IMG/VR virus record: IMGVR_UViG_3300034170_000025
Location: 1-58,179 of that record
Reading direction: 5' to 3' (one strand)
Source: a virus
Taxonomy: Duplodnaviria; Caudoviricetes
Length of the DNA stretch: 58,179 nt
Part shown: in pieces, positions 1 through 58,179 of the stretch
How the letters are laid out: each line of letters begins with the position of its first letter
Position numbering within the stretch: position 1 is the stretch's first letter
Made by a program: the position numbers and the translations under genes
Notes under the pieces: generated by a model
Database searches by the model: none
The model's input: the letters and a program-made list of their open reading frames with translations, nothing else
What the model was told of the DNA's origin: nothing

Positions 1-1
1 G

Positions 2-1684
2 GAATGGCTGGAAGAAAATGGTGTTACAGAAGAAAAGGAGTACGAAGTTTTGGGTGCTGAGTTTAACGAAGATATTCACAACAAGATGAAGGAAGTGACA
101 ACCCTTGACTCTAAAGGCTATCGCGGAATCAAGAAGGAGACGACTAGCTTCTTTGGTGTACGTCATGAAATCAACACATCAAGTGGTGATGTTGCTGTCC
201 AGTACTACCCTTGCACAATGGAAGACGAAAACGATGCGGGGTTTATGCTCACAGGCTACAAGCGTCGTCAGCACCCAAAAGACTTTAAAGGAGCACTTGG
301 TGAGACTGGGCGTGAGTGTCAATTGTTTGGGCAATTCAGATTCCTGCGTCAACGCGGTAAGTACTGCCTGATTGTTGGTGGCGAAGTTGATCAGCTCTCT
401 GCGTACCAGATGTTGGCCGATCAGAACGCACGAAGTAACGCACAGAAGGGTACAGCATACGACCCAACTCCAGTTGTATCCCCAACTATCGGTGAGACTG
501 GATGTGAAAAGCAGATCGTGATGCAGTACGAGTGGTTTAACCGCTTCGAACGAATCATCGTCTGTATGGACAACGACGAAGCCGGTCGTAAAGCCACTGA
601 GCTAGTTTGTAAAGCTCTGCCGAAGGGTAAGGCATACGTCATGGAAATGTCCATGAAAGACCCAAACAGCTACATCTGGGACAAAGACAAGGGAGTTCCT
701 GTAAACAAGGAGTTCAACTTCGTTCAAGAGTTCTACAAGGCAGTGCCATACACGCCGAGTGGTATTGTTGGTTCGGGTAGCTTGATGGGGCTGATGAAGG
801 CAGCAGCGGTTATCCCTAAGATTCCTTTGCCACGGTACATGCACCGAGTGCAAGACATGATGGGCGGTGGTATCCCTCTGAAGGTTATCGTCAACCTGGG
901 TTCTGCATCTGGTACTGGTAAGTCTACGCACGTGGATGAATGTGTCTACCACTGGATTTTCAACAGTCCCCATAAGCCGGGTGTCCTGTCTCTTGAAAGC
1001 GACTGTGCACAATACGGTAACAAGATGCTCTCTCGCCACATCGGCAAGAAGATCGACTTGATGACGGACCAACAGAAGATCGCATTCTTCAACTCTCAAG
1101 AGGCCGAGGACGCTGCACAAGATTTGTTCTTCAAAGAGGATGGCAGTCACCGCTGGCACTTGATTGAGGAGCGTGACGGCTCTCTGGATGACATCAAAGA
1201 GAAGATCATGAACCTGATCATTGCATGTGAGTGCAAAGTGATCATCATTGACCCTCTCCAAGACATCATGGACGGTATGAGCAACGAAGAGCAGGCTGTC
1301 TTCATGAAGTGGCTGAAAGGCATGGTGAAGAGCCACGACGTTAGCTTCATTCTGATCAACCACGTTCGTAAGAGCGCTGGTGGCAGCAAGGCAAACTCTG
1401 CTGGTGCTGACCTGTTCGAAGAAGACTTCCAAGGGTCGTCTGCAATCTTTAAATCGGCTGCATGTAACTTGTTGTTCACACGTAACAAAGAGTCTCCTAA
1501 CGAGGTGGAGCGTAACATCACCAAGATGAAGATGACCAAGTGTCGTTGGACTGGTAATACAAGCCCGAACGCAGGTATGTACTACTACGATAACGCTACT
1601 CACACGGTTCATGATCTTGATGACTTCCTTGACAGGAACCCAGCTATGAAGGCTGAGTATGAGGCGCGTGACCGAGAGGAGTAA
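2..1684 (+). CDS. DNA primase-helicase (T7 gp4-like), 5' end outside window
   Basis: Frame is open from base 2. TOPRIM motifs (IVGGEVD, CMDNDEAG); SF4 helicase Walker A GSASGTGKS, Walker B IIIDPLQ, and INHVRK motif. Confidence 0.93.
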   Translation, partial: EWLEENGVTEEKEYEVLGAEFNEDIHNKMKEVTTLDSKGYRGIKKETTSFFGVRHEINTSSGDVAVQYYPCTMEDENDAGFMLTGYKRRQHPKDFKGALGETGRECQLFGQFRFLRQRGKYCLIVGGEVDQLSAYQMLADQNARSNAQKGTAYDPTPVVSPTIGETGCEKQIVMQYEWFNRFERIIVCMDNDEAGRKATELVCKALPKGKAYVMEMSMKDPNSYIWDKDKGVPVNKEFNFVQEFYKAVPYTPSGIVGSGSLMGLMKAAAVIPKIPLPRYMHRVQDMMGGGIPLKVIVNLGSASGTGKSTHVDECVYHWIFNSPHKPGVLSLESDCAQYGNKMLSRHIGKKIDLMTDQQKIAFFNSQEAEDAAQDLFFKEDGSHRWHLIEERDGSLDDIKEKIMNLIIACECKVIIIDPLQDIMDGMSNEEQAVFMKWLKGMVKSHDVSFILINHVRKSAGGSKANSAGADLFEEDFQGSSAIFKSAACNLLFTRNKESPNEVERNITKMKMTKCRWTGNTSPNAGMYYYDNATHTVHDLDDFLDRNPAMKAEYEARDREE

Positions 1685-1701
1685 TGTTCTAGGTGATTGA
1701 C

Positions 1702-1731
1702 AAAGGGAGTGTGCTTCGGTACACTCCCTTT
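1702..1731 (+). terminator. Intrinsic terminator hairpin
   Basis: AAAGGGAGTGTGC-TTCG-GTACACTCCCTTT stem-loop just after the helicase stop. Confidence 0.7.
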
Positions 1732-1753
1732 CGTCATTTAAGGAGAGAAAGAA

Positions 1754-1960
1754 ATGAAAAACGAAGAACTGCTTCTCGCTGAACAGAGAGTCCGTTATCT
1801 TTCAGAAGCTCTGCATAAGATTTCCTCTGATCTTGTTCAGGCAGGTATGTGTGGCTATGAGCCTAAGAGTGTTGAGATGATCGAGATGGGTAGCTGGGGT
1901 CTTGGGCTTTTCCCTATACTTGGCATCGAAACTGTGGAATATACATCGGAGGAAGAATGA
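1754..1960 (+). CDS. Hypothetical protein
   Basis: AAGGAG SD; ATGA overlap with polymerase start. Confidence 0.7.
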   Translation: MKNEELLLAEQRVRYLSEALHKISSDLVQAGMCGYEPKSVEMIEMGSWGLGLFPILGIETVEYTSEEE

Positions 1961-4221
1961 AACAAATTATCAACTGGCGGCAAGCGTCCATCGCTGACTT
2001 TGAGGCCGATGGCCTTCTTGATACAGTTACTCAAATGCACGTGATGTCTTACCAAATCCGCGAGATGAATGGAGACCTTTCAAAGGTATTCACGATTCGC
2101 CGAGACGATAAAAATTACATCCAACGTGTAGCGAAATTCTTTCAATATCACATTGACAAAAAGATTCCAGTTGTAATGCACAACGGTATCGGCTATGACG
2201 TTAAAATGGTTGAGAAGATTCTAGGTCTTGACTTGTCTGAGCTTATGGTGGTGGACACACTGATACTTTCTTGGTATCTGAGCCCTGAGCGTAATATGCA
2301 CGGCCTGGATTCGTTTTTTGACGACTACGGAATTGCAAAGCCAGTTATTGATAGCTGGGAACAAGGAGAAGAGGAGACCCTTGAAGAGTTCCTTGACCGT
2401 ATGCAAAATCGTTGCCAAGAAGACGTGAAGATCAACGTTGCTTTGTGGGAAGACCACATGGCTCGCCTGACTGACATGTACACACTGGCTCAAGGTTTTA
2501 TTGACTTTGGTCAGGAAGTTAAAAACACCAAGACAGGTGAAGTTGAAAAGGTTTTGAACGTTGGCGGCACTCGTATCTCCAGTGACGAGTGGATTCCTAT
2601 TGATGACATGATTGGTCAGAAAGTAGACACAGCAATCGACAAGATTATTACATTCCTGATGTTCAAGATGGATTGTGCCGCTCTGCAAGAGTCCACTCGA
2701 TGGGAGGTTGATGTTGACCACTGCCGTGAAGCTCTTGAGAAGCTTGAGGCTATCGTGCTTATCGCTCGTAGTGGCTTATCAGAGGTAATGCCAAAGGTTC
2801 CAAAATATGTAAAGAAGGCTGAGCCAAAGGCTGATAAGTTTAAGAAGAATGGTGATCGCAACTCTCACTGGGTGAAGTGGGACGAGGTTATGGAGAAGCT
2901 CAACTCTGGAGAAGTTGACGAAGAGACTGGTGCTCCGTTGGTCTTCATAAACCCAGAAGATGCACCGATTGAAGGGAAGCAAGCCTACCGTGTATGGCAC
3001 CATAACGAAGAGCCTAATCCGGGTTCACCGGGTCAAGTAAAAGACTTCCTGTTCAGCAAGGGTTGGGTTCCTCAGACATTCAAGTATGAGAAGGACGAGG
3101 TAGCGTTCGACGCATGGATTGCTTCGAAGCCACAAGGAAAGGCTGACCACAGGCAGTGGGAACGTTGGAAAAATGCTCGACCTGCTGAGCGGGCTATCCC
3201 ACAAATCTCTGTTGGTGGTGATGACGGCAAAGAGTTGTGCCCGAGCCTGCTAGACTTGGCTGAAGAGGTTCCAGCGATTAAGGTGTACGCTGACTACAAG
3301 GTGGCAGAGAACCGCCGTAATGTGCTCCTGGGGTTCTTCCGTGACATGACAGACGGGAAGTATTTGAAGGCTCGTATCGGCGGGCTGACAAACACTCTCC
3401 GAGTTAAGCACCGTGAGTTGGTTAACCTTCCAGGCACTGACAAGCCTTACGGTTACGACATTCGTGGTAGTTTGATTGCAGGCGTTAGGCGTATTCTAGT
3501 TGGTTCTGATATGTCCTCTCTTGAAGATCGTGTAAAGCACCACTTTATGCTGCCTCATGACCCTGAGTATGTAGCAACAATGCAAGCCCCAGATTTTGAC
3601 CCACACATACTCATGGCGTTGACAGCTATGATGATCAGTGAGTCGGAGTTCAAGGCATTTAAAGCTGATCCGAAAGGCAAGCACCCTGCCCACGTGAAGA
3701 AAGGCCGTAAGGATGGCAAGACTACAAACTATGCTTCCGTGTATAACGCTGGCCCTGCTAAGATCGCCCAGGCTGCTGGTGTCGACCTTGAGACAGGTAA
3801 GATGTTGCACACAGCCTACTGGGAGCTGAACTGGTCCGTAAAGACTATTGCAGAGGAGCAAGTTGTCTTCAAAGATGCACGCGGCATGAAGTGGCTGATC
3901 AATCCGATCAACGGTTTCTGCTACAGCCTGCGCTCTGAAGCTGACCGATTCTCTACCCTGGCTCAGGGCACTGGTAGCTACTTTTTTGATATGTGGGTTG
4001 ATAACATCTTGACTGAGCTGGTGCGTGTATTTGGTCGTAAGACTCTTACAGGCAGCTTTCACGACGAATGTATCATCTGCATGGGGGATAGCCCAGCGAA
4101 CCGTGAAAAGGTCGCCAAGATCATCAAGGACTCTGTCTATAAGGTAAATGATGATTTTGGACTACGCCGTAAGCTGGACTGTGATACCCAGTTCGGCCAA
4201 AGGTACAGTGATATTCACTGA
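1957..4221 (+). CDS. polA: Family A DNA polymerase with 3'-5' exonuclease domain
   Basis: Exo motifs DFEAD, HNGIGYD, RCQEDV; motif A GSDMSSLEDR, motif B RKDGKTTNYASVY (Tyr at the 762-equivalent position), motif C FHDE. Confidence 0.95.
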   Translation: MKQIINWRQASIADFEADGLLDTVTQMHVMSYQIREMNGDLSKVFTIRRDDKNYIQRVAKFFQYHIDKKIPVVMHNGIGYDVKMVEKILGLDLSELMVVDTLILSWYLSPERNMHGLDSFFDDYGIAKPVIDSWEQGEEETLEEFLDRMQNRCQEDVKINVALWEDHMARLTDMYTLAQGFIDFGQEVKNTKTGEVEKVLNVGGTRISSDEWIPIDDMIGQKVDTAIDKIITFLMFKMDCAALQESTRWEVDVDHCREALEKLEAIVLIARSGLSEVMPKVPKYVKKAEPKADKFKKNGDRNSHWVKWDEVMEKLNSGEVDEETGAPLVFINPEDAPIEGKQAYRVWHHNEEPNPGSPGQVKDFLFSKGWVPQTFKYEKDEVAFDAWIASKPQGKADHRQWERWKNARPAERAIPQISVGGDDGKELCPSLLDLAEEVPAIKVYADYKVAENRRNVLLGFFRDMTDGKYLKARIGGLTNTLRVKHRELVNLPGTDKPYGYDIRGSLIAGVRRILVGSDMSSLEDRVKHHFMLPHDPEYVATMQAPDFDPHILMALTAMMISESEFKAFKADPKGKHPAHVKKGRKDGKTTNYASVYNAGPAKIAQAAGVDLETGKMLHTAYWELNWSVKTIAEEQVVFKDARGMKWLINPINGFCYSLRSEADRFSTLAQGTGSYFFDMWVDNILTELVRVFGRKTLTGSFHDECIICMGDSPANREKVAKIIKDSVYKVNDDFGLRRKLDCDTQFGQRYSDIH

Positions 4222-4239
4222 TTTATTCTAGAGTGGGGG

Positions 4240-4267
4240 TTGACAGCAGCCCCCATTCCTGTAGAAT
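4240..4267 (+). promoter_or_regulatory. sigma70 promoter
   Basis: TTGACA-16-TAGAAT; -35 lies inside a TGGGGG..CCCCCA inverted repeat. Confidence 0.75.
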
Positions 4268-4298
4268 ACGTCAACACAAACAAGCAAAGGAGGTACAC

Positions 4299-4475
4299 AT
4301 GAGCCGTATTATGAACTTCGTTGATCATCATGGTGACGTTGTTGAATTTGATTTGCTGGATGACGGCATGATGTTCGTCAGTACAAACGAACGTGATCAA
4401 GTTCTGGTGAGCGTCTCTGACGTTGCTGAGCTGTACCACGCTCTGTCTTACATCGTACCTAAAGACTTGAAATAA
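4299..4475 (+). CDS. Hypothetical protein
   Basis: AAGGAGG SD before ATG 4299. Confidence 0.7.
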   Translation: MSRIMNFVDHHGDVVEFDLLDDGMMFVSTNERDQVLVSVSDVAELYHALSYIVPKDLK

Positions 4476-4485
4476 GGAGAATAGT

Positions 4486-4773
4486 ATGGAACGCAATGAA
4501 CCAACGGTAGGCACCGCATCCTCTTCGGCATTTGATTTTACTGGAATCTTTTCCAGTAAGAAGGGTAAGACTCCAGAGCAACTGATGAACGAAGCTTTGG
4601 CTGGCTTCACTCAGGCTCAAGCTAACCTTGAAACCGCTCAAGCAGCTATTGCTGTTCAGGTGGCTGAGCACGAAGCTGAAATCGAGAAGCGTCAAAAGGC
4701 TCTTGTCACAGCCAACGAATCCCACTCTCGCCTTGGTCGAGTAGCTGAACGATTCAAAGAACTTCTGGCTTGA
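4486..4773 (+). CDS. Coiled-coil hypothetical protein
   Basis: AAGGAG SD; Ala/Glu/Gln heptad-rich sequence. Confidence 0.75.
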   Translation: MERNEPTVGTASSSAFDFTGIFSSKKGKTPEQLMNEALAGFTQAQANLETAQAAIAVQVAEHEAEIEKRQKALVTANESHSRLGRVAERFKELLA

Positions 4774-4826
4774 CAAGTTCTCAAACTGTAGTATCATGAA
4801 TATTCAAAATATGAAGGAGGATTCAC

Positions 4827-5222
4827 ATGAGTGAGGTAGTTAAAGCTGGTGTACAGGTTACAGTAAAAGGCAAGGTGCATGACCACGACTTTGACGAAGG
4901 TGTTGTAGTTACCTCGACTGGTCGTGATTTTGGTCCACACCCAGACGGTGTATGGACTCAGTTCATTGATACTGAGGGTCATACCCAGTATCTGCTTGCT
5001 AAGCACTACGACGTTGTTACAGATAAACCTGTAACTCAGAAGGCAAAAACAGTTGATCCCAGCTTGCCATCAAAAGCAACGTATGCAGTAGTTGACGCTG
5101 TTGGTTCGGTCGTCGCAACAGCGGAAGATCGTGACTATGCTCGTGAGCTGAAAGCAGCGCTCGGCGGTAAGCGTAAAGGTATTCGTATCTTTCAATACAC
5201 CGCAGAAAAAGAGATTCGTTGA
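4827..5222 (+). CDS. Hypothetical protein
   Basis: GGAGG SD; upstream TTGACA-16-TATCAT at 4770-4797. Confidence 0.75.
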   Translation: MSEVVKAGVQVTVKGKVHDHDFDEGVVVTSTGRDFGPHPDGVWTQFIDTEGHTQYLLAKHYDVVTDKPVTQKAKTVDPSLPSKATYAVVDAVGSVVATAEDRDYARELKAALGGKRKGIRIFQYTAEKEIR

Positions 5223-5306
5223 TTAGCTAACAACGTTCTCAAACTCAAAGGGGCCGAACTGGCCCTCATGACCACAAGATGGTCCACTATATAGGAGATT
5301 CAAATC

Positions 5307-6323
5307 ATGGCTTTTAAAGCAACTGGTAGCACACAGACCTCTGGCGGTGACCGCAAGCAGGTTGACTACAACGCAATGAACCTGGAGGTTGTAGAAGCCG
5401 CTGGCACTCAGAATAAGACTCGCTCTATTCCAGGCGTCATTTCTGGCATTTACGACCTTGGCGAGCAGGCGCTTGACGACGCAGCAATCCCGGTTACTGA
5501 TCCAGAGTGGCTGAAACGCAACCCATCGTTTGATGGTTCTGATGCTGCCAAGGAAGCAATCATCGCTGCTGCACGTCAGTCCAATGCACGCTTTGAAGAG
5601 TTTGACGGTGTAGAGTGCTTCCGCTACGAACAGAAACCTGTTCAACAAGTGGCTGTGACTGTTGACTTCGCTCAGATCATGGTTGACAAAGGTAAGCACT
5701 ACGGCGAATCGAAGCCGCTTCCTCTGCGACTGCTCTTGAACCGTGAGTTCAACAAGGTTGTTTCGCATCCTTACAACATCCGCGAAATGAATCACAACCA
5801 AGGCAAGCCTGGTAAAGCTGTATGGGCGTTCGCTAAGAACAATGGTCTGCATAAACTTGCAGAAGCTGTTGGCATTCTGGATGAACAAGGTCTGTTCAAG
5901 AAAGAACGCATCGACGAACTGTTGGGCAAAGTTGCACAGTTCCAAGTTCGTGTTTACATGAAAGAGAACAAAGGTAAGAGTTTCTACACTGAGGAAGTTC
6001 GTCTGGCTGGTATCGTTCCAGAAGGCGTTCCACATCCAGTTCTGCCTGATGATGTTGTTCTTGCTTCTGTCGGCATGTGGGACGAAGGCAATGACAAGGA
6101 CGCTGTTCTGCAAGCTCGTGCCTCGATCAAGAATACTCAGCGTAAAGCACTGAACTTCGTTGATCCAGAGACTGGTGCAGACTCGCCTGTTAAGGCTTTG
6201 ATCGGCGAGGGTTACAACCCTGACGCTCCGAAGGAAGATGAAGCTCCAAAGGCTAAGCCACAGGGTATCACCCCTAAAGCTCCTGAGCCAGACGCTGACT
6301 TCGAAGACGACATCCCTTTTTGA
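5307..6323 (+). CDS. Putative single-stranded DNA-binding/annealing protein
   Basis: Acidic C-terminus DADFEDDIPF matches the bacterial SSB tail; located between polymerase and exonuclease. Confidence 0.65.
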   Translation: MAFKATGSTQTSGGDRKQVDYNAMNLEVVEAAGTQNKTRSIPGVISGIYDLGEQALDDAAIPVTDPEWLKRNPSFDGSDAAKEAIIAAARQSNARFEEFDGVECFRYEQKPVQQVAVTVDFAQIMVDKGKHYGESKPLPLRLLLNREFNKVVSHPYNIREMNHNQGKPGKAVWAFAKNNGLHKLAEAVGILDEQGLFKKERIDELLGKVAQFQVRVYMKENKGKSFYTEEVRLAGIVPEGVPHPVLPDDVVLASVGMWDEGNDKDAVLQARASIKNTQRKALNFVDPETGADSPVKALIGEGYNPDAPKEDEAPKAKPQGITPKAPEPDADFEDDIPF

Positions 6324-6375
6324 TCTGTAGGGAATGCGGGCAGATAAGCCTTGAACCCATAAGGAGTACAACTTT

Positions 6376-6606
6376 ATGCCAGTAGAAACAACATACACAG
6401 GACAATCCAACAGAACTGGATTCCACAATGACGATGGCGTTGCTCAGGCTGTGATAGCTAGCCTGAATGACCTAAGCGAGAGTTTAGGTTTTGATGGTTA
6501 TGACCTTGAACAGTTGCGTGGTGCAGTAATCACCATTGCAGTGTGTACTGCAATGGGCAGGATGGGCAGCACAACTGCAACTGCTGAGGTTATAATCACA
6601 CGATAG
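6376..6606 (+). CDS. Hypothetical protein
   Basis: AAGGAG SD; co-oriented with neighbours. Confidence 0.65.
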   Translation: MPVETTYTGQSNRTGFHNDDGVAQAVIASLNDLSESLGFDGYDLEQLRGAVITIAVCTAMGRMGSTTATAEVIITR

Positions 6607-6619
6607 TGCAAAATAGGGG

Positions 6620-6648
6620 TTGACAAGTTCAACCCCTTTCACTAGAAT
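6620..6648 (+). promoter_or_regulatory. sigma70 promoter overlapping a terminator-like hairpin
   Basis: TTGACA-17-TAGAAT; AGGGGTTGA..TCAACCCCT-TTC inverted repeat. Confidence 0.75.
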
Positions 6649-6676
6649 ACGCCCAAGTTAATCAAAGGAGTAACAC

Positions 6677-7009
6677 ATGACTACTGCAATCCTCAAGAAG
6701 TTCGACGCTCTTATGTCCCACCTGAACTCGGAAGAGAATGAAATGGCGGAGGAGTTTCGTGAGCTGTTGAGCGACACAAAGAACCTTTACGTTCTGGTCT
6801 CCAACGGTGGAGACGGTAGCTGCTATCCCCACTACACTATGAATGAAGCGTTTATCAAGAGTTTGGAAGAAAAGGAAGAAAACGGGCAACTTGATTGTGA
6901 AGACTTAGGCTGTGATGGCGACGGTTTCCACTACGACACGCTTCGGGTTCCTGCTTTCCTGACTTTGGAAGATATGGGTGACAGTGACTGTGCCTCACAA
7001 GACGAATAA
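6677..7009 (+). CDS. Acidic hypothetical protein
   Basis: AAGGAG SD. Confidence 0.7.
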   Translation: MTTAILKKFDALMSHLNSEENEMAEEFRELLSDTKNLYVLVSNGGDGSCYPHYTMNEAFIKSLEEKEENGQLDCEDLGCDGDGFHYDTLRVPAFLTLEDMGDSDCASQDE

Positions 7010-7020
7010 GGAGTGACAAA

Positions 7021-7593
7021 ATGAGTAATCCAAACGCTGTACAGATTATCTTCGTTCTCGATGAATCGGGCTCGATGTACCACCTTACCTCTGACGTTAT
7101 CGGCGGGTTCAATTCGCTGATCGAAGAACAAAAGGAAGTAGAAGGTGCGGCCAACGTGAGCCTGTATACCTTCTCCAATGAAGTGAAACGTCGTCTAAAC
7201 AAGGTAGAGCTTGACGAAGTGGAGGCACTGACCACCACCAGCTACCGACCAAACGGCATGACTGCAATGAACGATGCCATTGGCACGGCTCTGCGTGAGG
7301 TTTTGAACGACGCACCAAACAAAGCCATTATCAACATCTTTACAGATGGTCAGGAGAACTCTTCGAAGGAGTTTAGCTCCGCCGCTGTTAAAGACTTGGT
7401 AGAACAGGCCGAAGCCAAGGGTTATCAGATTGTTTTCCTAGCCGCAAACATCGACGAACAGGCGGTAGGAAAGTCGTTTGGCTTGCAAGCTAGTGCAACA
7501 CGTAGTTTTGTTGCTGACTCTTTCGGGCTTGAGGGTGCCTACCTGATGGCATCTGCGTCCACTACCAACTACCGCACTGGAGGTGTCCAATGA
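7021..7593 (+). CDS. von Willebrand factor A domain protein
   Basis: MIDAS motif DESGSM, GMTAMNDA, FTDGQENSS. Confidence 0.9.
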   Translation: MSNPNAVQIIFVLDESGSMYHLTSDVIGGFNSLIEEQKEVEGAANVSLYTFSNEVKRRLNKVELDEVEALTTTSYRPNGMTAMNDAIGTALREVLNDAPNKAIINIFTDGQENSSKEFSSAAVKDLVEQAEAKGYQIVFLAANIDEQAVGKSFGLQASATRSFVADSFGLEGAYLMASASTTNYRTGGVQ

Positions 7594-7883
7594 CCGATTT
7601 CTACAAAGAAGAAAGCACTCACGTACAAATGAGTGAGCAGGAATTGTTTGAAGCCCTGGTTGATCTGATGACCATTCAACTCTCGACAGCAGACCAAATC
7701 TCTGCCTTGAAGAAGGCTCAAAAGTTCAACAAGAAAACCAACCCAGGTGGTATCCCCTCTGAGGACGTGGCACTTGTTGCAGGAGCAGCTAAACTTGAAG
7801 CTGCGGCCAACTACGAAGAGTACAGCGAAAAGACCTACGCTTTGAAGACGAAGTTTGAAGAGCTGACAGGCTACAACGTTTAA
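7590..7883 (+). CDS. Helical hypothetical protein, possibly DNA-binding
   Basis: GGAGG SD, ATGA overlap; all-helical composition. Confidence 0.65.
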   Translation: MTDFYKEESTHVQMSEQELFEALVDLMTIQLSTADQISALKKAQKFNKKTNPGGIPSEDVALVAGAAKLEAAANYEEYSEKTYALKTKFEELTGYNV

Positions 7884-7887
7884 ATGA

Positions 7888-7912
7888 GAGGGGAGCTAAA
7901 AGCTCCCCTTTT
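7888..7912 (+). terminator. Intrinsic terminator
   Basis: AGGGGAGCT-AAA-AGCTCCCCT followed by TTT. Confidence 0.7.
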
Positions 7913-7932
7913 CACATCTGGAGGAAATAAAT

Positions 7933-8970
7933 TTGAGAGAGGACATTCTAATTTTTGACGCCGACAGTATTGCCTACAAGGCTGCTGCTGCAAACGAAGA
8001 CAAGAGCATTACAAGTGAGCATATTGAGAAGGGTGTAGTGGAAAGCTGGCCCAACAGAACAGCCTTCAGAGCCTATATCGCCGAGACAACTCACACAGAG
8101 GATATGTACATCATCAAGGACGTACAGGAGCCACGCCACTCAAGTTATGGCAAAACCCTGATTCGTGACATGATCAAGGGATATCACACAAGGACAGGAG
8201 TTAAGAAGGGTGAGATTTACATTGGTGGCTCTGACAACTTCCGAGACTCTATTCCTCTTCCGATGACTTGGGTCGCAACTTGCGGTAAATGGGCTGGCAA
8301 GAGTAGACTTGGCGGGAAGTATAAAGAAAACCGAGAAGACAACATCCGACCTGTTCAACTTAAAGAGTTGCGTAACTTCATGGTAAAAGAGCTTGGTGCT
8401 ATCGTTGTCGATTACCAAGAGGTTGATGACATGTCGTCTATCCGTGCATTTGAAGGTTTCAAGTCTGACACCGGACGTGTGATCCAAGTGACTGAGGATA
8501 AGGATGCACTTCAATGTAGTGGGTGGCTGTTCAACCCTGCCAAGATGATCAAACCTGTGCTGGTTAAAGGCTTTGGGGAGCTGCACAAGGACGGTAAAGG
8601 AGTCAAGGGTACTGGTAGGCTGTGGTTGTACTACCAAGCGCTCTACGGTGATTCTGTGGACAACTACCACGGCTGTGACCTATGGAAGATCGCACAGGAT
8701 AAGGCTGGTAAGAGTGTAACGTTTGGTGAAGTGGCAGCATATAACCTGCTGAAAGATTCAACCAACGATAAAGAGGCTCTGACAGCACTTTATAATCAGT
8801 ATAGAAGCTGGTATCCTGAGCCGGTAACGTATATGGCCCATGATGGTATTCTCCACACCAAAGATGCTGTCGAAATCATGCAGATGTATTTTGACTGTGC
8901 ACATATGAGACGTTGGGAGGATGACCGTATCGATGTGGCTGCTATGCTGGCAAAGCTCGGTATTCTATGA
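7933..8970 (+). CDS. 5'-3' exonuclease (T7 gp6/RNase H-like, PIN fold)
   Basis: IFDADSIAY, NFR, YKENR, EVDD, EDKDALQ, GDSVDNY motifs; TTG start with GGAGG SD. Confidence 0.88.
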   Translation: MREDILIFDADSIAYKAAAANEDKSITSEHIEKGVVESWPNRTAFRAYIAETTHTEDMYIIKDVQEPRHSSYGKTLIRDMIKGYHTRTGVKKGEIYIGGSDNFRDSIPLPMTWVATCGKWAGKSRLGGKYKENREDNIRPVQLKELRNFMVKELGAIVVDYQEVDDMSSIRAFEGFKSDTGRVIQVTEDKDALQCSGWLFNPAKMIKPVLVKGFGELHKDGKGVKGTGRLWLYYQALYGDSVDNYHGCDLWKIAQDKAGKSVTFGEVAAYNLLKDSTNDKEALTALYNQYRSWYPEPVTYMAHDGILHTKDAVEIMQMYFDCAHMRRWEDDRIDVAAMLAKLGIL

Positions 8971-9524
8971 TGGAGTACAAGCCTTGGGAAGAGTACCCCA
9001 ACATCTGGAAAACTGAGGCGATGTATCTGAGCTGGATTCGTGGTGGAATCCGGCGATACCTCTGGTCTAAGAATCCAGTGAAGCTGGAGTTTGTCAAGTC
9101 TGCCCGCAAGATGATCACCAATCCTAATGTGAAACTCCGAAAGGGTAGACCAGAAGTTTGGGGAGGTATTTGCGAAATCTGTGGGAGAGAGCACCCTCTG
9201 AAGAATATGGAAGTTGACCATAAGTCTGGTGAGCACTCACTCAAGAAGGTGAGTGATATCCAGAAGTTTGTAGAGGGGATTGTGTTTATTCGCAAAGAGG
9301 ATTTAGCCTTTCTCTGCAAGCCTTGCCACAAGATCAAGACCAATGCGGAGAGGAAAGGCTTGAGCCACGAAGACAGTGCTATCGATAAAGAAGCTATTGC
9401 TTTGATGAAGTTAACACCAGCCGAGCAGAAAAACTGGCTAAAAGATCGTGGTGTTGATAAGCCTGGAGCGAATGCAAAGATTCGCCGTGAGCAGATAACT
9501 AATATTTTGAAGGAGGGTAGATGA
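8967..9524 (+). CDS. HNH-type endonuclease
   Basis: CEICG...EVDH...LCKPCHKIKT zinc/HNH signature. Confidence 0.8.
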   Translation: MMEYKPWEEYPNIWKTEAMYLSWIRGGIRRYLWSKNPVKLEFVKSARKMITNPNVKLRKGRPEVWGGICEICGREHPLKNMEVDHKSGEHSLKKVSDIQKFVEGIVFIRKEDLAFLCKPCHKIKTNAERKGLSHEDSAIDKEAIALMKLTPAEQKNWLKDRGVDKPGANAKIRREQITNILKEGR

Positions 9525-9868
9525 AGAAAATGTACATCGCTGTGCTGGACGAGGCACCAGATTACATGGTGCCAACTCTGGTAGCCCATACTATTTTAGG
9601 TGCTGATGACCACTTTTACGAACATCCTGACATGGAGACTGTCAGGCAGTACTGTGATTGGAGGGTTAACTCTTTCCGCAAGGTTGTCCTGCGTGTTAAC
9701 AGAAGAGAGTTCGACAAAATCAGAGAGACACTCACTCATTATGCAGGACATGAAAATACCATCTGTGGTGGTGAGCGTAGCTGCTTAATTGTCCTGCCTG
9801 TCGAGTCTGATGCAGTTCCAAACGTATTAAAATTCGCCAAAATGTGGAAGCCAGAGGATGTGTTATGA
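9521..9868 (+). CDS. Peptidyl-tRNA hydrolase 2-like protein
   Basis: KMYIAV...VAH...W...RKVVLRV pattern resembles Pth2. Confidence 0.6.
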   Translation: MKKMYIAVLDEAPDYMVPTLVAHTILGADDHFYEHPDMETVRQYCDWRVNSFRKVVLRVNRREFDKIRETLTHYAGHENTICGGERSCLIVLPVESDAVPNVLKFAKMWKPEDVL

Positions 9869-10080
9869 GCATAGAACTTAGAACAGCCATAGAGTCATAT
9901 GTAAGCTCTCTTGTACTGTTATCAGATAGAAAGCTTGCAGTAAACCCTCAGACACTTAGCTACCTTAGTACAAGGGTTTACAATGCGTTCAATTCTGAAC
10001 TCTACAGGTCAGAAGTTAATCTGCATCTTAGCACAAATGAGTACAACAGTGTGGTTGTTAAATTGATTGATAAGGAGTGA
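9865..10080 (+). CDS. Hypothetical protein
   Basis: ATGA overlap with the previous stop. Confidence 0.55.
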   Translation: MSIELRTAIESYVSSLVLLSDRKLAVNPQTLSYLSTRVYNAFNSELYRSEVNLHLSTNEYNSVVVKLIDKE

Positions 10081-10082
10081 GT

Positions 10083-10856
10083 ATGAGTAAGCGTCACCTA
10101 GTAATCGCAGATACCCAGAATAAGCCAGATGAAAGCCTTGAGTATATGGGCTACATCGGCAAGTTTATCGCTGACAAACGCCCGGACGTTATCGTCCATA
10201 TTGGTGATCACTGGGACTTCCCAAGTCTGTCGAGCTACGACAAAGGCAAGAAGGTTATGGAAGGCCGTAGAGTCATTGATGACGTCAAGGCTGGACATGA
10301 CGGCATGCTTGAGTTGATGAAGCCTATCATCGCACTACAGGAGCAACAGCGTGCAAGTAAGAAGAAGGTTTACAACCCTAAAATGGTATTTACTCCTGGC
10401 AATCACGAGGATCGGTTTGACCGCTACGCCAATGACAACCCAGAGCTTTACGGCCTTGTTGGTGTGGATTCCCTCAATATTGAACAGTACGGCTGGGAAG
10501 TTGCTGACTATCTGAAACCAGTTTGCATTGATGGTATCTATTACGTCCACTACTTGGTAAACCCAATGAATGGACGCCCCCGAGCTGGTAATGCCGCTGC
10601 ACAGTTGAAGGCTGTAGGTTCTTCATTCGTTGTTGGTCACAAGCAGGTTCTGGATATTGCCATCGCTGATAACCAACTTGATGGTAAATACCGCATTGGC
10701 ATTATCAACGGTGCGTGCTATCCTCATGACGAAGCGTACAAAGGGCACCAAGGCAACAACCACTTCCGTGGTATCATGGTCTTGAACGAAGTTGAGGATG
10801 GCTTCGGCTTGCCTTGCCCAGTGTCTCTAGACTTCTTGACTAAAAAATACGCTTGA
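10083..10856 (+). CDS. Calcineurin-like metallophosphoesterase
   Basis: IADTQ, HIGDHWD, GNHE, VGH motifs. Confidence 0.88.
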   Translation: MSKRHLVIADTQNKPDESLEYMGYIGKFIADKRPDVIVHIGDHWDFPSLSSYDKGKKVMEGRRVIDDVKAGHDGMLELMKPIIALQEQQRASKKKVYNPKMVFTPGNHEDRFDRYANDNPELYGLVGVDSLNIEQYGWEVADYLKPVCIDGIYYVHYLVNPMNGRPRAGNAAAQLKAVGSSFVVGHKQVLDIAIADNQLDGKYRIGIINGACYPHDEAYKGHQGNNHFRGIMVLNEVEDGFGLPCPVSLDFLTKKYA

Positions 10857-10881
10857 CATCACTCTGGGGCTATCGTAAGAT
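10853..10881 (+). promoter_or_regulatory. sigma70 promoter
   Basis: TTGACA-17-TAAGAT; -10 lies within the GGGCTATC-GTAA-GATAGCCC hairpin. Confidence 0.75.
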
Positions 10882-10907
10882 AGCCCTCCTTTCGTTAAGG
10901 AGGTTTT

Positions 10908-11084
10908 ATGAAGCACGTAATTCTTGATAACACATACACTGTAGAGCAAATTGAAGACCTTGAGTTTTATGTTCAAAGGGCTTTTGATGAGGCTGGTCCA
11001 GCCATGCTGAAAGAACACGGTGAGGATGCTTGTATGAAAGCTACCTTCAGAGTTCGAATCGAGGTGGAGTTCGATGCAGAGTAA
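10908..11084 (+). CDS. Hypothetical protein (58 aa, not in ORF track)
   Basis: AAGGAGG SD; MKHVILDNTY...EFDAE. Confidence 0.7.
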   Translation: MKHVILDNTYTVEQIEDLEFYVQRAFDEAGPAMLKEHGEDACMKATFRVRIEVEFDAE

Positions 11085-11310
11085 GAAGCAGTCTCTCAAA
11101 GAAACACTTACCAACACTGGCGTTGGCATGGTGGGTAGTTGGCTCATTACGATGGGCACATTCAGCGCCCTTGGGGTTTCGAGTGTAGCAGGCAATGCAC
11201 TAGCCTCCACTGTAGCCACAATCGGCTGTACAGTTTGGAGCATTGGGCGTGGCTATACGATCAGACGCTATTTTAATAAACAACATCAGAAGGAGAAGAC
11301 AAATGAGTGA
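11074..11310 (+). CDS. Small membrane protein
   Basis: Two hydrophobic segments; QSKKQSLKE..N..VG and RGYTIRRYFN pattern. Confidence 0.7.
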   Translation: MQSKKQSLKETLTNTGVGMVGSWLITMGTFSALGVSSVAGNALASTVATIGCTVWSIGRGYTIRRYFNKQHQKEKTNE

Positions 11311-11500
11311 GCTTGTGAGCTTGAAGGACGTTGTAAGCCTGCCAGAGGCAGTTGAGTTCCTAGAAGGACTGCTGACCCAGCATGGAGACACTGAAGACGC
11401 CATGATGATCTTGCTGTTGAAGGTCAGCCTTACAAAAGCAATCCTTGAGAAAGCACTAGGGGCTGACCCAATCATCGTTACATTGGAGGATGTGGAATGA
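11303..11500 (+). CDS. Hypothetical protein
   Basis: AAGGAG SD before ATG 11303. Confidence 0.65.
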   Translation: MSELVSLKDVVSLPEAVEFLEGLLTQHGDTEDAMMILLLKVSLTKAILEKALGADPIIVTLEDVE

Positions 11501-12150
11501 GTGTTAGAGTAATTACAATCCAAGAGATGCTAGATTTACCAAAAGGCGCTCACGCTGTTTTGGTAAAGAACGTCGATGATCTGGATGGCGGTGGCCTAGA
11601 GGCAGGGGCTGAACTGACCAAGAAGGGTGAAGTGTTTGATGACAAGCAAAGTGTAGGGTTTTGGCACTCAAGCGGGCAACGGTGGGACTTCTTTGAAGAG
11701 GGGGAAGTTGGAGTTGTTGAACAAACAGCTACAAATTTTGATCTGTCTGTCTTCTCACCAGAAACTGGTGAGCCTGTCCTGGGCGTATTTCGTCCTGATC
11801 TGGATACGCGAAAAGTTGGAAAGGTTCGTGTTGAGTTGGTCGACGAAGGCTTCCCACTCGCATTGCGTGAAGTTGCTAAGGTCATGACTTGGGCACAAAC
11901 TGCGAAAGGTTATAAAGACCACGACTGGCAAAACCTACCAAATGCTGAAGTTGCTTTAGCTGCTGCGGCCAGCCGCCATCGCACAGACCATATCGAACAA
12001 AGGGTTGTAAAAGGTCTTGACACTGAGGAGTGTGTGGATGTAGAATCCTCACTTCACCACAAGGCCCATGAAGCTTTTGGTGTACTCGCTCAACTTGAGT
12101 TGATGTTACGTGGCAAGTTTGTTGACAAGCATACTGCATACGCGGTATAA
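11497..12150 (+). CDS. dATP/dGTP diphosphohydrolase domain (DUF5664-like) fused to an N-terminal beta domain
   Basis: K..GK.RVELV...AL.EVAKVMT...KGY..HDW...AAASRH...H.AH pattern in the C-terminal half. Confidence 0.7.
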   Translation: MSVRVITIQEMLDLPKGAHAVLVKNVDDLDGGGLEAGAELTKKGEVFDDKQSVGFWHSSGQRWDFFEEGEVGVVEQTATNFDLSVFSPETGEPVLGVFRPDLDTRKVGKVRVELVDEGFPLALREVAKVMTWAQTAKGYKDHDWQNLPNAEVALAAAASRHRTDHIEQRVVKGLDTEECVDVESSLHHKAHEAFGVLAQLELMLRGKFVDKHTAYAV

Positions 12151-12151
12151 T
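12122..12151 (+). promoter_or_regulatory. sigma70 promoter
   Basis: TTGACA-18-TATAAT. Confidence 0.65.
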
Positions 12152-12219
12152 ATTACCCAAGCAAGACAATGAAAGGGAAACCCGTTAAAAGGTTTCCCTT
12201 TGTTATTTAAGGAGAATTA

Positions 12220-13128
12220 ATGACAATCACTGCCAAAATTATCGCTCACTCTATCTCACCATATGGTCATCATATCGTTACATGGGAGTTGGAGTACCCT
12301 CGTTTTATCCATGGGGAGTTTATGACTCACCGACTATTCTCTCGTAATGCAGCATCCAGTAGAGCTATTCCCGTAAAGAATATCATCGAACAAGTAAGAA
12401 ACAGCCCTGCAATGCCCATACATTGGGGAGTAAACGAGCCTGGAATGCAAGCGTCCAATGTGCTGTCTGATGCTCTAACCGCATCCGCGAAGTACATCTG
12501 GAAGAAGGCAGCAGAATATGCTGCTGATTTTGCTGAATGTCTTGTGAAGATCGGGTTACACAAGCAAGCAACAAACCGCATCCTCGAACCCTTCCAGACA
12601 ATGAAGACTGTAATGACAGCAACTTGTATGGACAACTTCTTCTGGTTGCGTAATCACCCAGACGCACAACCTGAAATCAAAGAGCTTGCTCGTTTGATGT
12701 GGGAAGCTTTGCAGGAGAGCAACCCTGTTATAATCGGCCCAGGTGATTGGCACGTTCCGTACTTTGGAACTGGGCAGTGGTATCACAACTACCCAGAGGA
12801 CAGCCTTAAAGATGCTCTGGCAATCTCGGCTAGCTGCTGCGCCCAAGTGAGTTACCGTAAGCTGGATGATACGCTGGAGAAGGCCCAGATGGTGTATAAA
12901 CGCCTTGTAGAGAGCGAGCCGGTACATGCCAGCCCATTCGAACACCAAGCCACGCCAATCGAGGTGCCTGATATGTTCTGTGAAGACTGTCAAGAGCAAT
13001 CTGTCTGGGAAGACGGCGTAACCCACGTAGACCGTAACAAGAAGTTCTGGTCTGGCAATTTTATCGGTTGGATTCAACATCGCCAACTTATTCCGAATAA
13101 CGTTTGCACTAAATACGAGGCTAAATAA
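12220..13128 (+). CDS. thyX: Flavin-dependent thymidylate synthase
   Basis: THRLFSRNAASSRAIP, HKQATNRILEPF, AQPEI, HASPFEH motifs. Confidence 0.92.
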   Translation: MTITAKIIAHSISPYGHHIVTWELEYPRFIHGEFMTHRLFSRNAASSRAIPVKNIIEQVRNSPAMPIHWGVNEPGMQASNVLSDALTASAKYIWKKAAEYAADFAECLVKIGLHKQATNRILEPFQTMKTVMTATCMDNFFWLRNHPDAQPEIKELARLMWEALQESNPVIIGPGDWHVPYFGTGQWYHNYPEDSLKDALAISASCCAQVSYRKLDDTLEKAQMVYKRLVESEPVHASPFEHQATPIEVPDMFCEDCQEQSVWEDGVTHVDRNKKFWSGNFIGWIQHRQLIPNNVCTKYEAK

Positions 13129-13466
13129 TGGCTGATTACGCACTGAGTTTCCACGACCTGATGATGGTTGATGGCTTTAAAGAAGCACACGATACACAGA
13201 ACAAGAAAGTATTCGAAGCGATTCTACAGACGAATGGCTTTGAGGTGAGTTTGGGTTACGAGCTTGTAGCCTGCAACCACCGAACAATCAACAACATTGA
13301 GTACTACGGAATTCGTGTTGAAGGTTTTGAACGTACAGATAAGGCATGGATTGACACAGGATGTGCGAGCATGGAAGCCCAGATCGAAGCAGCTAAAGAC
13401 AAGAGCCTGAGACATACGCTACGTCAAATGAGTTATCAGGGTACACTAACTCCTATCAGTGAATAA
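13128..13466 (+). CDS. Hypothetical protein
   Basis: TAATG coupling with thyX. Confidence 0.7.
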   Translation: MADYALSFHDLMMVDGFKEAHDTQNKKVFEAILQTNGFEVSLGYELVACNHRTINNIEYYGIRVEGFERTDKAWIDTGCASMEAQIEAAKDKSLRHTLRQMSYQGTLTPISE

Positions 13467-13474
13467 GGAAACAT

Positions 13475-14533
13475 ATGACCAATAAGACAAGATCGGAGGC
13501 GGGCGTAATGCCCGTCCCGTTTGACTGGAACGCCAAGACTCGAATTATGACTGAGACAGACAGTTACGCAATTGTCTATCCACAGTTCTTAGAGTTTGCT
13601 GACCAGCAGTTCGACAAGCAGTTCTGGACAAACACAGAAATGAAGGTTGAGCTTGACCGGATGCAGTTGCTGTTTGAGTTAACTCCAGCACAGTTACACG
13701 CTGTAAAATTTGTACTCCAACTGTTCCTCAAGTATGAGTTGATTGTTGGTGAAGAGTTTTGGAATGGACTATTTATTAGGGTCTTCCCAACTCCCGAAGC
13801 TAAGGCTATGGCTGCGGCTTTTGCTGCATTTGAACTTCAAGTTCATGCACGGTTCTACAACCAACTAAATGTGCAACTTGGCCTCGACACAGACGAACAT
13901 TATCGTGCGTATGCTGCTAACCCTGAGTTGGCTGCACGTGTTGAGTGGCTTGAAAAGGTACTTAGTGGGGAAGACAAACTGCTGTCTGTTATAGTTTTCT
14001 CGATGACTGAGACTGCGTTGCTCTTTGCTAGCTTCGCAATCCTGAAGAGCTTTCAAACTAATGGGTACAACAAAATCGCTGTAACTGTTCGTGGAACTAA
14101 CCAGTCTGCAATTGATGAAGACTTGCATGGCTTGGCCGCAGCCTGGGCAGTTAACCAACACTACAAAGAGTTGGGACGTCCGCTGCGTGAGGACACTGTA
14201 AGAGTTGAACAGATTTACAAGGCTATTCAATATGCCTACGAACATGAATGTTTGATCATTGATCTTGCGTTCCTTGAAGATACGCTCAATGGTATGACTA
14301 AAGAAGACTTCAAGAACTACATCAAAGTGAGGCTTAACGTCTTTGCAGAACGCCTCGGACTTGATCTTCCATTCCCTGGAGTTACCTCTCCAATCACTAA
14401 GTGGTTTGAGCTGGGCACAGACTCGTATAAAATGGTTGACTTCTTTACGCCTGGAATGGGCCTTGAATATGAGAGTGGCTGGGATGAAACTGGGTTCATT
14501 CGTGGATATATTGAAACAGGGGAAATTGAATGA
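13475..14533 (+). CDS. nrdB: Ribonucleotide reductase class I beta subunit
   Basis: Di-iron motifs ELQVHARFY and DEDLH; adjacent to nrdA. Confidence 0.9.
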   Translation: MTNKTRSEAGVMPVPFDWNAKTRIMTETDSYAIVYPQFLEFADQQFDKQFWTNTEMKVELDRMQLLFELTPAQLHAVKFVLQLFLKYELIVGEEFWNGLFIRVFPTPEAKAMAAAFAAFELQVHARFYNQLNVQLGLDTDEHYRAYAANPELAARVEWLEKVLSGEDKLLSVIVFSMTETALLFASFAILKSFQTNGYNKIAVTVRGTNQSAIDEDLHGLAAAWAVNQHYKELGRPLREDTVRVEQIYKAIQYAYEHECLIIDLAFLEDTLNGMTKEDFKNYIKVRLNVFAERLGLDLPFPGVTSPITKWFELGTDSYKMVDFFTPGMGLEYESGWDETGFIRGYIETGEIE

Positions 14534-16260
14534 ATTACTCAGCACTGAGAAAACAACAGATTGAGGATGGAGTGTGCCCACCGTGGTACACTACCGGGGG
14601 TATCCAGTTGTTCTACGACAAGTACTCGTATAACAATGAAACAGTTAAGAGCCGCTTCCGTGCAGTTGCACGGGCACTGGCACAGCACGCTCCTGAAAGT
14701 TACCCTGAGTGGTGGAACGCCAACCCATACTGGGCAGGGAAGACTTGGGAAGACGCATTCTACCAGACGATGTGGGACGGTTTTATCAGCCCCTCCACTC
14801 CGCTCCTTGCTAATGGTGGCCTGCGTCATCGTGGCACGACTGTAAGCTGTGCTGGTGGCAACGTTGGCAATAGTCTGGCAGATCGTTATGACTTCTTAAC
14901 AGAAGCTGCTATCCTGACAAAACACAGCCACGGTACAAGTTACTGTATTGATGACTGGCCTGCCGAAGGTGATAAGATTCGTGGTGGACGTTCCCAGGGT
15001 GTGATGCCTTTGATTCGTGACATCATCAACGTGATGGAGGAAGTGGCTCAAGGTCCACGACGCGGGAGTTGTGCATACAGCTTAAGACCACAACACGGTG
15101 ACTTTGATAAGGTGGCTGATTACCTGTATGAGCGTACCGAGAGTAACAATGTTGGTTGGCTAATCGATGATGAATTTATCGACCTGATGAAGGAAGAAGA
15201 CCCAGAGGCTCTACGCAAGTTTGCTAAGATGCTTGGGATTAAGATGCCACGTGGTAAGGGCTACTTTTCGTTCATTGACAAGATGAACCGCAGGCTGGCT
15301 AAAGCCTTTAAGCGAGCTGGAAGACGTGCTCGTGCATCAAACCTGTGCCAAGAGACAAACTTGATTGCAGATGATGACTACACATTTAGTTGTGTTATCC
15401 TCAACTATAACCTTGAGCTGTACCGTAGCTGGCCTGAACACCTTGTGTTTGTTGGTCAAGTTATGAGTGATTGCAACGTAAGTGAATATATTGAGACGAT
15501 GGAGACCACGCTGTCTAAGAAAGACTTGAGAGCAATGGAGAAAATCCTACGCTTTACCAAGGAATTCCGTGCACTGGGTTCTGGCGTTCTGGGGCTACAC
15601 ACCCTGTTCCAGGCTGAGATGTTGTCTGTCTCTAGCATGGAAGCCATGATGTTGAACACAAAGATTTTCCGTGGCATCGAGAAGGATGCAATCTCGGCGA
15701 ACTCTTGGTTGGCAGTTACTATGGGAGAGCCTGTAGGCTGTGCAGGGCTTGGACAACGCAATGCTACAATGCTGATGATGCCTCCTACCAAATCAACCGC
15801 TGAGTTGATGGCAGGAGCTTCTGAGGGTATTGGCCTGGACGTTGCCATGTGCTTCACCAAACAATCCGCTGGTGGTGAATTCTTCCGCATCAACAAAGTG
15901 CTGTTAGAGTTGATCAAGAGGAAGGGGTTGGATATCAGCCAGTGTGTTAAAGACATGAACTCCCAAAAAGGTTCTGTGCAACACGTAAGCTGGTTGAGCG
16001 ACGAAGAGAAGGCTGTATTCAGAACAGCATTTGAGATTCCAATGGAAGATCACTTGCGTCTGTGTTCCCAACGTCAGAACTACATCGACCAAGGTCAGAG
16101 TATTAACCTCTACTTTACGTCGAATGACACACCAGAGTATATTGGCAAGATTCACCGTATCGCTTTTGACGATCCAAATATCCTGTCTCTGTACTACATC
16201 TATTCCATGAGGGGCGCCGGGGAAATTACCCGTGTAGAATCTTGTGAGATGTGCCAATAA
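14530..16260 (+). CDS. nrdA: Ribonucleotide reductase class I alpha subunit, no ATP cone
   Basis: SPSTP, VSC, SNLCQE, PPTKST, DQGQSINL, SLYY, C-terminal CEMCQ. Confidence 0.93.
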   Translation: MNYSALRKQQIEDGVCPPWYTTGGIQLFYDKYSYNNETVKSRFRAVARALAQHAPESYPEWWNANPYWAGKTWEDAFYQTMWDGFISPSTPLLANGGLRHRGTTVSCAGGNVGNSLADRYDFLTEAAILTKHSHGTSYCIDDWPAEGDKIRGGRSQGVMPLIRDIINVMEEVAQGPRRGSCAYSLRPQHGDFDKVADYLYERTESNNVGWLIDDEFIDLMKEEDPEALRKFAKMLGIKMPRGKGYFSFIDKMNRRLAKAFKRAGRRARASNLCQETNLIADDDYTFSCVILNYNLELYRSWPEHLVFVGQVMSDCNVSEYIETMETTLSKKDLRAMEKILRFTKEFRALGSGVLGLHTLFQAEMLSVSSMEAMMLNTKIFRGIEKDAISANSWLAVTMGEPVGCAGLGQRNATMLMMPPTKSTAELMAGASEGIGLDVAMCFTKQSAGGEFFRINKVLLELIKRKGLDISQCVKDMNSQKGSVQHVSWLSDEEKAVFRTAFEIPMEDHLRLCSQRQNYIDQGQSINLYFTSNDTPEYIGKIHRIAFDDPNILSLYYIYSMRGAGEITRVESCEMCQ

Positions 16261-16267
16261 TGGCTCA

Positions 16268-16290
16268 GGGGCGCCTAGCGCCCCATTTTA
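16268..16290 (+). terminator. Intrinsic terminator
   Basis: GGGGCGC-CTA-GCGCCCC followed by ATTTT. Confidence 0.65.
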
Positions 16291-16303
16291 ATGGAGAAAT
16301 AAA

Positions 16304-16663
16304 ATGACACCAGTAATAAATGTCACTAACCTAAACGATGGCAGATGGGTGACAACAACTGTAGACAACACTGGCTGCACAATAGAGGTGTTCTCTGGCG
16401 GCGGACCTGCTGACTCAACGGTTCACATGACCCCAACCCAGAGTAAGCCTTGGGTGGCTTTCCTAGCCAATAGTGAAGAGGTGAGGGCTTTAGAGCTACT
16501 TCTAGAGGTTCAGATAGCCTTTGAGACTGAGATGGGAGCTGATCTTATCGCCTTCAATAGCCAAGCTCTGACGAAAGACCCTGTAACAAAGGTGTATACT
16601 CAAGCTGTAACTCGCCTGGCTTTCGATGCCTACAAAAAAGGTCTTGACGGCCCTCCAGCCTAA
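16304..16663 (+). CDS. Hypothetical protein
   Basis: GGAG SD. Confidence 0.7.
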   Translation: MTPVINVTNLNDGRWVTTTVDNTGCTIEVFSGGGPADSTVHMTPTQSKPWVAFLANSEEVRALELLLEVQIAFETEMGADLIAFNSQALTKDPVTKVYTQAVTRLAFDAYKKGLDGPPA

Positions 16664-16672
16664 GCGTAGAAT
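16644..16672 (+). promoter_or_regulatory. sigma70 promoter
   Basis: TTGACG-17-TAGAAT. Confidence 0.65.
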
Positions 16673-16707
16673 CGCCCCCATCGACAGACGTCCTTGGGGG
16701 CATTTTT

Positions 16708-16926
16708 ATGAGCTACAACCTTAGAACAGACAAGGGAACACTCTTTGGCCGGGTGGATAATAATCTTGCTGGCAAGATGCTGAAAGACTGCAAAGGTCAT
16801 TGGGCAGAGAAGAAGTTTGTGAGCGGTGTTGTTAAGAATGTTTTCGTTTTTACTGAGGACATGACCTACGGTACGGACGTTATGAAAGTATTCTTGTTTG
16901 AAGGCTTCTATATGGAGGAAATGTAA
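16708..16926 (+). CDS. Hypothetical protein
   Basis: First of a TAATG-coupled gene string. Confidence 0.65.
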   Translation: MSYNLRTDKGTLFGRVDNNLAGKMLKDCKGHWAEKKFVSGVVKNVFVFTEDMTYGTDVMKVFLFEGFYMEEM

Positions 16927-17120
16927 TGACACCACGCGAAGAAGCAATCGCTGACATGAAGTATGCAAAGAGTTTGGGCATGACTGCATTAAAGCAGCAC
17001 TACATGATCTGGCGTGGAGCTACAGTTCCGTATCCATCGGACGTTGCAGAATACGCTAGCGTTGTGATGGAAATCTATGGTAAACTTGACACTGAAGACT
17101 GTATGCTAAAGGGGGCATAA
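16926..17120 (+). CDS. Hypothetical protein
   Basis: TAATG coupling; GGAGG SD. Confidence 0.65.
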   Translation: MTPREEAIADMKYAKSLGMTALKQHYMIWRGATVPYPSDVAEYASVVMEIYGKLDTEDCMLKGA

Positions 17121-17458
17121 TGCGACACACCGAGAAACGCTTTCTAACAGAAGACGCCGGGGAAACTGGCTCGATGGTTTGCACTGTAGAAACAATGCGT
17201 GTAAAAGATATGGACGAGTGGACTTTAGGTCGTGATCCGCACATCAGTGGTGACATTCAAATTCGAGACTGCGGCGGTCGTCCAATTAATCTGGACTTTG
17301 ACGCATACGGTGAGAAACAGTTTAAGAAACGCCTTGACAAGCTGGATGGGATGATTGCACAATTGCAGCGAATGAGGACTCAGTACCACGAAATGTGGTG
17401 GAGTCACCTACGCGACATCGAGTATAAAAAGGCTGAACTGGCGAAGGGAGGGAAGTGA
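17120..17458 (+). CDS. Hypothetical protein
   Basis: TAATG coupling. Confidence 0.7.
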   Translation: MRHTEKRFLTEDAGETGSMVCTVETMRVKDMDEWTLGRDPHISGDIQIRDCGGRPINLDFDAYGEKQFKKRLDKLDGMIAQLQRMRTQYHEMWWSHLRDIEYKKAELAKGGK

Positions 17459-17673
17459 TGGCTGAGTACAATATTCGAGTTACAAAATGGTGCAAACCCA
17501 AGGAAATTTTGTTTGAGTACAGCTCTCCAATCCCACCTTCTAAGGGTGACGTTATTTGGTATCGAGATAAAGCTTTCAGCGTTGGTTTGGTTAGCTATAT
17601 CCTCACGTCCTCCCAACAACAGGTTGGAGAGTACAACTATCTTGACTACATTGAAGTGCAGGTGATTCGATGA
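17458..17673 (+). CDS. Hypothetical protein
   Basis: TGATG coupling; GGAGG SD. Confidence 0.6.
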   Translation: MAEYNIRVTKWCKPKEILFEYSSPIPPSKGDVIWYRDKAFSVGLVSYILTSSQQQVGEYNYLDYIEVQVIR

Positions 17674-18290
17674 ACAAGCTCGTTATTATTGGCGGTGGAA
17701 CATTCAACCACATCTCTTGCCACCTTGCCCTGGCGGCTCCAGCGTTCGGTCAGACAGCCATAAATATGGCCCTCTGGGCAGAACAAATGGACACTGGCAT
17801 GGAGGTTGTTCTCAAGCTCACAAAGATGGCTGACCGTTCTAGTGAAATTTTTACAAATGACGACCTGCACAACTACGTCAGCACTTTGTTGGATGACCCG
17901 CTGGTGAAGATCATTGTAATGAACGCCGCTGTCTGTGATTTTAAGGCTGAGAACCCCTCTAATGAGACTCGGCTGTCTAGCAGTAGGGACTACACAGTCA
18001 CGCTAGAAGGAATCCGCACAAAGATCATGGGCATGATTCAATATCGCCGACCTGATATTGTTGTTTGTGGCTTTAAGACAACACATGGTGCCTCAGAGGC
18101 TGAACAAATACGAAAAGCTGTTGACAGCATGAACGCAAATAGCTTGCCATTGGTTCTGGCAAACGACCTAGAAACCCGAAGGAATATTTTGGTGTGTGAC
18201 TCAGGCCGTAACTTCTTCGATAATCGTGAATCCTTGCTTCGAAGGATGCTTGGACACGCTCTGTATAAAGCGAGACAGAAATGTGGTTGA
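17670..18290 (+). CDS. CoaB/DFP-like protein (phosphopantothenoylcysteine synthetase fold)
   Basis: IIGGGT, MNAAVCDF, VCGFKTT, VLANDL match CoaB motifs (TAGPT, AAVADF, VGFAAE/FK, IVAND). Confidence 0.75.
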   Translation: MNKLVIIGGGTFNHISCHLALAAPAFGQTAINMALWAEQMDTGMEVVLKLTKMADRSSEIFTNDDLHNYVSTLLDDPLVKIIVMNAAVCDFKAENPSNETRLSSSRDYTVTLEGIRTKIMGMIQYRRPDIVVCGFKTTHGASEAEQIRKAVDSMNANSLPLVLANDLETRRNILVCDSGRNFFDNRESLLRRMLGHALYKARQKCG

Positions 18291-18496
18291 TTAAAACCCA
18301 GTTTGGGTATAAACTACAGAGCTGGGATGGCACCCTGTTAAAGTACTTTGCTATGGCGTGTGACTCTAAGGCTTGGATAATGGCTGAAGGTTTGGCTCCT
18401 ATCTATTTGACAAAGAAAACCCCAAAGGCAACTAAAGATTTATACACAGAAGCCACAGGACAAACCCTGTGGTTCGATCAGGAGGAACAATGGTAG
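18281..18496 (+). CDS. Hypothetical protein
   Basis: Overlaps co-oriented neighbours. Confidence 0.55.
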   Translation: MWLIKTQFGYKLQSWDGTLLKYFAMACDSKAWIMAEGLAPIYLTKKTPKATKDLYTEATGQTLWFDQEEQW

Positions 18497-18735
18497 CTGA
18501 CGCAGTAACAATCTACGGTAAATCTCAATGCAGCTCTTGCGAGCAGTCAAAATCTGTGCTAAAGTCTCGCAACATTGACTTTGAGTACAAGCAGCTTGAT
18601 CGTGATTTCACGATGGCTGAGTTGATGGACCTTCTTGATCACCTGGGCATGATGGGTTTCCGAACCTTCCCGCTTATTGTTCAGAAAGGCAAAGGTTACA
18701 CTTTCGCAAACATCAAAGACGTTGAAGGAGAATAA
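18490..18735 (+). CDS. Glutaredoxin
   Basis: IYGKSQCSSC, RTFPLI; GGAGG SD. Confidence 0.88.
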   Translation: MVADAVTIYGKSQCSSCEQSKSVLKSRNIDFEYKQLDRDFTMAELMDLLDHLGMMGFRTFPLIVQKGKGYTFANIKDVEGE

Positions 18736-18737
18736 CT

Positions 18738-18923
18738 ATGTCGCAATATGCTACTGATCGAATCGCTTCTATTCTGGATCGAATCCAAGAGCTTCACGCC
18801 GAGGCACGAGCTTTGTCGGACGAATACAATATCCCGTTTGACTTGGAGCTTGAAGGCGGACGTAACTACAATGTTACTGCCGAGTACGAACCTGGCTATA
18901 ACTGGCTGTCGTCTAACTGCTAA
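18738..18923 (+). CDS. Small protein, WxSSxC-tail family copy 1
   Basis: AAGGAG SD; ends NWLSSNC. Confidence 0.75.
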   Translation: MSQYATDRIASILDRIQELHAEARALSDEYNIPFDLELEGGRNYNVTAEYEPGYNWLSSNC

Positions 18924-18937
18924 TAAAGGAGAACACA

Positions 18938-19351
18938 TTGAGCATCAATAACCTAGAAGTATTTGAAGTGGCACGTATTCACGCTGGACTTGGTCACTTG
19001 CAAGACACCATCTATCGTGGTAACGTGGAAGCTGGCTGGTGGGAGAACATCTCCACAGGCGTTGCTCACCCTAAAGGTGACATCACTCTAATCTTGTCCA
19101 AACTGGCCCTGGTACACTCTGAGGTATCTGAGGCCGTTGAAGGCGTCCGTAAAGGCTTGATGGATGACCACTTGAAAGAGCGTCCAATGGCTGAGGTAGA
19201 ACTGGCTGACGCCATCATCCGCGCTATGGACCTTGCTGGTCATGAGGGTTGGGACTTGGCTGGGGCCATAGTTGAGAAGCTTTATTACAATGCTCAACGT
19301 GCTGACCACAAAATCGAGAATCGTTTAGCTGAAGGAGGTAAGAAAGCGTGA
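18938..19351 (+). CDS. MazG-like nucleotide pyrophosphohydrolase
   Basis: KLALVHSEVSEAVE..RK and EVELADAIIR (ExxE/ExxD) motifs. Confidence 0.85.
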   Translation: MSINNLEVFEVARIHAGLGHLQDTIYRGNVEAGWWENISTGVAHPKGDITLILSKLALVHSEVSEAVEGVRKGLMDDHLKERPMAEVELADAIIRAMDLAGHEGWDLAGAIVEKLYYNAQRADHKIENRLAEGGKKA

Positions 19352-19788
19352 AAACACTTCTATATATTGCAATCCAAGTTGCAAACGGAAGTCTTGATCT
19401 TGAAGGTGGCACCACTGTAGAAACTGAAAGCCAGTGCATCTACGTCAAGAATGGGCGTGAGTATAAGGATGAACACTATCTGGACAGCGAACGCCTTGGA
19501 CCAGACAAGTATGACTTTGAACTCGAATCGCAAGAGTTTACTGTAGAAGAAGTACAAGCCTATATCGATGGCCCATTTGCTGAAGAGCACGTAGCCTACG
19601 AAAAGGGACGCCGTGAAGCTGTCGCACGAGTAGCTGAACTGATCGAGCAAGTATCACCAGCTATGAGTGAGTTATTGACTCTGGCTAATGAGTTCAACAT
19701 TCCGGCTAATATCAAGGTGGGTAAGTACACCAATGACTTCCGCCTGATCGATGCTGTGGACTGGGATTCCAGTTCGATGTACTGCTAA
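19348..19788 (+). CDS. WxSSxC-tail family copy 2, with N-terminal extension
   Basis: GGAGG SD, GTGA overlap; ends DWDSSSMYC. Confidence 0.75.
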   Translation: MKTLLYIAIQVANGSLDLEGGTTVETESQCIYVKNGREYKDEHYLDSERLGPDKYDFELESQEFTVEEVQAYIDGPFAEEHVAYEKGRREAVARVAELIEQVSPAMSELLTLANEFNIPANIKVGKYTNDFRLIDAVDWDSSSMYC

Positions 19789-19813
19789 AATCCATAAACA
19801 AAGGAGAAACAAA

Positions 19814-20221
19814 ATGACTCGCACTGTTACTAATCAAGCACAATTTGAACTGGCCGCTGGTGTTACTCTGGTGTCCCAATTGATCGAGGGCACCAGCTAT
19901 GACGGCAAGCCTTTTAGCTACACAAGCCATGACCTGGAAGGTCTATCTGACAACGGGCTGGACGACCTTGCAAAATTGGCTATTGTCCTGCAAAACCTCC
20001 CAGAAGAGGGTGCCCTTGATATGAGTGCTGATGACCTTGAAGACTTCCTTAAGGACTGGGCACGTGACTTGGCTGAAGACGCAGAAGTACCCTTCACCTT
20101 CACCAGTGTAGGCGGCAAAACCAACACCTACACTCCCGCTTCGATGTGGGAAGCTTCTGGTAGCTGCTCTGAATGGGAACAGTCCGCACAAGAAGGTTAT
20201 GACTATGGGTGGAATATCTAA
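19814..20221 (+). CDS. WxSSxC-tail family copy 3
   Basis: AAGGAG SD before ATG 19814; contains MWEASGSC near the C-terminus. Confidence 0.7.
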   Translation: MTRTVTNQAQFELAAGVTLVSQLIEGTSYDGKPFSYTSHDLEGLSDNGLDDLAKLAIVLQNLPEEGALDMSADDLEDFLKDWARDLAEDAEVPFTFTSVGGKTNTYTPASMWEASGSCSEWEQSAQEGYDYGWNI

Positions 20222-20457
20222 TGTATACTGAAGACGCTGTAAAGCGCGACGCGCTCACCAAGATTGCTTTGCTGTTGTCGGAGGCTCAGTCCAAGGTATT
20301 AGAAGCTGAGATGCTTGCTGACGAACACGGCCTTGAGTTTGATCTTGACATTGGTGGATATGGCATGGGCGGCACCTACTACTCTGAGAAGTATGTAGAG
20401 GATTACGGCTCCCGCTACACCACTGCTGGTTGGAATGCTTCTTCGCAGAGCTGCTAA
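20221..20457 (+). CDS. WxSSxC-tail family copy 4
   Basis: TAATG coupling; ends GWNASSQSC. Confidence 0.75.
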   Translation: MYTEDAVKRDALTKIALLLSEAQSKVLEAEMLADEHGLEFDLDIGGYGMGGTYYSEKYVEDYGSRYTTAGWNASSQSC

Positions 20458-20465
20458 AAATAATT

Positions 20466-20505
20466 GGCCGTTGCCCTTGACAGGGTAGCGGCCTTTTTGT
20501 ATTAT
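20466..20505 (+). promoter_or_regulatory. Fused terminator and sigma70 promoter
   Basis: GGCCGTTGCCCT-TGAC-AGGGTAGCGGCC-TTTTT hairpin carries TTGACA (20477), 17 bp from TATTAT (20500). Confidence 0.75.
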
Positions 20506-20535
20506 GAGCCCACACAAACGAACGAGGATTTACAG

Positions 20536-21153
20536 ATGAACGACTTTAAATTTGGCGACCGTGTAGAGTTTATCTCTAAAAGTGGTGAGGGCGATCCCCG
20601 ATCTATTAAGGGTGAACACGGCGAGGTTAGACATGTATCTAATGACATGATCACTGTAGCAATGGACAGCGGCACCCTTATCACTGTTTTTGAGCACAGA
20701 CTCCGCAAACTCTCTTTTGAAGTTACCCCTATCGTAACTGGCATGCCAGGACGTTTGATCCAATTCAGTATTCCAATCCCAGGTGAATTTAAAGTAGGGG
20801 ATCGTGTCATGCTTGCCACAGCGGACCCAGAATATGGACGTGGCGAGGTTGATATGTTTGAGGTGGGCACTATTACTGACGTGGGTACAGGGGAGCGTGG
20901 CAGTGCTGATGTTGGGGATATCATCGTAGAGTTCCCAAGTGACGAAGATTGGGTAGGTGTGCCAGGAGACCTCAAACATGCTCCACAAAAAGTGCGTGAA
21001 GAGTTTCCTTTGCCAGAGGTGGCCTTACCAGATATTACCCTTGACGAAGCTGTAAAAGGCTGTCAGGATATTCGTCAACAGATGGCAGAGCTTGCTGGCA
21101 AAGCCAGAGTGTTTGAAGAAGTCATGCGTAAAGCTGGCGTAAAATTTATCTAA
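20536..21153 (+). CDS. Tandem SH3/KOW-like repeat protein with C-terminal coiled coil
   Basis: Two FKxGDRV repeats; tail paralogous to the next gene; GAGG SD before ATG 20536. Confidence 0.7.
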   Translation: MNDFKFGDRVEFISKSGEGDPRSIKGEHGEVRHVSNDMITVAMDSGTLITVFEHRLRKLSFEVTPIVTGMPGRLIQFSIPIPGEFKVGDRVMLATADPEYGRGEVDMFEVGTITDVGTGERGSADVGDIIVEFPSDEDWVGVPGDLKHAPQKVREEFPLPEVALPDITLDEAVKGCQDIRQQMAELAGKARVFEEVMRKAGVKFI

Positions 21154-21166
21154 AGGGGGATTTTAA

Positions 21167-21688
21167 ATGACTATCTATAAAGTTGGTGATACTGTTATCC
21201 GTGATAACGGTGAGTGGCGTGGCGTTAAGCCGGGTGATCTTCATGAGGTGGCTAGTGTGCATGGTGGTAATATCTGCTTAGTGGGTTTGGAGCAGTTCAC
21301 ATTTGACGGAGACAATTTTAGCCTTCATCATCGGAAAGCTGAACCCATCGAAGTGGCAGTTGGTGATACTGTCCGTATGATCAGTAAAACTCCAAAATAC
21401 GGCGCAGGTTGTATCAACGTAGGTGACGAAGGCATCGTGACCTCTCTGGACGGCGACGGCGGATACCATGTGAAATTTCCACGGCACAGCCACTGGCACT
21501 CGGGCAAGGATGACTGTGAGCTTGTAAACAAGATCATTGTTCCTGAAGTTTCCCTTGACGAGGCCGTTAGTCTGTGCAAAGATGCACGCACTGAGATTAA
21601 AGACCTTGAAGATAAGGTCAAAGCTTTGAAAGATTCAATCAAAGCTTACGAGCGAGTAGTTCGTAATGCTGGTCTCACATTCATTTAA
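21167..21688 (+). CDS. Tandem SH3/KOW-like repeat protein with C-terminal coiled coil
   Basis: Two VGDTV repeats; PEVSLDEAV...RNAGLTFI tail. Confidence 0.7.
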   Translation: MTIYKVGDTVIRDNGEWRGVKPGDLHEVASVHGGNICLVGLEQFTFDGDNFSLHHRKAEPIEVAVGDTVRMISKTPKYGAGCINVGDEGIVTSLDGDGGYHVKFPRHSHWHSGKDDCELVNKIIVPEVSLDEAVSLCKDARTEIKDLEDKVKALKDSIKAYERVVRNAGLTFI

Positions 21689-21699
21689 GGAGGTTCACC

Positions 21700-22077
21700 A
21701 TGTTCGACGTTAAAAATGACAAGTGGTTTGTACGTGTAGCCAACAAACAAGAGGCTAGTGCTGCCCAAGATTGGGCCTTCTCCGAGGGCTTGAGTTGGAA
21801 TGGCAGGACAACGCTGCGACACGACTACCACCTGTGGGATATGGATGGAGGCACTGCTATAGGCAGTGGTCACTGCGAAGGTAGTGTGTTAGGTCAAGCT
21901 GGTGTTATGTACTGGGCTCGGAACGGACATAAAGAAATCAAACTAACTTACAAGCTTACGGTTGACACCGTTCTACTGCCAGAAGTAGAATCACCACAAC
22001 AGAAGCAGATCAAAGCTTTGGAAGCCACTATCGCCCAGGCTGCCGCTCAAATCCAGAAGCTAAAAGAGGAAGTGTAA
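21700..22077 (+). CDS. Hypothetical protein with C-terminal coiled coil
   Basis: AAGGAGG SD. Confidence 0.7.
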   Translation: MFDVKNDKWFVRVANKQEASAAQDWAFSEGLSWNGRTTLRHDYHLWDMDGGTAIGSGHCEGSVLGQAGVMYWARNGHKEIKLTYKLTVDTVLLPEVESPQQKQIKALEATIAQAAAQIQKLKEEV

Positions 22078-22078
22078 A

Positions 22079-23119
22079 ATGTTGCTTATCGGCTCACGTG
22101 CTTTGGTAGCAAACAACCCTGAATTGGAAGGCACTCGTAAGTGTGTCGACTGGGACTATATCTGCACCTTGGATCAGTTTAAAGCTTGGCATAAGGCTAA
22201 CAAAGACAATCTGCAATTCGCTGTGCCAACTCAAGGTGGCAAGTACTACCATGCACGTGACAAAGACGGTATGAACTACGAGTTTGAGTTGGCTTGGCCG
22301 GGTACGTCTGCTGAGGATTTACTCAAGCACTACGGCCTACTTGACCATGTGTACAAGCCTGAGATTGGACCTGTGCCAGCAATCAATCCCGACCTGTTGA
22401 TCATCAAGCTGAGCCACCGCTACAAACGTAACTCGCCACACTTCCTCAAAACTATGAGTGATATCAAGTATCTTCGTGAAAAGGTTGGTGCTGAATTCTT
22501 TGAGAAGTTCATGCAGAATGGCATCAATGGCCCTATCATGGCAAAGCGTGAAGCTGAGTCCTACGACTACGCACACCCAAAGCTGAACGTTAGCTCGAAA
22601 GAGTTCTTCAATGGTGATGGCGTACAGTATGTGTACAACCATGACAGTATTCACTTGGCTGTAGCGATCACTCAGGAGTGGGACCAACCTGAAATCCAAG
22701 ATAACTACGACCATCACCCTGTGCCTGCATACACTTTCTATATGAAAGATGGCTCTGAGGTGATGACCTCGAAAGAGAAGTTCATGTCAGTGCATGAGTC
22801 TATACGTCTATACGGCGTCTATGAAGAATCCTGTGTGCTCGCTCTAGAGCGTTCCCAGATTCCCCACAACATGATGCCAACTATGGATGGCTCTGTGTGG
22901 TTCGATCGGTGCCGGAGTGGGCCATCACCACGATGGAGCTTTGAGATGGCTCTCATGAAGGTGTGTACATCTATTACGTCTGGTTGGTTTCGTGAGTACG
23001 CTTGGGAAAATTACCAGAAAGTGCTTGACCTGTACAACGAACTGGGTGAGAATGACTACATCGAACGGTTCACCAAGAACCAACATTTACTGACACCATA
23101 CAATGGAGAGAAATACTGA
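22079..23119 (+). CDS. Putative Pol-beta superfamily nucleotidyltransferase
   Basis: N-terminal hG[S] and DxD signature: LLIGSRAL...VDWDYI. Confidence 0.6.
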   Translation: MLLIGSRALVANNPELEGTRKCVDWDYICTLDQFKAWHKANKDNLQFAVPTQGGKYYHARDKDGMNYEFELAWPGTSAEDLLKHYGLLDHVYKPEIGPVPAINPDLLIIKLSHRYKRNSPHFLKTMSDIKYLREKVGAEFFEKFMQNGINGPIMAKREAESYDYAHPKLNVSSKEFFNGDGVQYVYNHDSIHLAVAITQEWDQPEIQDNYDHHPVPAYTFYMKDGSEVMTSKEKFMSVHESIRLYGVYEESCVLALERSQIPHNMMPTMDGSVWFDRCRSGPSPRWSFEMALMKVCTSITSGWFREYAWENYQKVLDLYNELGENDYIERFTKNQHLLTPYNGEKY

Positions 23120-23481
23120 TGCAAAAGTTCAAGAAAGGTGACACCGTGCAACGTACAAAAGGTCAATGGGAAACCGTAAAGGCTGGTGATATTTGTACAG
23201 TAGTGTCTGCTGATTGGAATGGTCTTACACTCTTGGGACACTCAGGCACCTACGATGACGAGTACTTCGTTAAGGTGGTTCTAGCTCCAAAGGAGCAGAA
23301 GAAGGTGACGATTGACGTTTGCCATCGTCTGGTGGCTTACGACTGTGAAATTGCTAATTTACAGGCTCGGCAGGATAATCTGAGAGAAGATTTCTCTCGA
23401 CAGCTTGCACAACTAGAGGGTACAATTGACACACTCACCACAGAAATGAACACCCTTAAATCTGAATACAACGTCGAGTAA
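23119..23481 (+). CDS. SH3-like plus coiled-coil protein
   Basis: FKKGDTVQRTKGQW..VKAGD is similar to the N-terminus of 21167. Confidence 0.7.
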   Translation: MQKFKKGDTVQRTKGQWETVKAGDICTVVSADWNGLTLLGHSGTYDDEYFVKVVLAPKEQKKVTIDVCHRLVAYDCEIANLQARQDNLREDFSRQLAQLEGTIDTLTTEMNTLKSEYNVE

Positions 23482-23491
23482 GGAGATAACA

Positions 23492-23635
23492 ATGTTTAAA
23501 GAGTACCGATACGAAGTTGCAGTGATTTCAGCCTTGTTTTGTGTATACAATTTGTATATGCTGAACCCAATTCTGTCATTGGTATGCGGAGTTGCCGCAG
23601 TGGGCAACTACTACCTCGCTAAAGAAGGTAAGTAG
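23492..23635 (+). CDS. Small membrane protein (47 aa)
   Basis: AAGGAG SD; hydrophobic. Confidence 0.6.
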   Translation: MFKEYRYEVAVISALFCVYNLYMLNPILSLVCGVAAVGNYYLAKEGK

Positions 23636-23665
23636 GATACTCTCAAGGGTTGTGTAAAATAACCC

Positions 23666-23693
23666 TTGACACTAAACCAAAACACTGTAAGAT
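23666..23693 (+). promoter_or_regulatory. sigma70 promoter
   Basis: TTGACA-16-TAAGAT; -35 at the end of a TCAAGGGTT..AACCCTTGA inverted repeat. Confidence 0.7.
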
Positions 23694-23723
23694 AGCCGAA
23701 CAAACCAACTAGGAGATACAAAA

Positions 23724-24302
23724 ATGCAAAAGACCACTAAACTCGTTCAAATGTACAAAGAAGCCGAAGAACGTTCGATTCCATGTGCAGGTGGGCGTAC
23801 TGGTACAGGTGGCCGAGCTTTTCTTAAAGCAGACCGTGCTGCACTTGTTAGTGAGATTTGGAATCAAAACCTGACAGTTAGTCAAGCTGGCTACGCTATT
23901 TACAAGGAGTTGGGTGGTAGTTCAGACAACCTCCATACACAACGCCTGCGTCTATTCGAAATCCAAGTAAATAAAGGTGTACTTCGTCTGGGCAAAGCCA
24001 TCACTGGTGAGCATGTTGGTGTTGTGAAAGTGAAGAATCCGCAGGATATTGCGTTTGATGGTCGCATTAAGTCTCAGGCTGATATTCAGCCAGCGTTTAA
24101 CCGAGCTGCACGACAACTGATCAAGGTGGGTGTTACTACTCCAGATCAGGCTGTTAAGTACATCAACTCTGCTTTCGCAACTGCACGTCTTGAGCAGAAG
24201 ATTGATATCAAAGCAGAGCGTATCGTGAACGAACTCCGCATTGGTGACATGACTAAAGCTGAAGTGTTGATGACCCTGGATCGTGTTAAGAGCCAGTTCT
24301 AA
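23724..24302 (+). CDS. Basic hypothetical protein
   Basis: AGGAG SD; own promoter. Confidence 0.75.
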   Translation: MQKTTKLVQMYKEAEERSIPCAGGRTGTGGRAFLKADRAALVSEIWNQNLTVSQAGYAIYKELGGSSDNLHTQRLRLFEIQVNKGVLRLGKAITGEHVGVVKVKNPQDIAFDGRIKSQADIQPAFNRAARQLIKVGVTTPDQAVKYINSAFATARLEQKIDIKAERIVNELRIGDMTKAEVLMTLDRVKSQF

Positions 24303-24330
24303 ACACCACACCGAATAACGGAGAAACAAA

Positions 24331-24468
24331 ATGGTTTCGATTTGCCTTTGTATCCTTTGGGCCTTACTCGTAACAGGGTTGCTACCTAAACAACCAACTG
24401 GTGTGATTGTATCCGCCATTGGCGCTGTACTTATCACTGTCATCTGCATCCAACTAGGGATTAAATAA
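24331..24468 (+). CDS. Small membrane protein (45 aa)
   Basis: GGAG SD; two hydrophobic stretches. Confidence 0.6.
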   Translation: MVSICLCILWALLVTGLLPKQPTGVIVSAIGAVLITVICIQLGIK

Positions 24469-24469
24469 T

Positions 24470-24862
24470 ATGGCTGTTAAACGCCCATTCAACATGACCG
24501 AGAACGAATTCGACCTGTATGCTGCAAAGCATCTAGTGTGGAAAGCAGAGAACGCTAAGAAGCGTGGTATCGAGTTCACCTTGACCCACACTTCGATGAA
24601 AAATCTGCTGTCTTCCAAGAAGTGTTTCTACACTGGTATTGGGCTCACCAAGAGTACTGGCAAGGAAGAGGAGCTGAAGCTCAGCGACTTTACCATTGAT
24701 CGAATTGACGGCTCCAAGGGTTATGTGAAGGGCAATGTGGTAGCTTGCTGCCACGCTGCAAACCAGATGAAGAACCAATTTGAGTCTCTGGGCTTGACAG
24801 GTCTCAAAGCTGGGCGTAACATCTTCGACAAAGCAATCAAACGAATTGAGGGTAAAAAGTAA
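24470..24862 (+). CDS. HNH-like endonuclease
   Basis: AKKRGIEFTL...CFYTG...IDRIDGSKGYVKGNVVACC..AN.MK. Confidence 0.8.
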   Translation: MAVKRPFNMTENEFDLYAAKHLVWKAENAKKRGIEFTLTHTSMKNLLSSKKCFYTGIGLTKSTGKEEELKLSDFTIDRIDGSKGYVKGNVVACCHAANQMKNQFESLGLTGLKAGRNIFDKAIKRIEGKK

Positions 24863-25077
24863 TGGCTAGTTGCCCAGGATGTAATCTCCCAATGATCAAT
24901 GGTCAAGTGTTCAACGGACTCCTCCAATGTCACTGGGACTGCCAAGATGTTGTTCGTGCAAACATGGGAGAGCGGAATGCAGATGACTTAATTCAGTTTC
25001 GTATTAATAAACGTTTGGCAGTGGATGGTATCACTCCAGGCCACCACTTGTTTGAAAAGCTTGGAGGAAAGGTGTGA
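24862..25077 (+). CDS. Hypothetical protein, possible Zn-binding
   Basis: CPGC...CHWDC; TAATG coupling. Confidence 0.6.
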   Translation: MASCPGCNLPMINGQVFNGLLQCHWDCQDVVRANMGERNADDLIQFRINKRLAVDGITPGHHLFEKLGGKV

Positions 25078-25403
25078 AGAAGTTACTAACCGCTGCACTG
25101 ATCATGGCTACAATCTCGCTTGCTGGTTGTGAAGAAGCCAAGCTGTTGAGTGAGAAACGAACCACCATGGTTGTTGAGAGTGTCTACCTAAGCTCTAAGA
25201 GCAACAGCAAGGTGACTCTTCGTGAAGTGGAGAGCGGCTACGTCTGGGAGGATCAACGTCTGGGTTGTTCTCGCTCTTATGCACGTAATGTGCAAGTTGG
25301 CAGCAAATGGGACGTGACTGAACAATCCTATGTCTACCCTGAATCCCAACGATACTTCAGTCGCCTTGTAGGCACCGACGCTATCTGCACAAAGAGTAAT
25401 TGA
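25074..25403 (+). CDS. Putative lipoprotein
   Basis: MKK, hydrophobic stretch and lipobox LAGC. Confidence 0.75.
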   Translation: MKKLLTAALIMATISLAGCEEAKLLSEKRTTMVVESVYLSSKSNSKVTLREVESGYVWEDQRLGCSRSYARNVQVGSKWDVTEQSYVYPESQRYFSRLVGTDAICTKSN

Positions 25404-25404
25404 T

Positions 25405-25632
25405 ATGGCAGAAATGCTTCGCTACGCCTCGCTTGAGGAGATTAAAACCTTCGGAGATGATCAGTGCATTGATATGTGCCTCTACTTTGAAGATGGTTGT
25501 CTCTGCATCCATAGTGGTGACTTGCCTGTCTTGTTTGACAAGACTCCCCAAGAGCAGTACCATCACTACTTACAAGGCTGCAAATGTAGCCGACACCCAG
25601 ATGGAGAGTTGAAGAGTGACCACACAAGATAA
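25405..25632 (+). CDS. Hypothetical protein
   Basis: Starts 2 bp after the previous stop. Confidence 0.55.
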   Translation: MAEMLRYASLEEIKTFGDDQCIDMCLYFEDGCLCIHSGDLPVLFDKTPQEQYHHYLQGCKCSRHPDGELKSDHTR

Positions 25633-25849
25633 GATTGAGTACATACGATCATTCATGATACTGATCACTAAGGCCGAGTCATACCACAGTGCAATCTCAC
25701 ATGCAAGTTTTGTTCGTGGTATGTTAGCTATGTGCTTCCGTGAACAGACAATCCCGCTAGAGGACTACAGGGTGTTGTCTCAAGATGTAGAGACGATGAT
25801 GGAAGTGAAACGAAATATGCCTAGTGCAATTGATAGGGAGCTGTTTTAA
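25616..25849 (+). CDS. Hypothetical protein
   Basis: Co-oriented; TAATG coupling to the next gene. Confidence 0.6.
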   Translation: MTTQDKIEYIRSFMILITKAESYHSAISHASFVRGMLAMCFREQTIPLEDYRVLSQDVETMMEVKRNMPSAIDRELF

Positions 25850-25992
25850 TGCGTAAAATGAGTGCTGAAGAGTTTGGCAAAGACTACGAATACGAGAAAG
25901 CCAAGCGAAAGCAACGCAAGGAAGATCGAAACACACGTGATAATCGGCGATCTGGTAGAGACCGTTGGGAAGCAAAACCAGCAGACGAATAA
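25849..25992 (+). CDS. Small basic protein (47 aa)
   Basis: TAATG coupling; Arg/Lys-rich. Confidence 0.6.
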   Translation: MRKMSAEEFGKDYEYEKAKRKQRKEDRNTRDNRRSGRDRWEAKPADE

Positions 25993-26066
25993 GCTGGACT
26001 GATTCAACTTATGGGTGTATAATAACGGTGAGGCAAGGATGTCTTACAACCTATAAGGAGCCTAGT

Positions 26067-26249
26067 ATGGTTAATGCAGCACTAGCCGCATACTACGCGA
26101 AGGTGGCAGTCAGAACACTCAAGGTTCATCTTGAGAACTTCCGTGAATGTCTGAGAACATGCACAATCCCTGATCGTAGGGCTTGGCTTGAAATCAGGAT
26201 CAGTGAGTTAAGAACTGCTCTGTTTGATCGCACAGGTATGTGGTATTAA
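26067..26249 (+). CDS. Hypothetical protein
   Basis: AAGGAG SD; upstream TGGACT-17-TATAAT; followed by a terminator. Confidence 0.65.
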   Translation: MVNAALAAYYAKVAVRTLKVHLENFRECLRTCTIPDRRAWLEIRISELRTALFDRTGMWY

Positions 26250-26250
26250 T

Positions 26251-26275
26251 GGCCCTCTTCGGAGGGCTTTTCTTT
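26251..26275 (+). terminator. Intrinsic terminator
   Basis: GGCCCTC-TTCG-GAGGGCT followed by TTTCTTT. Confidence 0.85.
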
Positions 26276-26359
26276 GCCTAAAATAAAGTAGAAAAGGATT
26301 GACCCGGTAGGGTATTCCTGTAAAATGAGTCACATCAACCAACAGAGGAGGGTTAGTAA

Positions 26360-26554
26360 TTGAAGATTCCGATCATTACCAAACATAGCCACAATTCCCC
26401 ACTAGTAGTGGAAATTGATACTGACGATACAGGCTCACAATTGAAACTTTCTGACATAGAAACTGGTGCGGAGATTCTAATATTCGGAGATGAACTACAA
26501 AACTTGATTATCAGCCTGATCCAACTTGGAGTGGAATTGGAGAGAATGTCTTGA
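26360..26554 (+). CDS. Hypothetical protein
   Basis: GAGGAGG SD; promoter TTGACC-16-TAAAAT at 26299-26326. Confidence 0.6.
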   Translation: MKIPIITKHSHNSPLVVEIDTDDTGSQLKLSDIETGAEILIFGDELQNLIISLIQLGVELERMS

Positions 26555-26733
26555 TAAACTATGAGCAGAAGGAAGACTTCATCCGAGTGAAGTGGAAGAA
26601 GAAAGAGCTTGGCCGGATTTATAATGAAGATGGCTCTTGGCATTATCGCCCACGAGGTTGTGAAGGTAAGATTCGTAGTGAAGAGTTCGTATCACTAACC
26701 GCATTGAAACGTTATTTGGAGGGTAAGGAATGA
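26551..26733 (+). CDS. Hypothetical protein
   Basis: 4-bp overlaps at both ends. Confidence 0.6.
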   Translation: MINYEQKEDFIRVKWKKKELGRIYNEDGSWHYRPRGCEGKIRSEEFVSLTALKRYLEGKE

Positions 26734-26954
26734 TCACGTTAATATTTTTCAAAGTTGCTGTAACTGCCTCAATTGTATTCGCTCTCATGTGTCTGATCGA
26801 AGACTTTTGTAATCATGAAAATAAATCTAGAGGAGTTACTAAGCACAAGGTTCCAGATTTTGTGGCTTATGTGGGTGGGGCTTCGTTGATCATCGCAGTG
26901 GTATGCTATGTGGTAGCATTAATCATAGCATTAATCATGGCAGTGTGGCTGTAA
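26730..26954 (+). CDS. Small two-TM membrane protein
   Basis: Two hydrophobic helices. Confidence 0.65.
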   Translation: MITLIFFKVAVTASIVFALMCLIEDFCNHENKSRGVTKHKVPDFVAYVGGASLIIAVVCYVVALIIALIMAVWL

Positions 26955-27068
26955 CCTCTTACTTTCAGCCGGGGATTACTTCCCGGCTTACTTTTACGTT
27001 GGCAAAACTTTCGCCAAAAGGTTTCAATATGGGAATTTATCCAAATTGTTTTCCTTTGGTAGGAGAAA

Positions 27069-27420
27069 CGGCCAGCTTTTTATAGAGATGTACATACATT
27101 AACTGATACAGGAGATACTAGACATGGCTTACAAACTTCGTTGTGACTACTGCAAGTGTGCCTTCACTGCCTCCACACGTAGTGCTCAGTGCCCTAAAAA
27201 TCATGGTCGATACCAGTCCACAACCTTCATTGAGGACGTGCTTGACACTGCCATAGACGTAGCAACCGCTGTAGCCGTGGCCCACGTCACGGGTGACATC
27301 TTTAGTGGCGCTGCTGACGTTGTGGGCAGCCTCTTCGACTGGTGATACGAGAAACGGCCAGCTTTTTACAGAAGTACCCGGACAGATTTTTATGCAAATC
27401 CCCGGCCAGTTTTTTACAGA
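27069..27420 (+). repeat. Four copies of CGG(C/A)CAGNTTTTTA
   Basis: Copies at 27069, 27355, 27379 and 27403; the last three are spaced exactly 24 bp apart. Confidence 0.85.
27124..27345 (+). CDS. Small Zn-ribbon-like protein
   Basis: AGGAG SD; CDYC...CPKNH. Confidence 0.65.
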   Translation: MAYKLRCDYCKCAFTASTRSAQCPKNHGRYQSTTFIEDVLDTAIDVATAVAVAHVTGDIFSGAADVVGSLFDW

Positions 27421-27511
27421 GATGTGTCTAAATCTGTAGAGAATTTGGGTGGGGCTTAGGCGCCCTTCCAGAGAAAGTTTTGAAGCACGCCACTGCCCCG
27501 TGGACGGACAT

Positions 27512-27578
27512 AGAGAATCATTCTCAACTGGCTTTGATAGCAATTCTCATTTGATACTGAGTTTGAGATGTATTCTCA
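27512..27578. promoter_or_regulatory. Three Fur-box-like 7-1-7 palindromes
   Basis: AGAGAAT-C-ATTCTCA (27512), TGATAGC-A-ATTCTCA (27535), TGAGATG-T-ATTCTCA (27564). Confidence 0.55.
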
Positions 27579-27707
27579 TTACCAGAACGTCGCCCACACT
27601 TCCCACCTTGTACTCCAGTGTCTGGCCTTTCGGCTTTCGTTCCTGCTATGGCCTATTATACAGAATCCACCACAAGAGGCAACGGGTAACAGTTTTTTTT
27701 TAATCAC

Positions 27708-27889
27708 AAAATTTACTATCACAAAATTTTTCATTTGTCAAAATTATATAAGGCAAAATTTACAGTGGCTAAAACCACATAAGGGAAAAATTCCAATTCC
27801 GAAAATTACGAAAGCACTTTTTTATTGTGGCGAAAATTACATAAGATGAAAAAATATTTCTGAAAATTACTACAAGCGAAAAAATTTTT
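27708..27889. repeat. Phased AAAATT tract array
   Basis: A-tracts at 27708, 27723, 27740, 27755, 27771, 27787, 27802, 27833, 27849, 27863 and 27881, a period of about 15-16 bp. Confidence 0.8.
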
Positions 27890-28017
27890 ACAGACACGAC
27901 TAGTGCCTATATGTACAAGCGACCTATAAGCGCTTGACAGGAAAATATTCTTGTGCTATTCGCACGCGCTCCCGTCTCCTTATGTACTGGCTCTCTAAAA
28001 TAATTTGAAATTAAGTG

Positions 28018-28045
28018 TTGACGTGGTGTGTGATTTTGATAAGAT
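28018..28045 (+). promoter_or_regulatory. Early sigma70 promoter
   Basis: TTGACG-16-TAAGAT with an AT-rich UP-like element. Confidence 0.8.
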
Positions 28046-28091
28046 GGCGGCACACCAAACGAAAGCCACTTACGGCTAAGGAAGAAAGGCA

Positions 28092-29132
28092 ATGACAACT
28101 CCAGCACAGCAGCCAAAATTTCCCATTGACTCATTCGTTGAGGTCGTGGCTGGGGGTTGGGGCTTATCACCTGACCGCATCGGCGAGGTCATGGTAATTA
28201 AGGGTTTCACTTTGCGAGGCTCGGACGAGACCGTCTATCATGTAGCGGACCTCAACGGTGAGGATGTATCCCACTCCGCCTGGGAGCCATCTTTTAAAGC
28301 GGCTGTAAAGCCAGCGACTCTGCCACAACCTGTTGTGCCACCTATGCCGGTTAGCTTTACAGCACCACCAAGCCCATACACTGATTTACAGCAAACTGCC
28401 ATCAATACTTTTCAAGCTATGTATGATGCAGCGGCGGCCTATCGCCGAGGCGAGCCATCGCCAAACGCTACTAGCTTGAATCCCGATTATGGCATTTGCG
28501 ATAACATCGACCGTTTTGCCCGTGCTAATGGTTCCACTGAAACGCCAATGAGCGAGGTTAAGGAAAACTTTATCCGCCAAACTGAGGTTTACAGCGGTAA
28601 CTACACTTACCCTGTGCCATGCCCAGAGGGTGGGGATGCGTCGAGCGCTTTTAGCCGGAACTCTAACAAGTGGAATGGCCCTTACGGCTTGAATCGCTTA
28701 GTGCAACTGGGTCAGCTTATCGAGTTGATCAAGAGTGACAAGTGGGAGGATTCAATGGTTAAACGTAAGACGCCAGCATTCCGCAACGGCTTGACAGTGG
28801 GTGATATTGTTGTGTATACTCGTCGAAGCGAGCATACTTACTGGGTATTTCGTCGTGATGATGAAAGCATGTCTCCAAGTTTTCATAAGATCGGAGAGCC
28901 TGACGACTATACCGACCTTGATTTGAACTATGTTCGCAAGGTTGATAAGGTCGATGTTCGTGACCGGACGGTTAGCGAGTTCTTGGCTGAATTGAAAGTC
29001 AAGCAAGAAGAGCAAGAAACTATCAATAAGCAGATGGCAGAGTTAGCAGCGTTGCTGGCGTCGAATAAAGCGGCTATTGCCTTGCTTGATTTTGGTTTGG
29101 CCGCTCAACACAAAGTTAAGCGCCTCGCTTAA
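28092..29132 (+). CDS. Early multidomain hypothetical protein
   Basis: 346-aa ORF behind a strong promoter; Pro-rich linker; C-terminal coiled coil. Confidence 0.8.
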   Translation: MTTPAQQPKFPIDSFVEVVAGGWGLSPDRIGEVMVIKGFTLRGSDETVYHVADLNGEDVSHSAWEPSFKAAVKPATLPQPVVPPMPVSFTAPPSPYTDLQQTAINTFQAMYDAAAAYRRGEPSPNATSLNPDYGICDNIDRFARANGSTETPMSEVKENFIRQTEVYSGNYTYPVPCPEGGDASSAFSRNSNKWNGPYGLNRLVQLGQLIELIKSDKWEDSMVKRKTPAFRNGLTVGDIVVYTRRSEHTYWVFRRDDESMSPSFHKIGEPDDYTDLDLNYVRKVDKVDVRDRTVSEFLAELKVKQEEQETINKQMAELAALLASNKAAIALLDFGLAAQHKVKRLA

Positions 29133-29137
29133 AACAG

Positions 29138-29165
29138 TTGACGGGTTGTGTGGCTTCTGTAAAAT
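29138..29165 (+). promoter_or_regulatory. Early sigma70 promoter
   Basis: TTGACG-16-TAAAAT; TTGTGTGGC..GCCACACAA inverted repeat around -10. Confidence 0.75.
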
Positions 29166-29191
29166 GGGCCACACAAACAAGGGGATTCAAA

Positions 29192-29338
29192 ATGTTCTGG
29201 AAAATTTATAACAAACGAACTGGTATAATGGTTGAAAAGGTGTGGTACACTTTGGCTACTACAGCCGAGGAGGTTTACGCCCAACTGGAATATGAATTTG
29301 ACTTTGATATTCTGGTAGTTCCAGACTCTGAAGACTAA
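29192..29338 (+). CDS. Small early protein
   Basis: AGGGG SD before ATG 29192. Confidence 0.6.
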   Translation: MFWKIYNKRTGIMVEKVWYTLATTAEEVYAQLEYEFDFDILVVPDSED

Positions 29339-29347
29339 AATCAGTCG

Positions 29348-29376
29348 TTGACAGCTAGAGCTAAAGCCGTCACAAT
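29348..29376 (+). promoter_or_regulatory. Early sigma70 promoter
   Basis: TTGACA-17-CACAAT within GCCGTCA..TGACGGC inverted repeat. Confidence 0.65.
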
Positions 29377-29408
29377 GACGGCACACCAAATGTATAGAGG
29401 GTTACAAA

Positions 29409-29714
29409 ATGGCTACTGTATCTATCAGCAAAAAGCGTGAAATTCTTGATTCCGCGAAAGGCCAAATGTTCCAAGTGACTTTCGTCAAGGCAGACGGCAC
29501 AGTCCGTACCATGCAAGCCAAGAAGTGGATTGAGAAAGCCTTGGCAAGCGGTGACAAAAATGTACGTGGTGTATCCACTGTACCACCTGAGAACTATTCT
29601 CTTGTGGACATTGAAGCCTATAAGGCTGACCCTAAACGTTCGTACCGCTCGCTTAAGCTGGAAAGCCTCAAGAGCGCCACAGTGGCCGGTATCACCTACA
29701 CTTTCAACGAATAA
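29409..29714 (+). CDS. WYL_2/Sm-like SH3 beta-barrel protein
   Basis: FQVTFVKADGTVRTM...D.E....YRS.KLE pattern. Confidence 0.6.
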   Translation: MATVSISKKREILDSAKGQMFQVTFVKADGTVRTMQAKKWIEKALASGDKNVRGVSTVPPENYSLVDIEAYKADPKRSYRSLKLESLKSATVAGITYTFNE

Positions 29715-29725
29715 GGGACACGACA

Positions 29726-29863
29726 ATGCGTCTGATCAAAGTAAGCGAGTATCAAAAATCTTACCAATACGAACAAGCTAAGAAGCACGCCCGCCGTGCT
29801 GATATTGGCCGACGTTCGGGCCGTCGAGGCACTGGTGCCTGGGGTGTGTGGCGGGATTCATAA
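29726..29863 (+). CDS. Small basic protein (45 aa)
   Basis: AAGGGA SD; Arg-rich; resembles 25849-25992. Confidence 0.55.
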   Translation: MRLIKVSEYQKSYQYEQAKKHARRADIGRRSGRRGTGAWGVWRDS

Positions 29864-29891
29864 TAACTTCAAGGGCAGGCAATCTAAAAGG

Positions 29892-29920
29892 TTGACCTGC
29901 CCTTTTCATGTCTGTACAAT
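29892..29920 (+). promoter_or_regulatory. Early sigma70 promoter
   Basis: TTGACC-17-TACAAT. Confidence 0.7.
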
Positions 29921-29955
29921 TCTCCTTATCGAAACGCAATTAAAGAGGCTGCATC

Positions 29956-30072
29956 ATGACACAAGAATACTCAACAGTAGAAGCTGCTTTCAACTGTGCA
30001 GAACTGGCCCATTGGTTCCAAATCCCTTGCAAGCTGTTTAAAGAGGCCGGCAAGTGGTGTGTGAGGTTCTGA
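29956..30072 (+). CDS. Small early protein (38 aa)
   Basis: GAGG SD directly after the promoter. Confidence 0.5.
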   Translation: MTQEYSTVEAAFNCAELAHWFQIPCKLFKEAGKWCVRF

Positions 30073-30073
30073 T

Positions 30074-30448
30074 ATGGCAGCTATTAGACGCCCGCCACGG
30101 GCGCCAGTAAAGCCTAGAGCTAAGCCAGTGGTGCCCTTGCACCAACGTATCCTGGGGAAGCATCAAGTCGAGCTTGATACAGTCGAGGATTTGAGGCACA
30201 AACTTGAGTTAGCATATGACGCTGACTCAATTGAGTATGATTCTTATCTAGACTGTCATGAGGTGCTAGACAATAGGGAGGCTAAAGCCCTAGAGGGCTT
30301 GGCAAAGTCAAGGGGAAAGCCCCCTGATAAGGTGGTCCCGATTAGGGTTAAAGTGGTTGAAACCAAACCATGGAAGCCCTGGCAAGTCAAGTTGTTTATG
30401 GTAGTTACATTTTTCGTATTCTTCAAATTCTTTTCTTTTAAGCCTTGA
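30074..30448 (+). CDS. Tail-anchored membrane protein
   Basis: GAGG SD; C-terminal hydrophobic helix. Confidence 0.65.
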   Translation: MAAIRRPPRAPVKPRAKPVVPLHQRILGKHQVELDTVEDLRHKLELAYDADSIEYDSYLDCHEVLDNREAKALEGLAKSRGKPPDKVVPIRVKVVETKPWKPWQVKLFMVVTFFVFFKFFSFKP

Positions 30449-30499
30449 TCTACAGCAAAAACGCTGTACAATGGCCCAACACAACCAATAGGTGATAGC

Positions 30500-31195
30500 A
30501 TGTTTTACGTCCTTAACCCAGTATCCAGCAACTCTAAAGTGGGCCCAATGCCTGTTAGCACGTCGAATAGCTCGACATGTCCGGATGCTTGCCCTCTCAA
30601 GTTGAAAGGCTGTTATGCAAAGTACGGCCCAAGCGGTATGCACTGGCGCCGACTGGATGAAGGGCAAAGCAAGAACGCCAAAGAGTGGGGCGAGTTTCTT
30701 AAAGACGTAAAACGTTTGGGCCGTGATGTTTTGTGGCGTCATAACGTGGCCGGTGATTTGAACGGCGTAGATGACTGCCTCGACACTACTGGCCTTAATC
30801 AGTTAGTTAACGCCAACAAAGGCAAACGCGGTTTTACATACACACATTATCCGGTACTTGAGCAACAATCCCCACACGCTCCCCATAATAGCGAATGGAT
30901 TAGAGTTGCCAACCTTCAAGGCTTTACAATCAACCTTAGCGGCAATGACGTTAATCATGCCGACAAGCTCAAAGCACTTGACATTGCCCCGGTTGTCGTG
31001 CTTATGCCCCGTGGTGCTGAAAAGGTTAGCTACACACCCAAGGGCAATAAGGTGGTGATTTGTCCCGCCGAAGGTAGCGACAAAGTTACATGCCTAACGT
31101 GTGGTTTGTGCCAGCTTCCTAAACGAGACTACATTATCGGGTTTCGGGCTCATGGTACAGCGGCGAAGACAGTTGAACTAATCGCAAGGGGTTGA
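30500..31195 (+). CDS. Cys-rich conserved phage protein (GP88-like or radical-SAM-like Cys motif)
   Basis: TCPDACPLKLKGCYA, RHNVAGD, FTYTH, CPA, CLTCGLC, FRAHG; promoter TTGATC-16-TACAAT at 30445. Confidence 0.65.
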   Translation: MFYVLNPVSSNSKVGPMPVSTSNSSTCPDACPLKLKGCYAKYGPSGMHWRRLDEGQSKNAKEWGEFLKDVKRLGRDVLWRHNVAGDLNGVDDCLDTTGLNQLVNANKGKRGFTYTHYPVLEQQSPHAPHNSEWIRVANLQGFTINLSGNDVNHADKLKALDIAPVVVLMPRGAEKVSYTPKGNKVVICPAEGSDKVTCLTCGLCQLPKRDYIIGFRAHGTAAKTVELIARG

Positions 31196-31251
31196 TAGAA
31201 TGAAAGGCGCCAGCATAATAGCTAGGCGCCTTTTCTTTTGAGGTTTACAAA

Positions 31252-31590
31252 GTGAATTCAAGTGTATACGCTGCGCTCAATAGTTGTTCAACCACGGGCC
31301 TAGAAGAGCAAATAGCCTACATGGAATGCCCCACAGGCCAGATTGTAAGACTATTCCGTGACCACAAAGGATGGCATAGGATTGTGCTTTTTGAATCGAT
31401 TGCGCCCAATAGTGGAGTTTCCGCTGTACTTGTGCAAGCCGACGGCGAGGTACACTATAAAGAAACTGCGCCACAAGCAAGGGGAAATAAGTATACAAGA
31501 ATGCTACAGGTTGTGTTGACATTGTGGGGCATTAAGTGGTATCGCTCAACTCTGCTAACAGTTGCTGGCGCCGCTTGCTACAAAGACTAA
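31252..31590 (+). CDS. Hypothetical protein
   Basis: GAGG SD, GTG start. Confidence 0.6.
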   Translation: MNSSVYAALNSCSTTGLEEQIAYMECPTGQIVRLFRDHKGWHRIVLFESIAPNSGVSAVLVQADGEVHYKETAPQARGNKYTRMLQVVLTLWGIKWYRSTLLTVAGAACYKD

Positions 31591-31609
31591 AATAATTTGA
31601 AAAAGAGTG

Positions 31610-31637
31610 TTGACAGCCATAACCAACGCTGTAGAAT
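31610..31637 (+). promoter_or_regulatory. Early sigma70 promoter
   Basis: TTGACA-16-TAGAAT; upstream CTAAAATAATTTGAAA is shared with the 28018 promoter region. Confidence 0.8.
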
Positions 31638-31706
31638 TGACCACACAAGAGGCGAACAAGCCTCACAAGGCCGAAAGGCTAAACCTGCATACTAGGAATC
31701 GCACCC

Positions 31707-31997
31707 ATGAAAGCTGTTAAATTCGATCTTCGCACCATGTCCGCTGACGCTGTAGTTGAACTGTCCAAAGTGTTGGCAAATAGTGGTGCTTTTCGAATTG
31801 AGCGGGGTGTGCGTTTCTCGGTTGTAGGCGAATCTTACAAGGTGTGGCAGTCTCAGAATGGCCTGTTTGTTTGGGTTGATAATTCCGGCGAACTGCATCA
31901 GGGTTACAGCGAAAATAAATTTAAAAAGAGTTTGCTTAAAGAATTCATTGCGGTAGAATACAAACAACAAAATGTAGTTTCTTTTGTTCCAGCCTAA
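31707..31997 (+). CDS. Hypothetical protein
   Basis: AGGA SD, follows the promoter. Confidence 0.7.
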   Translation: MKAVKFDLRTMSADAVVELSKVLANSGAFRIERGVRFSVVGESYKVWQSQNGLFVWVDNSGELHQGYSENKFKKSLLKEFIAVEYKQQNVVSFVPA

Positions 31998-32024
31998 TTA
32001 AACCAATTTAAAAGGTAACGCATC

Positions 32025-32384
32025 ATGTCTTACAAAGTCGAAGCTGTTAAAGAACTGGCCCAAGAAATTAAAGCTGCTGGCTTTCGTGTGTTTATCGCTA
32101 AAAGTGGGACACACGGTTTCTACACCGACGCGGCTGGCACTAAGGTTGTGAGTTTCCAATTTGACCTGGGCGGTTTCAAATTCACCGGAAACTATAAAAC
32201 CAGCCAACCAAGCCGAACTGGTACGGGTTGGCAGTTGCAAGATGGCAGCTTTGAAGACATGTTCAAACAAATGCCACCAAATTGGGCTGTTGGTAGTGGT
32301 ATCGATTGGAAATATACCACGCTTGAGCAACACTTGAAGACTTATCAAGCAAGCTCGCAATACGTTGAAGTGGGTGTAGAATGA
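32025..32384 (+). CDS. Hypothetical protein
   Basis: AAGG SD. Confidence 0.7.
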   Translation: MSYKVEAVKELAQEIKAAGFRVFIAKSGTHGFYTDAAGTKVVSFQFDLGGFKFTGNYKTSQPSRTGTGWQLQDGSFEDMFKQMPPNWAVGSGIDWKYTTLEQHLKTYQASSQYVEVGVE

Positions 32385-32569
32385 AAACTATTCACTACGG
32401 TATGACCGAAGCTCAAGCCCGCCGCAAAGCTGGCAGTAATGGAAGTTTTCAAGGGCCATTGCCTTTGTGTGGCAATGGTAGTTTTCACGTTGACGTCACT
32501 AGCGCCCATTGGGCTGTGACTTGCGAGGCTTGCAAGGCTACCCTCAAAACTCGCCCTGCTTACCTGTAA
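32381..32569 (+). CDS. Small Zn-binding-like protein
   Basis: IH...PLCG...VTCEAC; ATGA overlap. Confidence 0.6.
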   Translation: MKTIHYGMTEAQARRKAGSNGSFQGPLPLCGNGSFHVDVTSAHWAVTCEACKATLKTRPAYL

Positions 32570-32577
32570 AACAACCC

Positions 32578-32605
32578 TTGCATTGCCCGTTCAAACTGAT
32601 AGAAT
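32578..32605 (+). promoter_or_regulatory. Early sigma70 promoter
   Basis: TTGCAT-16-TAGAAT; TGCCCGTTC..GAATGGGCA inverted repeat. Confidence 0.7.
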
Positions 32606-32636
32606 GGGCACACACAAACGATAGAGGCAACGCAAT

Positions 32637-33236
32637 ATGGAACGCTATTTCATTCGCAACTGCTTAGGCCAGATTGTAGGCAATCCCAAGGGTTACACCA
32701 CCTACAAGGGCGCCAGTATGATCTTTAATCGTCAGAAAATGCAGGTTGAGTTGATTGACCTTGCCCACGAGCTTGGCGTTAAAGGCAGTTCGCAAAATAG
32801 TGTTTTGATTGGCTCTATCAAGTTGGAAAAGGTGGGCGAAGAGCCTGTCAAATCTCTGACTATTGTTCGAGTAGAGGGCCAGACTGGTCGTGGAATGTAT
32901 GACCATCTGTGGTTTGACTGCGGTCTACCTAACGACTCCGCACACCCAACCGTACTATCTGACTCACTGTATCAGAAAAGTTTAGCTAAAAATGGCTTTG
33001 GTCATACCTGGGAACCAAGGGGGCACCGGTTCGGCTTTCTTAACCTGGACATGCTACGCCGTTGGATTTACTCTGACGACTGGGTCACTGCATTAAGTGA
33101 TAGAGGTGCCGTCTTGTGTACCTACAGTGTTCCTGTAGATTCTGTTATCGTGGGACGAACTCAAGTGACGTTTGACTACGAAAAAGCTGTTTGCCTTTAT
33201 CGAAAACCGCTTGCAAGCGTCTTGGAACAAGACTAG
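32637..33236 (+). CDS. Two-domain early hypothetical protein
   Basis: GAGG SD; C-terminal domain IVRVE..G.G.Y...HP...FGF. Confidence 0.7.
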   Translation: MERYFIRNCLGQIVGNPKGYTTYKGASMIFNRQKMQVELIDLAHELGVKGSSQNSVLIGSIKLEKVGEEPVKSLTIVRVEGQTGRGMYDHLWFDCGLPNDSAHPTVLSDSLYQKSLAKNGFGHTWEPRGHRFGFLNLDMLRRWIYSDDWVTALSDRGAVLCTYSVPVDSVIVGRTQVTFDYEKAVCLYRKPLASVLEQD

Positions 33237-33269
33237 AATACTCACACACCAACAAAGGAACCAAGCAAA

Positions 33270-33437
33270 ATGAATATTAAACAAGCCCACTCTGTACTGA
33301 TCGCTAGAGGCTGGTGCAAGTTGCCCGTAGAGGTTAAAGAGCCAAACGCCCAGGGCGAGTATGGCGTCCAGTATATCAACCAACAAGGGCAAATTTTCTG
33401 GCTCAACCCTGTTACCCTGAAAACTGGCCCACAATAA
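33270..33437 (+). CDS. Small early protein (55 aa)
   Basis: AAGGA SD; promoter TTGCAA-17-TAGAAT at 33211-33239. Confidence 0.6.
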   Translation: MNIKQAHSVLIARGWCKLPVEVKEPNAQGEYGVQYINQQGQIFWLNPVTLKTGPQ

Positions 33438-33454
33438 ACAAAGGTATTGCCGCT

Positions 33455-33895
33455 ATGACCATCACCGTAACCAGCTTGACCCACCCAACCATGATTGCTA
33501 AAATCCGTCAAGCCCTCTACTACGCCCATAAAGGCGAGGGCCACAAGATGGGAGGGCATGATAAGCGGTGCTATATCAAGAACGCCAAAGGCCATAACAT
33601 CATGCGTCTTAACTGGGTTGGTGGTGAACAGGGTTTCATTGTATATGGCGATCAAGCTCGCAATATTACCCATATTGTCAAGAAAGCGTTACAACGAGCT
33701 AAGGAAAAGTCTCGACAAAAGGCTAAGAGAGCTTCTTATGCACTGGCCTACAGTGGTTACAACCCAGACAAAGCTGGTAGCGAACAGCTTAGCAAAATGG
33801 CCCTGGTGTGTGGCCTGACTCTTGCCCTCACAGGCTGTCAAGCCCCTGGAGCAATGACAGCTCTCTATAGTGTGTTGGGGAGTTTGTTTACATGA
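33455..33895 (+). CDS. Basic protein with C-terminal hydrophobic segment
   Basis: AAGG SD; C-terminal LVCGLTLALTGC. Confidence 0.65.
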   Translation: MTITVTSLTHPTMIAKIRQALYYAHKGEGHKMGGHDKRCYIKNAKGHNIMRLNWVGGEQGFIVYGDQARNITHIVKKALQRAKEKSRQKAKRASYALAYSGYNPDKAGSEQLSKMALVCGLTLALTGCQAPGAMTALYSVLGSLFT

Positions 33896-34068
33896 ACATC
33901 AAAATCATTCTCATTAGGGCTAAGAAGCTGGCCGAAGTGTCTCGTAATGGGAAGGTTTTCACAAGTGGCACAGTCTACAATATGAGCCACTTTCGTCAGG
34001 TTGAAAAGCGTTTCAAAGCGTGGGACGCCCAAGGTTGGCCCTACATTCCAGAGGATGAAAGAGAATGA
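33892..34068 (+). CDS. Small early protein (58 aa)
   Basis: ATGA overlap; GGAG SD. Confidence 0.55.
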   Translation: MNIKIILIRAKKLAEVSRNGKVFTSGTVYNMSHFRQVEKRFKAWDAQGWPYIPEDERE

Positions 34069-34208
34069 ATCGCACAAAAGAAACCTATTACATGCAGTCC
34101 GCTGCAATAGCACGGGCCAGCTTCTATATGGCCGAAGGTCATAGTGTGAGCTTCTATCGTGATATGCAAGACGGCCACCGTGTGTGGATTGTCGAGTGGA
34201 CGCCTTAA
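34065..34208 (+). CDS. Small early protein (47 aa)
   Basis: ATGA overlap; GAGG SD. Confidence 0.5.
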   Translation: MNRTKETYYMQSAAIARASFYMAEGHSVSFYRDMQDGHRVWIVEWTP

Positions 34209-34316
34209 AATAATTGCCCGTCCACTGAAATAATGTGTTGACGGGCTTTTTCGTTCCTGTAGAATAACCACTATGGAAAGGCAAAACGCCTAACCCAAAT
34301 CCTCTAAGGTGACAGC

Positions 34317-34673
34317 ATGAACGTTATGGCCCAAGCTCACAAAATGACCCGCGAAGCAATGTCGAAAGTTGATAAATCGGTTTGTGTTATCACCTACAAG
34401 CAAGCCTTTTCCGTCTACTTGCGTGCCGCTCATATCGCTTACAAGGAAGAGTGCAAAAACTCCCCTATCGACTGGTACAGCGTCGAGGGTCACGTGGTTT
34501 GCGAGGAAACCGGCACCTACATCCCTTTCTATGAAGGCACTAGCAAAGCATCCGTGGCGGCTGCAAACGTCCTTTGGTACGTCGAAAACTTTGATAAACA
34601 TTTTGTTAAAGTTGTAGCCAGTCGTGAGAATGGTAGCGTTGTTGTAGAGAAGGCAAAAACAAACTACAAATAA
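34317..34673 (+). CDS. Hypothetical protein
   Basis: Promoter TTGACG-16-TAGAAT at 34238-34265; AAGG SD; VMAQAHKMTR...FSVYLRAAH. Confidence 0.7.
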   Translation: MNVMAQAHKMTREAMSKVDKSVCVITYKQAFSVYLRAAHIAYKEECKNSPIDWYSVEGHVVCEETGTYIPFYEGTSKASVAAANVLWYVENFDKHFVKVVASRENGSVVVEKAKTNYK

Positions 34674-34678
34674 ACCGC

Positions 34679-34707
34679 TTGCAAGGGGCATTATCAAGCT
34701 ATACAAT
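34679..34707 (+). promoter_or_regulatory. Early sigma70 promoter
   Basis: TTGCAA-17-TACAAT; AGGGGCATT..AATGCCCCT inverted repeat. Confidence 0.7.
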
Positions 34708-34741
34708 GCCCCTACACCAACACAGACAAGAGTGATACAAA

Positions 34742-34960
34742 ATGGCAAAGCGTTTGATCCACACCGAAACCCACACCACCGGACTTGGGATTGTTCACAC
34801 TGCTAAGGTGTATCGTGATAGTGAGTGGAACGAGTGGCAAGTGGTTTTTGCTCGTGACCGTAACACGAACTACAAGGCGAGCTATCACGCCGGTGATAAG
34901 GCAGACGCCATTGATACAGCCAAGTATCACATTCATCGTATGTCCAAACAGTTCGCATAA
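34742..34960 (+). CDS. Hypothetical protein
   Basis: AKVYRDSEWNEWQV...YH..DK.DAIDTA. Confidence 0.7.
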   Translation: MAKRLIHTETHTTGLGIVHTAKVYRDSEWNEWQVVFARDRNTNYKASYHAGDKADAIDTAKYHIHRMSKQFA

Positions 34961-35049
34961 TCAGGGGTCACACATGATCATCACCATTATCGAACTGGCC
35001 CTGGCCGCTTTCATCATCGTCGGCCTCTATAAGCTGTGGAGCGTGTAAC

Positions 35050-35313
35050 ATGATCTTCGCAACTGTCCTTAGCCTGTGCATGTCCGCATCATACAGCGAC
35101 TGTAACGACTACATTGTCGACGTCGCCCCAACAAGCAAAGACTGTAAAGTCAACCTTATCAACCACTCCAAGCGTATGGCTAATGTGTGGGCTCTCGATT
35201 CACTGCCTGCCCTGGCTAGCTTCTTGAAAGAGTTTCACATTGTAGAACAAGTCGAGGATATCGCAAGCTACGACTACACTTGTCAACCCATCGCTGATAA
35301 GGATGTTCCTTAG
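35050..35313 (+). CDS. YebW/DUF1482-like small Cys-containing exported protein
   Basis: IFATVLSLC...C.DYIVD...DC...YTCQ. Confidence 0.55.
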   Translation: MIFATVLSLCMSASYSDCNDYIVDVAPTSKDCKVNLINHSKRMANVWALDSLPALASFLKEFHIVEQVEDIASYDYTCQPIADKDVP

Positions 35314-35334
35314 AGCTTGTAGTCGTTGAACATG

Positions 35335-35358
35335 AGCCCGCCATGAGCGGGCCTTTTC
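35335..35358 (+). terminator. Intrinsic terminator closing the early block
   Basis: GCCCGC-CATGA-GCGGGC followed by CTTTT. Confidence 0.7.
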
Positions 35359-35416
35359 ATTCCTATCAACATGAGCCAAATTCAAGTTGCTTGCTGTGAA
35401 CATGAATCTAATTCGT

Positions 35417-35445
35417 TTGACAGGTTTTCATTCGCACGGTACAAT
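35417..35445 (+). promoter_or_regulatory. Consensus sigma70 promoter facing an ORF-less region
   Basis: TTGACA-17-TACAAT. Confidence 0.75.
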
Positions 35446-35463
35446 ACCTTAAGAGCTTTACCT

Positions 35464-36202
35464 TTAAGCGACAGCTTAAGGAAGTAATCCGATAGCTATA
35501 AAACATAATAACAAAACTCCTAAAGAATATCAACCCATAGCTTCGCTATAAGGGATTAAACCTTATGACCTTCGGTCATGTAGTTTGCACGGATCAAAAA
35601 GCGATAGCTTTTGTGGTTATCAATTGTAAAATATCTATAACATAAACCCCTAAAAACTATCTCAAAACCTAAGCCAAGGCTTAGAAGGTTAAACCCTCAG
35701 ACCGAAGGTCTAAGAAGGTCAAGAGCGGGCTGTAAGCCCCGTATTACAAGCGTTAGAGGCTATCCTACCCAATGCTACGCATTGAAGAGAAAACCCCTCA
35801 AATCAACGCTAAACCCCTTTCTAGCTCTCTGCCTCGCGTGGGTGAGCCCCGTTAGGGGCGAGACACTAAGCGAAGCGCTCTCACTTTCAGTGAATTGTCA
35901 AGAACTTCCTTAGATCATTACGCTATGTCCTACGGACAAACAGTTCTAACACCATGAGGGCAAATCCTCCCCAGTTGGCACACTTCTAGCAAGGCATATT
36001 GCATGCCAGGAATATCACCCCCTAGAGGGACAACCCCCATGGGCATGCTCGCCCTATGCACACACCCCTAACATGAATAACTCTCATGAGAGAATGAATC
36101 ACACATGACAATACATCCTATGTGCGAGCAATCCTACATGTTAATCATTCTCATGTGTGCATACGCACAAGTACAGAGCCACACGCTCTAATGCGAAGCA
36201 TT
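35464..36202. repeat. Array of short palindromes with GNA/GNNA-type loops
   Basis: At least 12 stems of 5-7 bp, nearly all with 3-4 nt loops (listed in findings). Confidence 0.8.
35976..36008. promoter_or_regulatory. Two opposed sigma54 (-24/-12)-like sites
   Basis: TGGCACACTTCTAGCA (+) and TGGCATGCAATATGCC (-), both GG-N10-GC. Confidence 0.45.
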
Positions 36203-36385
36203 GAAAGGCTAGCCCCTGGAGGGTGATACACACTCATGAGGATAAACCCTTGCCGGTGTGACCCTTTGAGGGAGATGTTCCACGTGGAGCAAATCTCTTT
36301 TATGGTGGAACGTTTGATGGGGCGAGCCCTCCCTAATAGGATTGATTCCCCTATGGGAGTGACTTTCCAATGAGAAGTGTTCTCG
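36139..36385. promoter_or_regulatory. Fur-box-like palindromes
   Basis: TGTTAAT-C-ATTCTCA (36139), TGAGAAG-T-GTTCTCG (36371); weaker copies at 36072 and 36089. Confidence 0.5.
36276..36291. promoter_or_regulatory. parS: parS-like site
   Basis: TGTTCCACGTGGAGCA, one mismatch to TGTTCCACGTGGAACA. Confidence 0.6.
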
Positions 36386-36443
36386 TTATTTTAGAATTAC
36401 GAGCGGCCAGCTAGTGGGCCTTGTGTTGTCGTTAAGCACCTCT

Positions 36444-36492
36444 CGCTCAAAACCGGTCCTGCCAGACCCACGCTCAAAACTGGCTCCGCCAC
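36444..36492. repeat. Direct repeat CGCTCAAAACYGGYYCYGCCA, two copies
   Basis: Copies at 36444 and 36471, 27-bp period. Confidence 0.75.
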
Positions 36493-36645
36493 ATCCCTTT
36501 ATATTTTCCTATGTCAAGGTGGAACACTCCGTCAAGTGGTGTTTATTTTTGGCGGCGGGATTTATTTTTGTGGACAAAATGTTGGTAGTATTGTAGAATT
36601 AGTAAAGGAGATACATACACTAAACCCCTATAGGGAGATTAAACA

Positions 36646-37059
36646 ATGGCAACAATTGATGAACAGTACACACTAGTTTCGCAGCTTGGCATTTACGGTG
36701 CCATCAACCAGGGTGCGTTTCAAAACACCCTTGATGGTAAAGATGCTCCGCCAGCTTTCCATATCGTACACAGAGGAAGCATGGCTACCTTCACCCCTTC
36801 TGAAAGTGATAATGGTGCATACACTGTGTTTGACTACGCAGGTGATATGGTGATTACACTTCCAGCTTCGCTGTCTGCACCAGAGCTAAACCCATTTACA
36901 ATGTTTGTAGTTAACACTCTTGGAAGGATTGACTTCGTGTGCGAGACTCCCTTCATTGGGTATGCTCCTCACGTTGAGCAGAACGTTACATGTGGGTTGC
37001 TGAGAGGTATGACCAACTGGTATGCTTCAGGGACAAACAACAAAGCAGAGCTTAGCTAA
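36646..37059 (+). CDS. Hypothetical beta-rich protein, possibly virion-associated
   Basis: GGGAG SD; promoter TGGACA-17-TAGAAT at 36571-36599; VITLP...WYASG. Confidence 0.7.
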   Translation: MATIDEQYTLVSQLGIYGAINQGAFQNTLDGKDAPPAFHIVHRGSMATFTPSESDNGAYTVFDYAGDMVITLPASLSAPELNPFTMFVVNTLGRIDFVCETPFIGYAPHVEQNVTCGLLRGMTNWYASGTNNKAELS

Positions 37060-37850
37060 TGACTCCGGTTATTTCACAACTGTTCAGCAGTTGCAGGGAG
37101 AGGAATCTTCGCACTCTGGACGATAATGTCCCTGATGAAAACTACCTGTTCTTGGTGACAAATTATGTTCCAGATATTGGGTCTTCTATATGGAAGTCAT
37201 TTGATAACTCTGTGCAGATGAATCCACTAACAGGGTGGACAGGCTTCTACTACACTTGGATGCCTGATCGTTCTATCTTTGCTGGATTCAGAACTCAGAA
37301 GTTTGGGTATGGCTTTGTGCACCCTAGTGCAACGTCCAGTGGAGAGCTTTATCTGAGAGTGCAGATTGGTATTCCAAAAGCCCCAGCGGCGTCTGGTCAG
37401 TGGTGGGCGTACTCTGAGAATCCTATTGTGGTGATCAAGGATAACGTCGATCAGAGCCTTAAGCTGTCTCTTTCTTGGCTGTATAATGGTGACACTAACG
37501 CTGCTACGAGAGACTTGAGTAGAACGTTGGTTCTTAAGTTTGTTGATAGGGATGGTGTAGACAGGACGTTATCTGCTGAGTATGTTTTCCCAGTTGGTGA
37601 GGAGTATATGAACATTGATATCAAAGTGTTCCTTCCTAAAGATGGTCCTGCCCAACTTGTGGCGGCTCCACTGGAAACAACAAACCCTCCAATCGTAAAC
37701 ACTTCTCTTACAGTTGGTAGAGGGTACTACGATATACAGCCTGATCAAACTCTTGCAGTAAACTCCTACGATGGTGTAACACCTACAAACTGTCTGACAC
37801 GTTACATGAGAGTTGGTATTGGTAACAAGATTACAACAGCTAGACCATGA
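37059..37850 (+). CDS. Hypothetical beta-rich protein
   Basis: TAATG coupling; ends at a bidirectional terminator. Confidence 0.7.
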   Translation: MTPVISQLFSSCRERNLRTLDDNVPDENYLFLVTNYVPDIGSSIWKSFDNSVQMNPLTGWTGFYYTWMPDRSIFAGFRTQKFGYGFVHPSATSSGELYLRVQIGIPKAPAASGQWWAYSENPIVVIKDNVDQSLKLSLSWLYNGDTNAATRDLSRTLVLKFVDRDGVDRTLSAEYVFPVGEEYMNIDIKVFLPKDGPAQLVAAPLETTNPPIVNTSLTVGRGYYDIQPDQTLAVNSYDGVTPTNCLTRYMRVGIGNKITTARP

Positions 37851-37880
37851 AAAAGCCCCGCTTATGCGGGGCTTCTCTTT
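37850..37880. terminator. Bidirectional terminator at the strand switch
   Basis: AAAAAGCCCCGC-TTAT-GCGGGGCTTCTCTTT between convergent genes. Confidence 0.85.
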
Positions 37881-37888
37881 GCCTATGT

Positions 37889-38131
37889 TTAAGCAGGGCA
37901 GTACAACACTGTCCGATTGCAATTACCACCACGGGCCTCTCGCACTCTAAGGAGTAACCCATCTTCAACGAGCTTTCTCAAGATTGGTGTCCTAGCAAGG
38001 CTAGGCATATATCTACAGTTGACAGCCATTCCGAGTGGATACTTCCTAACCAGATCGATCCAAAACTGACGCTGTTCTCTTGGAGATAGAAGTAGAAGTC
38101 TCCTATCCCATACACTAGTTGGTGCCCTCAT
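37889..38131 (-). CDS. Hypothetical protein
   Basis: ATGA overlap; GGAGG SD. Confidence 0.6.
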   Translation of the reverse strand: MRAPTSVWDRRLLLLSPREQRQFWIDLVRKYPLGMAVNCRYMPSLARTPILRKLVEDGLLLRVREARGGNCNRTVLYCPA

Positions 38132-38415
38132 TTAACCTCCCAAGGAGCGAGCAAAGTGTCTACAGAACGTACCAGTCCATTGCAGTAAGCACAGTGCTTT
38201 GTGGTCCATGTAACCTTACCACCATAGGGGTAGGTATACTCATGGTGCTCGGTCTGTTGCATGTCAACTGGGTGGGAGCAAGCCAGTTTAAGTGACTCAG
38301 CACGCTTACGCAGTGATACTATCTGGCTCTCTATTGCAAACGCCTCACCAGCCTGATAGGCGATTTCAAACATCTTGTCTCCAAGACCTTCACACTTTGT
38401 GATTCTATGTGTCAT
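38128..38415 (-). CDS. Hypothetical Zn-binding-like protein
   Basis: CSH...CAYC; AGGAGG SD. Confidence 0.65.
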   Translation of the reverse strand: MTHRITKCEGLGDKMFEIAYQAGEAFAIESQIVSLRKRAESLKLACSHPVDMQQTEHHEYTYPYGGKVTWTTKHCAYCNGLVRSVDTLLAPWEVK

Positions 38416-38585
38416 GATTCCTCCTTTGACACTACTTCATGCAAGTGTTTGATACAATCTTTGCAGAGGATGATTGGTGCGCTCTTACCTGAGTAGTGGA
38501 ACGGAATCACCACCATGTCATCAGCAGATGTGTACTCACACAGACGACAGCATGCCCTTGTCTTTCTCACTTCAAACTCTTTCAT
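38412..38585 (-). CDS. Small Zn-finger protein (57 aa)
   Basis: CRLC...CKDC; ATGA overlap. Confidence 0.55.
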   Translation of the reverse strand: MKEFEVRKTRACCRLCEYTSADDMVVIPFHYSGKSAPIILCKDCIKHLHEVVSKEES

Positions 38586-38588
38586 TAA

Positions 38589-38765
38589 TTATTTCCACCC
38601 CATTAGGCCGTCTACGTCACCATTTTCACGGATACAGAATACAGGATAGCACACCTCTCCAGTCTCTACGATGTAGACACAGAAGTTTGAGCCACAGTGG
38701 TAATACGCCTCGTCAGCGTCGAAGCTATCAAGAGCATCTTTATTCTCTACGTCGAACTCAATCAT
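38589..38765 (-). CDS. Small acidic protein
   Basis: GGAGG SD before ATG 38765. Confidence 0.6.
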   Translation of the reverse strand: MIEFDVENKDALDSFDADEAYYHCGSNFCVYIVETGEVCYPVFCIRENGDVDGLMGWK

Positions 38766-38980
38766 TGTTGATCCTCCCATTTGACCCAAGCTGTACACTC
38801 ACGGTCTTTGTTCTTCTTGTCTTTATAATGTGCTGTACACACTATAGCTCTGTTACCAGCTCTGTCAGTGAACCCTTCAATGAGCATCTGCACAGAGTGC
38901 GTGCCCTCAGCTTTCCAGGGTGGAATATAGGGTATGATCTTTCGCGTCTTTCCAGCGAGCAGCCCTGTAGGTTCATCCAT
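38762..38980 (-). CDS. Hypothetical protein
   Basis: Tightly packed co-oriented ORF. Confidence 0.55.
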   Translation of the reverse strand: MDEPTGLLAGKTRKIIPYIPPWKAEGTHSVQMLIEGFTDRAGNRAIVCTAHYKDKKNKDRECTAWVKWEDQQ

Positions 38981-38982
38981 TC

Positions 38983-39141
38983 TCAGTAGTCTCCATACCG
39001 CTTGTTCAAGCTCTTCATCATGGAGTCAGCACACTCGTCTCCCTCCCAGTGACGGACATTTTCGATGTGCTCGCGTTCTTCCATATACTCCCAATCTGTC
39101 ATCCGATCCTCTTGGTGATCTGAATCCTCGTAAGCACTCAT
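38983..39141 (-). CDS. Small acidic protein (52 aa)
   Basis: ATGA overlap with the upstream stop. Confidence 0.5.
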   Translation of the reverse strand: MSAYEDSDHQEDRMTDWEYMEEREHIENVRHWEGDECADSMMKSLNKRYGDY

Positions 39142-39341
39142 TGCGGCTTACTCAGGTCAAGGCCAATTGGTTGTGGAATCTGGATATCCATGCGGTCAAC
39201 TATTAGGCACAGCGCGTGTCGGATTGCATTTTCCACGACTAGCTTTGTGGCAGCACGGTTTCCATCACACATGTAAATAGCTTGCTCAGCACGTTCAGCA
39301 ATGTTTAAAACTTCCTGGCTTGTTGGCATTGGTAGTTTCAT
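39138..39341 (-). CDS. Hypothetical protein
   Basis: AAGGAG SD. Confidence 0.6.
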   Translation of the reverse strand: MKLPMPTSQEVLNIAERAEQAIYMCDGNRAATKLVVENAIRHALCLIVDRMDIQIPQPIGLDLSKPQ

Positions 39342-39641
39342 TCTGGAGTTTCTCCTTTGATGTATTTTTGCATCAGTGTTTTGTAGTCAAGCGTCTCTCC
39401 AGGGTGAGCCTCCTTATAAGAGGCCACCCACCAAGACCAACCACCAACAGTGTCTTTAGCTGTCTTCACCAGTTACACCCGCAGTGTGATGGATGACCTT
39501 GAGGCATACAGCAAACTTTCTGTTGTGGTGCTCCCCAGCCAGATTGGTAACTGGCCTGAACTGCCCACTCTAGATTGTAGAGTTCACGTTCTGCCTCTTC
39601 GATAATACGTTTGAGTTCTTGCCTCCGCATTTCAATGGTCT

Positions 39642-39896
39642 TCACCGAATGATCCTCCCGTTAAAGTTTGCATACCCTTCTTTATCGTCGTCATCGTAGA
39701 TGGTCCATGTAGACCTACACTCGCAGCACGCCACACTGATCCAGTAGCAGTCTGAAGTGGGGTCATAGTTACCAGTACTCCCGCCATACTTACCTGTCTT
39801 GTCAGTGTGAGGGCAGGTAGCTTGCAGTTCAGCCAGCTCTTGGGACAGTCGACTACGCATTGTGATGATGCGTGCTACACGTTCTTTGATAGTCAT
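39642..39896 (-). CDS. Hypothetical Zn-binding-like protein
   Basis: LQATCPH...CCEC; ATGA overlap. Confidence 0.65.
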   Translation of the reverse strand: MTIKERVARIITMRSRLSQELAELQATCPHTDKTGKYGGSTGNYDPTSDCYWISVACCECRSTWTIYDDDDKEGYANFNGRIIR

Positions 39897-40369
39897 TTCT
39901 GCCAATTGTAGCACCCCCCACGGTCTCCCCAGCAGCAACACTCCTTACCTTTGTCACAATACCCTGTAGAGCCAGTCAGGTGCAATAGGGCACCTTCGAT
40001 GGTTCCCATTTTGTCTACTGCTTCCTTCGCCTCTTTAAGGCCGCACCCTGCACGTTCCCGTACAGTCTTGATCATCATCACCTTACTAGCTACGAGTGGT
40101 GTTGGTGTGAAGTCGGATGCCCACTGCACTGCTGTTTCAGCAATAACTTTCTCATTTTCAAGGGCCAGGAGAAGGGATTCAAGAAGTTGGACGGCCTTCT
40201 CCTTGTTTGCATGCTGACTACGCTCACTGTCACAGGAGATACCAAGACCTGACGGAATATGGTGTGCAATGATCCCACCTGTGGTGAGGCCAACAGTCAT
40301 ACCGCCAGCCCCATGTCCAGTCTGTGGCAGGTAGGATGTGATTCGGATATCAAACAGACTAATCGCCAT
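39893..40369 (-). CDS. Class I release factor-like domain (GGM in place of GGQ) fused to an L7/L12 CTD-like motif
   Basis: GAGGMTVGLT..GIIAHHIPSGLGISCDSERSQHANKEKA and KVMMIKTVRERAGCGLKEAKEAVD. Confidence 0.75.
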   Translation of the reverse strand: MAISLFDIRITSYLPQTGHGAGGMTVGLTTGGIIAHHIPSGLGISCDSERSQHANKEKAVQLLESLLLALENEKVIAETAVQWASDFTPTPLVASKVMMIKTVRERAGCGLKEAKEAVDKMGTIEGALLHLTGSTGYCDKGKECCCWGDRGGCYNWQK

Positions 40370-40793
40370 AGTGGAGTATTTCCTCAAAAGTGTTTTCAAA
40401 GTTTTCTAGAACAGCCTCGTTGAACCAACGGCTTGCTCCTGTGGGGCAGAGTGTACCACATTTAGCTAATGCGTCAATGAATTTCTTATATTCTCTCTGC
40501 TCTTTGAGGTTCTTTTCGTGCTCGGTTTGCACGCCATACCAACCATACCCGGAGGTTTCAATCTGATGACCCGCATCGTTCACCAGTACAAGCACTTGCT
40601 CGGTGAATCCAGGGTTCCGTTCAGAGCGGTAGACATAACTGCTCTTGAAGTACCAGTTTTGGTTTCCAGCAATACGTTGGAGTTCATAAACCAAGTGCTG
40701 AGATACCTCAAGTGTTTCCTCTAGCTTCTTGTAGAACGTGAAGTCGCTAGAACCGTATCCGTTCTCCATACGATAGCATTTGCGTTTGTCCAT
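40359..40793 (-). CDS. Hypothetical protein
   Basis: GGAGG SD; TAATG coupling. Confidence 0.65.
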   Translation of the reverse strand: MDKRKCYRMENGYGSSDFTFYKKLEETLEVSQHLVYELQRIAGNQNWYFKSSYVYRSERNPGFTEQVLVLVNDAGHQIETSGYGWYGVQTEHEKNLKEQREYKKFIDALAKCGTLCPTGASRWFNEAVLENFENTFEEILHYGD

Positions 40794-40974
40794 TAATCCC
40801 TCCCTCTGAATAAGAACATCAAACTTTTGAAGCTCAAGTCTTTGTACTCTCGTACTGACATGTGCGAGCCGTCCGTGAGGACATAGAGCATCCCTTTGTG
40901 AGGGTGCTGGAAGAGGTATGCACCTCTCAAGCGTTCCCTCACCTTCGTAGCTTCAGACCCCTTCATAAAACTCC

Positions 40975-41337
40975 TTATAAGTAGCACTCTGAATAGAGTA
41001 CACCTTCTTGAAATACTTCCTTAATCTGACCAGCTTCTTTCGCTACGGTCCAAGCTTCCTGTCTTGTCATATAGACTCCGTATTGGTCCACAAAGCCTTG
41101 TTCGGTGCGGACATCATGGTTGTGGGTCTGCTCTTCTGTAAGGTGTAGAGCATCAAGCATCAATGACATCACCGGGCAGAAGTGTCTGTTACCCACAACG
41201 AGATTGCCGTCTACAATGCAAGCTGCCATAGAGACAACCCTTTGAACAGTGTCGAACCTTTCCCAAACTGGGACGCCACCTTCGTAGACCCAATCCAAGT
41301 GTTCTTGGAAGCGTTTAGTTTTCTTATGTGGCATCAT
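40975..41337 (-). CDS. Conserved phage hypothetical protein
   Basis: G.RH...QGFVDQYG.YMTRQEAW.VA..AGQ...LYSE pattern. Confidence 0.7.
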   Translation of the reverse strand: MMPHKKTKRFQEHLDWVYEGGVPVWERFDTVQRVVSMAACIVDGNLVVGNRHFCPVMSLMLDALHLTEEQTHNHDVRTEQGFVDQYGVYMTRQEAWTVAKEAGQIKEVFQEGVLYSECYL

Positions 41338-41493
41338 TCCTCCGGCTCAATGGTGATTCCCCAGGCATCTAGTGCAGCCGTTAGGGAGGGGTAAAACTTC
41401 TTAGGGTGTCCTATGTAAGACCGTGCGTAAGCACGAATCTCTTCATTCATAGGTAGTTCAAACCACGGGAGCGGTTCTTCCGCCCCGCAGATG

Positions 41494-41880
41494 TCACAGA
41501 CTTTGGGAGTGTGTGGTTGTTCCATTTTCAATTACCACCGCTTCATGAGAGTAGTAGCCATTATGCTCGTTATAAGCCACAAATTGCAAGACACCTTTTG
41601 AAGTTTTGATGTTCACGAACATGCAATCACTCTCATAGACGCTACCCAGGGAAGTGGTTGCTAGTTTACTGTCAACAACCTCTGCACTCAGGTACTCCGC
41701 ACCTACGAACTCTTCTAGGGAGTCCTCAGAGGTTAGGTAGCCCCAGTTCTCACAGCAGCTCTGACCATTGCTGATACCCATCTTGATCTGCGTGTCGTCT
41801 TCAAGTGTGATAACGTAGCCGTCATAACCGCTCCAAGAGCCACGGCCCCAAGTAGTTTCTTCGATAGACTTAATCTTCAT
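41494..41880 (-). CDS. Conserved phage hypothetical protein
   Basis: QSCCE.WG...TSKG.LQ..AYNEHNGYYSH; AAGGAG SD. Confidence 0.7.
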   Translation of the reverse strand: MKIKSIEETTWGRGSWSGYDGYVITLEDDTQIKMGISNGQSCCENWGYLTSEDSLEEFVGAEYLSAEVVDSKLATTSLGSVYESDCMFVNIKTSKGVLQFVAYNEHNGYYSHEAVVIENGTTTHSQSL

Positions 41881-41925
41881 TTTACTCTCCTTATATTTTG
41901 ATTTTATGTACACACTTCCCACAGG

Positions 41926-42183
41926 TCAGTCTCCCCAGTATGAAAGCTCTTCATCAACAGCTTCCTCTGGTGTGAGCCAATCCTCAAAGGACAGTCCTGC
42001 ATTGTCAGAGTTTTCCCACAGAGTCTCAGCAAGCTCATATGCCTGGCTAATCTCCTGTGGGTCCACACCATCGTACATCTTAAGTGTGAACATGTACCCA
42101 ACGGCCTCTTGAAGCCACTCAGTTGTCAGGCGTTCAAGCTTATCAGCTTTTGTCTCTACTACGAAAGCGCGTACTGCTGTCAT
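41926..42183 (-). CDS. Acidic hypothetical protein
   Basis: TPEEAVDEELSYW C-terminus; GGAG SD. Confidence 0.65.
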   Translation of the reverse strand: MTAVRAFVVETKADKLERLTTEWLQEAVGYMFTLKMYDGVDPQEISQAYELAETLWENSDNAGLSFEDWLTPEEAVDEELSYWGD

Positions 42184-42317
42184 TTTATTTTAGCTCCCAA
42201 GATAATACTCCCACAACCGGCGAACCACGCAATGGCGAGCCATAGAAGAATGTACTGATGTGCATGTGAATCATAACACCTCCAGAGTGGCCGTACTAGG
42301 CCAAAATTTCAATCGCG

Positions 42318-42656
42318 TTACGCTACAAGGTCTTCCCAAGGAACGTCCGCCATGACGAAGTTTTCGTAGGGGAACATCACCTCGACTGCCTCGCCGAGTT
42401 CATTGTACACACTGTACGAAACAAACTCTCCCAAGAATGCCACGTCTTTGAAGAAGTCTTTCCAGACCCTCGTGCGTACTCCGTGAGGCAGCCCTACAGG
42501 AAGCGAGAGCAGGAGCTTGTTCAGCTTAACAGCTTCATCCAGTGCAAGCGGAACGTCTTTGACGTAGAAGTTGATACTCTTTGCCTTCATCACTGGGCAG
42601 TAACTGTAGTCAGAAATCTGACCTACTGGGCGGTAAGGGTTTGGCATGTAGAACAT
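42318..42656 (-). CDS. Hypothetical protein
   Basis: AGGAG SD. Confidence 0.65.
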   Translation of the reverse strand: MFYMPNPYRPVGQISDYSYCPVMKAKSINFYVKDVPLALDEAVKLNKLLLSLPVGLPHGVRTRVWKDFFKDVAFLGEFVSYSVYNELGEAVEVMFPYENFVMADVPWEDLVA

Positions 42657-42712
42657 TTGAATCTCCTATAGAAAAGCCCACACCTTTGTGGGGTATGGGC
42701 TATTGTAGCACG

Positions 42713-43294
42713 TTATGCGAAGGCTTTCAATACTTCGTTAGGGTTGGCCTGGGCCGACTCACCAACTGGTTGGAAACCCCAACCATTGCCAGTACGTTGC
42801 AGAGTACCCACGTGCAGTGCAGTACCATTTACGAACTGTTGCAGCTTGTATTGTGCCAACAGGTTATTGTCTTGGTCGTACAGATCGAAACTACCACCAG
42901 CAATCATACTGAAGTCTTGTTGACGTGCAATCGCGTCGTGCAAGAAGACAAAATGCTCAATCTTGTCGATGTTTGCTGGAACTTTACCAATCTCAACGAA
43001 AATTTCTTCGTCATCCTGACCATCAACGTCTGCACCGTTGCGGTTATCACGAGGCAGAACTACAGCACCATTGTAGCAATCTTTGTTGTTGAAGAAGCAA
43101 ACATTCTTCATATCACCTTGGATACTGCCATTGCTGGTCAGGAACATGAAGATGTCAAGGTCAAACTCATGGCCTTTGCTTGCCATTGGGTGCAGGTTCC
43201 AGTTCAGAGCACCACGCAGACGGGTCAGCGAAGGTGCAATTTTGGTCAGGTCCAACATCAGGGTATCTTTGCTCAAGTTAAGCTCCATTATCAA
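42713..43294 (-). CDS. terD: TerD-family stress protein
   Basis: FDLD, FFNN, DNRNG...GQDDE, GWGFQPVG motifs. Confidence 0.9.
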   Translation of the reverse strand: MIMELNLSKDTLMLDLTKIAPSLTRLRGALNWNLHPMASKGHEFDLDIFMFLTSNGSIQGDMKNVCFFNNKDCYNGAVVLPRDNRNGADVDGQDDEEIFVEIGKVPANIDKIEHFVFLHDAIARQQDFSMIAGGSFDLYDQDNNLLAQYKLQQFVNGTALHVGTLQRTGNGWGFQPVGESAQANPNEVLKAFA

Positions 43295-43354
43295 GTTCCT
43301 CTTTAGTAGTAAGTTGAGGCGCCATTTTGACGCCTCTTTCAGTTTCAGTTTGTG

Positions 43355-44035
43355 TCAAGCTTCTTTGCTGAGTTTCTTAGCAGTAAATGCAGCCGCTACA
43401 ACGATACCAGCACCAACAGCTTTAGCGATCCAGTGGTTCACTTCGCCGATGTATTCAATGAAGTGTGCGTCAGATACGATCATTTCAGCACCAACAACAC
43501 CCAACATACCAGCACCAATCCAGATAATCACTGGGAATTTATCCATCAGACCAGACAAGTACTTAGCACCGTAGACAATGATTGGGATGCTCAATACGAT
43601 ACCAGCGATTGCGTACAGTGTAGAGTGAGCACCAGTGCTAGAAGCAGCACCTGCCACAGCCATTACGTTATCCAGCGAGAGCATGAAGTCAGCTACAATG
43701 ATGGTCCATACAGCGCCCCAAATTGTAGATTTCTGTTCAACTTCTGGGTCTTCTTCATGACCTGTCAACAGCGAGTAACCAATCCAGACCAAGTAAATAC
43801 CAGCGAAAATCTTCAGGAATGGGATACCCAGCAAGAAGGTTGCGAATACCAGCAGGACAGCTCGGAGTGCGATGGCGCCAGCAGTACCAAGCAGGATTGC
43901 TTTACCACGAACACTTACAGCCAGAGAAGCACATGCCAGAGCGATCACGATTGCGTTGTCTAGACCCAGAAGCAGGTCAATCATCGTGATCTTAAAGATC
44001 GCAGCCCAGTCGAGCATTGCGAAGAATTCCATCAT
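43355..44035 (-). CDS. terC: TerC-family integral membrane protein
   Basis: DLLLGLDNAIVIALA, IIVADFMLSLDNVMAVAG. Confidence 0.92.
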   Translation of the reverse strand: MMEFFAMLDWAAIFKITMIDLLLGLDNAIVIALACASLAVSVRGKAILLGTAGAIALRAVLLVFATFLLGIPFLKIFAGIYLVWIGYSLLTGHEEDPEVEQKSTIWGAVWTIIVADFMLSLDNVMAVAGAASSTGAHSTLYAIAGIVLSIPIIVYGAKYLSGLMDKFPVIIWIGAGMLGVVGAEMIVSDAHFIEYIGEVNHWIAKAVGAGIVVAAAFTAKKLSKEA

Positions 44036-44070
44036 TTTTGTTTCCCCTTTCAGTTTGTTTGTGTGGGGCC

Positions 44071-44099
44071 ATCTTATCTAATGGCCCCCATATTGTCAA
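44071..44099 (-). promoter_or_regulatory. sigma70 promoter
   Basis: TTGACA-17-TAAGAT; GGGGCCAT..ATGGCCCC inverted repeat around -10. Confidence 0.75.
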
Positions 44100-44103
44100 C
44101 TAT

Positions 44104-44754
44104 TTATTTGGTTGCGAACGCTTTAAATTCTTCGTTCAGCAACAGCTCATAGAACTTGTTCTGATCGATAGCCTTCGGGTCCGTGATGTACAGCACTTCA
44201 ACAGTGTCATACTTCGCAGCGATAGCGTCCAAATAACGTTTATCGCAACCATTACCGATAGCAACGATCTGTACAAAGGTGTTCTCCAGCGAGTCTAGCT
44301 GAGCTTCAAACTCACGCTTATCGTTGTTGGCACCATCGGTGATCAGTGCCAGATAGGTTGGGGTTACAGGCTTAGCTGCACCGAAACCGAACAGACCGCG
44401 TTTTGTTGCCTGACCTTTCAGACCTGCAATAGCGTCTGCGAAGTTTGTCCCGCCGCCTGCACGAATACCATGCTTACGGATGTAAGTGTGTGCATCATCT
44501 ACAGTCATATCTGGTGTACGGTCAAACGAAGTGTTGAAGAAACCAATCTCCATCTTGCCGTCATCATCAAATTTCATAGCTGCTGCCAGGAACAGGTCAA
44601 GAGTGTCTTGTACCCAACCACATGCGAACTCGTCGTCCATCGAGCCAGATTTATCTACCGCCAGCTTTACTGCCATGATGATTGGTGTGAAAATCTGAGC
44701 CTTTTCAAGATTCAGTTCCAGAGCTTTGGTCAAGTCTAACATTGGCATACCCAT
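44104..44754 (-). CDS. vWA domain protein (TerF C-terminal-like)
   Basis: DKSGSM, FDDDG, GGGTNFA, ITDG. Confidence 0.85.
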   Translation of the reverse strand: MGMPMLDLTKALELNLEKAQIFTPIIMAVKLAVDKSGSMDDEFACGWVQDTLDLFLAAAMKFDDDGKMEIGFFNTSFDRTPDMTVDDAHTYIRKHGIRAGGGTNFADAIAGLKGQATKRGLFGFGAAKPVTPTYLALITDGANNDKREFEAQLDSLENTFVQIVAIGNGCDKRYLDAIAAKYDTVEVLYITDPKAIDQNKFYELLLNEEFKAFATK

Positions 44755-44777
44755 ATATCCTCCTTTGGTTTGATGTG

Positions 44778-45905
44778 TTAAATACTACCGGATTGTTTTA
44801 ATGCTGTCAACAGACTTTTTTGTCCATTTGCCAGCTCTTTTGCATCTGTAGTGCAACGTGCAACGTCATCTCGCTCGATCTGACGTACCTCAGTTACAGT
44901 CTCCAGTACACGCTGACGCAATGTGCTCAGAGTCTCAGTAGAGATGGTCGCAGTACCCAATGCCTTAGCACTGTTGATGGCAGCGATCTTAGCACCTTCA
45001 CTACCTTTGAGCAAGCTCTTTTCAGTGAGGTCACGCACGTTACTCACGAGCTGGATGCTGCTGTTCACGTCCAGGGTCTGTTTGAACAAAGCAAACTCCA
45101 TCATGATTACTGGAATATTCATCATGATGCCTTTCAGCGTAGACACTGCTGTACGGCTCGACTCCTGCTGCTGGCGAATCCGTGGACTGTTGATTTCAGT
45201 CATAGTTTTCAGACGCAGCAGGGTGTCCAGCTTCAACTTCAGACGGTGAATCTTAGACTCAGCATCACGCACCATCTGAGCTTCCATTGCAGCGTTAGGA
45301 CCACTCAGGTCAATCTCAGGCCACGACGCAACTTGGGATTCACACATGTCGATCAGGCTCTGTACTTCACGCATCTCAGAGGTGATCTTACCATAGTGGT
45401 TGTAGTTCTCGCCATACAAACCTTCCATGTCAGTGATCCACTGTTGTTGAGTGGTGATGTTCACGGAGATTTTATTCTCCAGGTCACCAAACACTTGCTG
45501 TGCAGAAGATAGACGCATGGTTAGCGTATTCTTCAGGTCACTGAATTTGTTCTGGAACCAGCCTACCACACCACCCTTCTGAAGGGAAGCAGGATCAAGC
45601 TTATCAGCTTCAGAGGCAATAACAGTTAGGATTGCACCTAGCTCTTCAAACTTGCCAACAGACATTTTGGTGATAATCTTCTGAGTGGTGTTACCCAACT
45701 CACGAGAGACGTTTTCACCAATACGGTCAATGTCTTCGTCAGACACGACCAGATTACGTGATGGCAGGCCAGCTTCACGAATTGTGGCAGGGAACGCCGA
45801 ACTCCTGCCAACAGGGGTTTCGGCGATCACAACTGAAACCTCACCAGCCTTCAAGCCACCAGTTGGCGCTGGCTGAAGTCCCGCTCTAGCAAATACTTTA
45901 CTCAT
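44778..45905 (-). CDS. telA: TelA/XpaC-type toxic anion resistance protein
   Basis: Long coiled-coil protein, LDP..L.K.G..GWF motif, ter-cluster context; AAGGAG SD before ATG 45905. Confidence 0.7.
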   Translation of the reverse strand: MSKVFARAGLQPAPTGGLKAGEVSVVIAETPVGRSSAFPATIREAGLPSRNLVVSDEDIDRIGENVSRELGNTTQKIITKMSVGKFEELGAILTVIASEADKLDPASLQKGGVVGWFQNKFSDLKNTLTMRLSSAQQVFGDLENKISVNITTQQQWITDMEGLYGENYNHYGKITSEMREVQSLIDMCESQVASWPEIDLSGPNAAMEAQMVRDAESKIHRLKLKLDTLLRLKTMTEINSPRIRQQQESSRTAVSTLKGIMMNIPVIMMEFALFKQTLDVNSSIQLVSNVRDLTEKSLLKGSEGAKIAAINSAKALGTATISTETLSTLRQRVLETVTEVRQIERDDVARCTTDAKELANGQKSLLTALKQSGSI

Positions 45906-45912
45906 AGTGGGT

Positions 45913-46299
45913 TTACTCTCCTTTCTCAATTCGGCCAATTTCTGTAGGGGTGTCACTGTGTTTACCACTCCATTTTAGTGTGCGGCCATTCAGCCCGTGG
46001 AAGAGAATATACCCGTCTTTCGAGAACAGGTCAACACCTTTCGAGACATCTTCCCCGTAACGTGTTGGAACTTCAAACCCCTCCAAGTCGTAAAAAGACC
46101 AGCGCTCGCCGCAGCACTCACACCAATAACGAGCATCATCTTTGTCGATCATATCTTGCATAATAGCAAACGCTTGATCAACGTTCATAGCTTGTACGAA
46201 TACAACATCTGCAACAAAATCACCACGCTCGTAGTAACCACCAGAGTTATTCTGGTCAAACTCGTACCACAAAGCACCTTCAATTTTTACTGGAAGCAT
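45913..46299 (-). CDS. Conserved phage protein (QNNSGG/CECCGERW family)
   Basis: WYEFDQNNSGG...CECCGERW; GGAG SD; promoter TTGACA-17-TAGAAT at 46373-46345. Confidence 0.7.
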   Translation of the reverse strand: MLPVKIEGALWYEFDQNNSGGYYERGDFVADVVFVQAMNVDQAFAIMQDMIDKDDARYWCECCGERWSFYDLEGFEVPTRYGEDVSKGVDLFSKDGYILFHGLNGRTLKWSGKHSDTPTEIGRIEKGE

Positions 46300-46387
46300 T
46301 CTCTTCTCTCCGTTTGTTTGCACCCTTAAGTGCTGATGTGAGTGATTCTACGCATCATGGTTATCGGTGTCAACACTTTCTTTTAGG

Positions 46388-46416
46388 CAAAGAAAAGCCC
46401 GCACAAGGCGGGCTAT
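46388..46416 (-). terminator. Intrinsic terminator
   Basis: AGCCCGC-ACAAG-GCGGGCT with a T-run on the minus strand. Confidence 0.75.
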
Positions 46417-46420
46417 TCGA

Positions 46421-46735
46421 TTAAGCAGTTAGCAACTCTGGAGTTGGTACTAGCAATGACGGATCAGCAGTTGGTACTGCTGGACCGGACAACTTCTCTT
46501 GAGCGATAAACTCACGATCAGTTTTATAGCGTGCATGACCGCCATCTGCAAAGTACACGTGGTACTGAGACAGAACACCTTTGTGTGGTGCCACAATTGT
46601 GGCTTTCCAGGCAGCCACTCCAGCACTGCCTGTAGTAGTCACGTCAATCCAAAAGCTATCCAGAAGTGGACCAGCCCCGGCGTTGTCCATGATACCAACC
46701 CAAGCGATTGTGTAAATAATTACTCTTTGTGCCAT
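46421..46735 (-). CDS. Hypothetical protein
   Basis: Co-oriented; ends at the terminator. Confidence 0.6.
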   Translation of the reverse strand: MAQRVIIYTIAWVGIMDNAGAGPLLDSFWIDVTTTGSAGVAAWKATIVAPHKGVLSQYHVYFADGGHARYKTDREFIAQEKLSGPAVPTADPSLLVPTPELLTA

Positions 46736-46738
46736 CTT

Positions 46739-46984
46739 TCATTTCCTTCTATTAGGGGAAGCAGAACCTACCTCCACAGCGTATTGTAACACATCCATTA
46801 AGATGTGTATACCTCTATTGTAGGTTGGACCTACGAGCCAGCGAGAATCTTCAATCTTGTCAAGCAGGTACATTCGGTCGTCTTCATCAAGCAAAACCGC
46901 TGCTGATGCAACTCCCTTTGTAAGGTTGTCAAGGTATTCAAGATACTCGACACCAGCCTCTCTAGTCATCCCACCATGAGCCAT
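46739..46984 (-). CDS. Hypothetical protein
   Basis: GGAGG SD. Confidence 0.6.
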   Translation of the reverse strand: MAHGGMTREAGVEYLEYLDNLTKGVASAAVLLDEDDRMYLLDKIEDSRWLVGPTYNRGIHILMDVLQYAVEVGSASPNRRK

Positions 46985-46985
46985 A

Positions 46986-47561
46986 CTACATACCTCCGAT
47001 CCACTTGCTTATTCGTTCAAAGTCTTCAGCCTTGTTCAAGTTGAAGGTGTCTATGCCGTTTTCTTTAGCAAGGTTGATTGCCGTAGCAGTCCCGCCTTTA
47101 GGATTACCAGCTTTATCGAGACGTGTCCATGCTATCAGCATTTTTGAAGGTGCGTCAAGCATTTTCCCTAAGACTTGGAACACATTACGTGTGTGCATCT
47201 TCCTTGCACCAGTTTTACAGGCTGACCAAGCTGGGTGTATAGCCTCAGCCATACCCTCAGCAATGCGCTCGTCTGTGAGCTTTATATCGCTTGGGAGTAT
47301 ATTTAGCCCTCCATGAGAATACTTATAATGGTCCTCGTAGCCAGCCCATGGAAGATAAATCTCTGCTGGAGTCCAACTCCAAGGACCATCTAAACCAGCA
47401 AACCTGAACATTCCATTTTCAAAGGCTTGGTCAGCCCCCAAAGCACCTCCAGATCGTAAGGTCCACCCTTGAGAGGCCAGCTTGTGGCCGACCTCTTCCA
47501 TCAGGTTTAGAATGTTAGCAGGCGTCTCGCGTGAGCCCACGCCTGTGTAGTACTTCATCAC
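46986..47561 (-). CDS. SLOG-superfamily (DprA/Smf-like) protein
   Basis: YTGVGSRETP, LRSGGALGADQAFE, RN..QVLG, GGTATA. Confidence 0.8.
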   Translation of the reverse strand: MMKYYTGVGSRETPANILNLMEEVGHKLASQGWTLRSGGALGADQAFENGMFRFAGLDGPWSWTPAEIYLPWAGYEDHYKYSHGGLNILPSDIKLTDERIAEGMAEAIHPAWSACKTGARKMHTRNVFQVLGKMLDAPSKMLIAWTRLDKAGNPKGGTATAINLAKENGIDTFNLNKAEDFERISKWIGGM

Positions 47562-47863
47562 TTAACTTTCCAAGGCTCTGACTCAGACTTTGGAGTCTCT
47601 GGAGGCAGACCTACGTTAACCATAGCCAGGATGCTCACCTTAACGGCAGACAACGCATCGCCGATCATTCGGCATGGCAGGATGAAGAACCCAAACACAG
47701 CTTCGCCGCAGGCTTCCTTGAAGTCTCGGGTAGACACCCGACGAACCTCTTTAAAGCGGATGCTGTAAAGAAAGTAGAAAACGTAAGTCACATAGAGGAT
47801 TCCGTATGCGATTGCAAACTTAATCCAGTGTTCAAACAGAAAATCCATTGCAGACGAAAACAT
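47558..47863 (-). CDS. Membrane protein
   Basis: N-terminal hydrophobic helix; GGAG SD. Confidence 0.6.
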   Translation of the reverse strand: MFSSAMDFLFEHWIKFAIAYGILYVTYVFYFLYSIRFKEVRRVSTRDFKEACGEAVFGFFILPCRMIGDALSAVKVSILAMVNVGLPPETPKSESEPWKVK

Positions 47864-48081
47864 ATTAATTTCTCCCCGTTTCTTTACGCCATTTGGCGTC
47901 TAGTGTTTTGATAAGAGCATCAAGCTCCTTGAATTTTTTGGCTTTGTAAAGCTCAAGGCATTGACTGCCCGGAGCCAGCCAAGTGTCTTTGTACTTAACT
48001 GCGTCTCTGTACACTATTTATCCCGCTTTTCACAGAACCAGTAGGTAGCATAGCAAGCACAACCAATCACCAACAACTCGA

Positions 48082-48606
48082 TCAGCATAAATCTTCCTCC
48101 CTCAGTACATACACCGTTACTGTAAAACGTTCGTCGAAGACACTATCAACAATCTCAGCAATTGTATCCCAGTCACCACCGCCAAGGCCAGCCCCAATCT
48201 TAGGGAAACCTACTTTAAAGTAGTTAGGCTGATACTGTGTAGCAGTTAGGATGTCATTCCGCATGTGGGTCAAAGCCTCTTCAAGCTTACCATAATCAGT
48301 GTACCCCTTTGCGTCATAGCCGTAGTTGTATTGACCATAGAGGTTGTAGATCAACCCACAACTTCCGTCATCGCGGTCGTGAACACCAACAGAGCAGTCA
48401 CCAAACTTACCAACGTCGCCTTTTTCAGTCTCCTGATCAGCGTACCAAGCATCAGGAAACTCCATCTTGATGGCTTTAGCCACACCAGAGTTCATGGTAC
48501 AGAAGCAGTTTGCCTGATGCCCAATAACACTCACCTCGCCAGATTTGAGGGCTTCAGTTAAGTCACCAACTTTGTACTTAATCTTATTGTCATTGTACTT
48601 AGTCAT
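48082..48606 (-). CDS. Macrodomain (ADP-ribose-binding/hydrolase) protein
   Basis: GDL, HQANCFCTMNSGVAKAI, NLYGQ, PKIGAGLGGGDW. Confidence 0.9.
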   Translation of the reverse strand: MTKYNDNKIKYKVGDLTEALKSGEVSVIGHQANCFCTMNSGVAKAIKMEFPDAWYADQETEKGDVGKFGDCSVGVHDRDDGSCGLIYNLYGQYNYGYDAKGYTDYGKLEEALTHMRNDILTATQYQPNYFKVGFPKIGAGLGGGDWDTIAEIVDSVFDERFTVTVYVLREEDLC

Positions 48607-48712
48607 ATTTAGCCATCTCCCGCTCGTGCCACTTTTCATGCACTTCATCTGCAAATGCAACGATGACACAGAAAATGAATAAACCAAAAAGCAGTTCCAT
48701 AAAACCTCCTTA

Positions 48713-48739
48713 GAAAAGAAGCCCCTCCGAAGAGGGGCG
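48713..48739 (-). terminator. Intrinsic terminator
   Basis: GCCCCTC-TTCG-GAGGGGC-TTCTTTT on the minus strand. Confidence 0.8.
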
Positions 48740-48744
48740 ATACA

Positions 48745-50496
48745 TCATGCCGAACGGGTACGAATTTCATCCAGTGTTACACGGCTCAGGAAGACACCAT
48801 CACGGTAGAACACTTTTAGGGCGTTACCCTCTTCTTCTTCCCACTCTTTGGTCACATTATCGTCAAGCTCAAAACCAGCCTCAGAGTGCATAACGTACAG
48901 ACGACCTTTAGCACTTTTCTTCTTGCTGTCAGTCTTCGGGTCTTTGAAGATTGCGACTTCTTCGCCGTTGATCACGGAGTTAGTAGCCTTCACAGCAAAG
49001 CCGAAGGTGTCACGGGTGTTGCACTGGTAGGTGTAACTACCAACCCCGAAGACAACGTTTGCAGCAGCAAAGCCCTTCTTGGACAGACGATCCAGAATCT
49101 CCAGAGCACGTTTGGTGGTAATACTGTCACCATAAATCAGGCCAATGTGCGAGTCAAGCAGTTTGTGACCAGTTTCGGTGAGAGTCCCACCAAAAGTGTC
49201 ATACAGAACCTCGATTGCGCCTTTTACTTCTGCTTCAGTGATTTCAACCTGAACATAGTCGTAAAAATCACAACCACGCCAGTCATCGTAACCCTCATAG
49301 CTGATTTCGTAGTACTTACCGTCAACACGAACGTAGTCATAGCCAAGGTCATGATATTCACCACGATCACTGTTATTCTCAAGTGCTTCCTGAGTGGTAT
49401 CAACCACACTGAAACCACAGATCACTTTAACAGGATCACCAGAGTCTGGACGCACCACCAGTTTACCCGGTTGTGGGCCAAATCCTTCACGTGCCATGAT
49501 CACGTCTTTCAGGTATGGATACCCACGAGTCAGCATACCCCAGAAGTCGTATGTATCCGATACGTTAGAGACGATGCCGTTAGGTACAATCTGAGTGATC
49601 AGGACATACACAAACATCACTTCTGCGATCAGACGCATGTCTTCTTGCTTGCCCAACATCTTGAAGCAGATCAACTCTTGCTCGGTGCTCACGAATTGGT
49701 ACTTGCTGGCTTCCAACTCATTTTGGATGCTGATAATGTTGTTCGAAGTTACGGCGTGCTCGGTAGCAGGAACGCTGATACCAATCAAACCTGTCGCATC
49801 GTAGTAACGCTTGGCGTAGGTGATAGCTGGCAGAGTGTCAGTGCCAATGAACTGAGTCAAGTGGCCGATACCGCTACGTGCAGCGTCTTCGATACCGCTC
49901 ATACCACGCATCGAGAAGTCGTGGCACATTACCGACACAGTGAAGGCATCGTAGCAGCCAGTAAGTTTGGTGTAGTGCTCACAAATCTTACGATACTCAC
50001 GTGCGATTGTAGCGTTGGTAGCTGTCTTCCAAGTAGACGCAGACAGTGGAGTCTCTTGGTAGTTCACCAGCCAGAAAAACTCAGGCAGGGTGTTGGTGAT
50101 GGTCATGACAGGGATACCCATCGGAACCAAACTACCTTCAGGCAGCGAACGGAACTCCAGCGGCAGGTAGCCAAGTTCATGCAAATCACACATCTGTTGA
50201 ACAGTTGGCAACTCTCGCCCGAGATAACCTTGCAGGAATTCTGCATACTCAGCAATAACTTCAATCTGTGATTTCGAGAAGAAAGTGCGAACCCAGTTTT
50301 CGTTCAGCTCTTGTACAGCAGCCTGACCACCAACCCAAACCAACTTGCCATCGTAGAACGCTGTGCAGTTGCGGCGATGAATTTTGTCAGTACGTGGTGT
50401 CAGGTTGCTGCCCACCTGAGTGGTGCCTTTACGGTACATCTGACCGTGGCCCAGCTTGTAACCATCAGTAGCCAAGTGCATCAGGAAATTACTCAT
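48745..50496 (-). CDS. Nicotinamide phosphoribosyltransferase-like enzyme (Namat/Nampt)
   Basis: TDGYKLGH, HDFSMRG, PATEH, VSDTYD, RPDSGDP, IYGDSIT, RDTFGFAVKAT, KSAKG. Confidence 0.92.
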   Translation of the reverse strand: MSNFLMHLATDGYKLGHGQMYRKGTTQVGSNLTPRTDKIHRRNCTAFYDGKLVWVGGQAAVQELNENWVRTFFSKSQIEVIAEYAEFLQGYLGRELPTVQQMCDLHELGYLPLEFRSLPEGSLVPMGIPVMTITNTLPEFFWLVNYQETPLSASTWKTATNATIAREYRKICEHYTKLTGCYDAFTVSVMCHDFSMRGMSGIEDAARSGIGHLTQFIGTDTLPAITYAKRYYDATGLIGISVPATEHAVTSNNIISIQNELEASKYQFVSTEQELICFKMLGKQEDMRLIAEVMFVYVLITQIVPNGIVSNVSDTYDFWGMLTRGYPYLKDVIMAREGFGPQPGKLVVRPDSGDPVKVICGFSVVDTTQEALENNSDRGEYHDLGYDYVRVDGKYYEISYEGYDDWRGCDFYDYVQVEITEAEVKGAIEVLYDTFGGTLTETGHKLLDSHIGLIYGDSITTKRALEILDRLSKKGFAAANVVFGVGSYTYQCNTRDTFGFAVKATNSVINGEEVAIFKDPKTDSKKKSAKGRLYVMHSEAGFELDDNVTKEWEEEEGNALKVFYRDGVFLSRVTLDEIRTRSA

Positions 50497-50532
50497 TGTG
50501 TCTCTCCTTTGTGTCTCTGTTTGTGTGGTGCC

Positions 50533-50560
50533 ATCTTACCAGATTGGCCCTCCATGTCAA
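50533..50560 (-). promoter_or_regulatory. sigma70 promoter
   Basis: TTGACA-16-TAAGAT followed by GGCACCACACAAAC. Confidence 0.75.
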
Positions 50561-50707
50561 CGTTTATTTTGCATCGCAGTAGACCACATCATCTGATCAA
50601 TGCGATCATTGTAATTGCGGTTAGAGATGTAAAATGCAATCCAAGCCACTACCCAAGGAAAGAACAGGATGGATAGGATCAAGTGACCAATGTGATTTGT
50701 TCTTCGT

Positions 50708-51523
50708 TTAGTTAACATTGTTGCCTCCGCAGTAAAATTGTGGGTTCATCATTAGCGGTGCATCTGGTGGCAAGAAGCACTGTGGCTGTTGCATCACTAC
50801 AGGTGTTGCTACCGCTGGTTGACGTTGTTGCATCAAGAGCTGGTTTTGCATGTCGAGCTTATCCTCGATACGCTGGTCAGTCTTAGCTTGTTCAATCTGT
50901 GCAGCAGTAGCCCCCGAGCTTGCACCGTAGTGGTGTGGAGTACTCAAGGCATTGTACAGCATCATACCGCCGACCGCACCCGCAGCACCATATAAGAAAC
51001 TACTTCCACCAGAGTTATACCCACCATAACCGTAACCACCGCCATAACCCCGATTGTATCCATTATAGCCTCCGTAAGAATTGCCGTAGTAGTTGCGTTG
51101 AATCACTGTGGTGCGTGGGCTGCTGTATACCGAACGATTGGAGCTGTACCCAACAGGGCTGATAACCTTACGAACTGGAGCCTTGTAGGCTGGTGCGCTG
51201 CTCACACTCTTCTTACCAAACCAACCCGTATTAACTGTCGATGTAGGACGGCTAGACGGTACGCTTGCACTTGGACGGCTTACCGTCTGGGTTGGTGCAG
51301 GCTTGGAGAAACCAAGCGCCTTTAGGCCAGGGTTGCTGCTTGTTGAACGGCTCGGAGCGGACACCGCTGGAGCCGAGTACTGCTTTGGGGCAGAATAGCT
51401 GCTCCGAGACGAAGAGCTGTAGCTCGACCGAGAGGACGAAGAAACTCGACTTGCTGCCCCAGCCTCTACAACAATCATACCCATCATCAGGAAGCCCATA
51501 ACACCAGCGATAATCTTTTTCAT
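50708..51523 (-). CDS. Exported low-complexity Ser/Gly/Tyr-rich protein
   Basis: Signal peptide, Ser/Pro-rich region, GY repeats, a hydrophobic segment, Cys pair at the end. Confidence 0.75.
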   Translation of the reverse strand: MKKIIAGVMGFLMMGMIVVEAGAASRVSSSSRSSYSSSSRSSYSAPKQYSAPAVSAPSRSTSSNPGLKALGFSKPAPTQTVSRPSASVPSSRPTSTVNTGWFGKKSVSSAPAYKAPVRKVISPVGYSSNRSVYSSPRTTVIQRNYYGNSYGGYNGYNRGYGGGYGYGGYNSGGSSFLYGAAGAVGGMMLYNALSTPHHYGASSGATAAQIEQAKTDQRIEDKLDMQNQLLMQQRQPAVATPVVMQQPQCFLPPDAPLMMNPQFYCGGNNVN

Positions 51524-51532
51524 GTGTAATCC

Positions 51533-52381
51533 TCAGTATTTCAGAACAGTAAGTTTTGGGTTAAGCCCTTGCGGTAACGAGTCAGTAGTGTACACGTGAT
51601 CAAACACATCTGTCAACACCTCGACACCCTTAGAGAAGATACCGTGTGTGACGGCCAACTCAAGGTACTCAACATAGCTGATGCACTTCACCAATTCTAC
51701 GAATGTACGCCCGCCATCACAAATATCATCGAGTACCAGATACTTACCGTCTGGGTCGACATCACCAATTGGCGCCATCCCTGTAATCTTACCTGTCGAA
51801 AGCTCACGATGCTTCTGGAAGTACACAACCGCCTTGGCCCCAACAGCTTTTGCGAACTCTTCGGTCTTCTTAGCAGCACCAGCATCAGGGGCAATGATAG
51901 TCCACTCGCTCCAGTCGTCTTTGATGCCTTTGAACGCAGTGATCTGGTCAACTACGAAGCATCGGTCCAATGCAGCTACGAGAACGGGGCTGTGAGGGTC
52001 TACAACAGTCACTGTGGCGTAGTTCTGCGAGTTAATGAGTGTAGCCATTAACTTGGCACTCAAAGCCTCCCCAGGGTTGCATACGCGGTCCTGGCGTGCA
52101 TACGGAAAGTATGGAATGTTCAGGTCAAGGCGTGCATTTGGGTAGACACGACGCAAAGCGTCTGTCGCAAGAAACATTGCCATCAACTGGTCGCTGTTTT
52201 GAATCTTAGCAACAAGATCAATGGTATCAACGTAGTTGGATTCAGTGTCCAGCCAAGAAAGAGAGCCAGTGTTGATATTCACGCCAACCTCGCCACCAGG
52301 GAAGGTCATTGTGCTGATAGAAATCCGTTGGGTGCGGAAGCCATTTACTGTGTAGTAAAGATTTTCGTTAAAATCGGTCAT
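51533..52381 (-). CDS. Ribose-phosphate pyrophosphokinase-like enzyme (Adps/Prs)
   Basis: FPGGE, PYFPYARQDR, DPHS, APDAGA, DDICDGGRTF, THGIFSKG. Confidence 0.92.
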   Translation of the reverse strand: MTDFNENLYYTVNGFRTQRISISTMTFPGGEVGVNINTGSLSWLDTESNYVDTIDLVAKIQNSDQLMAMFLATDALRRVYPNARLDLNIPYFPYARQDRVCNPGEALSAKLMATLINSQNYATVTVVDPHSPVLVAALDRCFVVDQITAFKGIKDDWSEWTIIAPDAGAAKKTEEFAKAVGAKAVVYFQKHRELSTGKITGMAPIGDVDPDGKYLVLDDICDGGRTFVELVKCISYVEYLELAVTHGIFSKGVEVLTDVFDHVYTTDSLPQGLNPKLTVLKY

Positions 52382-52410
52382 TGTCGACCCTCCTTTGTTT
52401 GTGTGGGGCC

Positions 52411-52439
52411 ATTCTGTCAGGAGTGGCCCACGGTGTCAA
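52411..52439 (-). promoter_or_regulatory. sigma70 promoter
   Basis: TTGACA-17-CAGAAT; GGGCCA..TGGCCC inverted repeat; CACACAAAC leader. Confidence 0.7.
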
Positions 52440-52446
52440 CTGATTT

Positions 52447-52854
52447 TCACCAGTCAATGTCAATTGTGTATTTACCCTCTTCCAGCAGACCACGCTTAAC
52501 GAGGTCGTGTGCAATGGATTCAGCAGTTGGGTAAAAGTTACGATCCCACCACAAGCCTAAGCCATGATCACGATCCCAACTATCACTGGTGTCCAACGGT
52601 TGTTTCGGATCACGGGCAAGCCATGCTGCAAAGCTTACGCCCATCTCGTCACCATTTACAACCTCTGGAACGGTTTCACTGTCGTAGTCATAGACGTGCT
52701 CGGGGTTGGAAGTTGCTTGAATGTGTTCTCGGCCACGTTCTTTGCACCCGGCTTGTTGTTGGAAACTGTATGGGCGACCGTAGGTGTCAATCACCAGTTG
52801 ATCCCAATCCGAAACATCAATAACACGCTCAGTACGAATATACGAAATGCTCAT
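52447..52854 (-). CDS. Hypothetical protein
   Basis: AAGGAG SD. Confidence 0.7.
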   Translation of the reverse strand: MSISYIRTERVIDVSDWDQLVIDTYGRPYSFQQQAGCKERGREHIQATSNPEHVYDYDSETVPEVVNGDEMGVSFAAWLARDPKQPLDTSDSWDRDHGLGLWWDRNFYPTAESIAHDLVKRGLLEEGKYTIDIDW

Positions 52855-52863
52855 AAAAACTCC

Positions 52864-53259
52864 TTAAAGTTTAACAGAGAAACGGTTTTTCATTTTAGCC
52901 ATTGTGTCTTCTGGTACACCATGAATCGAAGAATTCCCATGACGGTTTTCTACCACCAAGGTGGTTACTTTATAGCCGTGCTTAGCTGCCAGCTCAAGAT
53001 AAGGCTTCAACTCCTTCTCAGTGGTGAAGGTGTTGGACACCACGATATCCATGAATAAATCCTCCATGTTTTGACGTACTTTATCCTGACACCAGTTATG
53101 AGCCTTGGCTACTCGTTCAGGCTTCCAGTCATAGACACCCTCTTCATTATAGTGGAACATGTCAGCCTCGTAGTGCCTACCAAGTAAGTTGGCAGCAAGC
53201 ATTTCAGCGAAAGTGGACTTGCCAGAACCAGGCAAGCCACGAATAAGATAAAGGTTCAC
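52864..53259 (-). CDS. P-loop kinase (polynucleotide kinase-like, AAA_33)
   Basis: LIRGLPGSGKST, EAD, AHNWC, VSNTF, HGVP. Confidence 0.85.
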   Translation of the reverse strand: MNLYLIRGLPGSGKSTFAEMLAANLLGRHYEADMFHYNEEGVYDWKPERVAKAHNWCQDKVRQNMEDLFMDIVVSNTFTTEKELKPYLELAAKHGYKVTTLVVENRHGNSSIHGVPEDTMAKMKNRFSVKL

Positions 53260-53675
53260 TTGTTCAGAGCCATGATCAGCAACTCACGTGCCATCTCTGG
53301 AGTGATCACTCCTTGCAGGACACCTTTCAACTCGCTACGCAGTCGCGACTGCTCTGTTTGTACAGCCTGAAACACAAGTGATTGCACTTTCTCTGCCAGT
53401 GCCTTATCCATAGAAGCTTCGATAGTGGTTTTGACCACGTTATCAATCGCCTTCAGCATGTTCGGGTCTTTGACAGTGTAACGTGGGTTTGCCCAGTATC
53501 CATTGTCCTTCAGCATTTCATTGACAGCACGCTTCACAGCGTCGTCAACGTTAGACTGTACAACATCAGAGCGGATGTTCTTCAACACCTCGTTCCCAAT
53601 TTCCACTTGTAATTCGGCGTTATCAGCGATCAATGCTCGCAAGCCAGCAGTGTCCAAACGCATTTTGATAGTCAT
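53256..53675 (-). CDS. Helical hypothetical protein
   Basis: GGAGG SD before ATG 53675. Confidence 0.7.
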   Translation of the reverse strand: MTIKMRLDTAGLRALIADNAELQVEIGNEVLKNIRSDVVQSNVDDAVKRAVNEMLKDNGYWANPRYTVKDPNMLKAIDNVVKTTIEASMDKALAEKVQSLVFQAVQTEQSRLRSELKGVLQGVITPEMARELLIMALNK

Positions 53676-53676
53676 A

Positions 53677-54576
53677 TTATTGAGCCTCCATTTCAAAGTA
53701 TTTTTCGATTACAGCACGGCGATCACCTTCTGATGTAGCTTTCCACTTTTCTTCATCCCACCAGCGAGTGATATAATTAACGATGTCGTAGAACTCTTCA
53801 TCAAGAGTTTTCAAGAACTCTTCTTTGTTGGTAAACATCTGAGTCACTTTCTTGTGGCCCATCCGCATCAAGAACTTCTTGCTCAGGTAGTGTGGAGATT
53901 TGATCTTCATGACAGTTTCACGTGTCTGAGCATCAATCACCATCCAGCCTTCGTGTTTGCATGTCTTCACTTGCTCCCACAGTTCACCGAAGGTTCCACG
54001 GAATGTCTCTGGGCGTTTAGCACCAAGGCGTTCGGCCATTGAGTCGAGGAGAGCTTCTGTTGCCATCTTACCAGTTTCCATAAGGCGAGCACCGATAAGA
54101 TATGCACCAAATTCTTCTTCCACAATATGAGGGTCCGACTCATCACAAATTTCGAACAGTAGTGTGAACCCAAGTGCCAGCCCAGTGAGAAGGTTTTGTC
54201 CTTCCAGGGCTTCAATGTGCTTACGTGCCAACACAGCAAAATCAGAATCCAGGGAGCCAGTCGTAGAAACAATAAGCTCATCATTCCAGTAACGACAAGC
54301 AGCCATGAAGCCGTTGACCTTACGCGGAGCAACAATCTTTGTGTCTGGAGTCAACTCAAGGCCAGCCCCATTCTCTTTGTAGTTGAACACCTTCGTGAAG
54401 GGCCAGATCACCTTGTTACCAGCATCGTCTAGCACAAGGCCACGTGCTTCCAACAGAAGAGGGTCAGTGTTCCAAAGTGCGTCATAGAACACTTTGCGGG
54501 AGTACTTGAACACGGATAGACCGTTGTCGTAACGCTTCTGCTTTACCAGACCATCTTTGATCAATTGCTCAAACAT
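53677..54576 (-). CDS. RNA ligase (T4 Rnl1-like)
   Basis: FKY, EARGLV, KVFN, motif I KVNG, LFEI, EGW, KIKS..Y. Confidence 0.85.
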   Translation of the reverse strand: MFEQLIKDGLVKQKRYDNGLSVFKYSRKVFYDALWNTDPLLLEARGLVLDDAGNKVIWPFTKVFNYKENGAGLELTPDTKIVAPRKVNGFMAACRYWNDELIVSTTGSLDSDFAVLARKHIEALEGQNLLTGLALGFTLLFEICDESDPHIVEEEFGAYLIGARLMETGKMATEALLDSMAERLGAKRPETFRGTFGELWEQVKTCKHEGWMVIDAQTRETVMKIKSPHYLSKKFLMRMGHKKVTQMFTNKEEFLKTLDEEFYDIVNYITRWWDEEKWKATSEGDRRAVIEKYFEMEAQ

Positions 54577-54751
54577 TACTCAAACTCCTCAAAATCATTG
54601 TGAACTGTATGTGGACCCCAGTGTACTATATAACCAGCCATCTTGGGAAATCTTTCTTCAATTTCTTGCTTAGTCAAACTGGCAGGGTCGAAAATACCAA
54701 CGATGCAATCCCAACCAAGCTCGACATTTGTCACAACCCAAACTTTCATGG

Positions 54752-54973
54752 TCATTGCTCCAGAGTAATCTTGCCGTCAAAGACACTGAATTCAGTTACA
54801 ATCCATTGCTCACCATAAGCACCATCCTCAAGGGAGACACCAGGAAATTCATCACCCATTACGATACCAGTTGCCATTACTACGAATGGCGGAATGTCTT
54901 GGTGAATCATCAGTGTACCAGGCTTTACCTCTGGTAGCACCTTCATTTCTGTGTCAATTGTGATCCTAGCCAT
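54752..54973 (-). CDS. Hypothetical protein
   Basis: TAATG coupling. Confidence 0.6.
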   Translation of the reverse strand: MARITIDTEMKVLPEVKPGTLMIHQDIPPFVVMATGIVMGDEFPGVSLEDGAYGEQWIVTEFSVFDGKITLEQ

Positions 54974-55542
54974 TACTCACGCTCCCCTGTGTGGTGGTCA
55001 TTTACGACAAATTCTTGCTTAGCCATATGAATCTTTACTTCTGCAAGCGAGAATACCTGTCGATCAGGGTGGTTGTCAATGCCTACGTCAAGACGTTTGC
55101 CACGTGGAGGCAGCGAGCCATGACAGTGACCATGCAGATGCCATGCACCGTGGTGCGCCTTGTTCCAAGTCTCGAATGGGTAGTGACACATCACGACCTT
55201 GGTACGGTCGATTGTAATCTCCTTGTAGTGACACACTTCGATGACGTGGGCAAGATTAGCCTTCTCAATCTCCTCCCAGAGCCCATCTTGGCAATGGTTT
55301 CCTTTTATGAAGGTGATCTGCCCGTTCAGGCTTTTAATCAGCTCAATCATTGCACCAGACTTCTTGCGGCCAGCGAAGGTGAAGTCTCCAAGGTGGAATA
55401 CTTGATCCATTAGACCAACGCGGGAGTTCCAACGCTTTACAATCTCAGCGTCTTGCTCCTCATAGGTCCAAGGTCGGTTGCAATATTCGATGATGTTCTT
55501 ATGCCCGAAATGCAGGTCACTTGTAAACCAAATTTCACTCAT
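54973..55542 (-). CDS. Calcineurin-like phosphoesterase
   Basis: SDLHFGH, HLGDF, GNH, HYP, HGHCH, DVGID. Confidence 0.9.
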   Translation of the reverse strand: MSEIWFTSDLHFGHKNIIEYCNRPWTYEEQDAEIVKRWNSRVGLMDQVFHLGDFTFAGRKKSGAMIELIKSLNGQITFIKGNHCQDGLWEEIEKANLAHVIEVCHYKEITIDRTKVVMCHYPFETWNKAHHGAWHLHGHCHGSLPPRGKRLDVGIDNHPDRQVFSLAEVKIHMAKQEFVVNDHHTGERE

Positions 55543-56048
55543 TACTCTTCTCCTTTGTTAAATAGCAGCTTACCAGCCCAAATTCCAGCAGTCAGGATAG
55601 CCAACTGTTTCGGATACTTCAGCATACCCTTCTCGCCTTTTGCACGTTCTGCTGGATTTGCAGAACCAGAACTTTGGAAGCTCTGAGCCAAGTTAGCCAT
55701 CGTATCACAGATTTTTACCTCGCGTGCAATAGCTGATACAATACAGCCAGCAAGGTAGTGCTCGTACTCCATACCCTTCGTCTTTGTTAGACGCTTCACA
55801 GCATCAGCGATAGCTAGGCCAAATTCATCCTGAATCTTCTTGAAGGTAATACCACAGTCTTCCATAGTGTCATGCAACCAAGCTACAGCAATATAGGTTG
55901 GCAATAGTGGATCACCAAACTTGCGGATCATGACGTTATCGACAACCTTAGACAGGTGATAGCTATAAGGATGTTCACCGTACATCTGATCACCATGAGC
56001 TTCAATTGCAAACTTCATGGCACGGGTTTCTAGATTGTTTAGGCACAT
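55542..56048 (-). CDS. HD-domain hydrolase ((p)ppGpp hydrolase/Mesh1-like)
   Basis: AH.DQ.YG..PY..HL, AWLHDTMED, LTK, VKICD..ANL. Confidence 0.8.
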   Translation of the reverse strand: MCLNNLETRAMKFAIEAHGDQMYGEHPYSYHLSKVVDNVMIRKFGDPLLPTYIAVAWLHDTMEDCGITFKKIQDEFGLAIADAVKRLTKTKGMEYEHYLAGCIVSAIAREVKICDTMANLAQSFQSSGSANPAERAKGEKGMLKYPKQLAILTAGIWAGKLLFNKGEE

Positions 56049-56077
56049 GCGTACAGCTCCTTAAAATTTACAGATGA

Positions 56078-56102
56078 AGAAGCCCTCCTTGTGAGAGGGC
56101 TT
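56078..56102 (-). terminator. Hairpin terminator
   Basis: AAGCCCTC..GAGGGCTT. Confidence 0.55.
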
Positions 56103-56107
56103 AAGGG

Positions 56108-56512
56108 TTACATTCCTAGTAGTTCTTCTACAACCTTGTTGAGAGGGACTACCATCACATCAAGCGTGTTAACCATACCATGCTTGTTAATTGATAGTTT
56201 TACCTGTTTCACTAGCTTAGAAGCTCTGGCGAGTTGAACACCAATACTGCTAAAACCCCTTGCAAGGTTTACACATGTAGGCTTAACCTCATTTGAATCT
56301 TTAGGAATGTACCATTCATAAACATCGAGGTTGTGCAGCTTAGCTGCGGTATTGAAGCTCAAGTATTTGTTACCCTTGAGAGCCCTGTTCTTGGTTACAA
56401 ATCGGCCAGAGCTAGCTTCATCGTCAAGCGTATAACCGAGGGCATACATAAAGTTCAGTACAGATCGTGCCTGCACCATTGTTGTATCAAGCACTACGAA
56501 TTGTTCAGTCAT
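56108..56512 (-). CDS. Hypothetical protein
   Basis: AAGGAG SD before ATG 56512. Confidence 0.65.
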   Translation of the reverse strand: MTEQFVVLDTTMVQARSVLNFMYALGYTLDDEASSGRFVTKNRALKGNKYLSFNTAAKLHNLDVYEWYIPKDSNEVKPTCVNLARGFSSIGVQLARASKLVKQVKLSINKHGMVNTLDVMVVPLNKVVEELLGM

Positions 56513-56522
56513 GTCTTTCTCC

Positions 56523-57695
56523 TTATTCATAATCACGAATTACTACACCAGTTGGGAACTGTGGCAGTTTAGTCTTCTTGAAGCGAGACTGGTATCTTAC
56601 AGTAATCATCTTACTGATGTAAAGCTCTTTGTTAGCCAGATACTCAGCCCGTTTAGCCATAGAACCCAGTGTAACAGTGAAGGTCCGGTCATTCAAGTTG
56701 TTTCTCACAACAAAGCATGAACCATCGTCCTTGGCTTCGATAACGTCTAGAATCTCAAACTCAGCATCAACAAACTCTTTATACTTCTGAAGATCAGCAG
56801 AACGCTTGCCGCTCTCGTACAAACCCTTGAAGTTTCGGAGCATCAAACCTTCATAGCCACGGTCAACAGCATCATCGTGCTTAACCTTCATGTCAGCTTC
56901 ATCAGCAACCCAAACGTACTGGGTGATCTGAATGCAAGGAGACACAACTGGGATGCCAGTTAGCTCGTCAAGGTCTTTTACACGCTCTGAGAACTCTTTA
57001 TCAGAGTAGATATCAAAGATGTGGAACTCCAGCTTAGGGCGAATCTCATGGATCAGGTAAGCCTCTTCTACTTCATCACAAGAAAGCTTATGCTTCTCAG
57101 CATTGTAAGGGACAGCATACCGGGCCTTCTCAGCCTTCTTTACAGCAGCATCAATCTTAGCTTGAGTATCAGTACGACCTACAGCAGAGGTAATATCTTG
57201 TAGGCATTCTCCATGCAGATAGATTTCACCATCCCAGATATCTCCATCACGCATATGGATGGATAGGGCAGCATGGATATGTGGAAGGTTATAAGTCTGC
57301 GATGTGCGAGACTCAATGGTAACAACACCATTACGTTTCTTCGCCAGGGCACGCACGCCGTCATATTTATCAGAACCGAAGCATGGATATACAACACTCT
57401 TACCACGCTTGCGGTAATCAGCAGCAAGCATAGCCAAGATGTCAAGGTTTTCAAGATCAACCTTGTTCTCACGGTAGTTTTTATCTTCTTGCTTCTTTAT
57501 GCGAGCACGTGCCTCAAGATCAGCTTGCTCTCCAAGTGTACGGCCTTGTTTGCCTTCACTAATATGCTCGTTCTTGATGGTCATCTTACCACCAAGTTTT
57601 CCGTGACTGATAGTGATTTCACCAGCTTCAGATGTGGTAATAGTCCAAACCTTGAAGCCACCTTTCTTGTCAAGCCCATAAAGTGTCTTAATCAT
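56523..57695 (-). CDS. ATP-dependent DNA ligase
   Basis: MLA, KYDGVR, DGEIY, IFD, EGLMLR, KYK, C-terminal OB fold with FP. Confidence 0.92.
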   Translation of the reverse strand: MIKTLYGLDKKGGFKVWTITTSEAGEITISHGKLGGKMTIKNEHISEGKQGRTLGEQADLEARARIKKQEDKNYRENKVDLENLDILAMLAADYRKRGKSVVYPCFGSDKYDGVRALAKKRNGVVTIESRTSQTYNLPHIHAALSIHMRDGDIWDGEIYLHGECLQDITSAVGRTDTQAKIDAAVKKAEKARYAVPYNAEKHKLSCDEVEEAYLIHEIRPKLEFHIFDIYSDKEFSERVKDLDELTGIPVVSPCIQITQYVWVADEADMKVKHDDAVDRGYEGLMLRNFKGLYESGKRSADLQKYKEFVDAEFEILDVIEAKDDGSCFVVRNNLNDRTFTVTLGSMAKRAEYLANKELYISKMITVRYQSRFKKTKLPQFPTGVVIRDYE

Positions 57696-57928
57696 TCGTC
57701 GTCTCCCATCTCATTGATTCGTTTCCAGAGTTCACGTTCCCACTCCCCAACGTCTTCACTACTGTAGAGAACATTTACAGTGGCGCTGCTAACCCACGCA
57801 AGTTCCTCTCCCAAGTCTTTTTCAACAAGGTCAACAAAATCCTCCACACCATCTACCTGATCATAGGTAAATAGGTAGTCATCTCCAGACTCAGTTTTAA
57901 GATGTACAGAAACGATTGTCACGCTCAT
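57692..57928 (-). CDS. Acidic hypothetical protein
   Basis: ATGA overlaps at both ends. Confidence 0.65.
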   Translation of the reverse strand: MSVTIVSVHLKTESGDDYLFTYDQVDGVEDFVDLVEKDLGEELAWVSSATVNVLYSSEDVGEWERELWKRINEMGDDE

Positions 57929-58179
57929 AGCTTTTCCACCTCCACGTTATACTTTCTTAGGTAATCAATGCCAGTTGTCAAGCGATATTCATCCCTATAA
58001 ACGACGCGCCTGATCCCTGCCCTAACCAGCAACTTGGAGCACTCCAAGCAAGGTGAGAGAGTAACATACATTGTCGCCCCTTTGGTTGATAGTCCCTGCT
58101 CCAGGCATTTCCCCAACGAATTAAGTTCGGCATGTACAACCTCGGGATTCCCGTCAGGTGAGAATTCCCATTCATTAGG
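57925..58179 (-). CDS. dCMP deaminase, 5' end outside window
   Basis: Frame is open to the window edge: VVHAELN...TLSPCLECSK. Confidence 0.9.
   Translation of the reverse strand, partial: PNEWEFSPDGNPEVVHAELNSLGKCLEQGLSTKGATMYVTLSPCLECSKLLVRAGIRRVVYRDEYRLTTGIDYLRKYNVEVEKL

Follow-up and report, generated by a model that had tools for sequence, protein, structure and literature searches.

What can a phage do with the catalytic end of a peptide chain release factor (RF) in which methionine stands at the place of the glutamine of the GGQ motif? The Gln of GGQ is the site methylated by PrmC and, to our knowledge, is regarded as universally conserved across all peptide-release proteins. The gene that raises this question is carried by a Pseudomonas phage, and we analyzed it within a 58,179-nucleotide stretch of viral DNA (hereafter, the window). 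An earlier interpretation made from the letters (the sequence-only reading) had proposed a release-factor domain with GGM in place of GGQ, fused to an L7/L12-like module, and as possible roles a ribosome-binding mimic, a rescue factor independent of methylation or a decoy; both peptides that it quoted are present in the protein, at residues 20-60 and 95-118.

The RF-like gene matches phrog_35727 over its full length (E 1.5e-71), and its start, the ATG at 40369, agrees with the N-termini of homologues (Table 1). Its surroundings are small genes without assigned function, and clusters of such genes are typical of host take-over regions. PADLOC gave no match for the gene and five neighbours, and the window contains no tRNA genes. 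Among six sequencing runs listed, none from RNA contained the sequence, and the best from DNA contained 0.48 of its words. The upstream gene lies at most 170 nt away in six of six related loci with a complete RF-like gene (the match in locus L004 is partial). Its 144-residue product had no match in Pfam, NCBIfam, PDB sequences or PADLOC, no structure match and no usable match in the ESM Atlas. On the other side, the ATGA overlap of stop and start suggests translational coupling to the downstream gene, whose phrog_4837 match begins at residue 21 of a 99-residue reading; this adjacency was not kept in the other loci compared.

Table 1. Positions in the window of the RF-like gene, its parts and its neighbours.
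Feature	Positions	Strand	Basis or remark
Whole gene, RF-like protein (P0001), 158 aa	39893..40369	minus	ORF list and translation; TGA stop 39893..39895 included
RF domain-3 type head, residues 1-70	40160..40369	minus	Pfam RF-1, PDB phmmer, AF2 and Foldseek, dN/dS
Gly22-Gly23-Met24, codons GGC GGT ATG, at the GGQ place	40298..40306	minus	sequence, RF2 alignment, family tally
ERSQHANKEKA, residues 49-59, common to cellular release factors	40193..40225	minus	invariant columns, cellular RF comparison
Variable acidic helical spacer, residues 71-93	40091..40159	minus	column identity 0.15-0.30; pI 4.05
Three-helix UBA-like module, residues 94-133	39971..40090	minus	Pfam, PDB bL12 matches, AF2, Foldseek, VIA
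bL12 helix 4/5-type hairpin (first two helices of the module), residues 94-122	40004..40090	minus	Pfam Ribosomal_L12
Cys-rich tail 'type A', residues 134-158	39896..39970	minus	invariant columns; model confidence low; pI 7.56
Upstream gene, 144 aa, phrog_37145	40359..40793	minus	11-nt overlap with RF-like start
Downstream gene, phrog_4837	39642..39896	minus	likely ATG 39896..39894 overlaps RF-like TGA (ATGA)
Small ORF ending in 'type B' Cys/His tail (CCMPQGHPSHCGCNW)	39466..39645	minus	tail found in other family members, replacing tail A

We found 113 homologues of the protein. All named members of the family come from Otagovirus-like phages, including VCM, REC1, COT4, Kremar, PHB09 and the phiPsa series, and are annotated as 'peptide chain release factor 1'. 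Records from Listeria, Salmonella, Escherichia, Acinetobacter and 'Bacteriophage sp.' were not counted as family, since they cover 35-61% of the query, in the RF domain only; where annotated, these matches fall under prfA or prfB features. 'Pseudomonas phage Y1' was likewise rejected as a member, its protein being an ordinary full-length RF2 with GGQ. As for a cellular source of the fusion, at least seven loci were confirmed in species-representative genomes, and none among the matches listed carried both modules.

Pfam places RF-1 (PF00472) on residues 18-79 with 44.9 bits (profile positions 19-81 of 116) against a gathering cut-off of 35 bits, and Ribosomal_L12 on residues 94-122 with 28.7 bits (profile positions 10-38 of 67) against one of 25.9 bits. 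Because both scores lie above curated thresholds, neither match is due to chance, and the profile search that the sequence-only reading had called for comes out positive on both counts. A phmmer search against PDB chains aligned residues 6-80 to domain 3 of E. coli RF2 and RF1 (E ~3e-8). The AlphaFold2 (AF2) model of the protein (mean pLDDT 77.6, from a 106-row alignment) has strands at residues 8-13, 32-37 and 42-46, the latter two joined by a four-residue turn with no extra helix, and a long helix at 52-86 that runs into the spacer. Its best Foldseek matches are domain 3 of RF1 and RF2 (E 1.9e-4, about 85 columns, probability 1.00), the top ones in ribosome-bound structures, so that the RF-1 fold is recovered in structure prediction. 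Structures of GGS and GGD mutant release factors are also among the matches of the model. As judged from sequence and predicted structure, the phage gene encodes a stand-alone head of the RF1/RF2 domain-3 type.

At the Gln position, the plus strand reads cat (40298..40300), which is ATG on the coding strand, with the two Gly codons at 40301..40306, and the phmmer alignment to RF2 sets Met24 under the Gln of GGQ. The RF domain-3 fold with Met at this place, as first proposed, is borne out. Because Met stands where the PrmC-methylated Gln would be, the protein cannot depend on PrmC. GGM might have been private to this isolate; instead, it is the majority state, found in 86 of 114 family proteins, beside GGQ in 11, GGL in one and a lost loop in eight. 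In 10 of the 106 alignment rows the loop is replaced altogether while the remainder of the protein is retained, including, in the loop-less members, ERSQ..N..A and the C-terminal cassette. The second glycine, G23, is found in 99% of the 106 rows. Across seven coding sequences, the Gly codons vary synonymously (GGC/GGA; GGT/GGC/GGG/GGA) and the ATG of Met24 is constant. On the tree, the nine GGQ rows amount to nine changes, at least four of them forced by starred branches, and this interchange of Gln and Met is compatible with the side chain at position 24 serving in packing. In the accessible portions of earlier work, catalysis is assigned to the main-chain amide of the Gln, with only Pro there abolishing release, and the Gln side chain is given a packing and water-selecting role (PMC4691834, PMC6742477, PMC5799190). 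The side-chain carbonyl, absent from Met, has been proposed to orient the water (PMC5799190, in the part available), which counts against hydrolysis by the phage protein.

The rest of the head is both strictly conserved and extensively remodelled. None of the 106 family rows departs from E49, R50, S51, Q52, N55, A59 or L63, residues that are near-invariant in cellular RF domains as well, and H37, P39 and both glycines are kept exactly as in working release factors. Over the 19 usable of 21 pairs from seven coding sequences, the head has a median dN/dS of 0.17, which places it under purifying selection. This ratio and the strictly conserved GG and ERSQ..N..A argue for a working loop. At the same time, six near-invariant canonical residues are swapped family-wide (Q24M, N27G, A32G, R34I, T36H, Q47D), a family-specific LPQ insert occupies residues 14-16, and helix 52-70 bears a hydrophobic LLESLLLAL face where cellular RFs carry K/R. 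Positions 17, 28, 34, 64 and 66 carry K/R in 52-97% of the 73 cellular GGQ domains compared but in only 0-2% of the phage rows, and the net charge of residues 7-70 is -0.3 +/- 0.8 in the phage proteins as against +3.4 +/- 2.2 in the cellular domains. In the alignment D11T and R34I change together, and structural compensation within a pair, not the loss of an RNA contact, may explain them. Two features, the five basic positions that are lost and the members that lack the loop, argue against a head that works in just the way of RF1/RF2.

The head might enter the ribosome and not cut. It would dock at the peptidyl-transferase centre as a non-catalytic occupant of the A site, its GGM loop performing no hydrolysis, and thereby block or tune host translation; such a blocker may serve in shut-off, in competition with RF1/RF2, ArfB or tmRNA, or in shielding ribosomes from a defence toxin. 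A gene set among small genes without assigned function, as in host take-over regions, would suit this role, as would the replacement of six canonical positions round the loop and the retention of ERSQ..N..A and the cassette in members that have no loop. Met also lacks the carbonyl that PMC5799190, in its accessible text, proposes for water orientation. However, a pure blocker would not require both glycines, yet both are kept under synonymous codon turnover, and only Pro at the Gln position is described as abolishing release in the part of PMC4691834 available. The lost basic residues speak against tight rRNA binding here as well. We consider blocking without hydrolysis an unlikely function for the protein.

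The same losses could instead mean that the RF fold has been exapted off the ribosome as a scaffold that binds a protein or an RNA. Plant RF homologues offer the precedent: as far as the accessible text of two papers goes, PrfB3 and mtRF2b have lost GGQ and changed function, and PrfB3 stabilizes an mRNA (PMC5897788, PMC3472500). These proteins resemble ours in that an RF-family catalytic tripeptide is no longer GGQ, but they are full-length RF2 derivatives minus the motif, whereas the phage protein is single-domain, has its glycines under selection and has swapped only the Gln. An off-ribosome role is consistent with a charge-neutral head from which five conserved K/R positions are gone, and with a hydrophobic face on helix 52-70 in place of the cellular K/R. 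Its partner may be the upstream 144-residue protein, whose gene overlaps the RF-like gene in the window and stays within 170 nt in six of six loci, or PrmC, with GGM as a dead-end pseudo-substrate; both are candidates only. What weighs the other way is that ERSQ..N..A, H37, P39 and both glycines are kept just as functional release factors have them, and the D11T/R34I change may be structural compensation. On balance, exaptation also seems improbable.

Behind the head, the spacer varies in length, the distance from ERSQ to the hairpin ranging from 40 to 76 residues across the family, and residues 91-132 are helices only in both structure models. The hairpin shares 15 of 27 residues with helices 4/5 of E. 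coli bL12 (counted on the PDB-match alignment), residues 101-120 rank second in conservation along the protein (column identity 0.75-0.89), and the dN/dS of the three-helix module is 0.23. The proposed L7/L12-like module therefore stands in part: the segment does match the bL12 helix pair, but it is not an L7/L12 C-terminal domain (CTD), being a single hairpin within a UBA-like three-helix unit. Compared with bL12, the module shares the helix 4/5 hairpin sequence, yet it covers only profile positions 10-38 of 67, has no beta-sheet and, by Pfam, comes without the N-terminal dimerization/bL10-binding domain; the bL12 CTD is alpha/beta, whereas the third helix of the phage module is predicted to complete a UBA-like bundle. 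In Foldseek, three of the four bL12 entries align over just 23-27 hairpin columns, and the fourth, 1ctf, aligns over 50 columns at rmsd 6.8.

The best structural match of the module is the N-terminal, UBA-like domain of EF-Ts, as seen in EF-Tu:EF-Ts complexes, with middling statistics. In Foldseek, EF-Ts chains take ranks 1-5 and 7-11 (rmsd 0.9-1.6 over 36-38 columns) with probabilities of 0.89-0.97 but E values of 0.4-1.0, the best of them at rmsd 1.1-1.3 over 37 columns with probability 0.97. The VIA list consists almost entirely of UBA, CUE or EF-Ts-N domains at Z 4.1-6.3, among them EF-Ts 1xb2_B (Z 5.4, rmsd 1.0 over 41 residues); the tool warns that Z below 8 may reflect a common arrangement, that is, fold likeness and not proven homology. 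Sequence similarity to EF-Ts 1efu_B is weak (E 2.2), and residues 88-158 gave no usable match in the ESM Atlas. For the bL12 CTD, contact with EF-Tu is described at helix D, in an interface homologous to the one between EF-Ts and EF-Tu, and the EF-Ts N-domain has been taken as a model for bL12 binding to this helix (PMC5770553, accessible text). The remainder of EF-Ts is missing from the phage protein, and EF-Tu binding is a prediction from this analogy; co-folding of residues 87-138 with EF-Tu (EFTU_PSESM), run with alignment input and without controls, gave a score of 0.11 and a mark of 0.32, which we count neither for nor against binding.

The protein ends in a conserved four-Cys tail that is missing from the sequence-only reading. 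C138, C144, C146 and C153 are invariant in the 77 rows of the tail A alignment, and the tail A pattern occurs in 77 of 118 family proteins; the tail presumably binds metal. The cassette formed by the C-terminal parts is portable: in a related phage (L007), it follows an unrelated head in the syntenic position. The hairpin also occurs as two to six tandem copies in bacterial proteins.

Could the cassette, then, be the active part and the head secondary? The L12/EF-Ts-like cassette would in that case act as a decoy or adaptor that titrates or redirects EF-Tu or another translational GTPase, or shields it from a defence system. The conservation of the hairpin (0.75-0.89 over residues 101-120) and the dN/dS of 0.23 would suit such a role, as would the cassette's different head in L007 and the tandem hairpins of bacterial proteins. 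Phage proteins that contain bL12 domains have, moreover, been proposed as translation-factor interfaces (PMC6375957, in part). Yet the RF head is present, by pattern, in 117 of 118 family proteins, three of the 118 join head to tail without a hairpin, and the constraint on the head at least equals that on the cassette. We find it quite doubtful that GTPase binding is the main function. That these proteins are codon-reading terminators, as the GenBank name 'peptide chain release factor 1' of homologues implies, we reject on domain content: the 158 residues hold RF domain 3 only, with no PCRF/codon-recognition domain, the one that bears the PxT or SPF motif, by Pfam, the loop is GGM and not GGQ, and NCBIfam scores of 46 bits for prfA (cut-off 423) and 46.2 for prfB (cut-off 370) both come from domain 3.

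Among known systems, RF1/RF2 domain 3 is the best match of the head in both sequence and fold, sharing G20, G22, G23, T29, S31, H37, P39, G41, C46, E49, R50, S51, Q52, N55, A59 and L63; the phage protein differs in its missing domains 1, 2 and 4, its six replaced residues, its LPQ insert and its five absent basic positions. In design, it is closer to ArfB (YaeJ) and ICT1, which are likewise small and combine an RF catalytic domain with a C-terminal extension that must do the targeting, with no codon-reading domains. Those proteins, codon-independent peptidyl-tRNA hydrolases of stalled ribosomes, however, have GGQ, and the phage head is of the RF1/RF2 type, ArfB not appearing within the thresholds used in either PDB or NCBIfam. 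An alpha-helix inserted in the GGQ domain separates YaeJ/ICT1 from release factors (PMC3950681, in the part available), and it is absent from the phage head, where the model has a four-residue turn and the RF2 alignment has no insertion. Their tail is basic and senses the empty mRNA channel, in contrast to the acidic spacer (pI 4.05), UBA-like module and Cys knuckle (pI 7.56) of the phage protein. PrfH (RF-H) is another truncated RF homologue outside normal termination and matches in sequence (E 2.2e-5) and in fold, but it retains GGQ and a second domain, and its NCBIfam model reaches 36.4 bits where the cut-off is 166.65.

Collectively, we favor a model, to which we give a probability of about 40%, in which the phage protein is a codon-independent factor for the ribosomal A site and peptidyl-transferase centre, free of PrmC methylation and aimed by its portable C-terminal cassette. 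It would be built of four parts in series: head, variable helical spacer, three-helix UBA-like module and four-Cys knuckle. The head would enter the A site of the large subunit and place its GGM loop in the peptidyl-transferase centre, with no codon read, where we infer that it most likely promotes peptidyl-tRNA hydrolysis on ribosomes of the host; the reaction may be slower and its selectivity for the nucleophile altered. Such activity might serve to rescue or clear ribosomes that have stalled, or to trigger release prematurely. The cassette would be the aiming part, contacting either the factor-binding region or a translational GTPase, for example EF-Tu, and would take the place that the mRNA-channel tail has in ArfB and that the codon-reading domains have in RF1/RF2. 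Several observations count against this model. The loss of basic residues and the near-neutral charge are unexpected for an rRNA binder, and the matches of the module are middling (Foldseek E ~0.4; VIA Z below 8). Hydrolysis, moreover, cannot be the function of every member, because 10 of 106 rows have the GG(M/Q) loop replaced. The most specific version of the model, a phage 'guided release factor' whose PrmC-free GGM hydrolase head would be brought to host ribosomes by an EF-Tu- or GTPase-binding three-helix module and neither by codon reading nor by mRNA-channel sensing, is rather unlikely as a whole. If it holds, the virus could release nascent chains from host ribosomes, or clear them, at will, and the repeated replacement of Gln by Met would make the 'universal' Gln of GGQ dispensable in nature.

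Phage bL12 domains inside larger proteins are known and have been proposed as translation-factor interfaces; the survey, which covers phages below 80 kb, shows no release-factor fusion among them in its accessible text (Mizuno et al., 2019; PMC6375957). In the literature found, supplements aside, the gene is mentioned only as a table row of the PHB09 paper, 'peptide chain release factor', and is not discussed; 'release factor' is absent from the text of two Otagovirus papers, whose annotation tables may sit in supplements. The architecture of RF head, bL12/EF-Ts-like module and Cys knuckle is thus undescribed in the searchable literature, and public phage records mis-annotate these genes. Several of the carrier phages are cultivated, and some are studied for biocontrol. 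The family of the Otagovirus-like phages, more than 100 sequences strong, retains both glycines under selection while Met is in use, and amounts to a natural experiment on what the Gln side chain does and what its methylation adds. If the cassette does aim the head, it would represent a third way to target an RF head, beside codon reading and mRNA-channel sensing. The design shared across related phages points to an unstudied viral action on host protein synthesis.

The release-factor (RF)-like gene is exactly one minus-strand open reading frame, 39893..40369, as seen in the ORF list and its translation, and encodes 158 residues. The sequence-only reading had described its N-terminal head as an RF-like domain in which GGM replaces GGQ, and this was borne out. 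Pfam RF-1 matches residues 18-79 at 44.9 bits (cut-off 35), a phmmer search of PDB sequences pairs residues 6-80 with domain 3 of RF2 and of RF1 (E ~3e-8), and in that alignment Met24, encoded by ATG at 40298..40300, falls under the Gln of GGQ. Pfam Ribosomal_L12 also exceeds its curated cut-off (28.7 bits against 25.9), over residues 94-122 and profile positions 10-38 of 67 only. The AlphaFold2 model, built on our family alignment A1, has a mean pLDDT of 77.6, and Foldseek finds the RF-1 fold in it, with ribosome-bound RF1 and RF2 as top matches, followed by PrfH and mitochondrial RFs (E from 1.9e-4, ~85 columns). NCBIfam ranks prfB and prfA (46 bits) over prfH (36 bits), and ArfB has no model among the NCBIfam matches and no chain in the PDB sequence search. 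YaeJ/ICT1, which are reported to be marked by an inserted helix (PMC3950681), differ from the modelled head, which lacks it. Because of this ranking, the absence of ArfB and the missing helix, we conclude from sequence and model that the head is of the RF1/RF2 type.

The window is a 58-kb phage contig, and in DNA and protein searches it falls with Otagovirus-like phages that infect Pseudomonas syringae and P. fluorescens, together with one phage of Pectobacterium/Dickeya; the genomes of these phages span 94-101 kb. Matches were found in 68 phage records; coverage of the protein reaches 80% or more in 38 of them, and 41 belong to Pseudomonas phages. Homologues in the Otagovirus-like records are labelled ‘peptide chain release factor 1’ or hypothetical; identity as RF1 is ruled out by domain content. 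Other phage-record matches span the RF domain only, and the annotated ones are ordinary prfA or prfB. The match in ‘Pseudomonas phage Y1’ (OQ572403.1, UNVERIFIED) was rejected as a family member, being a full-length RF2 with GGQ; this ordinary RF2-like gene (985..1887) lies in GC-rich sequence and looks like host DNA inside the record, not a phage gene. PHROGs places the family in phrog_35727 (E 1.5e-71), function listed as unknown. Scanning a single genome for each prokaryote species confirmed at least 7 loci, and among the matches listed none has both modules together. Our search of largely open-access main texts found no discussion of the gene and a single mention, one line of a table in the paper on the PHB09 genome; in the main text of two Otagovirus papers no release factor is mentioned.

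GGM is not private to this isolate. A word-indexed search returned 113 homologues, and with the query 86 of the 114 proteins carry GGM, 11 GGQ, two SGM, one GGL and one GEM; in five the ORF is called starting from that Met, and in eight the loop is swapped for a shorter HGN/HGS/GY segment. Alignment A1 (106 rows) adds P0115 and P0118 from an exhaustive search and omits ten truncated or fragmentary rows (P0003, P0032, P0105, P0107, P0108, P0110-P0114). On a tree computed without the loop columns, its nine GGQ rows require nine changes and the starred branches force at least four, which we take as the safe number given a ‘quick’ method and few columns. The third loop position differs within two sister pairs, P0099 (M) and P0106 (Q), support 100, and P0075 (M) and P0085 (Q), support 97. 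The residue after a loop Gln is always H, Q or M; after Met it is T, S, Q, M, A or R, never H. At one locus the DNA reads CAG CAT, the canonical QH. The sequences point either to several Gln-to-Met replacements or to inter-phage recombination of the N-terminal segment, and under both origins Met and Gln are interchangeable in the family, with Met predominant.

Across seven coding sequences (the window and six other loci), the two Gly codons vary synonymously and the ATG is retained. The head has a median dN/dS of 0.17 (19 of 21 pairs usable) and the three-helix module one of 0.23 (13 of 21), both rough values with dS ~1.5, near saturation. Every one of the 106 rows of A1 has E49, R50, S51, Q52, N55, A59, L63 and K115. 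We compared the head with 76 cellular RF-domain segments from the best 150 matches of an exhaustive search, picked by a pattern requiring GG and [RK]SQ, so that those residues are conserved there by construction. The phage family retains G20, T29, S31, H37, P39, G41, C46, E49, R50, N55, A59 and L63, carries an LPQ insert at residues 14-16, and replaces six canonical near-invariant residues: Q24->M (0.81), N27->G (0.90), A32->G (0.97), R34->I (0.70), T36->H (0.84) and Q47->D (0.90). Positions 17, 28, 34, 64 and 66 hold K/R in 0-2% of the phage rows and in 52-97% of the GGQ domains of a cellular set of 73; residues 7-70 carry a net charge of -0.3 +/- 0.8 in phage heads and +3.4 +/- 2.2 in cellular domains. 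Taken together, conservation, dN/dS, replacements and lost K/R argue that the head is a remodelled domain 3 under selection, not a decaying copy.

The L7/L12 likeness proposed for the C-terminus holds for the sequence of one hairpin and for nothing else. By hand count, 15 of the 27 residues at 94-120 are the same as in helices 4 and 5 of E. coli bL12, and the PDB search matches T. maritima bL12 to the hairpin (E 4e-4), with no bL12 similarity beyond it. Folded alone on a 77-row alignment, residues 87-158 give three helices (pLDDT 69.8; ~84 over the helices). In Foldseek the top places go to EF-Ts N-terminal domains, taken from complexes of EF-Tu with EF-Ts and from Q-beta replicase complexes (rmsd 0.9-1.6 over 36-38 columns; probability as high as 0.97, E only 0.4-1), and the next to NAC and other UBA domains; in three of the four bL12 entries the alignment spans only 23-27 columns. 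An independent aligner run against 48,161 chains returns almost purely UBA, CUE and EF-Ts-N domains at Z 4.1-6.3, including mitochondrial EF-Ts 1xb2_B (Z 5.4, rmsd 1.0, 41 residues), a range below the Z of 8 under which the aligner warns of a possibly common arrangement. The module is thus modelled as a UBA-like three-helix unit whose first hairpin is bL12 in sequence. Five bacterial proteins (P0120, P0121, P0122, P0126, P0147) carry 2-6 tandem copies of the 28-residue bL12 helix 4/5 hairpin. A membrane anchor or a zinc ribbon is present in some of them, and several match DUF6793. We know of no described function for them. Binding of the bL12 C-terminal domain to helix D of EF-Tu is reported to use an interface homologous to the one used by EF-Ts (PMC5770553), and phage proteins in which bL12 domains are embedded have been described, with a proposed role as interfaces for translation factors (PMC6375957). 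By analogy with these bindings, phage proteins and tandem hairpins, a translational GTPase would be a reasonable partner of the module.

Sorting 118 family proteins by pattern, with some short ones perhaps fragments, gave head, hairpin and Cys-rich tail A in 77, head and hairpin with another ending or none in 34, head and tail A without hairpin in three, head only in three, and hairpin with tail A only in one. Four Cys are invariant in tail A, which eight homologues (P0068, P0062, P0066, P0043, P0053, P0099, P0106, P0111) replace with a CxMPQGHPxHCGCxW tail. In L007, a related phage contig of ~98 kb, the syntenic position holds an unrelated Cys-rich head followed by the hairpin, the third helix and tail A. 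The short, metal-binding-looking tails seem to be cassettes shuffled among small genes of these phages. Conservation is lowest in the spacer between head and hairpin, 40 to 76 residues counted from ERSQ, and the protein looks like an effector head that a flexible arm joins to a portable C-terminal cassette.

A compact series of small minus-strand genes surrounds the RF-like gene, and the most likely start of the next gene downstream is an ATG overlapping the TGA stop of the RF-like gene. The sole conserved neighbour is the phrog_37145 gene, at most 170 nt upstream in all six full-gene loci (one a partial match); searches of Pfam, NCBIfam, PADLOC, PDB sequences and the ESM Atlas with its 144-aa product gave no match. 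The window also holds a tellurite-resistance-type cluster (42713..45968, minus strand), shared by other otagoviruses at 81-86% DNA identity. Near the RF-like gene of phage VCM, 10180..15007 is annotated with DprA, a Macro-domain protein, nicotinate phosphoribosyltransferase and ribose-phosphate pyrophosphokinase; gene kinds abundant there are often linked to counter-defence or NAD salvage.

Features of the RF-like protein model and of genes in the window and in L007
Feature	Position	Strand	Remark
Strands	residues 8-13, 32-37, 42-46		AlphaFold2 model
GGM-carrying loop	residues 14-31		AlphaFold2 model, low confidence
Long helix	residues 52-86		AlphaFold2 model
C-terminal helices	residues 91-107, 111-121, 124-132		AlphaFold2 model
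Cys-rich end			AlphaFold2 model, low confidence
59-aa ORF	39466..39645	-	separate; ends in CxMPQGHPxHCGCxW; two genes downstream of RF-like gene
144-aa gene, phrog_37145	40359..40793	-	upstream; 11-nt overlap with start of RF-like gene
142-aa protein	41494..41922	-	DUF7448, 66 bits; no other match found
TerD	42713..43294	-	tellurite-resistance-type cluster
TerC	43355..44035	-	tellurite-resistance-type cluster
vWA-TerF-like	44104..44754	-	tellurite-resistance-type cluster
TelA	44778..45968	-	tellurite-resistance-type cluster
175-aa protein of L007	3704..4231	+	Pfam: only sub-threshold Ribosomal_L12, 20.4 bits

In published work, release-factor catalysis is ascribed to the ribosome itself and the main-chain amide of the Gln, which the two glycines position through a backbone conformation possible for Gly only; release is abolished solely by Pro at the Gln position, and the Gln side chain serves to pack the active site and to select water, its orientation fixed by methylation (PMC4691834, PMC6742477, PMC5799190). 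As the selected GG, the retained ERSQ..N..A cap and the tolerance of M, Q or L at the third loop position fit this picture, we tentatively favour, with a probability of roughly 0.4, a codon-independent factor. Its head would occupy the A site and peptidyl-transferase centre without reading a codon, it would act independently of PrmC, and the cassette would be its aiming part. Against this factor count the loss of basic residues, the replacements at six canonical positions, the members without the loop and a Met side chain that has no carbonyl; together these observations support three alternatives. That the protein is a non-catalytic occupant seems unlikely; an exapted head paired with another protein, for example PrmC or the one encoded upstream, is just as doubtful. 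Plant RF homologues are reported to have lost GGQ and changed function (PMC5897788, PMC3472500). A GTPase decoy, drawing on the same observations, is improbable. We place the RF-like protein within the stand-alone release-factor catalytic domains, among which it stands out for a naturally occurring GGM loop, kept under selection, and for a putative targeting cassette of a new kind.
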